This document shows, in pieces, positions 1 to 64,000 of a stretch of 64,000 nucleotides of DNA. The DNA is from Eubacteriales bacterium (GTDB lineage Bacteria > Bacillota > Clostridia > Oscillospirales > UBA644), in NCBI GenBank assembly GCA_045543655.1, contig JAZPXN010000060.1, positions 5,061-69,060 of the forward strand. The letters are read 5' to 3'. Positions within the stretch are counted from its first letter, which is position 1. Each line of letters begins with the position of its first letter. Both the position numbers and the translations under genes were made by a program. The notes below the pieces were generated by a model. That model saw only the letters and a list, made by a program, of their open reading frames with translations, ran no database searches and was not told where the DNA came from.

Positions 1-1
1 C

Positions 2-1162
2 GTCCGCAGCACCGACACGGAAGAGATCAAGGTCACGGTCTACGTGAAGCACGGAGACTTTTTGGGAGACTCCACCTTCCCCGTTTACGCCTCTTACACC
101 GACGACGAAATTGAAAAGGCCGTCCGGGACGGGGCGAAGAAGGCCGCCGTCATTGACAACCCCACCTACGGGCTTCCTGCAGAGGGGGCGGCTGAATTCG
201 GAGGAGACTCCAATCTGGCCGATTTCTCCTCTTCGGAGCTGGCGGCGAAGATTGCCGACGCGGTATTCGGAGCAAGCTCCTACAAGGACGGCAGCATCAA
301 CGCGCTGGAGATCTTCCTCTACCGGGACGAGGTCAGCGTGATCAACAGCCGGGGAACCGACAAAACCGAAATCCGGTGGCACGCCATGATCGAAGCGATC
401 CCCACCTGGAACATGGAAGGGGAATCGGTGGAAATCTACGAAGACTACCGCTTCACTGAATTTGACGCAGAAGCCATTGCGAAGGAAATCGACGGAAAAA
501 TGCAAGAGGTCCGGGATCGGTGCTTCGCCAAAAAGCCGGAGAAAGAGATCGACTGCAACGTGGTTATCGGCACGCTGGAGGCTGCGGAGCTGTTGTTCTC
601 CCTTGCCGACGAGCTGAACTACGCCTCGGTCTATAACCATACCAACGCCTTCGAAAAGGGTGCGCCGATTCAGAAGGAGCCCACGGGAGACCGGCTGAAC
701 GTGACCCTGCGAGGCCGGATCAAAGGAGCGGTGCGCTCCGCCTCCTTCGATGCCGACGGCACGGCCATGACCGACCGGAAGATCATGGAAGACGGCATTG
801 CGTCCGATTATTACGGCGGCTCCCGCTTTGCCCAGTATCTGGGGCTGAAGCCCACCGGAAATCTCCCCTGCCTGGAAGCAGAGCCGGGAACGCTGACGGC
901 AGAAGAGTTGGCCTCGGAGCCCTATTTTGAATGCGTTTCCATGTCGGGGCTTCAGTTGGATATTTACAACGATTATATCGGCGGCGAGGTGCGGCTGGCC
1001 TACTACTTCGACGGGGAGAAAAAGATTCCCCTGACCGGAGTCTCCATCAGCGGAAAGCTGAGCGACGCGCTGGCGGGAATGCGCCTTTCCGAATCTCTGG
1101 CCGTCCGGGGCGGTTATCGAGGCCCGGATAAGATTCTTTTTAAGACGGTCAAAATCGTATAA
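2..1162 (+). CDS. TldD/PmbA-family metallopeptidase, C-terminal part (5' end outside window)
   Basis: The frame is open to the window edge (VRSTDTEEIKVTVYVKHGDF...). The C-terminus ...YIGGEVRLAYYFDGEKKIPLTGVSISGKLSDAL... resembles TldD/PmbA C-termini. A terminator follows. Confidence 0.5.
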   Translation, partial: VRSTDTEEIKVTVYVKHGDFLGDSTFPVYASYTDDEIEKAVRDGAKKAAVIDNPTYGLPAEGAAEFGGDSNLADFSSSELAAKIADAVFGASSYKDGSINALEIFLYRDEVSVINSRGTDKTEIRWHAMIEAIPTWNMEGESVEIYEDYRFTEFDAEAIAKEIDGKMQEVRDRCFAKKPEKEIDCNVVIGTLEAAELLFSLADELNYASVYNHTNAFEKGAPIQKEPTGDRLNVTLRGRIKGAVRSASFDADGTAMTDRKIMEDGIASDYYGGSRFAQYLGLKPTGNLPCLEAEPGTLTAEELASEPYFECVSMSGLQLDIYNDYIGGEVRLAYYFDGEKKIPLTGVSISGKLSDALAGMRLSESLAVRGGYRGPDKILFKTVKIV

Positions 1163-1176
1163 AACATTGATAAATG

Positions 1177-1212
1177 CAAAAAAAATTCCACTCGGTGAGT
1201 GGAATTTTTTTG
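1177..1212. terminator. Bidirectional intrinsic terminator between convergent genes
   Basis: Stem attccactc / gagtggaat (1185-1193 / 1197-1205) with a 3-nt loop, flanked by an A-run and a T-run. Confidence 0.7.
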
Positions 1213-1322
1213 CACGCTTTTAAACCGTTTTGGTATACGAAGAGAGCCCGGAAGCAAGCGCTTCTTTTCATACCGTTTTGGTATATTTTCCCTTCTTTCA
1301 AAACCGGAAAAATCCCTTAATA

Positions 1323-2966
1323 TCAAAAGAGATCCACGATTTCAACACCGTATTTTTCCGCCAATTCCTCTGCCCGGGCGAAGGCACAGTCGATGGTGTC
1401 AGCGGAGTGGCAATCGGAACAGATCACAACCTTTGCCCCGTGCTTGCCCCAGTATTCCAGAATCGCCTCCGAGGGGTAGGGCGTGACCCGCTTCCCCCGG
1501 GAAATAGCCCCGGTATTGATCTCAAAGATCTTGCCGGCGTCGATCAGCCTCCGGGAAGCCTTCTGCCACGCGGCAGTGTAGCGGGGAGTGGGAAGAAACA
1601 GCGGCGGCTCTTTTTCGTCGAACTTGGTGATCAGGTCGAAATGACCGATGAATCCCACCTTCGGGTCGTCGGCGTAGGAAGCGACGAGATCGAAATAGTC
1701 CTCCGCAAAGGCGTCGGCGTCCCCGCCGTAATAATCCCGGATCGCCTCCCGCAAAATCTGCTGATTGTGGTCCAGCTCAATATAGCGGTCCCCCTTCTTA
1801 AGCCAGTGAACCGACCCCAGATAATAGTCCAGCCCCTCGGGGACGGGAATGGCGTAGGCATCCTGCTCCAGCCCCACGTAGACGTCGATCCTTCCTTTGT
1901 ATTTTTCCTTCAGCTCCCGCAGAGTGCGGATATATTCCTCCATACGGGAAAGGGGGATGCTCCAGCCGTCGTAAAAGGCCGTATAGGCGTGATCGGAAAT
2001 ACCGATCTTTTCAAACCCCAAAGCGATGGCGGCTTCGATCATCTCTTCCGGCGTATTTTTACCGTCGCTGAAGGTGGTGTGGGTGTGATAATTGGAACGG
2101 ATCATATGCTTTTTCTCCAAATTGATATTTCTTCGGTTATCCGGGCGGTCGAAGCTCCCCTCCTCCGAGGGAGACGCGCCGAATTTTTTCTTGTAAAGAC
2201 GGTAAAAGGAGGAATAACAGCCGAATCCGCATTCCCGGGCGGCCTGTTGAGCGGGGGTACCGCCTAAAATCCGGCGGCGGGCCTTCAGAAGGCGCTTGGT
2301 CAGCCCGTACTGCCCTACGGTGGTACCGGTGGCAGCCTTGAAAATGCGGGAAACCTGAGACACGCTCATAAAGAACTCTTCTGCCACCATGGAGACCGAA
2401 ACCGGATCGCAGAGGTGGGAATTGACGAAATCCACCATCTGCACCCCTACGGAGCGGGCGTCGGTCGCAGAGCGGTTCTCCCTGGGTGTGGCGGTAAGGA
2501 GCAGCGTCAGAAGGGCCGGCACCAGCGTCTGCATCCGCAGAGACTGTTCCTGCTCGTCTCCGGAAGGGATGCACATGGTAGCCAGAAGATCCCGGGGGGT
2601 CACGCCGGGGAAATCCGACGGGCGGTAGACGTTCATCTCCCCCAGAGGGCGGTCTCGGAAGGGGCGGAGCAACGTCTCCCGGAATTCTTCCGGGATGGCG
2701 GTGGGATAAAAATTCATGACGTACCGCTCGTAGGCGGCCCCAGGCTCCACGATGGAGGTGTGAAGCTCCCCGGGGCGCATGAGAAGCACGGTGCCGTATT
2801 CCAGAGGAACCTCCCGGCCCTCGATCATATATTTTGCATTGCCGGAAATAAAGCAATACAGCTCGTAGCTGTCATGAAGATGGATATTGATGGGAAAATG
2901 GTCCGGATCTTTTTCTATGGAATAGGAAAGGCCGACGCGACCGTCGTGATAGCCGTAGATTTTCAT
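1323..2966 (-). CDS. AraC-family regulator (cupin + HTH) fused in frame to a PHP/HisJ-type histidinol-phosphatase-like domain
   Basis: Residues 1-~275 carry a cupin and an AraC HTH (SVSQVSRIFKAATGTTVGQYGLTKRLLKARRRIL...ECGFGCYSSFYRLYKKKFG). With no stop codon the frame continues into MIRSNYHTHTTFSDG...ISDHAY...GHFDL...CSDCH (PHP motifs). An internal ATG at 2105 is preceded by GGAG. Confidence 0.7.
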   Translation of the reverse strand: MKIYGYHDGRVGLSYSIEKDPDHFPINIHLHDSYELYCFISGNAKYMIEGREVPLEYGTVLLMRPGELHTSIVEPGAAYERYVMNFYPTAIPEEFRETLLRPFRDRPLGEMNVYRPSDFPGVTPRDLLATMCIPSGDEQEQSLRMQTLVPALLTLLLTATPRENRSATDARSVGVQMVDFVNSHLCDPVSVSMVAEEFFMSVSQVSRIFKAATGTTVGQYGLTKRLLKARRRILGGTPAQQAARECGFGCYSSFYRLYKKKFGASPSEEGSFDRPDNRRNINLEKKHMIRSNYHTHTTFSDGKNTPEEMIEAAIALGFEKIGISDHAYTAFYDGWSIPLSRMEEYIRTLRELKEKYKGRIDVYVGLEQDAYAIPVPEGLDYYLGSVHWLKKGDRYIELDHNQQILREAIRDYYGGDADAFAEDYFDLVASYADDPKVGFIGHFDLITKFDEKEPPLFLPTPRYTAAWQKASRRLIDAGKIFEINTGAISRGKRVTPYPSEAILEYWGKHGAKVVICSDCHSADTIDCAFARAEELAEKYGVEIVDLF

Positions 2967-2996
2967 AAAGACCTCTTGAAACGGTGTATTTCCTCT

Positions 2997-3025
2997 ATTA
3001 TAACATAAGTTGACGAAAAAAGCAA
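2997..3025 (-). promoter_or_regulatory. Candidate promoter of the AraC-PHP gene
   Basis: On the minus strand: TTGCTT, 17 nt, TATAAT with an extended TGt. The -35 box is weak. Confidence 0.4.
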
Positions 3026-3047
3026 TGTTTTTTGCAAAAAAAGTTTA

Positions 3048-3076
3048 TTGCATTGTCCTTGTTTGCATGATATAAT
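3048..3076 (+). promoter_or_regulatory. Sigma-A-type promoter of the sugar isomerase/oxidoreductase operon
   Basis: TTGCAT (3048-3053), 17 nt, TATAAT (3071-3076). It is divergent from the AraC gene. Confidence 0.6.
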
Positions 3077-3104
3077 AGAAGAAAACCACAGAAACGGTGA
3101 TTAT

Positions 3105-3962
3105 ATGAGTGAAATCAAGCTGACCCTCGCGGCCTTTTCCGACGAAGCTTCGGACCGCCTTGCGGGGCAAATTACGGCCCTGAAGCGCAACGGACTCTCC
3201 CACATGGAAATCCGGGGCGTGGAGAGGATCAATTGCGCAGACCTGAAGGCGGAACAGGCAAAAGAGATCCGCAAAGCCATGGACGACGCGGGAATGAAGA
3301 TCAAGACCGTCGGCTCTCCCATCGGGAAGATCAATATTACCGACGATTTCGACGGGGAGATGGAAAAATTTCTCCGGCTGACCGAAACGGCAGAAATTCT
3401 GGGAGCGGAAAAGATCCGCATCTTCAGCTTCTACCGCAACGAGGTTCTGGAGGAGCAGGCGGGGCGGCAGATCGCCCTGGCACGGCTTCGGAAGCTTGCC
3501 GACCGGGCGGGAGACTTGATCCTCTGCCACGAAAACGAAAAGGGAATTTACGGCGACGGCTGGGAATTCTGCCGGACGATCTGCCGGGAAATTCCGAAAA
3601 TCAAGGCGGTTTTTGACCCTGCCAATTTCGTACAGTGCGGGGTAGACACCCTTCGGGCCTGGCAGGAGTTGAAGGAATACACGGAATATCTACACCTGAA
3701 GGACGCCCTTGCCACCGGCGTGGTGGTCCCCTGCGGAGACGGCATCGGAAACGTCCCCTATATTTTGGGAGACTATCTCGACCGGGGCGGCCGCTTTGCT
3801 ACGCTGGAGCCCCATCTTGCGAACTTCACGATGAAAAAACAACTGGAAAAAGAGGCCGACGAGACCTGCAATTATTCCTTTGCCGATCCCGACGAGGCCT
3901 TTGACGCGGCGGTTGCGGCCGTCCGTAAAATACTTGACGGAAAAGGAGTCGTTGCACAATGA
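3105..3962 (+). CDS. Sugar phosphate isomerase/epimerase (xylose-isomerase-like TIM barrel)
   Basis: MSEIKLTLAAFSDEAS...GLSHMEIRGV...IRIFSF...CHENEKGIYGD is typical of the AP-endonuclease-2/xylose-isomerase-like fold. I chose the start at the ATG downstream of the promoter. The stop overlaps the next start (ATGA). Confidence 0.7.
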   Translation: MSEIKLTLAAFSDEASDRLAGQITALKRNGLSHMEIRGVERINCADLKAEQAKEIRKAMDDAGMKIKTVGSPIGKINITDDFDGEMEKFLRLTETAEILGAEKIRIFSFYRNEVLEEQAGRQIALARLRKLADRAGDLILCHENEKGIYGDGWEFCRTICREIPKIKAVFDPANFVQCGVDTLRAWQELKEYTEYLHLKDALATGVVVPCGDGIGNVPYILGDYLDRGGRFATLEPHLANFTMKKQLEKEADETCNYSFADPDEAFDAAVAAVRKILDGKGVVAQ

Positions 3963-4720
3963 TAATCGGCGCACAGTTTTACACCCTGAGAGAGCATTGC
4001 AAAACCTTGGAGGATTTTTCGGAATCGCTGAAAAAGGTGGCAGAGATCGGCTACAAGGCCGTCCAGATCTCCGGAGTCTGCCCCTTCGAAGGAGATTGGC
4101 TGGCAGAAGAATTGAAAAAGAACGGCCTTACGGCCCCCCTCACCCATACGGCCTATAAAGAGATCACCGAAGCCACCGAAACCACCCTGCAAAAGCACAG
4201 GGCCTTCGATTGCCGGCGTGTCGGTCTTGGGGGTGTCCCCGGGAGCATCAGCGACGAGACCTACGATAATTTCATCCAAGAGATCACCCCGGCGGTAAAA
4301 TATTTTGCTCAGAACGGCGCTAAATTCTATTATCACAATCATTGGATGGAATTCGTCCGGTCTGCTGAGGACGGAAAATATTTTATTGAAAAGCTCTGCG
4401 ATCAATTCACCCCCGACGAACTGGGCTTCGTGCTGGACACCTATTGGGTTCAGTACGCCGGCGCCGATCCCATCCAATGGCTCGGAAAGCTGAAGGGACG
4501 GCTGGATTGCGTCCATTTCAAGGATATGGCCTGCCGGAACAAGGAGCATAAGATGCTCCCCGTGGGCGAAGGAAATCTGAACTGGGACGGCATCATCGCC
4601 GCCTGCGAGACCGCCGGAACGGAATACGCCTTCGTGGAGCAGGACAACTGCAACGGCGAGGATCCCTTTGACTGCATGAAGAGAAGCTACGAATTTCTGA
4701 AAGCCCAAGGCTTGGAATAA
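3959..4720 (+). CDS. Sugar phosphate isomerase/epimerase (TIM barrel), second copy
   Basis: MIIGAQFYTLREHCKTLEDF...GYKAVQISG...YHNHWMEF...VHFKD...FVEQD matches the family pattern. It is translationally coupled to the upstream gene. Confidence 0.7.
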   Translation: MIIGAQFYTLREHCKTLEDFSESLKKVAEIGYKAVQISGVCPFEGDWLAEELKKNGLTAPLTHTAYKEITEATETTLQKHRAFDCRRVGLGGVPGSISDETYDNFIQEITPAVKYFAQNGAKFYYHNHWMEFVRSAEDGKYFIEKLCDQFTPDELGFVLDTYWVQYAGADPIQWLGKLKGRLDCVHFKDMACRNKEHKMLPVGEGNLNWDGIIAACETAGTEYAFVEQDNCNGEDPFDCMKRSYEFLKAQGLE

Positions 4721-4733
4721 GGAGGAATTAACT

Positions 4734-5900
4734 ATGGAACAAAAAAAGATCCGACTTGGAGTCATCGGCATCGGCAACATGGGCACCGGCCATATTAAAA
4801 ACATCGTTGCGGGCAAGTGCCCGGAAATCGTGGTGGGCGCCGCCGCAGATCTGAAGCCCGAACGGGAAAAGTGGCTCAAGGAAAACGTCCCTTATCCCAT
4901 CCCCTTCTTCACCGACGCAGAAGCAATGATGGACAGCGGGCTTGTAGACGCGGTCATCGTGGCAACGCCTCATTACGAGCATCCCGTGCTGGCCATCAAG
5001 GCCATGAAAAAGGGAATTCCCGTCATTATCGAAAAGCCCGCCGGAGTCTATACCCGCCACGTCAGGGAAATGATGGCGGTAGCCGACGAGACGAAGGTGC
5101 CTCTGGCCATTATGATGAACCAGCGGACCAACTGCATTTACCGCAAGATGCGCGAAATCGTGCAATCCGGCGAAATGGGCGCCATCAAGCGCACCAGCTG
5201 GATCATTACCAACTGGTACCGCACCCAGGCCTATTACGATTCCGGCGATTGGCGGGCCACCTGGTCCGGAGAGGGAGGCGGCGTATTGATGAACCAATGC
5301 CCCCATCAGCTGGATCTGTGGCAATGGATCTGCGGAATGCCCGTATCGGTTCAGTCCAATATGTATTTCGGAAAATGGCACGATATCGAGGTGGAAGACG
5401 ACGTGACGATCTTCGTGGAATACGCCAACGGCGCCACGGGAACGTTCATTACCACCACCGGAGATTGCCCCGGCACCAATCGCTTTGAGATCACCCTGGA
5501 AAAGGGCAAGCTGATCGCAGAGGACGGCAAGCTGCTCCAATGGATTTCGGAGGAATCCACCGCAGATTGGACGAAGAACTGCCCCGACGGCTTCAAAAAA
5601 TTCCCTCTGGAATTCCGGGAAGTGGAGACCGACGGCAAAAACGAACAGCACCCCGGCGTTCTCAACGCCTTTGCGGCCCATATTCTGCGGGGCGAGCCCC
5701 TGGTGGCCGACGGACGGGAAGGGATTAACGGCCTTTCCATCTCCAACGCCAGCCATCTTTCCGCTTGGACGGGCAAAAAGATTGCCCTGCCTCTGAACGA
5801 CGACGAATATTTTGAAGAACTGATGAAGCGGGTGGCGACCTCCCGCCGGAAGGAATCCGCCTCCGGAGCCGCTCCCTCCAATCTGGACGGAACCTATTGA
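4734..5900 (+). CDS. Gfo/Idh/MocA family oxidoreductase
   Basis: N-terminal Rossmann motif IRLGVIGIGNMGTGH, then EKP...GVLMNQCPHQLD. An AGGAGG RBS lies upstream. Confidence 0.85.
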   Translation: MEQKKIRLGVIGIGNMGTGHIKNIVAGKCPEIVVGAAADLKPEREKWLKENVPYPIPFFTDAEAMMDSGLVDAVIVATPHYEHPVLAIKAMKKGIPVIIEKPAGVYTRHVREMMAVADETKVPLAIMMNQRTNCIYRKMREIVQSGEMGAIKRTSWIITNWYRTQAYYDSGDWRATWSGEGGGVLMNQCPHQLDLWQWICGMPVSVQSNMYFGKWHDIEVEDDVTIFVEYANGATGTFITTTGDCPGTNRFEITLEKGKLIAEDGKLLQWISEESTADWTKNCPDGFKKFPLEFREVETDGKNEQHPGVLNAFAAHILRGEPLVADGREGINGLSISNASHLSAWTGKKIALPLNDDEYFEELMKRVATSRRKESASGAAPSNLDGTY

Positions 5901-5925
5901 TTACATCAAAAAAGGATGCGTAGCT

Positions 5926-7041
5926 ATGGAAAAAATCCGAATTGGTATTATCGGAATCGGAAACATCGGCTCGGCCCACGCGAAGACTCTCTTTGAGGGG
6001 AAGGTGGAAGGGGCGGTGCTGACTGCCGTCTGCGACATTGCCCCGGAAAAGCAGGCCTGGGCAAAGGAAAATCTGCCGGGAGTTCCCGTATACGAAGACA
6101 GCGACGGATTTTTCGCCTCGGCCGACGTGGAAGCCGTCATTCTGTCGGTCCCCCATTATTTCCATCCGCCCTACGCCGTGAAGGCCTTTGAGAAGGGGCT
6201 TCACGTGCTGACCGAAAAGCCGGCGGGGGTGCAGGTATCGGAGGTCAAGAAGATGATCGCCGCCGCCGAGAAATCGGGCAAGGGCTTCGCCGTCATGTTC
6301 AACCAGCGCACCGACCCCATGTATCAATTCATCCGAAAGACGCTGCAGGACGGCCGATTGGGCAATCCCCTGCGGCTGATGTGGGAGGTGACCAACTGGT
6401 ACCGCTCCCAGGAATATTACGATTCCGGGGATTGGCGGGCCACGTGGGTAGGGGAAGGAGGCGGGGTTCTGATGAACCAGGCGCCCCATCAGCTGGATCT
6501 TCTGCAATGGATTTTCGGCCTTCCCCAAACCGTCCGGGCGGAATGCCACGTGGGGAAATACCACGATATCGAGGTGGAGGACGACGCAACCCTTTACTGC
6601 ACCTACGAAAACGGCGCTACGGCGGTCTTCCACACCTCTACGGGGGAAGAACACGGCGTGAACCGGCTGGAGATCGTGGGCACGAAGGGACGGCTTACCG
6701 CCGACAGCCGGACCGTCACGATCTACGATAAAAAGACGACCGTCCTGCAGGAATCCTTCGAAGACCGGGGCGGCCAGCACGTGGAGGTGCTGAACCGCTG
6801 GGTCGATCATATCCGCACCGGGACGCCTTTGGTGGCAGGCGGCGCCGAGGGGATCCGGGAAGCGGAGCTGTGCAACGCCGCTTATCTCTCGGCCTGGACG
6901 GGTCAGCCCGCCGCTATCCCCACCGATACCGACGCATTCGACCGCCTTCTGGACGAGCGAAAATCCCGGTCAAAGGGCAAGGGAAAAGGCCGGAGCACCT
7001 TGGGCGACGGTCAATACAAGGATCGCTGGAAAAACAGTTGA
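5926..7041 (+). CDS. Gfo/Idh/MocA family oxidoreductase (paralog of the upstream gene)
   Basis: IRIGIIGIGNIGSAH. It shares the long block WYRSQEYYDSGDWRATWVGEGGGVLMNQAPHQLD with the preceding gene. Confidence 0.85.
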   Translation: MEKIRIGIIGIGNIGSAHAKTLFEGKVEGAVLTAVCDIAPEKQAWAKENLPGVPVYEDSDGFFASADVEAVILSVPHYFHPPYAVKAFEKGLHVLTEKPAGVQVSEVKKMIAAAEKSGKGFAVMFNQRTDPMYQFIRKTLQDGRLGNPLRLMWEVTNWYRSQEYYDSGDWRATWVGEGGGVLMNQAPHQLDLLQWIFGLPQTVRAECHVGKYHDIEVEDDATLYCTYENGATAVFHTSTGEEHGVNRLEIVGTKGRLTADSRTVTIYDKKTTVLQESFEDRGGQHVEVLNRWVDHIRTGTPLVAGGAEGIREAELCNAAYLSAWTGQPAAIPTDTDAFDRLLDERKSRSKGKGKGRSTLGDGQYKDRWKNS

Positions 7042-7097
7042 AATCCATTGTCCATCCTAAACAAATTCCCACATACAAGTTTGTCTATTTTGACATG

Positions 7098-7127
7098 TTG
7101 ACATCTCCCCTCATTACATGATATAAT
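7098..7127 (+). promoter_or_regulatory. Sigma-A-type promoter upstream of the leader and lipoprotein gene
   Basis: TTGACA (7098-7103), 18 nt, TATAAT (7122-7127). A second TTGACA lies at 7090-7095. Confidence 0.6.
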
Positions 7128-7161
7128 AATGTTAGATCATAGTAGATTGGGAGTGAATTAC

Positions 7162-7239
7162 ATGAAAACCATCGCATACAAGGTTCCGCTTTTGCGCAGT
7201 TCGGGTTTTATGTTTTTCATTTCCCATAGGAGAAGTTAA
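7162..7239 (+). CDS. Possible 25-aa leader peptide (MKTIAYKVPLLRSSGFMFFISHRRS)
   Basis: ATG preceded by GGGAG, inside the leader between the promoter and the terminator hairpin. I have no homology evidence. Confidence 0.2.
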   Translation: MKTIAYKVPLLRSSGFMFFISHRRS

Positions 7240-7254
7240 AACGAATTCAAAACT

Positions 7255-7294
7255 GCGCATAGATCGAAGAGAAATTCCGGTCTATGCGCTTTTT
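7255..7294 (+). terminator. Intrinsic terminator/attenuator immediately upstream of the lipoprotein RBS
   Basis: 12-bp stem gcgcatagatcg / cggtctatgcgc (one G-U pair) followed by TTTTT. The 5' arm overlaps an alternative 9-bp pairing, 7193-7201 with 7251-7259. Confidence 0.6.
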
Positions 7295-7306
7295 AAGGAG
7301 TATACC

Positions 7307-8299
7307 ATGATAAAAAAACTGATTCCTTTTTTGATTGCATTGACGATACTCCTGTCGGGATGCACTCCCCAGGGGAGCGGGCCGGCATCGGATTCGGCGG
7401 GAGCAGGGTCGGAAGGGACGGATTCCGGTTTTTCTGAAGATACGGCCCCGCCCATTCTCACTTCCTATCCGGGAACACTGGAGCAATTGATCGCCGGTGC
7501 CACCGACGTGGTGGTGGGGGAATACGTTGGATCCCGCACGGTATACGGTACGTACAACCGGGGAACCTTCCTTGATTTTACGGTCAAGGAGCGGTTTCGG
7601 GGAGCCCCCTCCATCACCTCCGTAGCTCTTTCCCCGAACGAGCACATCTACCGGATTGAAGGCACCGATACGCTTTATAGTGAGATGTCTTTGACCTATG
7701 AGCAAGGAAAAACCTATCTGCTGATTCTGAAACGGGAGGTGGGGACCTTCCTGGCCAACCGCTATCTCTTGCAGGGATGCGTCTACCTGCCCACCGACGA
7801 CTTTTCTCAGTTCTCCATCTATAACGAAAAGCCGGATCAACATATGACCGCCTCGCCCGAAACCGTGGAGGACGTTTACGGGATCGTCCGCAATAACGTG
7901 TCGGAAGACGCTCCGCTCTACTACTCCAGAGACCGGGAGGGCCAGACCTTTCTGACGGGAGACGAATTGTTCCGCGCTGCCGCAAAAGCAAGGAATACAG
8001 CCCTACACAGAATCCGCACCCTATCGCTGGACGTAGAGAGCGAGGACGGCTATCAGGCGTGGACCTGTACCACGAATCACACCGTCAAGGAAATCACCGT
8101 ACACTTCCCCTCCGAAGCGCAGATCACCCAAGGAGAGGAATACTCAGTCCTTTTGACTCACATAATGATTCACAACGCCTGTGAAGGAAAAACGGAAGCT
8201 GACTTTTATCAACAGTATTCCAAAACCTCTCTTTGGCCCATAGAGCAGTATTATCAACTTAAAGACCAATTGCAAAACGCCGAGAGCGAAGTGGAGTAA
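7307..8299 (+). CDS. Hypothetical lipoprotein
   Basis: Signal peptide with a lipobox (MIKKLIPFLIALTILLSGC). AAGGAG RBS. I do not recognise a family. Confidence 0.6.
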   Translation: MIKKLIPFLIALTILLSGCTPQGSGPASDSAGAGSEGTDSGFSEDTAPPILTSYPGTLEQLIAGATDVVVGEYVGSRTVYGTYNRGTFLDFTVKERFRGAPSITSVALSPNEHIYRIEGTDTLYSEMSLTYEQGKTYLLILKREVGTFLANRYLLQGCVYLPTDDFSQFSIYNEKPDQHMTASPETVEDVYGIVRNNVSEDAPLYYSRDREGQTFLTGDELFRAAAKARNTALHRIRTLSLDVESEDGYQAWTCTTNHTVKEITVHFPSEAQITQGEEYSVLLTHIMIHNACEGKTEADFYQQYSKTSLWPIEQYYQLKDQLQNAESEVE

Positions 8300-8325
8300 A
8301 CCCCCTCGTAAGCGGCGATTGATAC

Positions 8326-8372
8326 AAAAATCATCTCCCGAAGACGAAACTCTTCGGGAGATGATTTTTTTG
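8326..8372. terminator. Bidirectional intrinsic terminator
   Basis: 15-bp stem atcatctcccgaaga / tcttcgggagatgat flanked by an A-run and a T-run, between convergent genes. Confidence 0.8.
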
Positions 8373-8388
8373 TAGTTTTTGATGGGGA

Positions 8389-11379
8389 TTATTCGGTGCG
8401 CAGAGCCACCACGGGGTCCTTCTTGGCGGCGGAGCGGGAGGGAATAATGCCGGAGATGAGGGTGAGAAGCACGCTGATAGCCACCAAAATCACGGCGGCG
8501 GGAATGGGCAGGAAGGCCTGCAGATTGGCAATTCCGGTCAGGGCGAAGAGGATCAGATTGATGGGAATGCACAAAAGCCAGGTGACCCCCACGCCGATCA
8601 GCCCGGAGGCAAAGCCGATGATCATGGTCTCGGCATTGAACATACTGGAAACGTTCCGCTTCGAGGCACCGATGGCACGGAGAATGCCGATCTCCTTGGT
8701 GCGCTCCTGGACGGAAATCAGGGTAATAACGCCGATCATGATGGAAGAAACCACCAGAGAAATGGCCACGAAGGCGATGAGAACGTAGGTGATGGCGTTG
8801 ATGATGGTGGTGATAGAAGACATCATGATACCGATATAATCGGTATAACGGATTTTGGACAGCTCTTCCACCGATTCGTTGTAATCGGCAATAACCTCTT
8901 CGATGATATCCTTGTTTTCAAAGGTGGAGGCGAAGAGATTGACCGTAGCAGGATCGTCCAGATCCACGCTCCCCAGCTTCCGGAGGTTTGCTTCGTAGGA
9001 GGAATCGGAGAAGACCAGGATCTCCTCGTAGTAAACGGCGCATTGGGCGGCGGTGTAGCCGGGCAGGGCTGCATCAAAGGCGGCGGCCTGCATGGCGGGA
9101 TCCATAGCGGCCATTTGCTGCTGGACGGCGGCAGCGTACTGCATCTTCACCCCTTCTGCCACCATTTCCCGATAAAGCTCGGTCAGTTCCTCGTCCTGCA
9201 TGGCGGTGATATAGGTCTTCACGTCTTCCCCGTTCATGCCCATCTGCTGGGTCAGAGCCTGGAGAAGCGTCTGCTCCATAACCTCCCGGGTAACGCCGTT
9301 TACCGCCTGGTTGACGGCGTTTTCCAGATATTCCGTCGAGGGGATGGACATAATCTTCACGTAGGCCTCCGCCTTGCCCTGGGGGGACAGGGTGGCCACG
9401 TAATTGCGGAATTCGGTCTCTTTTTCTTCGTCGGTCAATTTTCCGGTGACTTCCTTAAAAGGAAGCCCGGTGAAGATATCGGTATGAGCATCGTCCTTCT
9501 GCGCCTTAATTGCGTCGGAATCGCCGGACTCGGTGATGACCTTTTCGGTCAGAGCCTTAGTGTAGCCGATCGAGCCGGAGATCATAGCGGAGGAAGCCCG
9601 CTCGCTGGGACGGATGATCCCGGAGACCTTCAGCTTCATAGCGTTATCGTACAGATAACGAAGCCCCGCATCGGTCTGGCGCAAATCGGTATAAAGGCCG
9701 GTATTTTCATCAAGAACGTAACACTCGGAATTGAGAATCACCCGGAACTCCATCTCACAAATCTCTTCGTAGGACCAGGAATTCTGCCGGATCTCCAGCT
9801 CTTCTCCGTCCTTGACCGCCTCAAACAGAGCGTTAATGGTGTCCTCGGACTCCAGCCCCAGAGCGTACAGAGTCAGGTCGTCCAGCTCGTTGTTCTCGTC
9901 CACCACAAGGACGATCTCGTCGGCCCCGTTAGGCCAGGAGCCGTAGATGACGTCGTACTGATTTTCCAGCACGGGACTGATCAGACTGCCGTCCTTCCCG
10001 GAAAGCATTTCCGTCCACAGATTCATCCCCCCGGCGGGCGACATGGAGGCCATGGGCATAGACGAGGAAGAGCCCATTCCCATCATGGGAGAAATTTCCG
10101 TGCCGAAATGCTCGGCCATAGCCTTGGAGAGCAATTCGCCGGTATCGGAATAAATGATATTCCCGTCCACGTTCTTGGTATAGACCAAAAGATCCAGGTC
10201 GTAGGTATACTGAACGCCGGACAACGCCTCCTGCAGACGGGAATCTTCCTTCGCCGCAAGATCGGATTCAATAAACTCCTTGAAGGATTTCAGATCGTTT
10301 TCGGTGGTCTCCAGATTATTCATGGCGTTGATCATCTTGAACAGCACCGACTGGGAATAGATCGCGTCCTTTTCGTGATCGTCCCCCGTTTCGCTGGCCA
10401 TGCCCATAAAGGTCTCCATCAGAGTGGTCATATCCACGTTGGTGGCCTGGATGGTCAGCGGATAAGAGGTAAGGGTATCTTCCTGAACGGCGTTGATAAA
10501 AGCAGTCATGCCCTGGGACACGGCGTAAATAAGGGCGATGCCGATAATGCCGATAGAGCCGGCAAAGGAGGTCAGCACCGTGCGGCCCTTTTTGGTCAGA
10601 AGGTTTTTCAAGGAAAGCGACAGCGCGGTAAAGAAGGACATGGAGGGCTTACGGGACTTCTTTTTCTTCTTTTCCACGGGGGCGGGGGCGGACTCTGTTG
10701 CCGTATAGGGCGCGGAATCGCCGACAATCTTCCCGTCCAGCAGGCGGACGATACGGGTGGCGTACTGCTCGGCCAGCTCCGGATTATGAGTGACCATGAT
10801 GACCAGCCGGTCGTTGGCAATCTCCTTCAGAAGATCCATAACCTGCAGGCTGGTTTCGGAATCGAGAGCACCGGTAGGCTCGTCCGCCAGCAAAATCTCC
10901 GGATCGTTGACCAGCGCACGGGCAATGGCTACCCGTTGCATCTGACCGCCGGACATCTGATTGGGGCGTTTTTTCAGCTGATCCCCAAGCCCGACCTTCG
11001 TCAGGGCCTCCACCGCTCTTCTGCGGCGCTCCTTTTTGCCCACGCCGGAAATGGTCAGAGCCAGCTCCACGTTGTTCAACACCGATTGGTGCGGAATGAG
11101 GTTATAGCTCTGAAACACGAAACCGATGGAATGGTTGCGGTAGGCGTCCCAATCGGCGTCTTTGTAGCGCTTGGTAGAAACTCCGTTGATAGACAGATCT
11201 CCGTCGGTGTACTGATCCAAACCGCCAATGATATTCAGAAGGGTTGTCTTGCCGCATCCGGAGGGTCCGAGAATGGCGACGAATTCATTCTTCCGGAATT
11301 CCACCGAAACGCCACGGAGAGCGGCAACGGTCTGTCCGCCGGCGGGATACTCTTTGACGACGTCGGTCAATTTTAACAT
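8389..11379 (-). CDS. MacB-like ABC transporter, fused ATP-binding and FtsX-type permease, with a very large extracytoplasmic domain
   Basis: N-terminal Walker [10 protein letters not shown], signature MSGGQMQRVAIARAL and Walker B LLADEPTGALD. Then one TM helix, about 560 aa of soluble domain, and a C-terminal FtsX-like 3-TM bundle. Confidence 0.8.
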   Translation of the reverse strand: MLKLTDVVKEYPAGGQTVAALRGVSVEFRKNEFVAILGPSGCGKTTLLNIIGGLDQYTDGDLSINGVSTKRYKDADWDAYRNHSIGFVFQSYNLIPHQSVLNNVELALTISGVGKKERRRRAVEALTKVGLGDQLKKRPNQMSGGQMQRVAIARALVNDPEILLADEPTGALDSETSLQVMDLLKEIANDRLVIMVTHNPELAEQYATRIVRLLDGKIVGDSAPYTATESAPAPVEKKKKKSRKPSMSFFTALSLSLKNLLTKKGRTVLTSFAGSIGIIGIALIYAVSQGMTAFINAVQEDTLTSYPLTIQATNVDMTTLMETFMGMASETGDDHEKDAIYSQSVLFKMINAMNNLETTENDLKSFKEFIESDLAAKEDSRLQEALSGVQYTYDLDLLVYTKNVDGNIIYSDTGELLSKAMAEHFGTEISPMMGMGSSSSMPMASMSPAGGMNLWTEMLSGKDGSLISPVLENQYDVIYGSWPNGADEIVLVVDENNELDDLTLYALGLESEDTINALFEAVKDGEELEIRQNSWSYEEICEMEFRVILNSECYVLDENTGLYTDLRQTDAGLRYLYDNAMKLKVSGIIRPSERASSAMISGSIGYTKALTEKVITESGDSDAIKAQKDDAHTDIFTGLPFKEVTGKLTDEEKETEFRNYVATLSPQGKAEAYVKIMSIPSTEYLENAVNQAVNGVTREVMEQTLLQALTQQMGMNGEDVKTYITAMQDEELTELYREMVAEGVKMQYAAAVQQQMAAMDPAMQAAAFDAALPGYTAAQCAVYYEEILVFSDSSYEANLRKLGSVDLDDPATVNLFASTFENKDIIEEVIADYNESVEELSKIRYTDYIGIMMSSITTIINAITYVLIAFVAISLVVSSIMIGVITLISVQERTKEIGILRAIGASKRNVSSMFNAETMIIGFASGLIGVGVTWLLCIPINLILFALTGIANLQAFLPIPAAVILVAISVLLTLISGIIPSRSAAKKDPVVALRTE

Positions 11380-11432
11380 GATATGCTTCCTCTCTTGTAC
11401 GAATACCTGATATACGCGTTTTTTACGCTCCT

Positions 11433-11461
11433 ATCATATCACACTTTTTCTGAAATTTCAA
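11433..11461 (-). promoter_or_regulatory. Sigma-A-type promoter of the MacB-like gene
   Basis: On the minus strand: TTGAAA, 17 nt, TATGAT with an extended TGa. Confidence 0.55.
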
Positions 11462-11564
11462 CGGGAATCCCGTCGATTTTTTCAATTAACACAAAAAATT
11501 AAATTTTTTGTTTCCCCTCTGCGGAAAACCGATTGAAAAATCCATATTCCGAAGCGTTTTCCCC

Positions 11565-11592
11565 TTGACATTTCGAAGAAATATGGTATAAT
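11565..11592 (+). promoter_or_regulatory. Sigma-A-type promoter of the GH123-like gene triplet
   Basis: TTGACA (11565-11570), 16 nt, TATAAT (11587-11592) with an extended TGg. Confidence 0.6.
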
Positions 11593-11628
11593 GAAAACAA
11601 TAAAATATATACGCAGGGGGTATTCACC

Positions 11629-13293
11629 ATGATCCGCGCAAAGATTATCTCTTCCCTTGAAAAGTGCTTTATCGACGAAAACGTCAGAAGCAAGCCCGCC
11701 CTGTCTTCCGCATCCATGCTGAAGAACGAACGCTATTCCTTCCAGATCTGCTACGACAACGGAATGGAACCGGTTCGGGGGGCCAGAGATTACGTACTGA
11801 AGATCGACTCTCCGCTGGAAAAATACGTCAGCGTGTACAACGTGAGACAGATCCCGTCCTATATGCCCTGTTTCCCGGAGCATATCGACGACAACTATCT
11901 GCGCACCACACCGGGGCTTTATCCCGACCTTCTGGAGCCCTTCCGCTACAAGAGTGACCGCTTCGGGCCGGATCGCACCCTGCGCTCCCTGTGGTTTGAG
12001 ATCGACCCCCAGGGGAACGCGGAGCCGGGCATCTATCCCCTTCGGATCCTGATCCGCAAAGCGGGCACCCGGAAGCCGGAGGTCGAGCTGACGCTGAAGC
12101 TGGAGATCATCAACGCCGAGCTTCCCAAGCAGGAAATGAAATACACCCAATGGTTCTACACCGATTGCCTGATGGATCAGTACGAGGTACGGGCGTGGAG
12201 CGAAAAGCATTGGAAAATTATTGAAAACTTCATGAAAAACGCCGTAAAATACGGCCAAAACATGATTCTGACCCCCATCGTCACCCCGGAGCTGGACACC
12301 CACGTCGGCGGGGAGCGGCCTACCACCCAGCTGGTGGACGTGGTAAAGACCTCCGACGGATACGAGTTCAACTTCGATAAGCTGGGCCGCTGGGTAGATC
12401 TTTGCGACAAGGTCGGCATCCAATGGCTGGAGATCTGCCATCTTTATTCCCAGTGGGGCGCCGTAGCCTGCCCGAAGGTCGTGGCGAAGGTGGACGGCAA
12501 GCTGAAGAAGATCTTCGGCTGGAACACCCCCTCCGACGGAGACGAATACAAGACCTTCCTTTCCGCCCTGCTCCCGCAGATGCTGGAATATCTGAAGACC
12601 AAAAAGAACGGCGCGGACAAGCGCTGCTGGTTCCATATTTCCGACGAGCCCAGCATGGATCATCTGGAGCAGTATAAGAAGCTCAGCGATTTCCTCAAGC
12701 CCATTCTGAAGGGGTATCCCATTATGGACGCGCTGTCCAACGTGGACTTCTACGATCAGGGACTGGTAGAGCATCCCGTGCCCTCCACCAATCATATCGA
12801 GCCCTTCCTGGAACGGAACATCCCCGATCTCTGGACTTATTATTGCTGCGGACAGTGCAAGCAGGTCTCCAATCGCTTCCTGTCCATGCCGAGCGCCCGC
12901 AACCGGATCATCGGGCTTCAGTTCTATAAGTACGATATTGCAGGCTTCCTGCAATGGGGCTACAATAACTACAACACCCGCCAGGCCTACGCAAAGGTCA
13001 ACCCCTATCTGTTCTCCGACGGAGACAACTGGGTGCAGTCCGGGGATCCCTTCTCGGTTTATCCCGGAAAGGGAGGTCAGCCCTGGCCCTCTCTGCGGCA
13101 GGTCGTCTTTGCGGAGGGACTTCAGGATATGCAGGCCCTGAAGTTGTGCGAAGAGCTGTACGGCAGAGAACGGGTGCTGGAGGAGCTGGAAAAAGGCATT
13201 GACCCCATTACCTTTAAGGTGTATCCCCACTCCGCCCAATGGCTTTTGCACCTGCGGCAGAGAATCAACGATATGATCAAAGCAAAAGTATAA
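11629..13293 (+). CDS. DUF4091 / GH123-like glycoside hydrolase, paralog 1 (no signal peptide)
   Basis: N-terminus SSLEKCFIDEN...SMLKNERYSFQICY, then LRTTPGLYPDLLEP, WFYTDC, and CWFHISDEP carrying an Asp-Glu pair. Confidence 0.65.
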   Translation: MIRAKIISSLEKCFIDENVRSKPALSSASMLKNERYSFQICYDNGMEPVRGARDYVLKIDSPLEKYVSVYNVRQIPSYMPCFPEHIDDNYLRTTPGLYPDLLEPFRYKSDRFGPDRTLRSLWFEIDPQGNAEPGIYPLRILIRKAGTRKPEVELTLKLEIINAELPKQEMKYTQWFYTDCLMDQYEVRAWSEKHWKIIENFMKNAVKYGQNMILTPIVTPELDTHVGGERPTTQLVDVVKTSDGYEFNFDKLGRWVDLCDKVGIQWLEICHLYSQWGAVACPKVVAKVDGKLKKIFGWNTPSDGDEYKTFLSALLPQMLEYLKTKKNGADKRCWFHISDEPSMDHLEQYKKLSDFLKPILKGYPIMDALSNVDFYDQGLVEHPVPSTNHIEPFLERNIPDLWTYYCCGQCKQVSNRFLSMPSARNRIIGLQFYKYDIAGFLQWGYNNYNTRQAYAKVNPYLFSDGDNWVQSGDPFSVYPGKGGQPWPSLRQVVFAEGLQDMQALKLCEELYGRERVLEELEKGIDPITFKVYPHSAQWLLHLRQRINDMIKAKV

Positions 13294-13308
13294 GCGAGGT
13301 ATCCGACG

Positions 13309-14979
13309 ATGATGCAAGCAAAACTTCTTTCTTCTCTGGAAAAATGCTTCCTGGACGAAAATATCCTGACCAAAAAGCCTCTTGGCCGGTCTTCCATGCT
13401 GAAAAACGAACGTTTTTCCTTCCAGGCCTGCTATCAGCGCAACGATAACATCGACGCTAAGGTGATCGTTCACCTGAAGATCGAATCCCCCCTGGAGGAC
13501 GTGATCCACGTCACCAAGGTGCAGCACATCCCCTCCTCCTTCCCGACCTACAACATCCGGGTGGACGATAACTATCTGCGCACCACGCCCGGCCTTTACC
13601 CCGACCTGCTCGAGCCCGTCCGGGGGAAGGACGACCGTCTGGTCACCGACAGAAGCCTGCGGAGCCTGTGGTTTGAGATCGTTCCCGACGGAAAAATCGC
13701 GCCCGGCGTCTATCCCATCAAGCTGACCTTCTTCCGCCCCGATCTGACCGAAAACAATATCGAGGCCGAGCTGGAGACCGAAATTGAGATCATTGATGCA
13801 GAACTGCCCAAGCAGGACCTGATCGTCACCCATTGGTTCTACACCGACTGTCTGATGCAGTATTACGGCGTGGAGGCCTGGAGCGAAAAGCATTGGGAGA
13901 TCATTGAAAACTTCATGATCTCTGCCCGGAGCTACGGCCAAAACATGATTCTGACTCCCCTCGTCTCCCCCGAGCTGGACACCTACGTGGGCGGATACCG
14001 TCCCGTCACCCAGCTTCTGGAGATCGAAAAGAAGGGCGACAAATACGAATTTGATTTCACCCGCCTGGGTCGCTGGATCGATCTGTGCGACAAGGTCGGC
14101 ATGGAATATTTCGAGATCTGCCACCTTTATTCCCAATGGGGCTGCAAGGCCTGCCCGCAGGTCTGGGTCACGGAGGACGGCGAATACAAGCGGGTCTTCG
14201 GCTGGGATACGGAGGCCGCCGGCGACGATTATAAGAATTTCCTCTCTCAGATGATCCCCGCCTTCCTGAAATATATGAAGGAGGACCGGAAGGGCGCCGA
14301 CAAGCGCTGCTGGTTCCATCTGTCCGATGAGCCCAACGAAAAGCATCTGGAGCAGTACAAGACTCTGAGCGCCTTCCTCAAGCCCCTCATCGAGGGCTAT
14401 CCCATGATGGACGCCCTTTCCAAATACGAATTCTACGAGCAGGGTCTGGTGGATCATCCCATCCCGGGGACCAACCATATCGAGCCCTTCCTGGAGCACA
14501 ACGTGCCCGAGCTTTGGACCTACTATTGCTGCAGCCAGGCGGTAGACGTTTCCAACCGGTTCTTCTCCATGCCCAGCGCCCGGAACCGTATCCTGGGGCT
14601 TCAGCTGTATAAGTACAATATCTACGGCTTCCTGCAATGGGGCTTCAACTTCTACAACAATCAGTATTCCTACGGCACCATCAACCCCTTCTACTGCTCC
14701 GACGGGGAGGATTTCGTGCCCTCCGGCGACGCCTATATCGTCTACCCCGGCACCGACGGCAAGGCCTGGTCTTCCCTGCGCCAGCTGGTCTTCAACGAGG
14801 GGCTGCAGGATATGCGGGCCATGAAGCTGCTGGAGGAACTGTACGGCCGGGGAAAGGCCATGGAGGTTCTGGAAGCAGGCATCGAGCCCATCACCTTCAA
14901 GAAATATCCCAAGGATGACGAATACATCCTTTCCCTGCGCCGCCGAATCAACGATATGATCAAGGCGAAGGTTCAGTAA
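13309..14979 (+). CDS. DUF4091 / GH123-like glycoside hydrolase, paralog 2
   Basis: Collinear with paralog 1 (SSLEKCFLDEN, LRTTPGLYPDLLEP, WFYTDC, CWFHLSDEP, FSMPSARNRI). Confidence 0.65.
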   Translation: MMQAKLLSSLEKCFLDENILTKKPLGRSSMLKNERFSFQACYQRNDNIDAKVIVHLKIESPLEDVIHVTKVQHIPSSFPTYNIRVDDNYLRTTPGLYPDLLEPVRGKDDRLVTDRSLRSLWFEIVPDGKIAPGVYPIKLTFFRPDLTENNIEAELETEIEIIDAELPKQDLIVTHWFYTDCLMQYYGVEAWSEKHWEIIENFMISARSYGQNMILTPLVSPELDTYVGGYRPVTQLLEIEKKGDKYEFDFTRLGRWIDLCDKVGMEYFEICHLYSQWGCKACPQVWVTEDGEYKRVFGWDTEAAGDDYKNFLSQMIPAFLKYMKEDRKGADKRCWFHLSDEPNEKHLEQYKTLSAFLKPLIEGYPMMDALSKYEFYEQGLVDHPIPGTNHIEPFLEHNVPELWTYYCCSQAVDVSNRFFSMPSARNRILGLQLYKYNIYGFLQWGFNFYNNQYSYGTINPFYCSDGEDFVPSGDAYIVYPGTDGKAWSSLRQLVFNEGLQDMRAMKLLEELYGRGKAMEVLEAGIEPITFKKYPKDDEYILSLRRRINDMIKAKVQ

Positions 14980-15052
14980 AATCAATGAAATCCGCCACCG
15001 CATTTCCCTCTTGTCACAAGGGGGAAATGCTCATATTACGAGGTGCTTTACC

Positions 15053-16723
15053 ATGCGTGTCAAACTTCTTTCCTCTCTGGAAAAGTGCTTTCTCGACGAA
15101 AGCATTTTCGACAAGGCCGACGCCCCCGAAGGCTGCTCCATGCTGAAAAACGAAAAATTCTCCTTTCAGATCTGCTACGACATGGAAGAAACCGTAATGA
15201 ATCACCAATGGGTGCAGATGAAGATCGTCTCCCCCCTGAAGGAGTATCTCCGCCTCTACCGGGTGCGGCAGATCCCCTCGTCTCTGCCCGTTTTCCGGGA
15301 CAAGACCGACGACTATTATCTCCGGAAAACCCCGGGGCTGTATCCCGATCTGCTGGAGCCCTACGAGGAAATGGGCCGGCTGACGGCGGACAACAATCTG
15401 AACGCAGTCTGGCTGGAATTCGATCCCCAAGGAAAGGCAGTGGCCGGCGTCTATCCCGTCAAGGCGATTTTTTATAAGAACGACACCGACGAGATTTTGG
15501 GAGAAGTCGAAACCGAAATCGAGATCATCGACGCGGAATTGCCAAAGCAGGAGTTGATCTATACCCAATGGTTTTATCCCGACTGCCTGGCCGATTATTA
15601 CGGCGTCACCGCCTTTGAAGAAGAGCATTGGCGGATCACGGAAAATTTCTTAAGAGCCGCCCGGGAATACGGGCAGAATATGATCCTGACCCCTCTGTTC
15701 ACCACCGTGCTGAACTCCGCAAAAGGGGAAATCTACCGCACCCGAAGTCAGCTCGTAGGGGTGGAAAAGAAGGGGAACGAATACTCCTTTGATTTTACCC
15801 AACTGGGGCGTTGGGTGGATCTGTGCGATAAGCTGGGCTTTGAATATTTTGAAATCGGCCACTTCTTTACCCAGGGCGGCGCCCAGTTCTCTCCCAAGGT
15901 CTACGCCACCGAAAACGGGCATCAGATCGAGCTGTTCGGCTGGAACACTCCCTCCGACGCGCCGGAATATTTTGCCTTCCTGGGGGCGTTGATCCCCGCC
16001 ACGATGACCTATCTGCGGGAAGAAAAGCAGGGCGCCGACGCCCGGTGCTGGTTCCATATTTCCGACGAGCCCCGGTCTCAGGATATCGAGCAGTATTGCA
16101 AGCTGAAGGATTTCATCAAGCCTCTCATCGGCGACCGTCCCATTTTCGACGCGCTGTACGATTACCGATTCTACGAGGCGGGCATCGTGGAGCATCCCGT
16201 GCCCTGCACCAATCACGTGAAAGCCTTCGTGGAGCATGACGTGCCCGATCTGTGGGTCTACAATTGCGGCTGGCAGACCAAAGATCACCTGACCAACCGA
16301 ATCTTCTCCATGCCCAGCGCCCGGAACCGGGTGCAGGGGGTGCAGATGTACAAATACGATCTGCAGGGATTTTTGCATTGGGGCTATAACTATTATAATT
16401 CCCAGGGCTCTTATCATCCCATCAACCCCTTTATCTGCTCCGACGGAGAAGGATGGGTGCCCTCCGGGGACACCTACACGGTCTACCCCGCTCCCGACGG
16501 CACGGCCTGGCCGTCCCTGCGGCAGATCGTCTTCAACGAAGGACTGCAGGATCTGCGGGCGCTGAAACTGCTGGAAAAATTCTACGGCAGAGAAAAAGCC
16601 GTGGAAGTGCTGGAGGCAGGCATCGATCCCATCACCTTTGAAGAATATCCCATCGGCGCCGGCTGGCTTCTGAATCTGCGCAAGCGCATCAACGAGCTGA
16701 TCAAAGAAAACGTAACGAAATAA
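15053..16723 (+). CDS. DUF4091 / GH123-like glycoside hydrolase, paralog 3
   Basis: Same collinear motifs (SSLEKCFLDES, KTPGLYPDLLEP, CWFHISDEP, FSMPSARNRV). I chose the start at the ATG 9 nt after GAGGTG. Confidence 0.65.
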   Translation: MRVKLLSSLEKCFLDESIFDKADAPEGCSMLKNEKFSFQICYDMEETVMNHQWVQMKIVSPLKEYLRLYRVRQIPSSLPVFRDKTDDYYLRKTPGLYPDLLEPYEEMGRLTADNNLNAVWLEFDPQGKAVAGVYPVKAIFYKNDTDEILGEVETEIEIIDAELPKQELIYTQWFYPDCLADYYGVTAFEEEHWRITENFLRAAREYGQNMILTPLFTTVLNSAKGEIYRTRSQLVGVEKKGNEYSFDFTQLGRWVDLCDKLGFEYFEIGHFFTQGGAQFSPKVYATENGHQIELFGWNTPSDAPEYFAFLGALIPATMTYLREEKQGADARCWFHISDEPRSQDIEQYCKLKDFIKPLIGDRPIFDALYDYRFYEAGIVEHPVPCTNHVKAFVEHDVPDLWVYNCGWQTKDHLTNRIFSMPSARNRVQGVQMYKYDLQGFLHWGYNYYNSQGSYHPINPFICSDGEGWVPSGDTYTVYPAPDGTAWPSLRQIVFNEGLQDLRALKLLEKFYGREKAVEVLEAGIDPITFEEYPIGAGWLLNLRKRINELIKENVTK

Positions 16724-16738
16724 CCGAAAATATCCCCC

Positions 16739-16767
16739 TTGACAGAATCGGAATTCTCTATTATAAT
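16739..16767 (+). promoter_or_regulatory. Sigma-A-type promoter of the CotH gene
   Basis: TTGACA (16739-16744), 17 nt, TATAAT (16762-16767). Confidence 0.6.
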
Positions 16768-16802
16768 ATATAGTATAGAGAGATTTCTGCAAGGGGGATT
16801 TT

Positions 16803-18497
16803 ATGTCCGGAAAAACAAGAACCGCACTTGTCGCCATCCTGCTTTCGATCGCACTCGCCGCAGTTGCCGCCGTGGGATTCGGCCTTTGGCGTTATTTTCA
16901 GCAAAAGAACGATCCCGCCAATCAAATCCGCTCTCCCCAGATCACCGGGGAGGTCACCTACGCCGGAGTGGAAAAAGGACGAACCGACGCGAATGCGCTG
17001 ATCGGAAGCCTTACCGCCAACGGAAATCCCATGATCTACGACGCCGGAAACGACGTATATTATCTTTCCATAGCCGACGAAGCCATCGGGAACGAAACGG
17101 GCGTCGCCTTTGCCGCCGAGAGCGCCGACGGATCGGCTGTGAATATGGTTTTCCGGGACACGGTGGATCAATATTCCTGGTTCCGTCCGGAGAATAACCG
17201 GGCGTATTTCCTGCGGGTCTATAACGAAACCGAATATCAGTCCGCCACCGTCGTCATTACCACCATGCCCTTCCTGTCCATCGAGACGAAAAACGGGGCG
17301 ACCATCGGCGACGGAGATACCGAATGCACCCTGACGCTTCTGGACGGGAACTGGGAAAAGCACGGCACCGCCGCCTATACCTCTTCCGCCGCTCATATCC
17401 ACGTGCGGGGAGCGTCCTCCCGTTCGTACCCGAAAAAGCCATACCGCATCAATCTGAAGACCGACGATTATGCAGAGCAGAACAAAGTATCTCTTCTGGG
17501 GCTACGGGTGGACGACGACTGGATTCTGGACGCCATGTACATCGACCCGACCCGGATGCATAACAACCTGGCCACGGAGATCTGGAACACCATGTCCAAG
17601 GGCCATTATCCCACCAACAATTCCCCGGCCTCCAAGGGGGAATACGTGGAAGTGATTCTGAACGGCGAATACGTGGGGCTGTACGATCTGCTGGAGCCAG
17701 TAGACCGCAAGCAGCTGGACGTGGATCCGGAAAAGGGACTGATCATCAAAACCAACGATTGGAACGGCACCTATTTCGAAAAAGTAGAGGGATACCCCTC
17801 TTCTGCCGTCTGGATGGGCTTTGAAGTGACCTATCCCAAGGAAAAAGTCACCACCGCCACCTGGGGGGACTTTTACGATCTGGTGGAAGCCACCTCCACC
17901 GCCCGGAAGGATCCGGAATATTTCGAGCAATGGGCCGAGAAATTCGACGTGGAGAACATCACCGACTACTGGCTGTGGCTGACGGTCTTCTCTCTGCGGG
18001 ACAACCGGGGCAAAAACCTCTATTGGTCCACGCTGAATACCGAAGACGAAAACGCAAAGTATTACATGACCCCCTGGGATTGCGACTTAGCCTTCGGCTA
18101 CCGGTTCGGAAAGAAGGAAACCACCCTTCTGGACGTTCAGCACCACAGAGACCACTATGAGAACGATTATATCGACGACTTCCGGTTGGTGACCGAATAT
18201 CTCCGTGCCGATCTGAACGGTTCCCGAAAAACGGTGCAAAACAAATGGAAGACCCTTTCCGCCGAGGGCGGCGTGCTGAACCTGGACTCGGTACTGCAAC
18301 GCATCCGGGAAACCCGGAAATATCTGGACGATACCGGTGCCTGGGCGAGGGAACTGGAGCGCTGGCCCGACAGCATGAATCCCGATCCCGACGAAGAATT
18401 CGAATATATGGAGCAATGGCTTGTGGGCCGCTATCAATGGATGGAGGGCCGCATCGAAGAAATGATGAACGGATTTGAATACGATGAAAAGAAATGA
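16803..18497 (+). CDS. CotH-family (atypical kinase) protein with an N-terminal membrane anchor
   Basis: TM helix TALVAILLSIALAAVAAVGFGLW, then CotH-like blocks: HVRGASSRSYPKKPYRINL, DDDWILDAMYIDPTRMHN, RDNRGKNLYWST, TPWDCDLAFG. Confidence 0.7.
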   Translation: MSGKTRTALVAILLSIALAAVAAVGFGLWRYFQQKNDPANQIRSPQITGEVTYAGVEKGRTDANALIGSLTANGNPMIYDAGNDVYYLSIADEAIGNETGVAFAAESADGSAVNMVFRDTVDQYSWFRPENNRAYFLRVYNETEYQSATVVITTMPFLSIETKNGATIGDGDTECTLTLLDGNWEKHGTAAYTSSAAHIHVRGASSRSYPKKPYRINLKTDDYAEQNKVSLLGLRVDDDWILDAMYIDPTRMHNNLATEIWNTMSKGHYPTNNSPASKGEYVEVILNGEYVGLYDLLEPVDRKQLDVDPEKGLIIKTNDWNGTYFEKVEGYPSSAVWMGFEVTYPKEKVTTATWGDFYDLVEATSTARKDPEYFEQWAEKFDVENITDYWLWLTVFSLRDNRGKNLYWSTLNTEDENAKYYMTPWDCDLAFGYRFGKKETTLLDVQHHRDHYENDYIDDFRLVTEYLRADLNGSRKTVQNKWKTLSAEGGVLNLDSVLQRIRETRKYLDDTGAWARELERWPDSMNPDPDEEFEYMEQWLVGRYQWMEGRIEEMMNGFEYDEKK

Positions 18498-19248
18498 CCT
18501 GCCGGGAAGCGACGAGGAACGGCTTTTGACCGCCCGTATCGCGGATCAGGCCCGTCTCTGCGTGAAGAGGAACCGCCCGGTCTATACGGATTTTCTCTCC
18601 CCTGCCCAGCAGATTCTGGCGCAGAAGGCCGCCCGGGGATCGGAGTGCGTTTTCTCCCTGTGGGGCGGATACGAGGGCGCAGAACGGAAAATGGGGGTAT
18701 TTCTGCCGGGGGAATATTTCGAACCGGACTATCCCATTACCGTCCTTGCGCTGAAGACCCGGGGAGAATATCCCGCCCATCCGGAAATCCTGGGAGCATT
18801 GACGGGGCTTGGCGTCCGGCGGGAAAAGATCGGCGATATTCTGGCCTCGGCCACCCCGCCCATGCTGATCTGCGATTCGTCCATCGCCCCCTTTCTCATG
18901 GAAAATTTCATCAAGGCGGGACGGAAGGCCTTTCGGGCGGAGGAATGTGAGATCGGAGAGATCCCCGAACCGGAGCATGAACTCAAAACCTTCACCGTCC
19001 CTTCCCTGCGGCTGGACTGCGTTGCGGCAGAAGGCTTCGGCATGGCCCGGACGAAGATGACCGACCTGATCAAAAAGGGGGGCGCTTCGTTGAACTGGGC
19101 AGAAACCGACGCTCCCTCCGACCCCATCTCCGAAGGGGACGTGATCTCCCTGCGGGGACACGGACGGCTGACGGTTGCCGCGATCGGAGGGCATAGCAAA
19201 AAAGACCGGATCTTCGTGACGGTCAAAAAATATACCGTCCGGAAATAG
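18484..19248 (+). CDS. ylmH: YlmH-family RNA-binding S4-domain protein
   Basis: Collinear with B. subtilis YlmH (DFLSPAQQIL..., GGYEGAERKM, LRLDCVAAEGFGMARTKMTDLIKKGGASLNW...EGDVISLRGHGR). An alternative TTG start lies at 18475. Confidence 0.7.
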   Translation: MKRNDLPGSDEERLLTARIADQARLCVKRNRPVYTDFLSPAQQILAQKAARGSECVFSLWGGYEGAERKMGVFLPGEYFEPDYPITVLALKTRGEYPAHPEILGALTGLGVRREKIGDILASATPPMLICDSSIAPFLMENFIKAGRKAFRAEECEIGEIPEPEHELKTFTVPSLRLDCVAAEGFGMARTKMTDLIKKGGASLNWAETDAPSDPISEGDVISLRGHGRLTVAAIGGHSKKDRIFVTVKKYTVRK

Positions 19249-19320
19249 CGTAACCGATTGCGAAAAACCGACGTTTTTTCGTTATCATATTAAAAATTCA
19301 AACTGAAAAGGAGTTTACTT

Positions 19321-20604
19321 ATGGGATTGATCAAAGCCGGCATCGGCGCTCTGGGAAGCACCCTTGCCGATCAATGGAAGGAATTTTTTTACTGTGATTC
19401 TCTGGACAAGGACGTTCTCGTCACCAAGGGACGGAAGCGCATTTCCGGCCGCTCCTCCAATACGGAAGGAAGCGATAATATTATCACCAACGGCTCCGGC
19501 ATTGCCGTGGCCGACGGACAGTGCATGATCATCGTGGAGCAGGGAAAGGTAGTCGAAATCTGCGCCGAACCGGGGGAATTCACCTACGATTCCTCCACCG
19601 AACCCAGCGTTTTTGCGGGGTCGTTGGGAAAGAGCATCCTTGACTCCTTCAAAACCCTCGGACGCCGCTTTACCTACGGCGGAGACACGGGGAAGGATCA
19701 ACGGGTCTATTATTTCAATACCAAAGAGATCATCGACAATAAATTCGGCACTCCCAACCCCATTCCCTTCCGGGTGGTGGATTCCAAGATCGGATTGGAT
19801 ATCGACGTCTCGGTCCGTTGCTCCGGCGTTTATTCCTATAAGATCGCAGACCCCATCCTGTTCTATACCAACGTCTGCGGCAACGTGGAACGGGAATATA
19901 CCAGAAGCGAGATCGACGCCCAGCTGAAGACCGAATTCATCTCTGCCCTTCAGCCTGCTTTCGGCCGTCTTTCGGAGCTGGAGCTGCGTCCGAACCAGAT
20001 CATTGCCCACAATACCGACACCGAAAACGCCATGAACGAAGCGCTGAGCAATAAATGGGGCGAATTGCGGGGGCTTCGGGTGGTCAGCATCGCCTTCGGT
20101 TCGGTCTCTCTTCCCGACGAGGATGCGGAAATGATCAAAAACGCCCAGCACGCTGCCATCCTGCGGGATCCCTCCATGGGCGCGGCCACGCTGGTGGGGG
20201 CTCAGGCAGAAGCCATGAAGACCGCCGCCGGGAATTCCTCCGGCGCTATGAACGGCTTTATCGGCATGGGCATGGCCATGAACGCCGGGGGAACCAATCC
20301 CCAGAATCTCTACGCCATGGCGCAACAGCAGCAGGCGCAGAATCCCCCGCCCGCCGCTCCCGCCAACGGCTGGACCTGCTCCTGCGGGGCCGTCTGCGAC
20401 GGGAATTTCTGCCCCAAATGCGGCGCAAAAAAACCCGTGGAAGAAACCTGGACCTGCTCCTGCGGGGCGGTGAACAAGGATAATTTCTGTCCCAAGTGCG
20501 GCGCAAAGAAGCCCGCTCCCGTTCAATGCCCCAAGTGCGGTTGGAAGCCCGAGGATCCCGCGGCGCAGATCAACTTCTGCCCCAAATGCGGAGAACGGCT
20601 GTAA
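19321..20604 (+). CDS. SPFH/band-7 domain protein (YdjI-like) with a C-terminal zinc-ribbon array
   Basis: N-terminus MGLIKAGIGALGSTLADQWKEFF is typical of YdjI-like SPFH proteins. A Q/A-rich linker follows, then three CxxC...CPKCG zinc ribbons. Confidence 0.65.
   Translation: MGLIKAGIGALGSTLADQWKEFFYCDSLDKDVLVTKGRKRISGRSSNTEGSDNIITNGSGIAVADGQCMIIVEQGKVVEICAEPGEFTYDSSTEPSVFAGSLGKSILDSFKTLGRRFTYGGDTGKDQRVYYFNTKEIIDNKFGTPNPIPFRVVDSKIGLDIDVSVRCSGVYSYKIADPILFYTNVCGNVEREYTRSEIDAQLKTEFISALQPAFGRLSELELRPNQIIAHNTDTENAMNEALSNKWGELRGLRVVSIAFGSVSLPDEDAEMIKNAQHAAILRDPSMGAATLVGAQAEAMKTAAGNSSGAMNGFIGMGMAMNAGGTNPQNLYAMAQQQQAQNPPPAAPANGWTCSCGAVCDGNFCPKCGAKKPVEETWTCSCGAVNKDNFCPKCGAKKPAPVQCPKCGWKPEDPAAQINFCPKCGERL
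20370..20525 (+). repeat. In-frame 78-nt tandem duplication encoding a zinc-ribbon module
   Basis: ctggacctgctcctgcggggc occurs at 20370 and 20448. The encoded peptides are WTCSCGAVCDGNFCPKCGAKKP and WTCSCGAVNKDNFCPKCGAKKP. Confidence 0.85.
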
Positions 20605-20607
20605 CCT

Positions 20608-21696
20608 ATGGAAAAGACCGATCTTCTCCAATATAAGTGCCCCTGCTGCGGCGGCGCTATCGCCTTTGACGCCACTCTGCAAAAGCTGAAATGCCCCTAT
20701 TGCGACACGGAATTTGAAGCGGAGACCCTGCGCTCCTACGACGAAGAGCTGAAAGCCGATACCGGCGAAGAAATGAACTGGGATACGAAGGCCGGCGGCG
20801 AATGGAACGGCGAGGACGCCGATCTTTGCTCCTACGTCTGCAATTCCTGCGGCGGGGAGATCGTAGGCGACCGAAATACGGCGGCCACCTCCTGCCCCTT
20901 CTGCGGAAACCCCGTCGTGATGATGGGAAACCTTACCGGGGCGCTGAAGCCGGATTTCGTAATCCCCTTCAAGCTGGACAAGAAAAAAGCGAAGGAAGGC
21001 CTGCTCAACCACATGAAGGGCAAGCGCCTTCTTCCAAAAGTATTCAAAGACGAAAATCATATCGACGAAATCAAGGGGATTTACGTTCCCTTCTGGCTTT
21101 TTGATGCCGACGCCGACGCAAACATCCGCTACCGCGCCACAACGGTACAGACCTGGTCGGACAACGATTACATCTATACCCGCACCAATCATTATTCCGT
21201 GGTCCGGGGTGGCAATCTGGTGTTCGAGCGGGTACCGGTAGACGGATCCTCGAAGATGGAAGACGATCTGATGGAATCCCTGGAGCCCTTCCAATTTGAA
21301 GACGCGTTGGATTTCCAGACCGCCTATCTGGCAGGCTTTCTGGCGGATAAATACGACGTGACGGCGGAGCAGAGCGTGGATCGCGCCAACGGACGCATCC
21401 GCACCTCCACCGAGCAGGCCTTCCGCTCCACCGTACACGGTTACGCCACGGTAGTCCCGGAACAGACGAATATCAAGCTGAATCACGGAGAAGCAAAATA
21501 CGCCCTGTTCCCCGTATGGATCCTGAACACCACCTGGAAGGGCAAGCAATATCGCTTTGCCATGAACGGTCAGACCGGGAAATTCGTAGGAAACCTTCCC
21601 ATGGACGGAAAAGCCTTTGCGAAATGGCTGTTGGGTCTGGGATTCGGCATTGCCGCCGGCGTTTTTGCGCTGCTGGCGTTGCTGATGCTGCTGTAA
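20608..21696 (+). CDS. Zinc-ribbon protein (YdjG-like) with a C-terminal TM anchor
   Basis: YKCPCCGG...KCPYCDTEF and CNSCGGEI...CPFCGNPV ribbons, with a C-terminal TM helix WLLGLGFGIAAGVFALLALLMLL. Confidence 0.55.
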   Translation: MEKTDLLQYKCPCCGGAIAFDATLQKLKCPYCDTEFEAETLRSYDEELKADTGEEMNWDTKAGGEWNGEDADLCSYVCNSCGGEIVGDRNTAATSCPFCGNPVVMMGNLTGALKPDFVIPFKLDKKKAKEGLLNHMKGKRLLPKVFKDENHIDEIKGIYVPFWLFDADADANIRYRATTVQTWSDNDYIYTRTNHYSVVRGGNLVFERVPVDGSSKMEDDLMESLEPFQFEDALDFQTAYLAGFLADKYDVTAEQSVDRANGRIRTSTEQAFRSTVHGYATVVPEQTNIKLNHGEAKYALFPVWILNTTWKGKQYRFAMNGQTGKFVGNLPMDGKAFAKWLLGLGFGIAAGVFALLALLMLL

Positions 21697-21708
21697 GGAG
21701 GGAGAACG

Positions 21709-22476
21709 ATGAAAAAAGCTTTGATTTTTCTCCTGACCGCCCTTCTGGTCTTCTCTGCCGTCCTTCCTGCCCTTGCCGAAACGGCAGACCCGGCAGGTTA
21801 TCAGGGAATCGTGGACGAAGCGGATCTTTTGACCGCCGCAGAAGAGCAGAAGCTTGCCGCCGCCGTTGCGGGGGCGAAACGGGAATATAATATCGACGTG
21901 ATCGTCGTCACCGCGGACTATCTGTGGCCGGGTCTTTCCATCGAAGGCGTGGCCGACGCCGCATTCAGTCAATACGCTCAAAATCCGGACGGTGCCGTCT
22001 TTGCCATTGCCATGGACACCCGGGAATGGACCATGCAGGGCTATGGACGGGTGCGCGCCGCCTTCAGCGAAGACGTGCTGGATCGGCTGGAATCGGACTG
22101 CATCTATCTTCTCTCCGACGGAGATTACGCGCTATCCTTTGAATCCTTTATCACCTTTACGGGGCAGGCGGTAGGCTTCTACGACGCCGGCACCCCCTAC
22201 GAGGCACCCATTCCCTGGGGCGGTCTTGTGATTATCAGCCTGGGAGCAGGGTTTCTCGTTGCCCTGATCGTGGTACTGATCATGAAGGCGCAGTTGAAAT
22301 CCGTGGCCCCAAAACGGGAGGCCCGGGATTACGTAAAGCCCGGAAGCCTGGATCTGAGGGTCAACCGGGATCTGTATCTCTACCACACCGTCTCCCGGGT
22401 GGCAAAGCCCAAGCAGAACACCTCCTCCGGAAGCCGAAGCTCCGGCGGGGGCGGCGGCCGAAGCGGCCGGTTCTGA
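21709..22476 (+). CDS. TPM-domain membrane protein (YdjH/YgcG-like)
   Basis: Signal/TM segment, TPM-like block VDEADLLTAAEEQKLAAAV...IDVIVVTAD, a later TM helix, and a Gly/Ser-rich tail SSGGGGGRSGRF. Confidence 0.6.
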   Translation: MKKALIFLLTALLVFSAVLPALAETADPAGYQGIVDEADLLTAAEEQKLAAAVAGAKREYNIDVIVVTADYLWPGLSIEGVADAAFSQYAQNPDGAVFAIAMDTREWTMQGYGRVRAAFSEDVLDRLESDCIYLLSDGDYALSFESFITFTGQAVGFYDAGTPYEAPIPWGGLVIISLGAGFLVALIVVLIMKAQLKSVAPKREARDYVKPGSLDLRVNRDLYLYHTVSRVAKPKQNTSSGSRSSGGGGGRSGRF

Positions 22477-22488
22477 TGCAAACGAAAG

Positions 22489-22522
22489 AGACCTCTCCGA
22501 TCAATACGGGGAGGTCTTTTTT
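22489..22522 (+). terminator. Intrinsic terminator after the SPFH/ZnR/TPM operon
   Basis: 11-bp stem (22489-22499 / 22507-22517, one G-U pair) followed by TTTTTT. Confidence 0.7.
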
Positions 22523-22541
22523 GGGATCTTTCCCGGGGTTC

Positions 22542-22570
22542 TTGCATTTTGCGGGAAAATATGGTATAAT
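22542..22570 (+). promoter_or_regulatory. Sigma-A-type promoter of prfA
   Basis: TTGCAT, 17 nt, TATAAT with an extended TGg. Confidence 0.6.
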
Positions 22571-22599
22571 AATAGACGAGAAAGCTTTTGGAGTAAATT

Positions 22600-23667
22600 A
22601 TGTTTGAAAAATTGCGTGAAATTGAAGAAAATTACGTCCAAAACGAGCAATTGCTGTGTGATCCCTCCGTTCTGGCAGATCCGGCGCGTCTGCGGGATCT
22701 GACGAAGAAGCAGAAGCAGACCGAAGAGCTGGTGGAAGAATTCCGGCGCTGGAAAAAATGGAAGGCCCAGGCTGACGAGGCGGAGGAATTGCTTTCGGAG
22801 GACGACCCGGAATTAAAAGCGCTGGCCCGGGAATCGATGACCGAAGCGAAATCGGAGCTGCGGGTGTCGGAGGAGAGACTGAAGCTCCTGCTGATTCCCA
22901 AAGATCCCGACGACGAAAAGAACGTGATCATAGAGCTGCGCGCCGGCACGGGGGGCGATGAAGCGGCCCTTTTTGCCGGGTCTCTGCTGCGGATGTACAC
23001 CATGTATGCGGAAAAGAAGGGATTTCGGGCGGAAATTCTGTCACTGAACGAAACCACCTTGGGAGGCGTGAAGGAAGCGGTAATTTCCCTGGAGGGGGCA
23101 GGAGCCTTCGGCCGGGTGAAATTCGAAAGCGGCGTTCACCGGGTTCAGAGAGTGCCGGAAACCGAATCCCAGGGCCGGATTCAGACCTCAGCGGCCACGG
23201 TGGCGGTCCTCCCGGAAGCGGAAGACGTGGACGTAGAGATCGATCCCAAGGATCTTTTGATCGAGTCCCACCGTTCGGGGGGCGCCGGCGGCCAGCACGT
23301 AAACAAGACCGAATCGGCCATCCGCATCATCCATCTGCCCACGGGGATTGCGGTGGACTGCCAGGACGAGCGAAGCCAATATAAAAACAAAGACAAGGCC
23401 ATGAAGATTTTGCGTTCCCGGATTCTGGAGCAGAAGCGGGCGGAGCAGCAATCGGAGATCACCTCGGCCCGTCGAAGCCAGGTAGGCTCCGGGGATCGGA
23501 GTGAGCGCATCCGCACCTACAATTTTCCCCAGGGGCGGGTGACCGATCATCGCATCGGACTGACGCTTTACAAGATTTTGTCCATTATGGACGGGGATCT
23601 GGACGAGCTGATCGACGCCTTGATCACCGCAGAGCAAGCGGAAAAGCTGAGAGCCGGAGAGGAATAA
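22600..23667 (+). CDS. prfA: Peptide chain release factor 1
   Basis: GGQ motif ([15 protein letters not shown]), a PxT-type anticodon tripeptide (VPETESQGR), RF1 length, and no frameshift site. Confidence 0.9.
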
Positions 23668-23668
23668 T

Positions 23669-24319
23669 ATGAAGCGATACGATACCGTTTTGTTTGATCT
23701 GGACGGAACCTTGACCGATCCGGGGGTGGGCATCACGAAATCCGTGGAATACGCCCTGAACCGTTACGGCATCACCGTCCCCGACCGGGCGGTTTTATAT
23801 CCCTTTATCGGGCCGCCGCTGATCGATTCCTTTATGAAATATTACGGATTTTCCAAGGAGCAGGCCGTGGAGGCGATAGAGGTCTACCGGGAATATTTCC
23901 GGGTCAAGGGGTTGTACGAAAACGAGGTATACCCCGGCGTGACCGAGCTTTTGAAGGCCTTGAAGGAGGCCGGAAAAACCCTGCTGATCGCCTCGTCGAA
24001 GCCGGAGGGATTCGTGCTGACCATTCTGAAGCATTTCGATCTTCTCCCCTACTTCGATTTCGTAGGCGGCGCCTCCATGGACGAGACCCGGTCGAAAAAA
24101 GACGACGTGGTGCGCTACGTTCTCAAAGAGGCAAACGTCACCGACCCCACGACGGCAATCCTTGTGGGAGACCGGAAATTCGACGTTCACGGTGCCCACG
24201 CCTTCGGACTCGACGCCCTCGCCGTCACCTACGGCTACGGCACCGTCGAAGAACTCACCGAAGCCGCCCCCGAGTACCTCGCCTCCTCCCCGGAAGAGGT
24301 AAAAAGAATTTTGATCTGA
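23669..24319 (+). CDS. HAD-IA family hydrolase (phosphoglycolate-phosphatase-like)
   Basis: Motif I FDLDGTLTD, motif II IASSK, motif IV VGDRKFDVHGA. Confidence 0.8.
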   Translation: MKRYDTVLFDLDGTLTDPGVGITKSVEYALNRYGITVPDRAVLYPFIGPPLIDSFMKYYGFSKEQAVEAIEVYREYFRVKGLYENEVYPGVTELLKALKEAGKTLLIASSKPEGFVLTILKHFDLLPYFDFVGGASMDETRSKKDDVVRYVLKEANVTDPTTAILVGDRKFDVHGAHAFGLDALAVTYGYGTVEELTEAAPEYLASSPEEVKRILI

Positions 24320-24353
24320 CGGGAGAAGGGAAAGGGGTACGAGGTACGGGGGT

Positions 24354-24568
24354 GTACTTTCTTTCTTGTTCGAGAACAAGAAAGAAAGTACCAAAGAAAG
24401 AAAAAGCAAAGGCCGGCGGATTTTATCCGCCGGGGGAAGAGAATATATGAGAAGGTGCATACCACAAGCGTGATATGCACCTTAATTTTTTACTTTCCCC
24501 GATGCAAGGATTGCATCGGCCTCGGCTTTTCTTTCGGTTCCTTTCTTTTCTCCTGAAAAGAAAGGAAC
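24354..24568. repeat. Cluster of five consecutive perfect stem-loops in a convergent intergenic region
   Basis: Stems are 24354-24371/24374-24391 (18 bp), 24413-24420/24426-24433 (8 bp), 24452-24461/24474-24483 (10 bp, then AATTTTTT), 24499-24507/24511-24519 (9 bp) and 24537-24549/24556-24568 (13 bp). Confidence 0.8.
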
Positions 24569-24578
24569 ACCGTTCTTC

Positions 24579-26048
24579 TTACTTCTGCTTCTTGAGCCAT
24601 TCCTTGTGGCGGCGGGCGGAGTCCCGCCTGGGCTTGGTGAACCACAGAAGGACGAGGCAGGCGCCCACGAGGATGGCGACGAACATCAGGAAAAGGCTGG
24701 GGGAAATATCGTTGGCTTTAAATTGGGACCACATGGTCAGAACGGCGTCGTTCCGATCTCCGAAATCCTGCATGATAAAGCAGCGATCCACCACGGATTT
24801 TTCCGGATACTGAGCGGAAAACTGGCGGCCGATCTCGGCGGTCTGCACCAGAATTTTCCCGTCCTCGGAAAGATAATCGTCGGACAGCGTTCCTTCAAAA
24901 TAATAGGTCAGATCCACGGTATATTCGCCCTCGTCATCCCCGTACCAATCGAGAACCAGATCGAAGATCTCGTCCCCGGCAATGACGCTGGTATAACCGA
25001 TGAATTCCATATTCCGGGCGGCCACGGAGGGCAGGCAGAGGTAATTCACGAAATCCTGGGCCAGCTCCGTATTGGCTCCCTTGGGCATGACCCAGCCGTC
25101 GAACCAGACCGAGCCCCCATCCTCGGGGACGGAGAAATTGAGAAGCACGTCGTCTTCCTCCTCCGCCAGATCCATGGAATAGACCGCATCCCCGGACCAG
25201 GCCTGATTGATATCGATCTTTCCGGACACGATATCACTCTTGCCGCTGTCCACCTCAAGGCCGTAAATATTCGCCTTCATAGATTTCAGGGCGGCGCCGG
25301 CGGCGGAGATGGTCTCGTCGTCGGTGCGGTTCATCAGCTCGCTCAGAGCGGTGCGGTATTCCTGCAGAGTCACCGTCCCCTGGGCAAGGCGCTGATTCCA
25401 AGAGACGATCTCGTCCTTATGGGCGGCGACCACGGCGGGGATATAGGCGTCCCGGACGGAATCCTTGACGGTGATGCGGTTTTTATAATCCGTATCCCAC
25501 AGGATATCCCAGGATTTAGTATCCTCCGGATCCACGGCCTCGGGATTGTAAATGATGCCCACGGTGCCCCACATATAGCCCACGGAATAGGCGTCGAAGC
25601 CGTTTTCTTCAAAAACCTGCTTGATATAGGGAGACGCGTATTTCGTAAAATTGGGAAGCTTGGAATAATCGAATTTTTCCAGCGCAATATTCTCGTCGGT
25701 GCCCTTTTCGGTGGCGGCGATCATTTTCTGGATCACGTAATCCGAGGGGCAGACCAGATCGTATTGGGATTTGCCGGTCTTCAGAGTGTTGAGCATGGTC
25801 TCGTTAGTCTCGAAGGTATCGTACCGGACGGTAACCTTCACCCCGGTGCGGGCGTAATAATCCGCCGCCCATTCCTCCATGACCGAGGGGACGGCCTTCG
25901 TACCGTTTTCATCGGTGCCGTCGTCGATATAATCCTGCCAGTTATAGACCCGCAGGGTCACCTCCTCCGCGCCGGCGGAAAGACCGAGGCCGGAAAAAAG
26001 ACCGAGGGAAAGCACGAAAAACAGAACGAGAGAAAGAATCTTTTTCAT
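24579..26048 (-). CDS. potD: Spermidine/putrescine ABC transporter substrate-binding protein with a C-terminal TM anchor
   Basis: Signal peptide, PotD-like body (LRVYNWQDYI..., PSDY), extra length (489 aa), and a terminal TM helix LFLMFVAILVGACLVLLWF followed by a basic tail. Confidence 0.75.
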   Translation of the reverse strand: MKKILSLVLFFVLSLGLFSGLGLSAGAEEVTLRVYNWQDYIDDGTDENGTKAVPSVMEEWAADYYARTGVKVTVRYDTFETNETMLNTLKTGKSQYDLVCPSDYVIQKMIAATEKGTDENIALEKFDYSKLPNFTKYASPYIKQVFEENGFDAYSVGYMWGTVGIIYNPEAVDPEDTKSWDILWDTDYKNRITVKDSVRDAYIPAVVAAHKDEIVSWNQRLAQGTVTLQEYRTALSELMNRTDDETISAAGAALKSMKANIYGLEVDSGKSDIVSGKIDINQAWSGDAVYSMDLAEEEDDVLLNFSVPEDGGSVWFDGWVMPKGANTELAQDFVNYLCLPSVAARNMEFIGYTSVIAGDEIFDLVLDWYGDDEGEYTVDLTYYFEGTLSDDYLSEDGKILVQTAEIGRQFSAQYPEKSVVDRCFIMQDFGDRNDAVLTMWSQFKANDISPSLFLMFVAILVGACLVLLWFTKPRRDSARRHKEWLKKQK

Positions 26049-26846
26049 CTGTGCCCTCCTTCCCGCTTATTGCGGCGGTTGCGGACGTTCACGATCACCA
26101 GCAACACCAGCGCAAAGACGAAGATCAACGTCGTCAGCGCCCGGAGGGTGGGGGGCAGAGTGCCTTTTTTGCTGGTAACTCCGTAAACGTAAGTGGACAG
26201 CGTAGAAAACGAGGTATCCCGGGTGAAGGCGGTGATGATATAATCGTCCAGAGACAGGGTAACGGACAGGAGAAAGCCGCTGAAAACCCCGGGCATAATT
26301 TCCGGAAGAACGATCTTCCGCAGGGCCTGAGAGGGCTTTGCCCCCAGATCCAGAGCCGCCTCGTAGATATTGGGATCCATCTGCTGCAGCTTGGGATTGA
26401 TGCTCAGCACCACGAAGGGCAGAGTCAGAATCACGTGGCCGATCAGCAGAGTGATAAAATTGAACTTCACCCCGAAATACACGAAAAGAATGGTCAACGA
26501 CAGGGCCGTTACGATCTCCGCGTTCATGATGGGGATCTGAGAAACCCCTTCCAAAGCGGACTTGACCCGCTTGCCGCTGTAATGAATGCCGATGGCACCG
26601 GCGGTGCCGAGGACGGTGGAAACGGCGGCGGAGGCAAGGGCCACGATAACGGTATTGATCAAAGCGGTGACGATCTCTTTATTCCGGAAAAGATCGGGAT
26701 AAAGCTCCAACGAAAAACCGGTCCAGGAGCCGATGACCTTGGCCTCCGTGAAGGAAAAGACCATCAGAACCAGAATGGGGGCGTACATCAGAAAAAGCAT
26801 CAGCCCCACGTAGATGCGGGCGAGAATACGGGTAGACTTTTTCACA
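26045..26846 (-). CDS. potC: Spermidine/putrescine ABC transporter permease
   Basis: 6-TM BPD-transporter permease with an EAA-like loop (YEAALDLGAKPSQALRKIVLP). The GTG start overlaps the potB stop (GTGA). Confidence 0.8.
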
Positions 26847-27639
26847 GCATCGTACCTCTGACGTCGTCTTCTTTCTGTACGTTCTTCGTAGCGAACATAC
26901 CGAGCGCGATGAGCAGAAGCATGACCACCGCAACGATACTTCCCATATGCCACAGCCCCTGATCGAAATACAGCTGAATGCTGTTCCCGATCAGCGAAAG
27001 CTTCCGCTCGCCCATAACGTCGCTGATAACGTAGGACGACATGGTGGGCATAAAGACCATCGTCGCCGCGGACACGATTCCGGGGGCGGTCATGGGAAGG
27101 ATGACTTTCGTAAAGGTCTGGATGGGACGGGCGCCCAGATCGGAGGAAGCCTCGATCTGGCTGTAATCCAGCTTCGTCATCGTGGTATACAGAGGCAGAA
27201 TGACGAAGGGAAGATAGTTATAGACCATACCGATCATGGTGCAAAGATAGGGGTGCTCCCCGCCGTTCAGCCCGATCCAGTACAGAAGATCCCGGGTCGC
27301 GGCGGTGCGAAGCACGAAATTGATCCACATGGGCATGACGAACAGGAGCATCATGACCGCAGGCATCTTCAGATCCCGGTGCGCCAGAAAATAAGCCACG
27401 GGATAGCCGATCAGAAGGCAGATAACCGTATTGGCCGCCCCGATAATGAAGGAGACCAGAATGGTATTGATATTGGAGGCGCTTCCGAAGAGAGAGAAGA
27501 GATTGTCGAAGGTAAAATTCCCCTCTGCGTCGGTAAAGGCGTAGGCCAGGATCAGAATCAGGGGGATAACCACGAACAGAAGCATGAAAACGGCGTAGGG
27601 AAAAGCCAGCCACTTGCGGGTAAATTTAATTTTTGACAT
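26842..27639 (-). CDS. potB: Spermidine/putrescine ABC transporter permease
   Basis: Permease with the loop [22 protein letters not shown] chose the start at MSKIKF, overlapping the potA end. Confidence 0.8.
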
Positions 27640-29143
27640 ATTTCGACGCCTCCCCACGCAGCTTCAGGCGGATCTTCTCCGCGGGGATCCGGACCGAGAC
27701 CCGGTCGAATTCGTTCCAGGTGTATTCCGTATCGACCACGAAATCCTCGTCGTCCTCGGTGCGGATGATGACCTGATAATGATTGCCGAGATAGATCATG
27801 GAAACGATCTTCCCGCAAACCACGCCGCCGTCCTCGTTATCGATAATCTCGATATCGGAGAAGGCAACGTCAGCGTAAACGTCGGCGTCCTTGAAATCGT
27901 ATTTCTTTCCGTCGGGGGCAACGACGTAGCCCTCCCCGTCAAGGGTGGAGCCGGGAATCAGCTGGGTCACGTCGCAATCGAAGAACCCACCGGCGATATT
28001 GACCCGGTTGTCGTTGTCGATATAAGCGTCGTCGTAGACGTTGGAAAGCATTTCCTTCTTCATGATATGGATCAGATCCGGAGCGATATTCACCGCCACG
28101 GGAACGCCGGTTTCCATATTTTCGGTCGATTGCACGGTGACCTCGTTGCGGCCTACCATCATGGTATATTCGTAATGGATGCCCTTGAAAACCTTTTCGG
28201 TCAGAATACCGTCGATCATGCCCTTGCCGGCCTCGGCAAAGTTCACGTCCTCGGGACGAACCACAACGTTGACCTTTTCGTTGGCGGAAAAATCGTCCAC
28301 GCAATCGAAGATATGGTTCAAAAACCGAACCTTCCGGTTCCCCATATAGGTCCCCTCGTAGATGTTGCTCTCGCCGATAAAGTCGGCTACGAAGGCGTTT
28401 TTCGGCTCGTTATAAATATCCTCCGGGGTTCCGATCTGCTGAATGCAGCCGTCCTTCATGACCACGATGGTATCGGACATGGTGAGGGCTTCCTCCTGAT
28501 CGTGGGTAACGTAAATAAAGGTAATGCCCAGCTTCCGGTGCATTTCCTTCAGCTCCAGCTGCATTTCCTTGCGCATTTTCAGGTCAAGGGCGCCCAAGGG
28601 CTCGTCGAGGAGAAGAATCTGGGGCTCGTTGACGATGGCGCGGGCAATCGCGATACGCTGCTGCTGTCCGCCGGAAAGCGTGGAGATATCCCGCCACTCA
28701 AACTCCTCCAGATCCACGATCTTCAAGGCCTCGGTGACCTTTTTGGAGATCTCGGCCTTGGTCAGCTTGCGGTATTTGGTGACCTTATTCCCGTTGCGGT
28801 CGGTGGTCTCGTAGGGAATGCGCTGCAGCTTCAGACCGAAGGCCACGTTGTCGTACACGTCAAGATGGGGGAACAGCGCGTACTTCTGAAAGACCGTATT
28901 GACCGGCCTTTCGTAGGGAGGGAGCTCGGAGATATCCTCTCCGTTGAGAAGAATTTTCCCGGATGTAGGACGCTCGAACCCGGCAATCATGCGCAGGGTC
29001 GTGGTCTTGCCGCACCCGGACGGACCAAGAAACGAAACAAATTCGCCTTTGTTGACGTAGAAGTTGAAGTTGTCCACCGCAGTAGTCTCGTTGTACGACT
29101 TCGTTACTCCGACCAACTCAATGATGACATTTTCCTTTTCCAT
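27626..29143 (-). CDS. potA: Spermidine/putrescine ABC transporter ATP-binding protein with an extended C-terminus
   Basis: Walker [24 protein letters not shown] and [11 protein letters not shown], with about 130 extra C-terminal residues compared with classical PotA. The ATG lies 8 nt after GGAG. Confidence 0.85.
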
Positions 29144-29504
29144 GTTCACCACTCCAAAATTAGAATTCTGCTTCTTTCAATCCTTTCTTCGCCGCAGTAT
29201 TTGAATTGGGATTCATTCCTTTTGGCTGCGTTTCCAAGAGCATATCAAGATCGCGTACGCTCTTCCAACTATATTTATAAGTAAGCAAGACTATATTACA
29301 ATATATCTATGACAAAATAATGTCAAATAGACAAATTTTTTTGCTCGTTTTGTCAATATTTTTTCCGCAAAATCCGGGGAGACGGTCACCTTTTCGGAAG
29401 CGGCGGAGAAGCACTGCCGACAGACGGGAGGAAGAGATAATTCCGGGCACGGGGCGATTTTGGAAACAAAATTGTGAATAAAGTTTTACATTCTCAAAAA
29501 AGAC

Positions 29505-29533
29505 TTGCATTCCGGAAGAAAATGTGATATACT
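29505..29533 (+). promoter_or_regulatory. Sigma-A-type promoter of tRNA-Arg
   Basis: TTGCAT (29505-29510), 17 nt, TATACT (29528-29533) with an extended TGa. Confidence 0.6.
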
Positions 29534-29566
29534 GTTTCGAGGAAAATCCCTCGCAACTTCATATAC

Positions 29567-29643
29567 GTACCCGTAGCTCAGCTGGATAGAGTGTCAGACT
29601 CCGACTCTGAAGGTCGAAGGTTCGAATCCTTTCGGGTACGCCA
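29567..29643 (+). tRNA. tRNA-Arg (anticodon CCG), CCA encoded
   Basis: A cloverleaf folds by hand: acceptor GTACCCG/CGGGTAC, D arm GCTC-AGCTGGATA-GAGT, anticodon stem TCAGA/TCTGA with loop CT-CCG-AC, T arm GAAGG-TTCGAAT-CCTTT, then G-CCA. Confidence 0.9.
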
Positions 29644-29644
29644 A

Positions 29645-29675
29645 CAAAGACGGAACTTTCGTTCCGTCTTTGTTT
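29645..29675 (+). terminator. Intrinsic terminator after the tRNA
   Basis: 12-bp stem caaagacggaac / gttccgtctttg with loop TTTC, followed by TTT. Confidence 0.7.
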
Positions 29676-29721
29676 ATCCAAGCACCCCCCCCAACATAAA
29701 AACAGAAAGAAGCAATCGATT

Positions 29722-31029
29722 ATGGCTACCACTCTTCTCGCGGTATCTATCGCACTGTTGGCGGGTCTTTTGATGACCCGTCTGTTCAAGCCTTTGAAAT
29801 TACCCTCGGTCACGGCGTATCTGATCGCCGGCGTGCTGGTGGGCCCCCACTGTCTTGGAATGCTTCATCAGGAGGGCATCGGCTTTACCTCCCACGAAGG
29901 GCTGGCGGGCTTTGCCTTGATCTCCGAGGTGGCTCTGGGCTTCATTGCCTTTTCCATCGGAAGTGAATTCCGGATGTCGGAGCTGAAGAAGACCGGCAAG
30001 CAAGCCACGGTGATCGGGATTCTGCAGGCGCTGGTGGCCACTCTGTTCGTGGACCTGGCGCTGTTCGGGCTCCATCTGCTGATGCCCGAGATCCTGCCCC
30101 TGCCCACCGTTCTGGTGCTGGGCGCCATTGCTACCGCCACCGCTCCCGCCGCCACCCTGATGGTGGTGCGGCAGTATAAAGCCAACGGTCCTCTGACGAA
30201 GCTGCTCCTGCCCATCGTTGCGCTGGACGACGCCGTGGGTCTGGTGGTTTTTGCCGTTTCCTTCGGCATTGCCCGGGCCATGGCCAGCGGACACGTGGAT
30301 ATGATCTCCATCATCGTCAACCCTCTGGTGGAAATCCTTGCGTCGCTGATTCTGGGCGCCGTCATGGGCTGGATTCTGACCCAACTGGAAAAGCTGTTCA
30401 ATTCCAACACCAACCGTTTGAACCTGACCATCGCCTTCGTTTTCATCACGGCCTCCCTTGCGATGATCGATTTCCACGTGGGCCCCGTACATATTCAGTT
30501 TTCTTCCCTGCTGGTCTGCATGATGCTGGGCACGGTCTTCTGCAACATCTGTCCCCTTTCCCACGATCTGATGGAGCGGGCGGATAAATGGACGTCGCCC
30601 CTGTACGCTCTGTTCTTCGTCATCAGCGGCGCGGAGCTGAACCTGGATATTCTGAAAAACGGATACGTGGTATTGGCCGGCGTCGTTTACATTATCGCCC
30701 GTTCCGCCGGGAAATATTTCGGAACGCTGGGCAGTGCGAAGATGGTCAGATGCGAACCGCAGATTTGTAAATATCTGGGCATCACCCTTCTGCCTCAGGC
30801 CGGGGTCGCCCTTGGGATGTGCACCATCGCCGCCGCCACGCCGGAGCTGGGCGCCAGCGGTGAGATTATCCGCAACATCACCCTTTTTGCCGTTCTGATC
30901 TACGAGTTGGTAGGTCCCCTCTTCACCAGAATGGCGCTGCAGGCCGCCGGCGAAATCAAGCCCATGGCCGACGAGGTCAAAAACCGCCGCCATCACAAGC
31001 TCAACGAGGCGAGAAACCATCAGAAATAA
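29722..31029 (+). CDS. Cation:proton antiporter (CPA2 / Na+/H+ exchanger family)
   Basis: A 12-13 TM protein. The N-terminus LLAGLLMTRLFKPLKLPSVTAYLIAGVLVGP is typical of Kef/NapA-type antiporters. Confidence 0.8.
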   Translation: MATTLLAVSIALLAGLLMTRLFKPLKLPSVTAYLIAGVLVGPHCLGMLHQEGIGFTSHEGLAGFALISEVALGFIAFSIGSEFRMSELKKTGKQATVIGILQALVATLFVDLALFGLHLLMPEILPLPTVLVLGAIATATAPAATLMVVRQYKANGPLTKLLLPIVALDDAVGLVVFAVSFGIARAMASGHVDMISIIVNPLVEILASLILGAVMGWILTQLEKLFNSNTNRLNLTIAFVFITASLAMIDFHVGPVHIQFSSLLVCMMLGTVFCNICPLSHDLMERADKWTSPLYALFFVISGAELNLDILKNGYVVLAGVVYIIARSAGKYFGTLGSAKMVRCEPQICKYLGITLLPQAGVALGMCTIAAATPELGASGEIIRNITLFAVLIYELVGPLFTRMALQAAGEIKPMADEVKNRRHHKLNEARNHQK

Positions 31030-31034
31030 CCCTC

Positions 31035-31066
31035 ACCGGGATGCCGAAACGGTATCCCGGTTTTTC
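31035..31066 (+). terminator. Intrinsic terminator
   Basis: Stem accgggat / atcccggt followed by TTTTTCTTT. Confidence 0.55.
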
Positions 31067-31155
31067 TTTGTAAAAACAAAAAGAGGAAATCGGGGGAAAA
31101 CGGAAGACAAATTGAGGAATGGGAAAAAATATTTTCCGAAAGAGGAAAAGAGCTC

Positions 31156-31184
31156 TTGACAAGGCGCAAAAAGGATGGTAAAAT
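31156..31184 (+). promoter_or_regulatory. Sigma-A-type promoter
   Basis: TTGACA (31156-31161), 17 nt, TAAAAT (31179-31184). Confidence 0.6.
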
Positions 31185-31209
31185 GAAGAAAAAACCGGAG
31201 GTAACCCAT

Positions 31210-32268
31210 ATGCCCAAACGCACTCTGCAGACCGGGATTGCCTATCACGGCAACCGAATGCCCTCCCATTATCGGGAAGACCTGAAGGAAATGACGAAGG
31301 CCGATCTCGATATCGTCGTCCATATGCTTTCCCATACCGACTGGAGCCGCCACAAGCTGGTCATGAAGGACATTTTTGCCATGACCGAGGCCGCCGGAAT
31401 GGAGGTCTGGGTAGACAACTGGGGGCTTGCCGGCGCGCCCGGAGACCGCTCCCAATTTTTGTGCCACCATCCCGGAAACAATATTATCTACAGCAACGGA
31501 GAGATCTCTCCCAACGTCTGCCTGAACAGCCCGGAATTCCGTCAGTTCACCAAGGATTGGCTAGACGCCGTAGCGGAAATCGGAGGCAAGACGATTTTCT
31601 GGGACGAGCCCTCCCTGCCCTCCAAGCCCGTCCCCGACGGAAACGGGCGGTATTATACCTGCACCTGCCCCCGGTGCAAAAAGCTTTTTGAGGAAAAATA
31701 CAACCGTCCCATGCCGATTCTGCTGGATGAGGACGTGGAGAAATTCCAGGCCGATACCATCGTAGACTATTTCCGGGAAGTGACCGAATACGCCCACAAT
31801 CTGGGGCTTCACAACCACGTGGTGGTCATGCTGAGCGCCCATATCGGAATCAATCTGGATTCGGTGGAGCGGATCTGCAACCTGCCGTATATCGAGAATA
31901 TCGGCTCCGATCCCTATTGGTACAAAAAGGATCAGGAATCCTTCAACCCCTACGGCTACGTCTACGAGGGAACGAAAAAGAACCTTGCAATCTGTGAAAA
32001 ATACAACAAGGGGCATAATCTCTGGATCCAGACCTACTACTCCCCCATGGGGCGGGAGGAAGAGGTGATCGTCGCCGCAGACGCCGCCTACGACGCCGGT
32101 GCCCGGTGCATCCTTGGCTGGGGCTTTCACGGAAGCGAATCCAACGATTACAGAGCCGCAAACCCCGAGCGGATGTGGGAGATCACGAAGCAGGCCTTCC
32201 GCCGCATCCGGGAGCGGGAGCGCAACGCAATCCTCGAAGAAAACCGCAAGAAATTTCTGAACAAATAA
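31210..32268 (+). CDS. Hypothetical cytoplasmic protein, possibly a TIM-barrel glycoside-hydrolase-like enzyme with a CxCxxC motif
   Basis: Clean ORF with a GGAGG RBS 9 nt upstream of the ATG. It contains WVDNWG, FWDEPS and YTCTCPRCKKLFEEKY. The family assignment is uncertain. Confidence 0.4.
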   Translation: MPKRTLQTGIAYHGNRMPSHYREDLKEMTKADLDIVVHMLSHTDWSRHKLVMKDIFAMTEAAGMEVWVDNWGLAGAPGDRSQFLCHHPGNNIIYSNGEISPNVCLNSPEFRQFTKDWLDAVAEIGGKTIFWDEPSLPSKPVPDGNGRYYTCTCPRCKKLFEEKYNRPMPILLDEDVEKFQADTIVDYFREVTEYAHNLGLHNHVVVMLSAHIGINLDSVERICNLPYIENIGSDPYWYKKDQESFNPYGYVYEGTKKNLAICEKYNKGHNLWIQTYYSPMGREEEVIVAADAAYDAGARCILGWGFHGSESNDYRAANPERMWEITKQAFRRIRERERNAILEENRKKFLNK

Positions 32269-32282
32269 AATCCGATCAAAAT

Positions 32283-32316
32283 AAAAAACGGATCTCAAAA
32301 GAGATCCGTTTTTTTG
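32283..32316. terminator. Bidirectional intrinsic terminator
   Basis: Stem acggatctc / gagatccgt with loop AAAA, flanked by A6 and T7. Confidence 0.8.
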
Positions 32317-32358
32317 CAATTTCTTATACCGTATCGGTTTAAAATACGGATACTTTCA

Positions 32359-34233
32359 TCAGCCCTCGTTCTTCCAAAGCAAAGCGGCGCCAATGATTCC
32401 GGCGTCGTTTCCAAGGGTAGCGCAGGTGATTTTCGGTTCTTCCTTACCGAACCGGGCAAAGGAGCGCTCTCTGACCGCCTCGCGCAGGGGCTCAAGGATC
32501 CGATCTCCGGATTTGCTGACCCCGCCGCCGAGAGTAATAATCTCCGGCTGGAAGATATTGACGATATTGACGATGCCCTCGGCCAGGTCCTTCGCATACC
32601 GGTCAACGATCCCGCGGGACACCCCGTCCGTTCCGTCGAAGGCGGTCTTCCCCGTCACCCCGTCCAGACTGCCGGCAATCTGCCACAGCTGGCTTTCGGG
32701 ATGGGCCTCCATTTCCCGCTTGGTCAGACGAATCAGTGCCGTAGCGGAGGCGTAGGCCTCAAGACACCCCTTCCGGCCGCAGGTACAGGCTTCCCCGTCC
32801 TGGCGAATGACCATATGCCCCAACTCCGCGCCCTTTCCCCAAGCGCCGGTGAAAAGGCGGCCGTCGATGATAATTCCGCTTCCCACCCCGGTTCCCAGGG
32901 TGATCATGATCATATCCGAAACGCCGGCACCGCTCCCCGCAAGATATTCCCCCCAGGCGGCGGCGTTAGCGTCGTTTTCAATATAAACCTTTTTGCCCAA
33001 GGCGTTTTCCATATAAGAAACGATGGGAACGTCGTAAAAATCCAGATTGTTGGAAAATTCCACCGTTCCTTTTCCCTGATTCAAGGCACCGGGGCACCCG
33101 ATCCCCACCGACGCAACGTCGCCGTAAAGAAGACCGGAGGCGGTTACCGCATCCCGGACGCAGGCGGCCATATCGTCAAAGATCTCCCCGTAGGGTCTGG
33201 GGGCGAGGGTCTTGCGAGAGGAGCGGCCGTAAATCAGGCCGTACTCATCCACCACGGCGGCGGCAATATTGGTTCCGCCCAGATCGATGCCGACGAAATA
33301 ACGGGGCGGGTTTGAAATCTGAAGAAGGGTTCCTACCCCCTCCACGGGAGCTTCTCCCGAGCCGGCGGGGAAAAAGAGGGTCTCTCCCACCGCTACGGGC
33401 TCACCGCAAACCGTCAGATTTCCCCCCACGGGCAGCAGGCACAGATAGCTTTCCGCCGGAACGGTAAGGGTGGCGTCTCCGCAGATTTTCCGCTCCCGAA
33501 CCTGAAAGAAGGGGCAGCTGCCCAAAAGCCGGCTGCCGTCGCTGCAGGTGGGGATGGCACGGGGCGCCGTTTTCGTGAGGGTCGCACAGCGGACGCCCTT
33601 GTCCACGTGCAATTCCCGGGGATTGCCGTTCTTATCCCGGCGATCGTAATCGTAAAGCCGGTAGGTAACGTTGGAATTCTGCTGGATCTCCGCAATGAGA
33701 TTGCCCTTTCCAATGGCGTGAACCGTTCCCGCATCTACGAAAAAAACCTTTCCGGGCGCGGAATCGACCCGGTTGAGCAGATCGGTCACCGTATTGCTCC
33801 GGATGGCCCGGGCAAAGGCATCCAGATCCACGTCGCCCTTCATTCCGCAAACGATTTTGGAACCGGGGTCACAGTCCACGACGTACCACATCTCGGTTTT
33901 TCCGTTCTGCCCTTCCCACGCCTTGGCCTTTTCGTCGTCGGGATGGACCTGAATACTCAGATCGTCGGCGGCGTCGATCAGCTTCACGAGGATGGGCAAT
34001 TCATCGCAGGTACGGTTTGTACCCAGAACCGAAGGATCTTTTGCAATATATTCCGCAAGCGTCATCCCGGCAAATTCGCCCCCGGCAATCACCGAAAGGC
34101 CGTCGGGGTGAACGCTCAGCTCCCAGCTTTCCGCCGTGGGGGAAAGCCCGGAGATTTTTCCGTAAATTTCAGTTAATTTCGTACCGCCCCAAAGATAATC
34201 CTTGTAGGCGGGAATCATGCGCAATGGCTTCAT
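32359..34233 (-). CDS. Fusion protein: class I mannose-6-phosphate isomerase (N-terminal) + ROK-family sugar kinase (C-terminal)
   Basis: The N-terminal half is collinear with B. subtilis-type ManA (YLWGGTKL..., LVKLIDAADDLSIQVHPDD, KTEMWYV, QQNSNVTYRLYDYDRRD). The C-terminal half is ROK (GIDLGGTNI..., ENDANAAAWGE, zinc motif CTCGRKGCLEAY). The ATG lies 8 nt after GGGAG. Confidence 0.8.
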   Translation of the reverse strand: MKPLRMIPAYKDYLWGGTKLTEIYGKISGLSPTAESWELSVHPDGLSVIAGGEFAGMTLAEYIAKDPSVLGTNRTCDELPILVKLIDAADDLSIQVHPDDEKAKAWEGQNGKTEMWYVVDCDPGSKIVCGMKGDVDLDAFARAIRSNTVTDLLNRVDSAPGKVFFVDAGTVHAIGKGNLIAEIQQNSNVTYRLYDYDRRDKNGNPRELHVDKGVRCATLTKTAPRAIPTCSDGSRLLGSCPFFQVRERKICGDATLTVPAESYLCLLPVGGNLTVCGEPVAVGETLFFPAGSGEAPVEGVGTLLQISNPPRYFVGIDLGGTNIAAAVVDEYGLIYGRSSRKTLAPRPYGEIFDDMAACVRDAVTASGLLYGDVASVGIGCPGALNQGKGTVEFSNNLDFYDVPIVSYMENALGKKVYIENDANAAAWGEYLAGSGAGVSDMIMITLGTGVGSGIIIDGRLFTGAWGKGAELGHMVIRQDGEACTCGRKGCLEAYASATALIRLTKREMEAHPESQLWQIAGSLDGVTGKTAFDGTDGVSRGIVDRYAKDLAEGIVNIVNIFQPEIITLGGGVSKSGDRILEPLREAVRERSFARFGKEEPKITCATLGNDAGIIGAALLWKNEG

Positions 34234-34377
34234 AAGGTATCTCCCTTTTTTGGTAAAAAAATGGAATCCAACTTCCATCTTTTTCTATTATATCATATTT
34301 TTCGGCAGAATACAAGAGCGGCAGGGGGATTTTTCCCAAAAAAGAAAAGAGAGGAATTGCTTCCCCTCTTTTTCCGA

Positions 34378-36246
34378 TTATTCGAATTGCGAGTTATAGA
34401 GCTTACTGTAAAATCCGCCGGAGGCAAGAAGGGTTTCGTGATTCCCCTGCTCGATGACGGTTCCGTCCTTGATCACTACGATATTATCGGCGTGACGGAC
34501 GGTGGAAAGACGGTGTGCGATGACGAAGCAGGTGCGCCCCTTCATCAGCTCCACCATAGCCTTCTGAATCCGCTGCTCGGTGCGGGAGTCCACGTTGGAG
34601 GTGGCCTCGTCGAGAATGAGCATGGACGAATCGGAAAGCATCGCCCGGGCAATGGTGATCATTTGCTTCTGTCCTTTGGAAAGGTTGATACCGTCATCGG
34701 ACAGAACCGTATCGTACCCTTGGGGCAGACGCTCGATAAAGTGATGAATGTGAGCGGCCTTGGCGGCGGCGATCACGTCCTCCCGGCTGGCGCCCGACCG
34801 ACCGTAGGCGATATTATCGTGAACCGTGCCGCAGAAAAGCCAGGTATCCTGCAAAACCATGGTATAGGCCCGGCGCAGAGAATCCCGGGTGAAGGAACGG
34901 GCGTCTTCGTTATCCACCGAAACGGTGCCCGATTGAGGATCGTAGAACCGCATGAGCAGATTGATGACGGTGGTCTTCCCTGCCCCCGTGGGCCCGACGA
35001 TGGCGGTGACGGTACCGGGAGGCGCGGAAATGGTGAGATTTTTCAGAATCTGCTTTTCGGGAACGTAGGAGAAATCAATCTTTTCCAGATCCACCTTCCC
35101 TTCCGCGTCGGACAGCACCGCAGCCCCGGGGGCGTCGGCGGATTCCGAGGGCTCGTCCAGCAGGTGGAAGACCCGTTCCGCGGCAGCCATAGCCGATTGA
35201 AGCTCGTTCATGATATTGGCAAATTCGTTGATAGGCCCGGCGAATTTCCGGGAATACTGCACGAAGGATCCCACTTCCCCCAGAGTAATGGCGAAGATGG
35301 GCCACAGAGCTTCCCCCTGAGAGAGGGTGAGCATATAAAACAGCCCGCCCAGAATGGTCACGAGGGAGATGGAAAGGTTGTTGATAAACATCACCGAAGG
35401 GCCGATGACGGCGGCGTGGTAATCCGCAAGATAGTAGGATTGCACGGCCGATTCGTTCTTCTCGTCGAAATGCTTCAGAGTATCCTCTTCCCGGTGGTAG
35501 GCGTGAACCGTCCGCTGGCCGGAGAGCATTTCCTCCGCATAACCGTTCAACTCGCCCAGCTTCCCGGACCGGGCCCGGAAAAAGGGCTGGATCTTCTTGG
35601 TCTTCCGGCGGGTAAACCACAACGACATGGGCACCGTCACCGCGAAGACCAGAAGCAACGGCGGACAGATTGAGGCCATCATCACCAGGGATCCCACCAG
35701 AGTCACGATACTGGCGCAGACCTGAAGCAGATCGTTGGAGAGAGAGGTATTGACCGTATCGATATCGTAAGAAATACGGCTGATGATGTCCCCCGTCTGA
35801 TGGGTATCGAAATAACTGACGGGGAGGGTAGTCAGGTGATGGAACACGTCCCGACGCATGGTGGAGATCACCTTCTGACTCAGAACGATCATCAGCGACG
35901 AGAGACCGAAGGACAATCCGGCGGACAAAAGATAGGTGGCCGCCATAAGAATACAGTAATAAAGCACCTGACCGGGCATTTCGGTTTCAAAGAGGGAAAG
36001 ACACCACCCGTAGAGCGGACCGAAGACCAGGTCTCCGGAGAAATCGCCGCCAAGTGCGTCGATGGCAAATCCGGAAATCCGGGGGCCTGCCAGGGCCAGC
36101 AGATTGGACAGAAGCATCATGACCAGAGCCAGCGCCGCCATCCATTTATAACGGAACAGATAGGAAAGGATCCGCCGCAGAACCTTTATTCCGGTCTTGC
36201 GATCCAGCTTTTTCGAAGGCCCCTCCATACCGCGGGGGCCGCCCAT
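34378..36246 (-). CDS. ABC exporter, fused permease/ATPase half-transporter (multidrug type)
   Basis: Six TM helices then an NBD (GPTGAGKTT, LSKGQKQMITIARAM, LILDEATSNVD). I chose the start at the ATG 4 nt after the upstream stop. Confidence 0.8.
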   Translation of the reverse strand: MGGPRGMEGPSKKLDRKTGIKVLRRILSYLFRYKWMAALALVMMLLSNLLALAGPRISGFAIDALGGDFSGDLVFGPLYGWCLSLFETEMPGQVLYYCILMAATYLLSAGLSFGLSSLMIVLSQKVISTMRRDVFHHLTTLPVSYFDTHQTGDIISRISYDIDTVNTSLSNDLLQVCASIVTLVGSLVMMASICPPLLLVFAVTVPMSLWFTRRKTKKIQPFFRARSGKLGELNGYAEEMLSGQRTVHAYHREEDTLKHFDEKNESAVQSYYLADYHAAVIGPSVMFINNLSISLVTILGGLFYMLTLSQGEALWPIFAITLGEVGSFVQYSRKFAGPINEFANIMNELQSAMAAAERVFHLLDEPSESADAPGAAVLSDAEGKVDLEKIDFSYVPEKQILKNLTISAPPGTVTAIVGPTGAGKTTVINLLMRFYDPQSGTVSVDNEDARSFTRDSLRRAYTMVLQDTWLFCGTVHDNIAYGRSGASREDVIAAAKAAHIHHFIERLPQGYDTVLSDDGINLSKGQKQMITIARAMLSDSSMLILDEATSNVDSRTEQRIQKAMVELMKGRTCFVIAHRLSTVRHADNIVVIKDGTVIEQGNHETLLASGGFYSKLYNSQFE

Positions 36247-36250
36247 AGGT

Positions 36251-37975
36251 CTACTCAAGGATCGCACCTCCCATCTGCGAATGACTGATTTCACGGTAAA
36301 TCTCGCAGGATTCCATCAATTCCTCGTGGGTGCCGAGGGCTACGGTCAGTCCTTCGTCCAGCACCAGAATCCGGTCGGAGCCCATCACCGAGCTGACCCG
36401 CTGAGCCACCACGATCTTGGTGGAGGCGGTGGGCAATTCCGCCAGCGCCTTCCGGAGATTTGCGTCGGTCTTATAGTCCAGAGCAGAAGAGGCGTCGTCG
36501 AGAATCAGAATCTCCGGATCTCCCGCCAGCGCCCGGGCCACGTAAAGACGCTGCCTCTGTCCGCCGGAAAGATTGGAGCCCTTTGCGGTCAGCTCGTAAG
36601 AAGCGCCTCCGGAAAGGCGATCCACGAATTCCGCCGCCTGAGCCGTTTCCAGCGCCCGGCGAAAAGCACCGTCGTCGATCTCCCGGCCGAAGCGGACGGT
36701 TTGATCCACCGTACCGGAAAAGACGATATCGTTCTGCAGAGCGGCGCCGAACATGGTCCGAAGCTCCCCCGTGGGAATCGTGCGAACGTCCCGGCCGCCG
36801 ATGCGGATGGCTCCGGCATCCACGTCGTAAAACCGCATCAACAGCTGAAGAACGGTGGATTTGCCGCTCCCCGTAGCGCCGATGATGCCCAACGTCCCGC
36901 CCTTGGGAATGGTGAAGGACAGGTCGGAAAGGTTGTTTTTGGTTTTATTATAGGAAAAATCAACGTGATCGAATTCGATATATTTCGTCTCGTCGTAAGG
37001 TCGGTCGGGATATTCCCCAACCGAAGCGAGGGGCATGTCGGTCTCGCACTGCAGAACCTCGTCGATCCGGTTTGCGGAGGCCGTGGCCTTGGTGAACATG
37101 ACGAAAATGCGGGAAATGGACATCAACGCCATAGCGATCTGGGTGAAATACTGGGTAAAGGCGATAATGACTCCGGGTTGGGTATCTCCGCCCCGGCTGA
37201 TGACCAGCGCCCCCACGAGGATCACGGCGGTCAACCCCAGATTCAGGAACAGATTCATGGCCGGATTGGAGGCCGCCATCGTAATCCCGGCGGTCTTCTC
37301 CGCCCGGACGAGATCGGCGTTGACGGCGTCGAAGCGTTCTTTTTCCGATTCCACCCGGGACAGGGCCTTGATGACCCGAATCCCCTTGGAATCCTCCCGG
37401 ACCACCCGGGTCATATCGTCCACCCGTTCCTGCACCTTACCGTACAGCGGCGTCCCCTTCCGGGCAATAAAGAAGACGATGCAGAAAATAAACGGCAACA
37501 CCGCCAGCATGACGAGGGTCAGCTTGGGGTCGAGAAGGGTGGTCATGATCAGCCCGCCGATCAACAGAATCGGAGCGCGGACGCCCATGCGCTGCATCAT
37601 TCCCAGAAACCGGCTGACGTGAAAGGTATCGGAGGTAATGCGGGATTCCAGACTGGGTACGGTAAACCGGTCGGTCTGCCGGGAAGAAAGAGAAAGGGTC
37701 TTCTCAAACAAATCGTGGCGGATATCCCGGGTCGCGTCCCGCGCCACGGCAGAGGCCCGCTGATTGGCAAATACGTTCATTCCGAAGGCCGCCAGAGCGC
37801 ACAGAATCATAATGCCTCCCCAAAGGAAGATCAGCTCCGCGCGGTGAAGAGGGACGATATCGTCCAGAATATGACTTAAAATCGTGGGCAGAAACAGCTC
37901 CACCAGCGTCCCCAGAAACTTTACGAGCAGAACGCCGCAAAGGGCAAAAAGATAAGGACGCATATATCGGACCAT
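36251..37975 (-). CDS. ABC exporter, fused permease/ATPase half-transporter (likely heterodimer partner)
   Basis: Six TM helices then an NBD (GATGSGKST, LSGGQRQRLYVARAL, LILDDASSALD). The start is MVRYMRPYLF, just after the marR stop. Confidence 0.8.
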   Translation of the reverse strand: MVRYMRPYLFALCGVLLVKFLGTLVELFLPTILSHILDDIVPLHRAELIFLWGGIMILCALAAFGMNVFANQRASAVARDATRDIRHDLFEKTLSLSSRQTDRFTVPSLESRITSDTFHVSRFLGMMQRMGVRAPILLIGGLIMTTLLDPKLTLVMLAVLPFIFCIVFFIARKGTPLYGKVQERVDDMTRVVREDSKGIRVIKALSRVESEKERFDAVNADLVRAEKTAGITMAASNPAMNLFLNLGLTAVILVGALVISRGGDTQPGVIIAFTQYFTQIAMALMSISRIFVMFTKATASANRIDEVLQCETDMPLASVGEYPDRPYDETKYIEFDHVDFSYNKTKNNLSDLSFTIPKGGTLGIIGATGSGKSTVLQLLMRFYDVDAGAIRIGGRDVRTIPTGELRTMFGAALQNDIVFSGTVDQTVRFGREIDDGAFRRALETAQAAEFVDRLSGGASYELTAKGSNLSGGQRQRLYVARALAGDPEILILDDASSALDYKTDANLRKALAELPTASTKIVVAQRVSSVMGSDRILVLDEGLTVALGTHEELMESCEIYREISHSQMGGAILE

Positions 37976-37980
37976 CAGCT

Positions 37981-38445
37981 TCACGTTTCGCTCTCCCCTC
38001 CGCACCCGGGAGGCAGATCGTCTCCTCCCTCCACGTAGAGCATCGCCCGCTCCCGGGCTCGCTCTAAGAGAGATGCAAACTGGTTCTGCTCTTCCGGGGT
38101 GAATTCCGCAATGAGCCATTCGTTCCAATCCCGGTAGATCTGCCGGATCTGCTCCACGCAGGCCTCAGCCTTTTCGGTGGGATAGACCAAAAGCACCCGC
38201 TTATCCTCTCCTGCCTTACGAACCACGTACCCCTTCTCCTCCAGATAGGCCAGATGGCGGGCCACCTGACTTTTATCGGTACAGAGCTTGCGCACCAGCT
38301 GATCCTGCCGGATGCCGGGATTGCGGCAAACCGTAGAAACGCAGCGGGCGTGCGGCGGACGGAAATCGGTCCCCTCCAGCCGCTCGGCGTGATAAAGGGT
38401 GGAACAGCGGCTGACGGCGTTGATCAAAAACATCAAGGCCGGCAT
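37981..38445 (-). CDS. MarR-family transcriptional regulator
   Basis: Winged-HTH pattern (GIRQDQLVRKLCTDKSQVARHLAYLEEKGYVVRK) and about 150 aa. It is the first gene of the ABC exporter operon. Confidence 0.8.
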   Translation of the reverse strand: MPALMFLINAVSRCSTLYHAERLEGTDFRPPHARCVSTVCRNPGIRQDQLVRKLCTDKSQVARHLAYLEEKGYVVRKAGEDKRVLLVYPTEKAEACVEQIRQIYRDWNEWLIAEFTPEEQNQFASLLERARERAMLYVEGGDDLPPGCGGESET

Positions 38446-38467
38446 AAAACCCCTCCTTTTCGGATCG

Positions 38468-38494
38468 TTGCAAACGCAACCGTTGCATTTGCAA
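38468..38494. promoter_or_regulatory. Candidate MarR operator (imperfect 13-bp inverted repeat)
   Basis: ttgcaaacgcaac-c-gttgcatttgcaa has one mismatch. It lies just downstream of the marR -10 box. Confidence 0.5.
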
Positions 38495-38507
38495 CTTTAT
38501 TTCTTTT

Positions 38508-38536
38508 ATTATACATGATTTTGGGTCAGATGTCAA
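38508..38536 (-). promoter_or_regulatory. Consensus sigma-A promoter of the marR-ABC operon
   Basis: On the minus strand: TTGACA, 17 nt, TATAAT (both perfect hexamers). Confidence 0.7.
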
Positions 38537-38642
38537 CAGAAATCTCAAAATATACCAATTTGGTATATTTCTCCCCCCAGAAAGAGGAAGGAACAAGTTT
38601 GTGACTTTTTTTAAACCTTTTCGTTTTTAAGGTCGGAAAGGG

Positions 38643-38671
38643 TTGACATTCGCAAAACAAAGGGGTATAAT
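38643..38671 (+). promoter_or_regulatory. Consensus sigma-A promoter of the MATE pair
   Basis: TTGACA (38643-38648), 17 nt, TATAAT (38666-38671). Confidence 0.7.
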
Positions 38672-38707
38672 GGGGGCAATTCGAAACCTTCGCAGGGAGG
38701 CAAAAGC

Positions 38708-40099
38708 ATGGCGCGAAATAACGGAAGTCTGACGGAAGGACCCTTTCTGAAAAAGATCGTTTTTTATACGGTACCGATCATCCTCACCGGTCTTTTACAG
38801 CTGGCCTTCAACGCGGCGGACCTGATTATCGTAGGCCAATTCTGCGGAAGCGCGTCGGTGGCCGCGGTGGGGGCTACGGGGGCGCTGACGAACCTGATCG
38901 TCAACCTTTTTATGGGTCTTTCGGTGGGCTCGGGCGTCACCGTTGCCCAGGCGCTGGGGGCGGGGCAGGATCGGGACGCTCACCGCATCGTTCATACCGC
39001 CATTCCCACGGCAATCATCGGCGGAGCGGTGCTGACGGTGGTCGGCGTGACGCTTTCAAACACCTTCCTTCATTGGATGGGGACTCCGGACGACGTCATT
39101 CCCCTTTCTTCGCTTTATATGAAAATCTATTTTGCGGGCATTCTCGGCCCCATGGTCTATAACTTCGGCGCCGCCATTCTGCGGGCGGCGGGCGATACGA
39201 AATCTCCGCTGATCTTCCTGACGGCGGCAGGGATCATCAACGTAGCACTGAACACCGTCTTCGTGACGGTCTTCCACATGAACGTGGCGGGGGTTGCGTT
39301 GGCAACGGTCATTTCCCAATTCTTTGCGGCGGCCATGATCCTTCTCACCCTTACCCGAAGGAAGGACGCCTGCCGGCTGGAGCTTCGGAAGCTGAAGATC
39401 TATAAAGGCCCCCTGCTCAAGATCATCCGAATCGGCGTGCCTTCCGGGATCCAGGGCGCCATGTTCTCCATCTCCAACGTTATTTTGCAATCTTCGGTCA
39501 ACTCTCTGGGCTCGGTGTTTATGTCCGGCAACGCCGCATCGGCAAACCTGGAGGGCTTCCTTTATACCACCATCAATTCCTTCCATCAATCCGCCCTGAA
39601 TTTCGTGGGACAGAATATCGGTGCCCGGCGCTACGGCAACGTGAAAAAGGTGGTTAATATCTGTCTTGCCTGCAGCATTACGGTGGGGACGGTCTTCGCC
39701 GTGATCCTCTGGCTCTTCGGCAGACCGCTTCTTGGAATCTACATCACGGACTCCGCTCAGGCCATCGAATACGGCATGATCCGGATCACCTACGTGCTTC
39801 TTCCCTATTTCACCATTGCGCTTATGGACGTTCTCAGCGGCGTACTGCGGGGAATGGGCGCATCCATCTCCCCCATGCTGATCTCCGTCATCGGGGTCTG
39901 CGGACTCCGGGTCGGATGGGTTATGCTGGGCTGGAATCAACTGACCCACCTTCCCCTGGAGACTCGGGCGATCCTTCTTTACCTCGTCTATCCCGTTTCC
40001 TGGATCGTCACCGCGGCGGCAGAATACGTAGCCTATCGGCTGATTCTGAAAAATCAGCAACGGAAGCTGAACGCGCGCATTCTGGCGCAATCGGAATAA
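38708..40099 (+). CDS. MATE-family efflux transporter
   Basis: 12 TM helices. The N-terminus EGPFLKKIVFYTVPIILTGLLQLAFNAADLIIVGQF is typical of the MATE/NorM family. Confidence 0.85.
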   Translation: MARNNGSLTEGPFLKKIVFYTVPIILTGLLQLAFNAADLIIVGQFCGSASVAAVGATGALTNLIVNLFMGLSVGSGVTVAQALGAGQDRDAHRIVHTAIPTAIIGGAVLTVVGVTLSNTFLHWMGTPDDVIPLSSLYMKIYFAGILGPMVYNFGAAILRAAGDTKSPLIFLTAAGIINVALNTVFVTVFHMNVAGVALATVISQFFAAAMILLTLTRRKDACRLELRKLKIYKGPLLKIIRIGVPSGIQGAMFSISNVILQSSVNSLGSVFMSGNAASANLEGFLYTTINSFHQSALNFVGQNIGARRYGNVKKVVNICLACSITVGTVFAVILWLFGRPLLGIYITDSAQAIEYGMIRITYVLLPYFTIALMDVLSGVLRGMGASISPMLISVIGVCGLRVGWVMLGWNQLTHLPLETRAILLYLVYPVSWIVTAAAEYVAYRLILKNQQRKLNARILAQSE

Positions 40100-40142
40100 C
40101 GAAGCTCTTCTTATAACGAAAAAACGGAAAGGATTGCTCGTC

Positions 40143-41516
40143 ATGGCCCGGAATAACGTAAATCTCTGCGAAGGCCCCTTCCTGAAGAAGGTCGTACTGT
40201 ATTCCATCCCCATTCTTTTTACGGGACTGCTGCAGCTGGCCTTCAACGCGGCGGATCTGATCATCGTGGGACAATTCTGCGGAAGCACCTGCGTGGCGGC
40301 GGTGGGAGCAACCTCCTCCCTGACGACGCTGTTCGTCAACCTCTTCATGGGTCTCGGCGTAGGCGGCGGCGTGGCCGTAGCGCAAGCCATCGGCGCAGGA
40401 GATTCCCGGGCGGTGAAGAAGACCGTTCATACCGCAATTCCTCTGGCCTTGATCTGCGGCGTTATCCTATCCGTTCTGGGGCTCTTGTTTTCCGACGATA
40501 TGCTTCGCTGGATGGATACGCCGGAGCAGGAGCTGCCCCTTTCCACCCTTTACATGAAGATCTATTTCTGCGGCAGCGCCGCATCTTTGGTCTATAACTT
40601 TGGCGCCGCCATTCTGCGGGCGGCGGGCGATACCAAATCTCCCTTGATTTTTCTGACCTGCTCCGGGGTCCTGAACGTGATGCTGAATACTCTTTTCGTC
40701 ACGGTCTTCGGCCGGAACGTGGACGGAGTGGCAATTGCTACGGTGGCTTCCCAGGTGCTGTCGGCAGTGCTGGTGATCCTTGCCCTGATGCGGCGGAAGG
40801 ATGCCTGTCGGCTGATTCTCAAGGAACTGAAGATTCATTGGGGTCCCCTGAAAAAGATTTTGCGCATCGGTCTTCCCTCGGGGCTTCAGAGCTCCCTTTT
40901 CGCCATCTCCAACGTCATGGTGCAATCCACGGTCAATTCCTTTGGCTCGGTGATGCTGGCAGGAAATTCAGCGGCCATCAGCCTGGGAGGATTCGTCTAC
41001 ACCTCCATGAACTCCGTTTATCAGGCGGCGCTGAACTTTACGGGGCAGAACTACGGCGCCCGACGCTTTGACAATATCCGAAAAGTAGCCTGGGTCTGTC
41101 TCGGCGTCGTTGTGACCGTAGGGCTTCTCACCGGCGGCACGGTCACGCTGTTCGGAAAGCAGCTGCTCGGCATTTATATCAAGGACTCCCCCGAGTCCAT
41201 CGATTACGGCGTTATCCGCCTCTGGATCATCGTTCTCCCCTATTTCCTCTGCGGGATGATGGACGTGGCCTCCGGGCTTCTCCGGGGAATGGGAGTCTCC
41301 CTTGCGCCGATGATCACCTCGGTCCTGGGGGTCTGCGGCTTCCGTCTGGCGTGGATCTTCTGGATCATGCCTCTGCATCATACGCCGGAAATGCTCTATA
41401 TCTCGTACCCCATTTCCTGGACGATCACCTTCCTTGCCCATTACGTAACCTACCGCATCGTCCTGAAAAAACGGGAGCGGCAATTGAGAAAGCGGATCGA
41501 AGCAAAAGCGAAATAA
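40143..41516 (+). CDS. MATE-family efflux transporter (tandem paralog)
   Basis: Collinear with the upstream gene (MARNN..., EGPFLKKVVLYSIPILFTGLLQLAFNAADLIIVGQF). Confidence 0.85.
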   Translation: MARNNVNLCEGPFLKKVVLYSIPILFTGLLQLAFNAADLIIVGQFCGSTCVAAVGATSSLTTLFVNLFMGLGVGGGVAVAQAIGAGDSRAVKKTVHTAIPLALICGVILSVLGLLFSDDMLRWMDTPEQELPLSTLYMKIYFCGSAASLVYNFGAAILRAAGDTKSPLIFLTCSGVLNVMLNTLFVTVFGRNVDGVAIATVASQVLSAVLVILALMRRKDACRLILKELKIHWGPLKKILRIGLPSGLQSSLFAISNVMVQSTVNSFGSVMLAGNSAAISLGGFVYTSMNSVYQAALNFTGQNYGARRFDNIRKVAWVCLGVVVTVGLLTGGTVTLFGKQLLGIYIKDSPESIDYGVIRLWIIVLPYFLCGMMDVASGLLRGMGVSLAPMITSVLGVCGFRLAWIFWIMPLHHTPEMLYISYPISWTITFLAHYVTYRIVLKKRERQLRKRIEAKAK

Positions 41517-41520
41517 CCGA

Positions 41521-41551
41521 AACCGATGGGAAGAAATTTCCATCGGTTTTT
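41521..41551 (+). terminator. Intrinsic terminator
   Basis: Stem aaccgatgg / ccatcggtt followed by a T-run. Confidence 0.65.
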
Positions 41552-41581
41552 AACACATTTTTGAACATAGAAACAGAAGGA

Positions 41582-41610
41582 TTGACAAATTTCCGGAAGT
41601 ATTTTATAAT
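41582..41610 (+). promoter_or_regulatory. Consensus sigma-A promoter
   Basis: TTGACA (41582-41587), 17 nt, TATAAT (41605-41610). Confidence 0.7.
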
Positions 41611-41640
41611 AGTAATATAAAATATATCGGAGGACCTCCC

Positions 41641-42768
41641 ATGAAAAAAGCAAAAATCTTCTTATCGTTCCTTTTGATCACCGTTCTGGCCCTTTCCTTT
41701 GCGGCTTGCGGCGAGGATCAGCCCAAGAATACCGACACCAATACCGGAACGGCCTCCTCCGATGCCGAAGCTTCCGTATCGTCTGCAGACTCCGACGTCA
41801 TCCCCGAGCCGGAGCCCGTCGTATATTACAACCCCCTCACCGGTCTTGAGGCCCCGCGGGATACCGCCGGCAAGCGCCCCCTGGCCGTGATGGTCAACAA
41901 CATCAAGCAGTCCCTGCCCCAGGAGGGCATCAGCGAAGCGGACGTCGTGTTCGAATGTCTGGTGGAAGGGGGGATTACCCGGCTGATGGCCCTCTTCTCC
42001 GATTATGAGAATCTGGAGGTCATCGGCTCCATCCGCTCCTGCCGCCCCTATTATCTGGATTTTGCCCAGGCTTACGACGCCATCTACGCCCACTGCGGCG
42101 CCAGCACCGAGGGAGACGCGGAGATCATCAGCCGGAAGATCAACAACATCAACGACAGCCTTTCCGGAACCTATTACCGGGATGCGGAGCGCCGGAAGAC
42201 CATGGCCTACGAGCATACTCTGATGGGAACCGGCGAAGGCATCAGCAAGGCCATTGCCTACTACAAATACCGCACCGATCTGCGGGAGGGATACGCCTAT
42301 CCCTTTGCCTTCCCCGAGGCGGACGCCAAGGCTCCCGCCGGAACGGCCGACGCGCTGAACGTATATATCCCCATGTCCAATTATCAGACGGTGGACTACG
42401 TTTACGATTTTGCGGCGGGCGTCTATTTCCGCTATCAGTACAACGGCCAGCCCCATATGGACAGCCACAACAACGCTCAGCTGACCTTCAAGAACGTGAT
42501 CCTGCTCTATTGCAAGACCTCCATCCTCCGGGACGAGCTCCTGTCCATCACCACCACCGGTACCGGAGACGGGATCTGGATCAGCGAAGGGAAGGCCACC
42601 CCCATCACCTGGAGCCGGGACAGCCGGGACGGAAACCTGACCCTGACCGACGCCGCCACGGGGGCGCCTCTGGTCATCAACCGGGGGAAGACCGCCGTTA
42701 ACGTATGCCCTCTTTCCATTCAGAGCGCCGTACAGCTGAACGCCACCGACCGGACGATCCATCCCTGA
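41641..42768 (+). CDS. DUF3048-family lipoprotein (YerB-like)
   Basis: Lipobox LSFAAC, then YYNPLTGLE...KRPLAVMVNN...EADVVFECLVEGGITRLMALF, which is characteristic of DUF3048. Confidence 0.7.
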   Translation: MKKAKIFLSFLLITVLALSFAACGEDQPKNTDTNTGTASSDAEASVSSADSDVIPEPEPVVYYNPLTGLEAPRDTAGKRPLAVMVNNIKQSLPQEGISEADVVFECLVEGGITRLMALFSDYENLEVIGSIRSCRPYYLDFAQAYDAIYAHCGASTEGDAEIISRKINNINDSLSGTYYRDAERRKTMAYEHTLMGTGEGISKAIAYYKYRTDLREGYAYPFAFPEADAKAPAGTADALNVYIPMSNYQTVDYVYDFAAGVYFRYQYNGQPHMDSHNNAQLTFKNVILLYCKTSILRDELLSITTTGTGDGIWISEGKATPITWSRDSRDGNLTLTDAATGAPLVINRGKTAVNVCPLSIQSAVQLNATDRTIHP

Positions 42769-42865
42769 CGACAACCAACAAATTGAGGAAAAGAACCAAC
42801 AAACGGTATTGCGAAGGCTACCGAAAAGTGCTATAATAATACCGTGAAAGCAATTGAAAATACTC

Positions 42866-42902
42866 CGGCCGGAGCAGAAATGCTTTTGGCCGGCTGTTTT
42901 TT
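42866..42902 (+). terminator. Probable intrinsic terminator (imperfect hairpin + T-run)
   Basis: GC-rich pairing cggccgg / ccggctg with an inner agca/tgct pairing, followed by TTTTTT. Confidence 0.4.
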
Positions 42903-42916
42903 GGGGAGGTCTGAGC

Positions 42917-44194
42917 GTGAAAAGGATTCCAAAAAAAATTGACCGTAAATGGTTCGTCGCCGGAGCGATGTTTTTGATGGTCTTTACGGTATTGGGCTTC
43001 TGTTCTTCCAGCAAAAGCATCTATATCGCCGCCATCACCGAAGCGCTGGATATTTCCAGAAGCGCCTTTTCCATCAACGACAGCTGCCGCTATATCACCA
43101 CCTCCATCGTCAACGTTTTCTTTGGAGCCCTGGTGGCCCGGTTCGGAGAACGGAAGCTGATCGGAGCCGGCTTCCTCTGCCTGATTACATCCATGCTTCT
43201 CTATTCCGTAGGCAACAACGTCTTCGTCTTTTATCTGGGCGGCATCTTTCTGGGCGCCGGATTATCCTGGACCACCACGACCATGGTGGGAAGCGTCATC
43301 GGGAAATGGTTCAAGGAAAACAAGGGAACCGTCATGGGAGCCATCCTGGCGGCAAACGGCCTTGGCGCGGCGCTGGCGCTTCAGATCGTCTCTCCCATCA
43401 TCTACGAGGAAGGAAATCCCTTCGGATACCGGAAGGCCTACCGGCTGGTCATTCTGATCCTTTTGGTGGTCGGCACCGCCGTGGTTCTTTTGATACGAAA
43501 CAAAAAGCAGACCCCCGCCGATAAGGCTACGCCGGCCGCAAAATCGAAAAAACGGGGCATGAACTGGCTGGGATTCGAATTTTCAGTCATCTGCAAAAAG
43601 CCCTATTTCTACGGCGCGTTGGCTTGTATTTTCGTCACGGGGATGCTTCTTCAGGGGGTCGGCGGCGTGGCGGCGCCGATGATGCGGGACACGGGGCTGG
43701 ACGAAGGATACGTCGCTACCGTCTTAAGCCTTCACTCCATTGCCCTGACGGTGTTCAAACTCGGCGTGGGCTTCGTTTACGATAAAAAAGGCCTTCGCAC
43801 CACCGCAAACATCTGCTTTATCACCGCTATAGCCGTATTTCTGCTGCTGGCAAATATTACGACTTCTCCCCTCGGAAAAGGCTTTGCCCTGCTCTACGGA
43901 ATCTTCTCCTCCCTCGCGCTTCCTCTGGAAACCATTATGCTCCCCATTTTTGCCGCAGATCTCTTCGGAGAACGCTCCTATCCCAAGGTTCTCGGCATCG
44001 TGGCCTCGGTGAATACCGCCGGATACGCCGTGGGCGCCCCCGTCGCAAATATCTGCTACGACCTTACGGGGACGTACGTGCCCGCTATCTACGCTTCCGC
44101 CCTTTTGATGCTGGGCGTATTCATCGCCATGCAGTTCGTCATCCGGGCGGCAAAAAAGGACAGAGAAGCCTTGCAGGAACCGAAAAACGCATAA
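42917..44194 (+). CDS. MFS transporter
   Basis: About 12 TM helices. The GTG start lies 7 nt after GGAGG. I cannot infer a substrate. Confidence 0.7.
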   Translation: MKRIPKKIDRKWFVAGAMFLMVFTVLGFCSSSKSIYIAAITEALDISRSAFSINDSCRYITTSIVNVFFGALVARFGERKLIGAGFLCLITSMLLYSVGNNVFVFYLGGIFLGAGLSWTTTTMVGSVIGKWFKENKGTVMGAILAANGLGAALALQIVSPIIYEEGNPFGYRKAYRLVILILLVVGTAVVLLIRNKKQTPADKATPAAKSKKRGMNWLGFEFSVICKKPYFYGALACIFVTGMLLQGVGGVAAPMMRDTGLDEGYVATVLSLHSIALTVFKLGVGFVYDKKGLRTTANICFITAIAVFLLLANITTSPLGKGFALLYGIFSSLALPLETIMLPIFAADLFGERSYPKVLGIVASVNTAGYAVGAPVANICYDLTGTYVPAIYASALLMLGVFIAMQFVIRAAKKDREALQEPKNA

Positions 44195-44199
44195 AAACA

Positions 44200-44235
44200 C
44201 CCCGAAAGAATTTTACCGTTCTTTCGGGGATTTTT
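44200..44235. terminator. Bidirectional intrinsic terminator
   Basis: 11-bp stem ccccgaaagaa / ttctttcgggg flanked by A- and T-runs. Confidence 0.8.
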
Positions 44236-44238
44236 CCG

Positions 44239-44994
44239 TTATTTTTCCGGCAGGAAGAGTACGTCCCGGCCGTTCTCCGCAGGAAGACAACGGACGTGAA
44301 AGACCGCTTCCAGACAACCGGAGGCAAGAATCTCTTCCGGCGCGCCGACGGCCTGAAGCCTACCGTCGTTCAACACCAGAACCTCGTCGCAATACCGCAG
44401 AGCCAGCGACAGATCGTGGAGCACCGCCGCAACGCAGCGTCCTTGCGATGCAAGACCTTTCAGCTGCTCCATCAAAGCGAAGCGGTGGGAAATATCCAGA
44501 TAAGTGGTGGGCTCGTCCAGAAGGATACAAGGGGTATCCTGGGCCAACAGCAGAGCCATGCAGGCCCGCTGGCGCTCCCCCCCGGAGAGGGTTGTCACGT
44601 CTCTTCCGGCAAGGTCGGCAACCCCTGCGTCAACCATTGCCTTTGCGGCAATCTTCCGATCCCGGTCGGTCATGCGCCGGGCCCCGAGATGGGGATAGCG
44701 CCCCCGGAGCGTCAGTTCTTCCACCGTTACGGGAGGAAGGGAGCGGAATTGAGGCAACAGAGATACGGTACGGGCAAGCTCCCGCGCCGGATAATCGTTA
44801 TAATCCCTGCCGTTGGCCGTCAGGCGTCCTGCTCCGGGACGGACGAGTCCGCAAAGCAGACGGATCAGCGTGGTTTTTCCACATCCGTTGGGACCGACGA
44901 TCCCGTAAAGCTTTCCGGAGGAAAGGGAAAACGAAAGATCGGAGAATACCGGTTTTTTCTCGTAAGCGTAAGATAATCCGAAGGCTTCAATCAT
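44239..44994 (-). CDS. Iron-chelate/cobalamin-type ABC transporter ATP-binding protein (FepC/FecE/BtuD family)
   Basis: GPNGCGKTT, LSGGERQRACMALLLAQ and LLDEPTTYLD. Confidence 0.8.
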   Translation of the reverse strand: MIEAFGLSYAYEKKPVFSDLSFSLSSGKLYGIVGPNGCGKTTLIRLLCGLVRPGAGRLTANGRDYNDYPARELARTVSLLPQFRSLPPVTVEELTLRGRYPHLGARRMTDRDRKIAAKAMVDAGVADLAGRDVTTLSGGERQRACMALLLAQDTPCILLDEPTTYLDISHRFALMEQLKGLASQGRCVAAVLHDLSLALRYCDEVLVLNDGRLQAVGAPEEILASGCLEAVFHVRCLPAENGRDVLFLPEK

Positions 44995-46024
44995 AGCGTC
45001 TCCCCCTTGAAAGAATCAAGAAAATAAAGAAGGGGCCGCCCACAAAGGACAGAAGAATGCCTACGGGCAATTCGTAAGGGGCGAACAGCACCCGGCACAG
45101 AAGATCGCAGACCAGCACCAAAAACGCGCCGCCCAAGGCGGAAATCGGGATCAGATACCGATGATTTTCTCCCACGAACCGACGGGCAATATGGGGAACG
45201 ACCAGCCCTACGAACCCCAAAAGCCCCGCAAAGCTGACCGCCGAAGCCGCCAGAACCGACGCAAGACAGAGCAACAGCAATTGCGTCCTGCGAACCTTCA
45301 TTCCAAGGCTCTTCGCCGTCTCGTCGCCAAGGGCCAGAATATCCGCATCCCGGGAGAGAGCTTCCGCCGCAAGGACCCCCAAAAGGATCAGCACCGCCGG
45401 AACCGAAAGCCGGGAAAAGGTGACGCCCGAAAGACCGCCGATCATAAAGGCATCCGCATCGTAAACGCTGTCGGGATACAAGGTTTTCACCGTATTGATC
45501 CCTGCGTTCAGCACCGACCCCACGGCAATCCCAACCAGAGTGACGGTCATACGGTTGGCGCCGGTCTTCAGAGAAATGGCGTAAATACAAAGGCAAGCCC
45601 CCACGGCCCCCAAAAAGGCCGCAAGAGGAAGATATCCCGCAAGACCGGGGAACACGGCAAGCATCAGAACGGCACCCAATCCCGCCCCGGAGTTGACGCC
45701 GATCACGTTGGGGGCGGCCATAGGATTATGCAGAACCGCCTGGATCAGCACCCCGGACACAGCCAACGCCATCCCCGCCAACAGCGCCCCGCAGGCCCGG
45801 GGCAACCGCAGATACAGAAGAATGCGAAGCGAAGGAGAAGAAAGATCCCCCCGAAACAACGCAGACAGCGCTTCGGACGGATCGGCCTTGACCGACCCGA
45901 AACAAAGCGCCGCAAAAAAGGCAAGAATCACCAAAAGGGCGAGAACGAGCAAGAGCACGGAAAAATTCCCGTGCCTGTTTTTATCCGAAAATTTCGGGGT
46001 AGATGATTTTTGCCAGATATTCAT
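44987..46024 (-). CDS. FecCD/BtuC-family ABC permease
   Basis: About 9-10 TM helices with typical FecCD blocks (LRLPRACGALLAGMALAVSG, GLLGFVGLVVPHIAR). Confidence 0.8.
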   Translation of the reverse strand: MNIWQKSSTPKFSDKNRHGNFSVLLLVLALLVILAFFAALCFGSVKADPSEALSALFRGDLSSPSLRILLYLRLPRACGALLAGMALAVSGVLIQAVLHNPMAAPNVIGVNSGAGLGAVLMLAVFPGLAGYLPLAAFLGAVGACLCIYAISLKTGANRMTVTLVGIAVGSVLNAGINTVKTLYPDSVYDADAFMIGGLSGVTFSRLSVPAVLILLGVLAAEALSRDADILALGDETAKSLGMKVRRTQLLLLCLASVLAASAVSFAGLLGFVGLVVPHIARRFVGENHRYLIPISALGGAFLVLVCDLLCRVLFAPYELPVGILLSFVGGPFFIFLILSRGRRYD

Positions 46025-46913
46025 AGCTTTCCCCCCAGCGTTCGTTGGGTTTGTAATGGAAGAGATCCTTGGGAAGCATGGAGTACCGCCCTTCCTTCAC
46101 TGCGGTAAGGCCGGCCCATGCAGGGTTATTCTCCACGTTCTGCCGCAAAAATTCGTCGGCGGCGGCCTGATCTCCCATCGCAAGGGCGACGATATGATCC
46201 GGATCCTCCAGAAGGATCTTCTCCACGCTCAGATCCTCCAGCAGGCCTTCGTTTTCGTCGGCAATATTCCGCAGACCGAATTCCTTCAGAATCTGCCCGG
46301 CCAGATTATCGTCGCGCTTCGCCTTCATGCCGGTGGAATAGACCCGGATGAGAAGAACGGTATCGGCCGATCCCGAGGGGATTCTGGCCAATACGGAGGA
46401 AATCTCCTCTTCTGCGGAAAGCACGTGGGCGCGGTAAAGATCTTCCCGTCCGGTGACGGCGCAGAATTGCCCCATCAGGGCTTTATAGTCCGAAAAGGTA
46501 TCCACACGGAAATAGCCGTAAGGGATCTTTACCGCCTTTAATGCGTCTTCCAGCTTTAGGTGGGCCGCAAGATCGGCGGAGAGAATGACGAAATCGGGGG
46601 CAAGGGAAAGCACGATCTCCAGATCGACGTTTTTCACCGACCCAACCACGGTTACGCCGCCAGCGGGAACGATCCCCTCCTCCACCGCATCGTCGGTCAC
46701 CCCTACGAGAGAACCCCCGGCCAAGACCCAGCAATCGGCAAAGGAGCCGTAGCAGGAAACCACCCGGGAATGGGGCGTAAGCGTGACGGTATTGCCCATA
46801 GCGTCGGTAACGGCAACGCCGTTGGGCGCCGCAGGGCTCTCCCCTCCCCCGGCGCAGGCGGCAAGGGAAAGGGACGTAATCAGACAAAAGAGCAGAGCAA
46901 AAAAGCGCTTCAC
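45981..46913 (-). CDS. Periplasmic-binding-protein (BtuF/FhuD class) lipoprotein
   Basis: Lipobox SLSLAAC and a class III SBP pattern. The GTG start lies 6 nt after AGAGG, just past the upstream stop. An alternative ATG lies at 46940. Confidence 0.7.
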   Translation of the reverse strand: MKRFFALLFCLITSLSLAACAGGGESPAAPNGVAVTDAMGNTVTLTPHSRVVSCYGSFADCWVLAGGSLVGVTDDAVEEGIVPAGGVTVVGSVKNVDLEIVLSLAPDFVILSADLAAHLKLEDALKAVKIPYGYFRVDTFSDYKALMGQFCAVTGREDLYRAHVLSAEEEISSVLARIPSGSADTVLLIRVYSTGMKAKRDDNLAGQILKEFGLRNIADENEGLLEDLSVEKILLEDPDHIVALAMGDQAAADEFLRQNVENNPAWAGLTAVKEGRYSMLPKDLFHYKPNERWGESYEYLAKIIYPEIFG

Positions 46914-46914
46914 G

Positions 46915-47682
46915 TCAAGCCTCTTTGATCTCGGCGGCAAGGATGGACTGCTTGCGGTTCAACAGATCGTCGGAAAACAGAGCCTCTTCCAGCCGATCCG
47001 CACCGATACGGTCGATGGCTTTGCCGAGACGCTCCTTGGCAAAAGCGTTTTCCCGGAACCAAAGGATGGTCTTTTCCAGAATGGGAAGAACCTCCTCTTC
47101 GGTCACAAGGCGGGACAGAGCTGTGCCCATCCGAGTGGTCTTCCCCCAGGTTCCACCTACGTAGATCTGATAAGCGGCTCCCTTCTGACCGGGGACGCGG
47201 CGGCCCTCCACGCCGAAATCGTTCAGGGAAGGCTTGATACAGCTGTTGGGGCATCCGCCTACGCCGATTTTAAACTTATGGGGCAGTTTGACGTCCTTCC
47301 AGCCGAGATAATACTCCTCGTGGATCTTCTTTGCCAAGGCCTGGGTATCGTAGCAGCCGAAAACGCAGGTAGTGCCCTTGCAGGCCGTCACGGGGCGGAC
47401 CTTGGGGCCGGTGCCGCCGAAAAGAAGGCCGTGCTCCGCCGCAAACGCCTCGGCAGCGGGGATGTTATCAAAGTGGATGCCGGGAACCTCAATGCACTGC
47501 CGGCTGGTGGGGATCATTTTGCCGTTGCCGTATTTTTCGGCCAGAGTGGCGATATCCCGCATATTTTCCGCCGTAAAAACGGTGCCGGGGGCAGGCATCC
47601 GGCCGGAGAAGCAATCGGTTCCCCGGTTGCGTAAAAATCCTCTTCCCTTCACGGAATTGATCTGTTCAGTAGTCAGAGCCAT
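46915..47682 (-). CDS. Nitrite/sulfite-reductase-like 4Fe-4S/siroheme-domain protein (small, stand-alone)
   Basis: VTACKGTTCVFGC ... GVGGCPNSCIKP is the cysteine pattern of the NiR/SiR ferredoxin-like half-domain. Confidence 0.55.
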   Translation of the reverse strand: MALTTEQINSVKGRGFLRNRGTDCFSGRMPAPGTVFTAENMRDIATLAEKYGNGKMIPTSRQCIEVPGIHFDNIPAAEAFAAEHGLLFGGTGPKVRPVTACKGTTCVFGCYDTQALAKKIHEEYYLGWKDVKLPHKFKIGVGGCPNSCIKPSLNDFGVEGRRVPGQKGAAYQIYVGGTWGKTTRMGTALSRLVTEEEVLPILEKTILWFRENAFAKERLGKAIDRIGADRLEEALFSDDLLNRKQSILAAEIKEA

Positions 47683-47719
47683 GGTGGTATCTCCTTTTTT
47701 ATCGAATGGTTTTTCTTAT

Positions 47720-47748
47720 ATTATAATACGATCCCCCTGACAAGTCAA
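47720..47748 (-). promoter_or_regulatory. Sigma-A-type promoter embedded in a hairpin
   Basis: On the minus strand: TTGACT, 17 nt, TATAAT. The -35 box sits in the loop of the stem acgatcccc / ggggatcgt. Confidence 0.55.
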
Positions 47749-47775
47749 GGGGATCGTTGATATTGTTCACAAAAG

Positions 47776-48102
47776 TTAGAATTTTTCCATCCGTCCCACG
47801 TCCATCACGAAAACCGTAGCTCCGCCCACGGTGACCTCCTCGGGCAGGCTGTTGCTCTTCATGCCGGCGCCAAAGGAGGAGGTGTGAGAATTGACGTGCC
47901 TGCGGGTAGTACAATGCTCCTTCAGAATCCCCACAGCCTCGTCGGTCCGGTCGTCCTCCGTACCGATCAAAAGGGTAGTATTCCCCACCATCAGAAAACC
48001 GCCGGTGGTGGAAAGGCGGGTGACGAAAAATCCTGCGTCGGTCAGGGCGGCGGACGCCACGGCGCTGTCGTCGTTGTTGACAATGGCAAGAATCAGTTTC
48101 AT
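47776..48102 (-). CDS. darA: PII-like cyclic-di-AMP receptor DarA (PstA/YaaQ family)
   Basis: Collinear with B. subtilis YaaQ (MKLI.A.V...DS, VT.L.TTGGFL..GNTT..IG.ED, VGGATVFV). Confidence 0.8.
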   Translation of the reverse strand: MKLILAIVNNDDSAVASAALTDAGFFVTRLSTTGGFLMVGNTTLLIGTEDDRTDEAVGILKEHCTTRRHVNSHTSSFGAGMKSNSLPEEVTVGGATVFVMDVGRMEKF

Positions 48103-48121
48103 AACAATGCTCTCCTTCCGA

Positions 48122-48610
48122 TTATAAGAACGAATCGATCATAGCCCGGCTTTTCCGATCCAGCCGGTTCAGGTCGGGGATTTCGTAGCGGTTGTCGTTG
48201 CTGTCCCGGAGAAGCACCCGGGATCCGTAGAGCAGCTTCAGCCCGTGGAGGATATTGCGGATCTCAATGACGGCATTTCCCCGGTCGGTCTCCGCCTTGA
48301 TGGTGAGAAGCCCGAAGGATTCTTTACATTCATGGATCTTCACGATACGGGGAATGAGATAATACTCGTCGAGACACTCCTCGATAATTCTCCGTTCCTC
48401 GGGCGGCAGCGTGCGCAGATCCCGGATCACGGCCACCTCCCGCCCTTCCTGATCCAACAGAGTGATATATTTTTCAAGACCGGTCATGGGGAACAGGCGC
48501 CGGGGCTCCAGGTTTTCGAATTTGCGCCCGTCGTACAGCTCCAGATCCACGATGGTGATCTCCTTCCGGGTGAAGCGGGCGACGTCGTTTTCAATATAAA
48601 TCCGTTCCAT
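48122..48610 (-). CDS. DUF1854-like small protein, coupled to the upstream ABC exporter
   Basis: 162 aa. Its ATG shares one base with the ABC stop codon (TGATG). The family call is from memory of the DUF1854/ABC pairing. Confidence 0.45.
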   Translation of the reverse strand: MERIYIENDVARFTRKEITIVDLELYDGRKFENLEPRRLFPMTGLEKYITLLDQEGREVAVIRDLRTLPPEERRIIEECLDEYYLIPRIVKIHECKESFGLLTIKAETDRGNAVIEIRNILHGLKLLYGSRVLLRDSNDNRYEIPDLNRLDRKSRAMIDSFL

Positions 48611-50979
48611 CAGTCAAACCTCTCTTCTTCCTTGGATTTGCGGATCTGATCGGACATGGTCTGGATCTGCACCAGCTTATAATATTTCCCCTTCAGGGCC
48701 ATCAATTCCTCCGGCGTGCCCATCTCCAGGATCTCGCCCTTATCCACGACGATGATCTTATTGGCCTTCCGCAGGGTGGAAAGACGATGGGCGATCATAA
48801 GGGTAGTGCGCCCCCGGATGAGGTTGTCAATGGCGTCCTGAATGAGACTTTCGGTTTCGGAGTCCACGGAGGCGGTTGCCTCGTCAAGGAAGAGAATGCT
48901 GGGATTGCGAAGCACCGCCCGGGCAATGGACAGCCGCTGTCGCTCCCCGCCGGAAAGCCCCGTGCCCCGCTCGCCGAGCAGGGTATCGTATCCGTCGGGC
49001 AGGCGGGCGATAAAGCCGTGGGCGTTGGCCACGTCGGCGGCGTGAATGACCTGCTCCACGTGGACCCGGTCACAGCCGTAGGCGATGTTGTTATAAATGG
49101 AATCGTGGAACATCATGGGCTCCTGCTGAACGTAGCCGATCTCGGAGCGGTAGAACTCCAGATCGATATCCTTGATATTGATCCCGTCCATAAGGATCTC
49201 GCCGTCGTAATGATCGTAATACCGCATCAGCAGATTGATCAGCGTGGATTTTCCCGCCCCGGTCGTGCCGACGATGCCCACGATATCCCCCGGCTCGATG
49301 GTGAGATTCACGTTGGACAATGTCTTTTTGGAGCGGTCGAAGGAAAAGCTGACGTTTTTGAATTCGATCTTCCCCTTCAGATGCCTGGGGTGTTGCCCCT
49401 TGGCAAAATCCGCCTCCGGCTCTGCATCCAGAATATCCAGAAGGCGCTCGGCAGAGTTCAGGGCGTTCTGATAAGAATCGTTCAGATTGGCGAAAAAATT
49501 CACCGGCCCGTAAAACATGGACGTATAGGAAATAAAGGACACCAGAAGACCGGGAGACAAAAACCCGGGATCGTCAATGGTAAGATTGCCGCCTACGCCC
49601 CAGATCAGCAGGGATCCGCAGGAGATGACGAAGCTGACGATATTGGGAAAGAGCGTCGTTATCCGGGAGGCGGAAATATCGGTCTTCAACCATTCCCCGT
49701 TATAGGTGCAGAAGGTATCCACGCTCTTTTTCTCGTTGGTAAAGGCCTTGATGACCCGCACTCCGGGAATGGTATCGGTAAGGATAGACGATACCGCAGA
49801 CCATCGCCGCCAGATCCGCCGATAGAAGGGCGCGATCTTCTTCCCGAAAATCCGAGCGCCCACCACGACGAAGGGCACGGGGATCAGAGACAAAAGAGTC
49901 AGCTGCCAGTTCAGGACGAACATGATCACGATAATGCCGATCAGAAGGAAAAACTGCACCACCACCTCTTGGGTGATCCGGAGCATAAAGGCCTGAATGG
50001 TGGAGGTATCCCCGCTGATCCGGTTGATGACGGATCCGGTGGAGGTGCGGTCGTAGAACCGCATAGGCAAATGCTGCGCTTTGCGGTAGACGTCGTTGCG
50101 AAGCTCCGCCACGATCTTATCCCCGCTGACCCGCAGAAGATACGAGCGGACGGCGCCGATCCCGTACTGCACCAGATACGTCCCCAGCAGCACCGCGACG
50201 CAGACGAGAAGCATATCCTTCTTCCCCTTGGGCAGAACGTCGTCCACCAGGGTTTTGGTCATATACGGCGGGACCAGGGAAACGGCGGTGGTGATCACCG
50301 AAAGAAACAGACAAAAGAGAAGCATAAACCTCTCCGGCCAGATATACGCCGTCAGCTTTTTGACGATCTGACCCTTGGACTGGCAATTCAAGCAAGGCGC
50401 GCCGGGACGGATCAGCGTCCGCCCGCACTTGGGACAAACGCTGAACTGCTTTTCGAAGGCCGCCTGAACGAATACAATCTCGTCCTCCGGGTCTTTGCCG
50501 GCGGCAACGTTCTCAATATAACGGGCCGCCGCATCGTAGAGGGACGCGGTTTTATAGGAAAAACGGATAAAATTCTCGTATTTCCGGGAAAGATCCACGA
50601 AGTCCTTCTTCCCGTCGTCCTCGGAAAATACCAGCATGGCGTTGCCGTAATACCGCTTGACGTAGGCGCGGCGGATTCCTTCGAAGCCCCGGCATTTTAC
50701 CCCTTTTTCAAAGGCGGCGTCAAAGCCGTAGATCTTTCGGTCGGTCACCGCAAGAAAGGACGTGGCGTATTTACTCTTGATATTCAGATCTCCGACGATG
50801 ACGAACCGCACCGTCTCTTCGACGGGTACGGCTCCGTCCAGCAGGGCCAATTCCCCTTCGGACAGATGCTTATTCGTCAAAAGCGGTCGGTTCCGGAAGG
50901 TGACGTTGACAACCCCTCCCGGGCCGGCACCCGGAGGCTCCGGATCTGCGTTAAGATTACGATTCTTCTTCGTTCCCAT
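48610..50979 (-). CDS. ABC exporter (permease/ATPase) with a ~250-aa N-terminal cytoplasmic extension containing a zinc ribbon
   Basis: CPKCGRTLIRPGAPCLNCQSKG precedes six TM helices and an NBD (GTTGAGKST, LSGGERQRLSIARAV, LFLDEATASVD). The ATG lies 9 nt after AAGGAG. Confidence 0.8.
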   Translation of the reverse strand: MGTKKNRNLNADPEPPGAGPGGVVNVTFRNRPLLTNKHLSEGELALLDGAVPVEETVRFVIVGDLNIKSKYATSFLAVTDRKIYGFDAAFEKGVKCRGFEGIRRAYVKRYYGNAMLVFSEDDGKKDFVDLSRKYENFIRFSYKTASLYDAAARYIENVAAGKDPEDEIVFVQAAFEKQFSVCPKCGRTLIRPGAPCLNCQSKGQIVKKLTAYIWPERFMLLFCLFLSVITTAVSLVPPYMTKTLVDDVLPKGKKDMLLVCVAVLLGTYLVQYGIGAVRSYLLRVSGDKIVAELRNDVYRKAQHLPMRFYDRTSTGSVINRISGDTSTIQAFMLRITQEVVVQFFLLIGIIVIMFVLNWQLTLLSLIPVPFVVVGARIFGKKIAPFYRRIWRRWSAVSSILTDTIPGVRVIKAFTNEKKSVDTFCTYNGEWLKTDISASRITTLFPNIVSFVISCGSLLIWGVGGNLTIDDPGFLSPGLLVSFISYTSMFYGPVNFFANLNDSYQNALNSAERLLDILDAEPEADFAKGQHPRHLKGKIEFKNVSFSFDRSKKTLSNVNLTIEPGDIVGIVGTTGAGKSTLINLLMRYYDHYDGEILMDGINIKDIDLEFYRSEIGYVQQEPMMFHDSIYNNIAYGCDRVHVEQVIHAADVANAHGFIARLPDGYDTLLGERGTGLSGGERQRLSIARAVLRNPSILFLDEATASVDSETESLIQDAIDNLIRGRTTLMIAHRLSTLRKANKIIVVDKGEILEMGTPEELMALKGKYYKLVQIQTMSDQIRKSKEEERFD

Positions 50980-51119
50980 TTCGGATTTCTCCTTTTTTGC
51001 TGAAAATTGGTGTTCGGAAAAGGTACGATCGGGGCGCGCACGGAATCCGGTGTTGGCAGTACGCCTCACCGCGGTCCCCGGACCTCCCGCCGGGAAACCG
51101 GAATCTTTCGGTTGCCTGC

Positions 51120-51148
51120 AGTATAGCATAATTTTTTCAGAATTTCAA
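51120..51148 (-). promoter_or_regulatory. Sigma-A-type promoter of the ABC-DUF1854-darA operon
   Basis: On the minus strand: TTGAAA, 17 nt, TATACT. This leaves a GC-rich leader of about 135 nt. Confidence 0.5.
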
Positions 51149-51216
51149 CCCCTTTTTCAAAAAAATATTTGAACAATTTTTGACGGAATTTTTTGCGCAA
51201 AAACCTTGATCTTAAC

Positions 51217-51252
51217 GAAAAAATCCCGCAAAAGCATCGTGCTTTCGCGGGA
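51217..51252 (-). terminator. Intrinsic terminator after the PHP genes
   Basis: 13-bp stem with one mismatch (tcccgcaaaagca / tgctttcgcggga), followed on the minus strand by TTTTTT. Confidence 0.7.
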
Positions 51253-51272
51253 TCTCTACAATAAGAAAAAGC

Positions 51273-52067
51273 TTATATGAAGGGACGGAATTTATCTTCC
51301 TCCGTAAGGCCGAGAACGTCGATCATCCGCCGGAATTTCTCCATCGCCCCGGCGAGGGCCTTCCCGGTGTGGGCGTCGGAGCCGAGATAGAATTTGCATC
51401 CGCATTCCTTGGCAATATGATAGAGCCGGTAGGCCGATTGCTCCTGCTCCGGCGTGTAGCGAGTGGCGTCGAAATTCAGCTCCACGCCGAAGCGCCGCTC
51501 TGCCGCCCGGGTGAAAAGATGGATCATCACCGAATCGGGAATCATATCCAAAACCCGCAGATGACCGTCCGGGGTTGCGCTGGCAATCAGCGGCGTGGTG
51601 GGGTGAGCAAAGCCGACCTTTCCGTCGGGCAGAGACGAATTAAGAGCCACGTTCATCCGCTGAACGTAGATCACCGCCCGGTGCTCGAGGGAGGTGGATT
51701 TTGGGACGTTGGATTCAATATGCAGGTGAGAAACCGCCACGTTAATGAAATCCATTCCTTCCGCCGCCTCGTCGGAAAGACCGAGGACGAGATTCCGATC
51801 GATATCCGCCTCACAGCCGAAATGAAAGCGGACCTCGTCCGATTGGGGCAGGGGCAAGGCCGAACGGATATGGGGAATATTCTGGGGCCGATACCAAGGA
51901 CCTGCAGGGGCAACGGTATCGTCCCATACGTGGTTGGTCAGACAGATATCCTTCAGCCCGTTTTCCTCCCCGTAGCGCAGAATCGCCTCCGGAAGCTGCG
52001 CCGGATCGCTACAGCAGGAAGAGAGGGTGGAATGAAGATGAAAATCGTGGTCAATTACAAATTTCAT
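51273..52067 (-). CDS. PHP-domain metal-dependent phosphoesterase, copy 1
   Basis: MKFVIDHDFHLHS...(HxH), NVAVSHLH, FAHP, and a C-terminal GSDAH. Confidence 0.65.
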   Translation of the reverse strand: MKFVIDHDFHLHSTLSSCCSDPAQLPEAILRYGEENGLKDICLTNHVWDDTVAPAGPWYRPQNIPHIRSALPLPQSDEVRFHFGCEADIDRNLVLGLSDEAAEGMDFINVAVSHLHIESNVPKSTSLEHRAVIYVQRMNVALNSSLPDGKVGFAHPTTPLIASATPDGHLRVLDMIPDSVMIHLFTRAAERRFGVELNFDATRYTPEQEQSAYRLYHIAKECGCKFYLGSDAHTGKALAGAMEKFRRMIDVLGLTEEDKFRPFI

Positions 52068-52075
52068 AAGTCACC

Positions 52076-52885
52076 TCAGCCGAACGGATTATATTTTTCG
52101 GATTCCTTCATATCGAGAGCGGAGATCATCAATTCGAAATTCTCCATGGCGCGGGAGCACTCTGCGGTGGTGTGGGCGTCGGAGCCGAGATAGAATTTGC
52201 ACCCGCATTCCTTCGCGATGAAAAAGGGGCGAAGAACGGTCTGCAACGATTCCGGCGTGTATTTTTTCATTTCGATATTCAGTTCTACGCCGTAATTTTT
52301 CTCCCGCATGCGGCGAAACTGATGATAAAACACGCTGTCGGGGATCATGTCCAGCACCCGCAGATGGTCTTCCCAGGAACCGGGCGCCAAAAGAGAGCAA
52401 ACCATATGAGCAAGGCCGGTCTTCCCCGCCGGCAGCCCGGAGTCAAGGAAGGCGTCGATGCGGTGAGTATACAGAACCGCCCGCTCTTCCAGAGTGGCAT
52501 CGGGGTGGATGGTCAGCCTCGGCATATGAAGATGGGTGGTTGGAATGACGATAAAATCCATCTTTTCCACAATCTCCGGCGAGATGCCGATCTGAAAGGA
52601 AAAGTCCATCTCCCCTTCGCATCCGAAATGAAATTTCGTCTTCTCCGATTGAGGCAGGGGAAGGGCAGAAGAAAGGCAGGCGTAATCGTTATTCCGGTAG
52701 GTTCCGCTGAGGTAATCCCCCGCCGGGCGCACCGCCGCATCCCAGAAATGGTCGGTCAGACAAATATTCCGAAGGCCGTTATCCTCCGCCCATCTCAACA
52801 TATTTTCCGGCGTCTGCAGAGGATCGTTCGCACAGGGGGAAAGATTGGAGTGCAGATGATAATCGTGGTCAATAACGAATTTCAT
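52076..52885 (-). CDS. PHP-domain metal-dependent phosphoesterase, copy 2 (tandem paralog)
   Basis: MKFVIDHDYHLHS..., LAHM and ECGCKFYLGSDAH are collinear with copy 1. Confidence 0.65.
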   Translation of the reverse strand: MKFVIDHDYHLHSNLSPCANDPLQTPENMLRWAEDNGLRNICLTDHFWDAAVRPAGDYLSGTYRNNDYACLSSALPLPQSEKTKFHFGCEGEMDFSFQIGISPEIVEKMDFIVIPTTHLHMPRLTIHPDATLEERAVLYTHRIDAFLDSGLPAGKTGLAHMVCSLLAPGSWEDHLRVLDMIPDSVFYHQFRRMREKNYGVELNIEMKKYTPESLQTVLRPFFIAKECGCKFYLGSDAHTTAECSRAMENFELMISALDMKESEKYNPFG

Positions 52886-53853
52886 AAAGACTCCCCTTTT
52901 TCGGAATGTATTGGCAAAAGGTCGATCCCCTCACCGGTATATTTCATCTCATAAGGGCCGAGAAGTCCGTCGTTTCCGGAAAAGAAACAACCCAACTCCC
53001 GTCCGCCGGAAGAGACAACCCGCTTAAAAATATAGTATTTCCGATCGGTATTGACGGTCAGCTTGGACCGGTCCATTGGCCGGAAGGGCCCTTGAAAGGA
53101 ATCCGCGCAATAAACGAAATTACTGTACCAAACCGTGGCAAAATCGTCCTTGGAATCGGGATCCACCACGCAGGCACCGAAATACAGATACCATTTCCCG
53201 TCCTTTTCCCAGACCTGACTCGTCTCACCCCGATCAATGCCGGGAGTGCACATCGCCAGCCGGTAAGGCTCCCAATGAAGACAGTCCGAGGAGCGAAACA
53301 TGGCCTGACAAGCCCGGTTGTTTTTGGTCTGATCCAACGCGAAGGAATTCACGTAACAATAGTAATATCCGTCGATAGGCTCGGGATAAATATAGGGGTC
53401 TGCGAGGATCCGAACGGGATGCGTACTCCCCTCGTATTCCAGCTCGTAAATACGTTGGGAATCAATCACCGGACCGTCGCCAATTTTTTTCCAGCAGCTC
53501 AGATCGTCGCTGACCGCCAAGGCAAGCCCTTTCTTCGACCCGTGAGCGGTATAAAGCATATAAAATCGGCCCTTATGCCGCACGACACTGCCCGTCGCCA
53601 GATTCCCGTCAGGAAAGCCACCTTCCACCCGGCCCCGGAGCACCGTGCCGCAATATTCCCATTCCTTCAGATCCCGGGAAACGCCGTGGCCGATACGCTG
53701 ATCGAAGCTGCCATCTTCCAGGGGATGGAATTCCAAAAAATAGGAGTGATAAACACCCCGGTCTTCGGCAAACCAATAATCGCAGGTACGCAGATCTCCC
53801 GGTCGATAGAACCAGAATTCTCCGCCCCGATCCGGTCCGGAATAATAAGTCAT
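52882..53853 (-). CDS. Five-bladed beta-propeller glycoside hydrolase-like protein (GH32/GH43-like, cytoplasmic)
   Basis: Propeller-type repeats with CDYWFAEDRG, an ADPYIY motif (RDP-like) and ETSQVW (EC-like). The assignment is tentative. Confidence 0.45.
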   Translation of the reverse strand: MTYYSGPDRGGEFWFYRPGDLRTCDYWFAEDRGVYHSYFLEFHPLEDGSFDQRIGHGVSRDLKEWEYCGTVLRGRVEGGFPDGNLATGSVVRHKGRFYMLYTAHGSKKGLALAVSDDLSCWKKIGDGPVIDSQRIYELEYEGSTHPVRILADPYIYPEPIDGYYYCYVNSFALDQTKNNRACQAMFRSSDCLHWEPYRLAMCTPGIDRGETSQVWEKDGKWYLYFGACVVDPDSKDDFATVWYSNFVYCADSFQGPFRPMDRSKLTVNTDRKYYIFKRVVSSGGRELGCFFSGNDGLLGPYEMKYTGEGIDLLPIHSEKGESL

Positions 53854-53869
53854 AATGCTCCTCCAAGAA

Positions 53870-54550
53870 CTATTTCAACAACATAAATCCAATGGCGTTG
53901 ATGGCAAAATTGGCAAACATATGAACGATCCACGAGACGAACAGGGTGCCGCCCTTTTCATTCAAAAGATTAAAGATCACCCCGCCCGCCGCAAGGCCGA
54001 CCATGACGAGTAGGAACAGAGGAAGAGAGAACCATCCGATCATCATCGCCGCATGATAGAGAGAAAAAAGCAGAGCGCTGACGGCGTGGGCGAAGATACG
54101 GTTCGTGGAATTTTTCAGATTGGAAAACACGAAGCCCCGAAAGAAAAATTCCTCCAGAAGAGAGTTGATAAAAGAAATATAAATTGCAACAAAAATAAAA
54201 TTATCTCCGTTCACTCCCGTGGAGGCGGTGAGGGAGGTTGCGATGTTGGAAAAATCGAAATAGGGGGACAGCAAAAAATATCCGCCTAAGATCACGGCAA
54301 AGACGGCGGCGCCCAGTCCCAGGGCAAGAAGCAACCCTTTCCGGTTGACCCGAAAGAGAGATCGGCAGGCGATTTCCCGGTTCCACAACGAACAGAGAAA
54401 GGGCATGAGAAGAAACAGCCCGATTTTTACGGCGGATTTCAGGGCGTAGCCCGGCATCCATACGCCGTCCACCCAAGCCATCACGCCGCAACACAGCACC
54501 GCGGCCAAAAGAACCGAAATAAACACCTTTTTGCGATTCGAAACCGGCAT
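53870..54550 (-). CDS. CPBP-family intramembrane glutamic endopeptidase (CAAX protease/Abi)
   Basis: Motifs EEFFFRG, FSLYHA and HMFANF in a multi-TM protein. Confidence 0.8.
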   Translation of the reverse strand: MPVSNRKKVFISVLLAAVLCCGVMAWVDGVWMPGYALKSAVKIGLFLLMPFLCSLWNREIACRSLFRVNRKGLLLALGLGAAVFAVILGGYFLLSPYFDFSNIATSLTASTGVNGDNFIFVAIYISFINSLLEEFFFRGFVFSNLKNSTNRIFAHAVSALLFSLYHAAMMIGWFSLPLFLLVMVGLAAGGVIFNLLNEKGGTLFVSWIVHMFANFAINAIGFMLLK

Positions 54551-54576
54551 ATAACAAACCTCCTTCTTTTTTCTCT

Positions 54577-54605
54577 ATTATAGCATAAAATCCCGGAAAT
54601 AGCAA
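54577..54605 (-). promoter_or_regulatory. Sigma-A-type promoter of the CPBP operon
   Basis: On the minus strand: TTGCTA, 17 nt, TATAAT with an extended TGc. It overlaps the 9-bp inverted repeat tcccggaaa / tttccggga. Confidence 0.55.
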
Positions 54606-54635
54606 GACTTTCCGGGAAAATTTGTATATGAAATT

Positions 54636-54652
54636 TTTCGCAGAGGTATGAA
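54636..54652. repeat. Left arm of a perfect 17-bp inverted repeat (candidate inverton IR-L)
   Basis: tttcgcagaggtatgaa is the exact reverse complement of 54925-54941. Confidence 0.9.
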
Positions 54653-54882
54653 ATCCGTGAAAAACGCCGCAACCCCAACGCCCCATTCCCCCACCGACGG
54701 CGGATTTTGACGGCGATGACACGGCGTCGGCTGCCGGAACGGGCGGAGAATTCCGGAAAATTCCGACGGCAACCGGGACGGCACAAAGAGACAATGCGAC
54801 AAAAATAACGCCGCATAATAATAAATAGGTAGCCAAAAATCCAAATTTTTTGTAAATTATATCATTTCAAAGAGAAAAATTG

Positions 54883-54911
54883 TTGCATTTTGATACGAAA
54901 TATGGTAAAAT
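54883..54911 (+). promoter_or_regulatory. Sigma-A-type promoter located inside the IR-bounded segment, facing the TasA-like gene
   Basis: TTGCAT (54883-54888), 17 nt, TAAAAT (54906-54911) with an extended TGg. Confidence 0.6.
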
Positions 54912-54924
54912 AAAAATCGTAGAG

Positions 54925-54941
54925 TTCATACCTCTGCGAAA
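54925..54941. repeat. Right arm of the perfect 17-bp inverted repeat (candidate inverton IR-R)
   Basis: ttcatacctctgcgaaa lies between the promoter and the RBS of the 54974 gene. Confidence 0.9.
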
Positions 54942-54973
54942 TAATTTTATTCAATCCGATTAGGAGGTAAAGT

Positions 54974-57046
54974 ATGCAAAAGCACACCAAAAAAGCATTG
55001 ATGCTCAGCGTTCTTTCGTTGGTTCTCTGCGTATCCATGCTGGTCGGCACCACTTTCGCGTGGTTCACCGACTCCGTCACCACCGGAGTCAACACCATCC
55101 AGTCCGGTACTCTTGATATCGTTCTGGAATACTCCACCGACGACGGTGCAACCTGGAATAACGCCGAAGGCAAGACTCTGAATTTCCAGAAAGCCGCAGG
55201 CGCCCCCGCCAATGAAGCGATTCTTTGGGAACCCGGTTGTACCTACGCTCTGCCCATGCTCCGTCTGCGGAACAACGGCAACCTGGCTCTGAAGTACAAC
55301 TTCGTTGTCAACGGCGTTGACGGCGACGCGAAGCTTCTCGAAGCCATCGAATGGAAGATCGAGATTGCAAACAATGACCCCGTCACCCTCGCCAACTACA
55401 GCGGCACGCTTCTGACCAAGGACGCGGTTTCCGACGAACTCGTCATCATGGGTCATATGAAGGAAGAAGCCGGCAACGAATACCAGGGCCTGGAAATCAA
55501 AGGCATTGGCATCACCGTCTTTGCCACTCAGATGACCCACGAATCCGACTCCTTCAACAATCAGTACGACAAGATGGCCACCATCGACGATGAAGCTGAA
55601 CTGGCCGCCGCTCTTGCCGCAGATTACGATCTGATCGTTCTGGGCGCTGACATCGAACTGACCGAAGGTATCGTCATTCCCGCCGGCAAGACCGTCACCA
55701 TCGACCTGGCAGGCTTCGATATCAAGCAGACCAAGGCCTGTACTGCTTCTTATGAGATGATTGGAAACAACGGCACTCTGACGATCAAAGACAGCGTCGG
55801 AACCGGCAGAATCTCCTTCACCGATACCGGAGCAGGCGATCCTAACGTTGGTTGGGCAAGTTACACCATCCGCAATTCCGGAACGCTGACCGTAGAAAGC
55901 GGTATCATTGAACACCTTGGAACCCAGCCCTACAACGGGAACAACGCCATCTTCCACTACAACGGCACCACGACCATCAACGGTGGTAAGATTGAAGCTC
56001 CCTATAGCCGTTCTCTCCGCATCTGGAACGGTTCTGCCACCATCAACGGAGGCGCCTTCGACGGTCAGGTCTGGGTGCAGTCTCAGGGCAACGCAGAACT
56101 CACCATTAACGATGGGTCCTTTAAGCCCGCCACCCATGGCGGAGACTATTCCTCCGTCTTCGTAACGGTCGGAGCGAAGAATGCTTCCGTGAAGCTTGCC
56201 GGCGGCACCTACGCCACCAAGGTCGGCACCGATAAGGCAGACTCGATCGAGATCACTGGCGGTACCTATGCCGTCGATCCCACTGCATTCGTTGCTGACG
56301 GCTATATGGCTGTCGAAAATGCAAATGGTACTTATACTGTTGTAGAAATTCCTAAGGCTGCAACCACGGCGGAGCTTGAAGCAGCTATTTCCAAGGGCGG
56401 CGTAGTTCAGTTGACCGCTGACGTTGCTCTCTCCGATACTCTTATGAATACAAAGGACGTTACGATCGATCTTAACGGTCATAAGGTAGATGCCGGCTCC
56501 TCTACTTTGTTCCAGTCCCAGAGCAATGCGGCCCCCAACATAATCATCACCTCGTCCAAAGACGGTGCAGAGATCAACGTATCCGGAGGCGATACGGCGG
56601 TGCTCCTCGGATACGGTAGCACTGTGATCGAAAACGTCACGATCAATGTAACAGGCTGCGATAACTATTCTCCCAATCCTTTCAACGTGTACGGAGACCT
56701 TACTCTTGGTGAAGACACCGTTGTTAACGTTGATTACCTTGGCACCGCACTTATAAACAATAATGGCAAAGTCGCAGTCGTTATCGACGGTGCAAAGATC
56801 AACGTCGGTACCTTCAAGACGAATGGTACTGCTATAATTACTCTTAATCAAGCTTCCACTCTTGAGATCAAAGACACAGATATCGAGATAGATAATTTTG
56901 TGCTTTCTCCCTTTGGTGGCGATAGCTTGGTTTCCAAAGTAAACGGCGTTACAATTGAAGATTGCACGTTTGACGTTACCGACTCTAACGGAGCAAGCTG
57001 CACCTTCGAAGCCAAAGACGGTAAATACCGTTTGGTACAGAACTAA
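54974..57046 (+). CDS. Large secreted protein: SipW-type signal peptide + TasA/camelysin-like domain + C-terminal beta-helix-like repeat region
   Basis: The N-terminus ...LVGTTFAWFTDSVTTGVNTIQSGTLDIVLE parallels TasA (GGGTWAAFNDIKS...ASGTLDLS). Downstream are repeated GG(T/K/A)(Y/I/F) turns (INGGKIEAP, INGGAFDGQ, LAGGTYATK, ITGGTYAVD). AGGAGG RBS. Confidence 0.7.
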   Translation: MQKHTKKALMLSVLSLVLCVSMLVGTTFAWFTDSVTTGVNTIQSGTLDIVLEYSTDDGATWNNAEGKTLNFQKAAGAPANEAILWEPGCTYALPMLRLRNNGNLALKYNFVVNGVDGDAKLLEAIEWKIEIANNDPVTLANYSGTLLTKDAVSDELVIMGHMKEEAGNEYQGLEIKGIGITVFATQMTHESDSFNNQYDKMATIDDEAELAAALAADYDLIVLGADIELTEGIVIPAGKTVTIDLAGFDIKQTKACTASYEMIGNNGTLTIKDSVGTGRISFTDTGAGDPNVGWASYTIRNSGTLTVESGIIEHLGTQPYNGNNAIFHYNGTTTINGGKIEAPYSRSLRIWNGSATINGGAFDGQVWVQSQGNAELTINDGSFKPATHGGDYSSVFVTVGAKNASVKLAGGTYATKVGTDKADSIEITGGTYAVDPTAFVADGYMAVENANGTYTVVEIPKAATTAELEAAISKGGVVQLTADVALSDTLMNTKDVTIDLNGHKVDAGSSTLFQSQSNAAPNIIITSSKDGAEINVSGGDTAVLLGYGSTVIENVTINVTGCDNYSPNPFNVYGDLTLGEDTVVNVDYLGTALINNNGKVAVVIDGAKINVGTFKTNGTAIITLNQASTLEIKDTDIEIDNFVLSPFGGDSLVSKVNGVTIEDCTFDVTDSNGASCTFEAKDGKYRLVQN

Positions 57047-57212
57047 TTCTAACGGCAATAAACCCAGCCACCCAACTCCCCCCCCGGGGGAGTTGGGCGG
57101 CAGAGAAAGAGCGTGGTATGAAGGCGCTCTTTGTCTGCCGGGCGAACCCGGTATTTTGCATTTGTTTTCCGAAAGAGTTTCGTTCGGTTTCAGGGACAGA
57201 AAATCGGACGAG

Positions 57213-57250
57213 AAAAACCGCCCTTCCCGATCTGGGGAGGGCGGTTTTTT
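57213..57250. terminator. Bidirectional intrinsic terminator
   Basis: 11-bp GC-rich stem (57218-57228 / 57234-57244, one G-U pair) flanked by A5 and T6. Confidence 0.8.
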
Positions 57251-57273
57251 GCGCATTTTTCAAGGATTTAAGC

Positions 57274-57714
57274 TTATTCGACGGTAACCACGCCGTCGGC
57301 GGAGACGGTAATCTTGTCGCCGGTTTTGACGGCTTCCAGGAATTCATCCCCCAGGTTATCGATGGTAGGCATGGGATTTTCCGACCAGACGGCAGACAGC
57401 ACGGCGCCGGCGGCGGCCAAAGAATCGATGGGCTTGGAGAAGAGCAGGCAGGCGGGATTGCGCCCCATAGAATTGGCGCAATAAAGCACCAGCCCGCCGG
57501 TGGTGGATCCGATGGTCATGGGCAGGCACAGCGCCTTACCGGCCATGACCTGACCGTAAAGATCGGGGTTGTTCTGATCGGCGCATTTTGCGGTCTTATC
57601 TCCGAACAGGAGGCTCTTCTGGAACGAAGCAAGGGTATTGAATCCGCCGTGGGATACTAAGGCTTCCGCCTCGCAGGTGCCGGCAACGACGACACGGCCT
57701 TGGAAGGTTTTCAT
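57274..57714 (-). CDS. Aconitase X swivel-domain subunit (DUF126)
   Basis: 146 aa. G(R)VVVAG.CEAEALVS...F and PMTIGSTTG are typical of AcnX small subunits. It lies adjacent to the DUF521 gene. Confidence 0.7.
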   Translation of the reverse strand: MKTFQGRVVVAGTCEAEALVSHGGFNTLASFQKSLLFGDKTAKCADQNNPDLYGQVMAGKALCLPMTIGSTTGGLVLYCANSMGRNPACLLFSKPIDSLAAAGAVLSAVWSENPMPTIDNLGDEFLEAVKTGDKITVSADGVVTVE

Positions 57715-59004
57715 TTATTTGACCTCCTTCGTGATGATATTGAGGATCTCTTCGTCGGTATAATACCGGGAAGTGGTGTAAGTACGCAATTTATTGGAGT
57801 TGGTAATGACCGGTTTTTTACCGCAGAGGGGATTATTCATATACATGAGGGGGCAGATATAGCTGAGCACCACGCCGGTTTCCTTCAGCTTTTCGGCGGC
57901 GGGGGTGGCGTTAAAGGCCTGAACCACGGCGGGGGCGGCGGTGAAGACCGTAGGAACGGAAACCTTCTTCCGTCCGCTGGCGGCAAGGCCGGCGACCACT
58001 TTTTCGGTCCAGTCGTTCAACTCGGCCATGGTCAGATGGGGGCATCCGATGAAGCAAAGCTTGGGGGTGGCGGCGGGATCCTTCCAGATGACGGGATAAT
58101 TGGCCTTGACCCGTTCCAGCTCCGCATCGTCAATGACGTAGACCTTGGCGTTCTCGTTGATAAGATCTTCGCCCATTTCCACGGCTTCGGGAGTCAGCCC
58201 GTCGATATGATAGAGCCCCACGGCCCCGTTGGATGCGGTAGCGGCGCCGAAGTTCTTCAGATACGCCTTAGCGTCGTCGTTCAGCTCGTTGCCGATCCAC
58301 TTCGTCAATCCCTTGACGTAAGGAACGTCTTCCATGACCTTCATGCCGATGGCAGAGCCGAGCAGCTGAGCTTCGGGCTTCCCCGTGGTCTGAATATCGA
58401 TGATCCAATTGGCCTTCCGCCCCTCGTCGGTCAAAAGACCGAAATAGGGAACGTAGCCGATAATAGAGCCAAAGAGATCGATGATGCCGGAATTGCGGTT
58501 ACAACGGGCGCCCAACACGGAATTGGCGTAGACCACGGCGCTGGATTCGGCCCAGGAGAGAATATCCCCCTTCTTGGGAGTATTGCCCACCTCCTCCAGA
58601 TAGCAGGTACAGGTATAAGCGTCGCTGCCCTCGATGCCCATTTTGCGAAGCTGTTCGTCGTAGGGCTTCTGCGCGGAATACATGATCGCCTTGAAGACGA
58701 TATCCTCAATAAGATTGGAGGGGACGTTTTTATCCATGGGCTTGGGGTCTACGGTAAAGGCCTGCTTGGAGACGGTACCGGATTCGATCAGCTGATCCAT
58801 CAGCGCAAAGACCGGCTTCATCACGCCGAAGCCGAAGCTGGTGACCAGATGGCCCTTCTCCCCGGTGACGGGAACCATTTTTTCCGCCCCGAAGGTTTCT
58901 CCGTAGAGAACGAGGGTCTTCATGACCTTTGCGGCGGTTTCGCCCTGCTTGCCTTCCAGAATATCGATCTGTTCCGGCGTCAGCTGCATTTTGTATTCAG
59001 ACAT
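57715..59004 (-). CDS. Aconitase X catalytic subunit (DUF521)
   Basis: MQLTPEQIDILEGKQGETAAKVMKTLVLYGETFGAEKMVPV is a typical AcnX large-subunit N-terminus. 429 aa. Confidence 0.7.
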   Translation of the reverse strand: MSEYKMQLTPEQIDILEGKQGETAAKVMKTLVLYGETFGAEKMVPVTGEKGHLVTSFGFGVMKPVFALMDQLIESGTVSKQAFTVDPKPMDKNVPSNLIEDIVFKAIMYSAQKPYDEQLRKMGIEGSDAYTCTCYLEEVGNTPKKGDILSWAESSAVVYANSVLGARCNRNSGIIDLFGSIIGYVPYFGLLTDEGRKANWIIDIQTTGKPEAQLLGSAIGMKVMEDVPYVKGLTKWIGNELNDDAKAYLKNFGAATASNGAVGLYHIDGLTPEAVEMGEDLINENAKVYVIDDAELERVKANYPVIWKDPAATPKLCFIGCPHLTMAELNDWTEKVVAGLAASGRKKVSVPTVFTAAPAVVQAFNATPAAEKLKETGVVLSYICPLMYMNNPLCGKKPVITNSNKLRTYTTSRYYTDEEILNIITKEVK

Positions 59005-59062
59005 AGCGTTCTTCCTTTCCGAACTTTATATTTTGAAAAAGGTTGACTTATCAACGTTTATT

Positions 59063-59091
59063 ATTATACCACATATTTCCCTGCTTGTCAA
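59063..59091 (-). promoter_or_regulatory. Consensus sigma-A promoter of the AcnX genes
   Basis: On the minus strand: TTGACA, 17 nt, TATAAT with an extended TGg. The palindrome GTTGA-CTTA-TCAAC (59042-59055) lies just downstream. Confidence 0.7.
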
Positions 59092-59150
59092 GGAAAAGAG
59101 CCGCAAAAAACCGAACCTTCCTTAAAAATAAGGAAAGTCCGGTTTTGGGA

Positions 59151-59783
59151 TCAATGCAATTCCGCCCGGGGCAGATTCCATCGGAAATGGGCGGCAAGGG
59201 TGCGCAAAACCACCACGGACGCGGCGCCGGAGATCATCGACCACATCCCGCCGATCAGCCCCCACAGCACCACGCAGATCACGGCCCCTACCAAAGAGGC
59301 GCAGGCGTAGATATGCTTGACGAAAATATAGGGAGTCTGCCCGGCCAGGATATCCCGCAGGACCCCGCCGCCCACGCCGGTGATCACACCCACGAAGATC
59401 AGCAGAAAGAAGCCGTCGTGCCCCGCGTCGTAAGCGGTGCGGACCCCTACCACGGTAAAAATCCCCAGTCCCAGGGAATCCATCCCCAGAAGAAGGTGAT
59501 CGTAAAAATTCTGAAACCGGTCGAACAACCGACGAACGAAGGGCAGAAACACGATCAGCGACACCGCCACGGCCACAAGAGCGTAGACCGGACTCTGAAA
59601 CGTAGCAGGCGGCGTATTGCCCAAAACCAAGTCCCGGATCACACCCCCGCCCACGGCGGTAACGAGGCCCAGAATGCAGACCCCGAAAATATCCATTCCC
59701 TTTCTCAGTCCCACCATGGCTCCGGAAACGGCAAAGGCCACGGTGCCGATGATCTCAACGACCAGCAGCAAGCGTTCCGTCAT
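59151..59783 (-). CDS. Trimeric intracellular cation channel (TRIC / UPF0126, YadS-like) membrane protein
   Basis: Two internal repeats with glycine-rich helices (VTAVGGGVIRDLVLG and ITGVGGGVLRDILAG). Confidence 0.75.
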   Translation of the reverse strand: MTERLLLVVEIIGTVAFAVSGAMVGLRKGMDIFGVCILGLVTAVGGGVIRDLVLGNTPPATFQSPVYALVAVAVSLIVFLPFVRRLFDRFQNFYDHLLLGMDSLGLGIFTVVGVRTAYDAGHDGFFLLIFVGVITGVGGGVLRDILAGQTPYIFVKHIYACASLVGAVICVVLWGLIGGMWSMISGAASVVVLRTLAAHFRWNLPRAELH

Positions 59784-59789
59784 GACCGA

Positions 59790-61715
59790 TCACTTCTCCT
59801 CGGAGGCCATCTTCATCTCGTCGGAAGAATCCGCCTTGCGGTTTACCTCCTCGGGGTCGACGAAGGTGGGGACGGTCTTCTTGATCACGTCTCGGATCTT
59901 GTCGGCCTTGAGATCCTTTTTGGAAGCCTCTACGGCCTCAAGAAGCAGCCTGATCTTCTCGTCCACCGCTTCCCGGGCAAGAGGCGTATCTTTTTCGATA
60001 AAGATCATCTTGTCTTCCGTTTCCAGCTGATTTTCGTTCTTCATCAGCAGCTCCTCGTAGAGCTTTTCGCCGGGACGGAGACCGATCTCCTCGATCATGA
60101 TATCCTTGTTGGGCTCGTAGCCCATAAGACGGATCATATTCACCGCAAGATCGTAAATCTTCACGGGACGCCCCATATTCAGCACGAACAGCTCTCCCCG
60201 CTTGGCCAGAGTCCCGGCCTTCATCACCAGCTGGCTGGCTTCGGGGATGGTCATGAAATAACGGATAATATTCTTATCGGTAATGGTGACGGGGCCGCCG
60301 TTCTGAATCTGCCGCTTAAAGAGGGGAATGACGGAGCCGTTGGAGCCAAGAACGTTGCCGAAACGGACGGCGGTAAAGCAGGTGTTGCTGTCGGTACGGC
60401 ACTGAACGATCATTTCGCAAAGCCGCTTGGACGCCCCCATGATATTGGTAGGATTGACGGCCTTGTCGGTGGAAATGAGGACGAAGCGCCCAACGCCGTA
60501 TTTTTCAGCCATATCCGCGGTATTATAAGTGCCCATAACGTTATTTTTGATCGCCTCGCAACCGCTATGCTCCATCAAAGGAACGTGCTTATGAGCGGCG
60601 GCGTGGAAGACCACGTCGGGACGGTAATTATCGAAAATACACTCCAGCCGATCCCGGTCCCGGACGGAGCCGATCTCCACGGCAAGATCCAGTTTTTCGC
60701 CGTAATTGCGAATCAACTCCTGCTGGATGTCGTAGGCGTTATTTTCGTAAATATCGAAAATAATCAGCTTTTTCGGCTGGCATTTGGCAATCTGGCGGCA
60801 CAGCTCACTGCCGATGGAGCCGCCGCCTCCGGTGACGAGGATGGTTTTGCCACGATACAGATTCTCCGACGAATCAAACTGCAGGGGCTTACGGAACAGC
60901 AGGTCCTCGATAGAGAATTCACGGATGACGCGGCTGACGTTTCCGCCGGCGCTCCGGGTCTTTTCCTGAACGGGGAGATCGTAAACCTTGACGCGGCATC
61001 CAAGCTCGCTGTACCGCCGGAAGATCTCGTTCACCTGATCCTCCTCCTGGGCAACGGCGATGATCACTTCCTGAATATCGTACTCGGAAAAAACCTTTTT
61101 CGCATCGTTTTCCCCGTAGACGGGGATGCCGCAAAGGGAACTGCCGATCTTGGATTTATCCACGTCCACAAAGCACATGGGAACGTAATTGGAAGAAGCG
61201 TTTCCCTGCAGCTCGTTGGCCAGAAACGCCCCCAGCTGGCCGGCGCCGATGATGGCAACCCGAACCCGGTCGGTCAGCTTGCGGTGATTTTTCTTCCGGC
61301 TGTGCTTGTAATACAAACGGTAGGAAAAGCGGGCGCCCAGCGAAGCCAGACAGGCCACGGAGGCCACCGTCATATAATACAGAACGCCTATGGAAAGGCT
61401 CAGACACCGGGCAACGCCCCAGGCAAAGAGGCAAGCCAGCGCATCGGAGACGATGGTCAGAAGATAGGCCCGGGTATTGGCAAAGCGCCAGATATTCCGG
61501 TAATTCCCCGCAATGACCCGAAAGAGAATGGTGACGAAGATCACCAGCACGGCGTTAAACAGATACACGTGCAGCCCACCGGTAGAGGGAATACTTTCCG
61601 CAAAGAAGGTCAGCAGAAAATAAGCCGCGTTGACCAGCAGACAAAAGGCCGTGTCAATCAGCGCCAGCACGAAGCTGCGACTCTTTGCGCTCAAAGGCTT
61701 ATTGAACTTACTCAA
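59790..61715 (-). CDS. Polysaccharide biosynthesis protein CapD-like (membrane-anchored NDP-sugar 4,6-dehydratase/epimerase)
   Basis: Four N-terminal TM helices, then Rossmann motifs IIGAGQLG and VTGGGGSIGSE, and HAAAHKHVP. The TTG start lies 9 nt after AGGAG. Confidence 0.8.
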   Translation of the reverse strand: MSKFNKPLSAKSRSFVLALIDTAFCLLVNAAYFLLTFFAESIPSTGGLHVYLFNAVLVIFVTILFRVIAGNYRNIWRFANTRAYLLTIVSDALACLFAWGVARCLSLSIGVLYYMTVASVACLASLGARFSYRLYYKHSRKKNHRKLTDRVRVAIIGAGQLGAFLANELQGNASSNYVPMCFVDVDKSKIGSSLCGIPVYGENDAKKVFSEYDIQEVIIAVAQEEDQVNEIFRRYSELGCRVKVYDLPVQEKTRSAGGNVSRVIREFSIEDLLFRKPLQFDSSENLYRGKTILVTGGGGSIGSELCRQIAKCQPKKLIIFDIYENNAYDIQQELIRNYGEKLDLAVEIGSVRDRDRLECIFDNYRPDVVFHAAAHKHVPLMEHSGCEAIKNNVMGTYNTADMAEKYGVGRFVLISTDKAVNPTNIMGASKRLCEMIVQCRTDSNTCFTAVRFGNVLGSNGSVIPLFKRQIQNGGPVTITDKNIIRYFMTIPEASQLVMKAGTLAKRGELFVLNMGRPVKIYDLAVNMIRLMGYEPNKDIMIEEIGLRPGEKLYEELLMKNENQLETEDKMIFIEKDTPLAREAVDEKIRLLLEAVEASKKDLKADKIRDVIKKTVPTFVDPEEVNRKADSSDEMKMASEEK

Positions 61716-61753
61716 GAATGATCACTCCTATAATAGAATGAATTGATTACGAA

Positions 61754-63277
61754 TCAACCGCGGGACAGAAGCCCCTTGATACGCGCCACCCAGGCTTTTC
61801 CTTCCCGGGGCTCCAGCAGTAGGTTCACGCCACCGAAGACGACGCAGGAAACCACGCCGAAGGCCAAGGCGCACAAAAGCCAGGTCATCCAGCCGGTCAT
61901 GACCTGAGGAATCAGCAAAACACCGCCGGTGATGAGAACCGCCGCCGCAACGACGTTGACGGCAATGCGCTTCAGGGTCTTTTTCAAGGTTCCCGGAACG
62001 AAGCGCTTAGCGGAATAGAGAATCACGTCGGTGGTACGGTAGAGATAAGACACCAACATCCCGATGACCACCCCGGCCACCCCCAAGGGACGGACGAGAA
62101 TCAGGGAAACCACCAGGTTGATGGCCGCCTCCAGAATGGCTCTCCATTGGGTCTGCTTATAATGCCCGGCGGCGAGGATGAGGGTGTTGGCCGGCTGCCG
62201 GAGGCATTGAACCAACCCAACCGCCGTAAACAAAACGACCAGCTCCCACCGCAGATAAACCACGCCGTCGGTGAAGCTCATACTGTAGAGGGAGACGAAG
62301 GGATGGAACAGGACCGCCATACAGGAGTAGGCGATAAAGATCAGAACGAAGAAGAGGAACTCAAAATTGCTGAAGCTGGCCCGCAGTACGTCCTTTTCGT
62401 CCTTCGAAATCACTTCCCCGAAGCCGGAGCCGAGGGACGAAGTAATGGATTGCATCAAGGATTGCAGCGAAACGGCAACCATACTGTAAACGCCGTAGAC
62501 GCTGACCTGAGCCAGGGCATCCCCCGTAAGACACAGCGTAAGGAGAACCACCGCAAGATTATTGACGATCAGCGCTACCACCTGATGGAGCAAGGCCGCC
62601 CACCGCTGGCCGAAGGACTTGTAATCCGGTTCCGCCCGAAAGGAAATATTCTTATAGTGCTTTTTGGCGTAAGCCCACACGATCAGACTTCGCAAAATAT
62701 AAACCACTGCGGTGACCGATTTTACCGCAAGTGCGGAGGCGTTCATCTCCATCAGCACGATAGAAACGACCAAGGTCACCACCACGCCCAAAATCTGGGC
62801 GGCGGAGATCACGTATCCCCGCTGATCCGCAGTAAGAAGCACCCGGTATTTTCCAAGGAAGAAATAGTCCACAACGCCGCTGACCGACAGGACCACGATC
62901 ATCCAGCGGACAAAGCCGGAATCGTTGATTTCTTCCGTGACGGCGTAGGGATACAGCAACACCAATCCCGCAACCAGCGCAACGAAAATCATGCCGGAAC
63001 GGATATAAAACTTCTTTGCGGCGGTAACGATACGGCTGACGGACAGATCGTCCTTATCAGCCAACGGTCTATAGAGCGCCACGGCCCCGGCAGCCCCGAT
63101 CCCCGCTTCCACCAGAGTCATATAGGTAATGAACTGGGATATGGAGGTCACCAGTCCATTTACCGCAGAGCCGTACAATTCAATAAAGAATCGAGGCAAC
63201 AAAAGCCCGGACACGGCGGTGACCACCTGCAGAAGCAGGCTAAAGATCACGTTTTTCAACGCTTGTTTCGTTCTCAC
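61754..63277 (-). CDS. Wzx-like oligosaccharide flippase (MOP superfamily)
   Basis: About 12-14 TM helices, polysaccharide-locus context, GTG start after AAGAAGG. Confidence 0.7.
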   Translation of the reverse strand: MRTKQALKNVIFSLLLQVVTAVSGLLLPRFFIELYGSAVNGLVTSISQFITYMTLVEAGIGAAGAVALYRPLADKDDLSVSRIVTAAKKFYIRSGMIFVALVAGLVLLYPYAVTEEINDSGFVRWMIVVLSVSGVVDYFFLGKYRVLLTADQRGYVISAAQILGVVVTLVVSIVLMEMNASALAVKSVTAVVYILRSLIVWAYAKKHYKNISFRAEPDYKSFGQRWAALLHQVVALIVNNLAVVLLTLCLTGDALAQVSVYGVYSMVAVSLQSLMQSITSSLGSGFGEVISKDEKDVLRASFSNFEFLFFVLIFIAYSCMAVLFHPFVSLYSMSFTDGVVYLRWELVVLFTAVGLVQCLRQPANTLILAAGHYKQTQWRAILEAAINLVVSLILVRPLGVAGVVIGMLVSYLYRTTDVILYSAKRFVPGTLKKTLKRIAVNVVAAAVLITGGVLLIPQVMTGWMTWLLCALAFGVVSCVVFGGVNLLLEPREGKAWVARIKGLLSRG

Positions 63278-63290
63278 GATGTAACCTTCT

Positions 63291-63629
63291 TTATTTCACG
63301 GCGACGACGCCCAGAACGTTCACGTTCTGAACCCGCATCATATCCAGCGCTTCGTCCAGATGCCGATGGACGGAAACGCCGTAGCGCTCCAAAAACAGTA
63401 CGGTCCCGCAAGTATCGCAGGCGGTAACCGATTCCATCCGGCGAAGCAAATTGGGACAGACCGACAATTTTACGGCACCGTCGCAGGCTTCCGCCAGAGC
63501 GTCGGCAAAGATCTTCAGATCCTTTTCGGATACGGACACGGATGCCACCGCCAAGGAAGAAATCTCTTTTTCCCGCAGAAGGCGAGCAACCTGCTTTGCG
63601 TTGAATTCAACGGAATATTTTACGTTCAT
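63291..63629 (-). CDS. Short CpsD/BY-kinase-like protein lacking Walker motifs (degenerate)
   Basis: It sits where CpsD follows CpsC. VSEKDLKIFADALAEA replaces P-loop xGEGKS(T)xxxNLA, KLSVCPNLLRR replaces VLLVDADLRRP, and the C-terminus NVLGVVAVK resembles ILGVVLN. AAGGAGG RBS. Confidence 0.4.
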   Translation of the reverse strand: MNVKYSVEFNAKQVARLLREKEISSLAVASVSVSEKDLKIFADALAEACDGAVKLSVCPNLLRRMESVTACDTCGTVLFLERYGVSVHRHLDEALDMMRVQNVNVLGVVAVK

Positions 63630-63642
63630 CTCGGTTTCCTCC

Positions 63643-64000
63643 TTATTTCCGGATGCGGACTTCGCCCAAAACGGAAAGACCGTAGGCGGCAAAATCACTG
63701 CGGCGATTAACGGTGGGCCAGAAAATGGCCTTCACAGCAACGGCAAGAACGGCCAGCACGAAGCCGACGATAGCAAACAGAATTCCCTGAGATACGGGAG
63801 AAACCTTGGCCACAAGACCGCTTTCGTCTTCCGCAGTCTTCTGCCCGACTACGCCGTCGATAAAGCGGACTTCGCAGTCCCCGATCTCTGCGGCGGTTTC
63901 TTCAATAATCTTCTTCTGGGCTTCCATATAGTCGGAAACGATCTGCTGATCCTTTCCGGTCAGGAAAATATGAAGGATGGAAGACCCGGCGGGAACGGAA
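63643..64000 (-). CDS. Wzz/CpsC-type chain-length determinant, C-terminal part (5' end outside window)
   Basis: The frame is open to the window edge (...ILHIFLTGKDQQIVSDYMEAQKK...). The second TM helix is GILFAIVGFVLAVLAVAV, followed by a short tail ending ...LSVLGEVRIRK. Confidence 0.55.
   Translation of the reverse strand, partial: SVPAGSSILHIFLTGKDQQIVSDYMEAQKKIIEETAAEIGDCEVRFIDGVVGQKTAEDESGLVAKVSPVSQGILFAIVGFVLAVLAVAVKAIFWPTVNRRSDFAAYGLSVLGEVRIRK

Follow-up and report, generated by a model that had tools for sequence, protein, structure and literature searches.

Invertons are generally bounded by inverted repeats (IRs) of 10 to 40 nt, usually span less than 750 bp and occur at a median of three in Clostridia-like genomes (PMC11892184), and more than 75% of them are shorter than 300 b (PMC11602134). 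Clostridial examples supported by reads include those of Intestinimonas, with a 14-bp IR around ~228 bp, and of Clostridium sp. D5, with a 26-bp IR around ~206 bp (PMC11892184). They represent inverton group 139 of hCom2, in which a tyrosine invertase lies within 5 kb of nearly every Clostridial inverton (PMC11892184). In C. difficile R20291, RecV serves the flgB and cwpV switches, which are among seven invertible sites (PMC7446863), and its sites have been proposed to follow the arm-spacer-arm layout of tyrosine recombinases, which needs matched spacers (PMC12282940). Promoter cassettes of ~300 bp with short IRs also turn fibers or surface structures ON and OFF in E. coli (fimS, inverted by FimB/FimE) and in the capsular and fimbrial invertons of Bacteroides. 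The fimS element measures 314 bp and has 9-bp IRs. The TasA fiber protein of Bacillus subtilis (tapA-sipW-tasA) is under repressors (SinR/AbrB), not DNA inversion, and our literature search returned no report of an inversion-controlled TasA-family gene.

The locus described here was found in a stretch of 64 kb (the window) from an 89-kb contig and consists of the following features.

53870 to 54550, minus strand: divergent gene for a CPBP/Rce1-like intramembrane protease (Pfam PF02517), the first gene of its operon
54577 to 54605, minus strand: predicted own promoter of the CPBP operon, TTGCTA-17-TGnTATAAT, outside the IR and kept in sister strains
54636 to 54652, no strand: left IR arm, TTTCGCAGAGGTATGAA, candidate recombination site made of an outer 10 nt and an asymmetric GTATGAA core
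54653 to 54924, no strand: IR-bounded segment of 272 bp, putative invertible DNA
54655 to 54800, no strand: GC-rich filler (61 to 65%) within the segment, recognized by its composition profile and fast-evolving
54883 to 54911, plus strand: predicted sigma-A-type promoter with extended -10, TTGCAT-17-TGgTAAAAT, read from the sequence and facing the TasA-like gene
54917 to 54939, plus strand: dyad TCGTAGAG-TTCATAC-CTCTGCGA, a predicted mRNA 5'-terminal stem-loop or core-type recombinase site (arm-spacer-arm)
54925 to 54941, no strand: right IR arm, TTCATACCTCTGCGAAA, exact reverse complement of the left arm
54974 to 57046, plus strand: putatively regulated gene; its secreted product of 690 aa has a signal peptide of SipW-dependent type, an N-terminal TasA-like domain and, at the C terminus, a long extension
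57067 to 57250, no strand: strong terminator hairpins in a cluster, separating the TasA-like gene from the convergent AcnX genes

We consider it possible, at rather less than even confidence, that the segment is an inverton, namely a 272-bp promoter cassette between 17-bp inverted recombination sites. The candidate is well formed and of typical Clostridial size and, if confirmed, would be a known kind of switch with a new recognition sequence. It comes from the same bacterial class as the members of group 139, is likewise intergenic and beside cell-surface functions, and is of similar dimensions (IR of 17 nt here and 14 to 26 nt there, interior of 272 bp here and ~200 to 230 bp there). However, both orientations are supported by reads in that group and a tyrosine invertase is found within 5 kb (PMC11892184); neither was seen here. 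Like the RecV switches of C. difficile (cwpV, flgB, and cmrRST; PMC7446863, PMC12282940), our segment is short, flanked by IRs, and located before a gene for a surface or secreted protein, in a member of the Clostridia. RecV acts in trans on several distant sites, and the 8-7-8 layout at the right end of our segment resembles its arm-spacer-arm sites, but the RecV motif AWAGTWNCCNTTW-N6-WAANGGNWACTWT was without match in the window at ≤3 mismatches and a RecV-type site was rejected. In addition, flgB and cwpV act after initiation (by Rho or by terminator formation in the leader) with the promoter outside the switch, whereas here the promoter itself would move. Unlike fimS, the segment has no recombinases adjacent, and the family-wide IR motifs and master invertase (Mpi) of the Bacteroides invertons are without counterpart in the form of a visible motif family.

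The perfect 17-bp IR bracketing 272 bp, with arms at 54636 to 54652 and 54925 to 54941, had been claimed by the original prediction and was recovered by direct reading of the sequence; with the repeat finder, the match grew to 25 nt at 88%. No perfect IR of the window with a gap of 30 to 1,000 bp is longer (the runner-up has 14 bp), and the two arms are the only copies of the 17-mer in the window at ≤3 mismatches, versus 0.08 expected. None of 200 first-order Markov simulations gave a 17-bp IR (the maximum was 16, in 2 of 200), and the expectation is ~0.004 to 0.01 perfect IRs of this length per 64-kb window. The repeat is real and unlikely to be due to chance at the level of the window, in agreement with what had been predicted. 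By inspection, the 17-mer is self-complementary at 4 of 17 positions and hence not palindromic. The dyad at the right end matches at 7 of 8 positions, a value reached by 6% of shuffled 51-nt stretches, and that at the left end at only 5 to 6 of 8. Core-site dyad symmetry at the segment ends is thus weakly supported, and the argument for a recombination site drawn from the arm-spacer-arm layout is weak statistically.

Gene calls were based on frame-specific GC content together with Pfam/NCBIfam profiles. The 690-aa protein matched Pfam PF12389 at residues 6 to 52 and carried a SipW-dependent-type signal peptide (NCBIfam TIGR04088, 25.6 bits versus a cut-off of 19), and its N-terminal 180 aa resembled many short proteins at 47 to 70% identity, among which one bears the name TasA family; this agrees with the secreted TasA-like target that had been proposed. 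No PDB match was obtained by sequence. An AF2 model of the N-terminal domain (pLDDT 82.7) gave as best match the Pyrobaculum bundling pilin 7ueg (E = 3e-4), a protein described as TasA-like, followed by donor-strand-exchange pilins, all with modest TM values (0.39 to 0.43). "TasA-like secreted fiber or adhesin protein" is, in our view, a reasonable name for the product, which formed a singleton cluster (best homolog 63% identical). It shares the broad protein class of the Bacillus operon (SipW-type signal peptide, TasA-like fiber domain) but differs in its C-terminal extension of ~500 aa and in that the profile search detected no Peptidase_S26/SipW gene within the 64-kb window; Peptidase_S26 adjoins the TasA-like homologs in L016, L017, and L019. 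The GC3 of the gene is 0.61 versus 0.70 to 0.75 for its neighbors. Downstream, six terminator-like sites (0.7 expected) are followed by genes on the minus strand, and these terminators and the convergent AcnX genes indicate that the TasA-like gene is monocistronic.

On the other side of an intergenic region of 423 bp, the CPBP gene opens a minus-strand operon that continues with a GH43/32-like protein, two PHP-domain proteins, and an ABC exporter. The NCBIfam CPBP models scored under their cut-offs for this protein, and its orthologs were found at 96%, 76%, 75%, and 73% identity. Elsewhere in the window (11629 to 18497) there are three tandem GH123 paralogs (554, 556, and 570 aa) and then a CotH kinase-family protein.

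Only 32 bp, including an AGGAGG at 54962 to 54967, separate the right arm from the ATG of the TasA-like gene, so the promoter of this gene must lie inside the segment, which is predicted to contain its sole plausible one. At the sequence level, this promoter faces the adjacent gene (54974) in one orientation. It is composed of TTGCAT (54883 to 54888), a 17-nt spacer, and TGg plus TAAAAT (54903 to 54911), with matches at 3 of 6 positions of the -35 and 5 of 6 of the -10 in addition to the extended TG. For this reason it was omitted by the consensus scanner, which reported a weaker overlapping match, TTGATA-16-AAAAAT. Of the near-consensus extended -10 promoter that had been placed just inside the right arm, the position (54883 to 54911) and the aim at the large secreted protein gene stood, but the description as near-consensus was an overstatement, given the 3 of 6 and 5 of 6 matches. 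The own promoter assigned to the divergent CPBP operon outside the IRs was also found (minus strand, 54605 to 54577). The right arm would cover approximately +7 to +23 of the predicted transcript, where it gives the loop and the 3' half of the local 8-7-8 dyad, and the predicted 5' untranslated region folds at -17.3 kcal/mol (z = -3.7). Since the 5' half of this stem-loop is internal to the segment and the remainder comes from an arm that is the same at both ends, the transcript would begin with an unchanged stem-loop whichever way the segment is turned, as computed from the flipped sequence.

The interior has an uneven composition, its GC island (54655 to 54800) being flanked by promoter regions of 24 to 32% GC. 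A structured RNA or riboswitch was rejected, since no Rfam family was matched and the interior without the arms is unstructured as RNA (z = -0.5 and -0.7). A small open reading frame was also discarded (Arg-rich junk frames and a 20-aa frame without a properly spaced ribosome binding site), as was, on comparison, a remnant of the Bac_transf gene located ahead of CPBP in relatives. A second perfect IR, of 13 bp (GAATTCTCCGCCC, 53815 to 53827 and 54741 to 54753), encloses the whole CPBP gene together with its promoter and the left arm; its length is that expected by chance in the simulations, and one of the sister-strain contigs (L028) stops at its right copy.

Sister strains were represented by the 96% identical CPBP cluster, found on short contigs, one from each of three other samples (contigs L027, L028, and L029; samples SRR32856650, ERZ28593808, and ERZ27316090). 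Each of them spans the left arm and extends 66 to 100 bp into the interior. The left arm with its immediate flanks (54627 to 54654, 28 nt) is identical in all three. Compared with the most diverged, L027, there are 40 mismatches in 183 intergenic positions (22%) and none in the 17 of the left arm (P = 0.012, for the 17 nt specified in advance), while 27 of 82 positions differ in the interior beside the arm (33%). An arm that stays unchanged as flanks and interior diverge is constrained, unlike the filler, and the conservation of the arms in related strains, a point on which the original prediction could have failed, thus holds for the left one. The interior end adjoining the arm is the same as in the window, which indicates the same orientation in the four left junctions available (window, L027, L028, and L029), these being consensus assemblies that record the majority state only. 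For the right junction of the sister strains, a query with the N-terminal protein sequence gave nothing above 70% identity, and no other assembly of the same strain was retrieved by exact-protein look-up of both flanking genes; the lineage is poorly sampled. The interior ends of all three contigs fall in a stretch of 35 bp (window-equivalent 54718 to 54752), their other ends being spread over ~250 bp, and the last ~17 nt of L027 have no match in the window. These ends are away from the arm edge and so are not the usual branch point of an inverton; the shared end may reflect a boundary that varies between strains, or the GC island may be poorly covered.

At greater distances the arrangement changes. 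In the genus-level relatives L030 and L032 there is no TasA-like gene beside CPBP, which is directly preceded by Bac_transf. In L074, a TasA-like gene does lie next to CPBP, preceded by a plain terminator and by a TTGACA-17-TATACT promoter. No comparable IR was found upstream of the 49 to 70% identical homologs in L016, L021, L024, L074, and L076, where the regions were not alignable, and other TasA-like homologs are found within TasA/SipW-type operons, likewise without a comparable repeat. From these sequences, the TasA-like genes of relatives seem to have ordinary fixed promoters. The GC3 of 0.61 and the absence from relatives suggest that the combination of the TasA-like gene with the segment before it is recent and specific to this lineage, the gene having probably been acquired recently or being strain-variable. 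Some other features of these relatives deserve mention. The TasA-like gene of L074 (GCA_965129065.1, 3392 to 5705) is split into 164 and 612 aa around a run of six C (~3843 to 3848), which is an assembly error or else may mark a slipped-strand on/off site in a related gene. In L031 (GCA_054291685.1, positions 1 to 330), the CPBP ortholog is preceded by tandem units of ~60 nt, (TTTTGCA)n plus TTCCCTTCCCGTTCTCCTCAA, which reach the contig end. In L024 and L025 (1 to 11593), a 49% identical TasA-like homolog immediately follows a sortase/SpaA-type pilus cluster, and a large serine recombinase of 637 aa is encoded ~1.5 kb further on, which suggests that the homolog is carried on a mobile element in that organism.

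As had been stated beforehand, the window has no recombinase gene: no Resolvase, Recombinase, Phage_integrase, or transposase family was detected by Pfam/NCBIfam in any gene of the 64 kb, that is, 54 kb upstream and 9 kb downstream of the segment. The lack of a local recombinase would not be fatal to inversion, yet it counts against it, as very few members of the main Clostridial inverton group lack an invertase within 5 kb. Scans for the 17-mer gave 15 matches in 596 Gb of representative genomes, 41 in metagenome contigs, and 2 in viral contigs, which were rejected as sister loci (single-copy chance matches in unrelated organisms, without homology of the locus). No second locus with paired arms appeared in the window, the representative genomes (596 Gb), the metagenome collection, or the viral contigs, so that no inverton family sharing these arms is visible. 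Further copies of the interior were also missing from the window, the fetched loci of relatives, and the plasmid and phage collections, in which nothing beyond short AT-rich Borrelia matches emerged as a possible mobile-element relative.

If the segment is an inverton, the assembled orientation would be ON, with the internal promoter TTGCAT-17-TGgTAAAAT driving the TasA-like gene alone. The arms would be brought together, and the DNA between them flipped, by a site-specific recombinase whose gene would lie elsewhere in the genome. This enzyme would more likely be a tyrosine recombinase than one of another type, since the identical part of the arm consists of a non-palindromic outer arm and a 7-bp asymmetric core and the right end has an arm-spacer-arm layout. 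After inversion, the TasA-like gene would be left without promoter (OFF), given that just 32 bp remain between the right arm and the ATG, and the flipped promoter, with the same 5' stem-loop, would read via the left arm into the CPBP operon, adding to its own promoter. The predicted flipped junctions would be TTTCGCAGAGGTATGAA abutting CTCTACGATTTTTATTTTACC on the left and GGCGTTTTTCACGGAT abutting TTCATACCTCTGCGAAATAA on the right, and the sequences across them TTTCGCAGAGGTATGAACTCTACGATTTTTATT and CGTTTTTCACGGATTTCATACCTCTGCGAAA; for IR pairs, CGCAGAGGTATG may serve as a further search string beside the 17-mer. The more specific version of this proposal, in which an unlinked invertase acting on an undescribed recognition sequence toggles the promoter between a recently acquired TasA-type gene and the CPBP-protease/glycosidase/ABC-exporter operon, strikes us as doubtful.

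Inversion is favored by an IR that is perfect, unique, and beyond chance, by arm and segment sizes within the published ranges, by a cargo of the usual class (a gene for a secreted or surface protein, monocistronic and followed by terminators), and by a promoter of this gene that cannot sit outside the segment. The unchanged 28-nt block around the left arm points in the same direction, and a distant recombinase has a precedent in RecV (PMC7446863). On the other side, there is no flipped copy among four independent left junctions (majority state of consensus assemblies), no recombinase in the flanking 54 and 9 kb, no second locus with these arms in the collections scanned, no IR before the apparently fixed promoters of the relatives' TasA-like genes, and the end dyads are weak. 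Moreover, non-inverting inverted-repeat promoters are a recognized class (PMC11602134), and a fixed regulatory repeat is an unlikely alternative reading of the same locus. The 17-mer would then be a putative protein-binding site in two copies, of which the right one, over +7 to +23 and within the operator-like dyad TCGTAGAG-N7-CTCTGCGA, would block RNA polymerase and the left one lies ~30 to 50 bp ahead of the CPBP promoter's -35. Both divergent units could answer to a single regulator, possibly by looping of the 289 bp between the sites, and the dyad would also yield the 5' stem-loop of the mRNA. The 7 of 8 dyad over the predicted transcription start, a left arm conserved like the adjoining CPBP promoter, the single orientation in four of four copies, and the window without recombinase all agree with such a regulator. 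Yet the 17-mer (4 of 17 positions self-complementary) suits the end of a recombinase or transposase substrate better than a dimeric regulator, and the left dyad is poor. The identity also covers the 7-nt asymmetric "spacer" beside the 8- to 10-nt outer arm, which regulators rarely constrain and spacer matching requires (PMC12282940). Besides, a centre-to-centre distance of 289 bp makes ~27.5 helical turns, out of phase for looping, and no regulator gene is adjacent.

An immobile, non-inverting MITE-like relic of 306 bp with 17-bp terminal inverted repeats, inserted between the genes and supplying or surrounding the promoter, would fit the size and the terminal-repeat layout, and we judge it improbable. 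The GC-rich interior is unlike its AT-rich surroundings and evolves fast, like non-functional filler; the abutting AAATT (54631 to 54635) and TAATT (54942 to 54946) could be a degraded target duplication, but 4 of 5 identical positions are a weak match in AT-rich DNA. The absence of the TasA-like region from this place in genus-level relatives and its atypical GC3 do indicate that the area was rearranged. Nevertheless, no second copy of arm or interior turned up in the window, the loci of relatives, the 596 Gb of genomes, metagenomes, viral contigs, plasmids, or phages, the window has no transposase, and a dead element would not hold its arm unchanged as the flanks diverge (P = 0.012). That same independent conservation across strains, the failure of all 200 simulations to reach 17 bp, and the location of the repeat exactly around the promoter of a surface-protein gene make a neutral origin without function, by chance match or by a one-off template switch or inverted micro-duplication, somewhat less probable still. 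AT-rich intergenic DNA does increase the odds of such an event, and at ~0.004 to 0.01 expected per window some 17-bp IRs will arise by chance across very many windows. Finally, the arms could pair within one transcript and close a 272-nt domain (e.g., as a leader structure or as a stem processed by RNase III), and the region 54630 to 54950 does fold at z = -4.8 and -5.3 (either strand). These scores are due to the 17-bp helix itself, with the interior alone giving -0.5 and -0.7, and no Rfam family was matched. No plus-strand promoter is predicted to transcribe both arms, the lone minus-strand match is weak and would initiate inside the right arm, and the interior is not conserved, all of which makes such a helix barely credible.

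Should the segment prove not to invert, the locus would be a clean, conserved, promoter-bracketing IR without inversion, of a class that confounds sequence-only inverton predictors. If the two-way toggle is true, it would be the first member of the TasA/SipW matrix proteins controlled by DNA inversion, in an uncultured gut or rumen lineage of the Clostridia, and the arm TTTCGCAGAGGTATGAA would be a new recognition sequence with which to trace the invertase and sister switches in the genome. A well-established principle would be extended by it, not changed: TasA-type matrix or fiber proteins would join the surface structures varied by DNA inversion in gut Clostridia.
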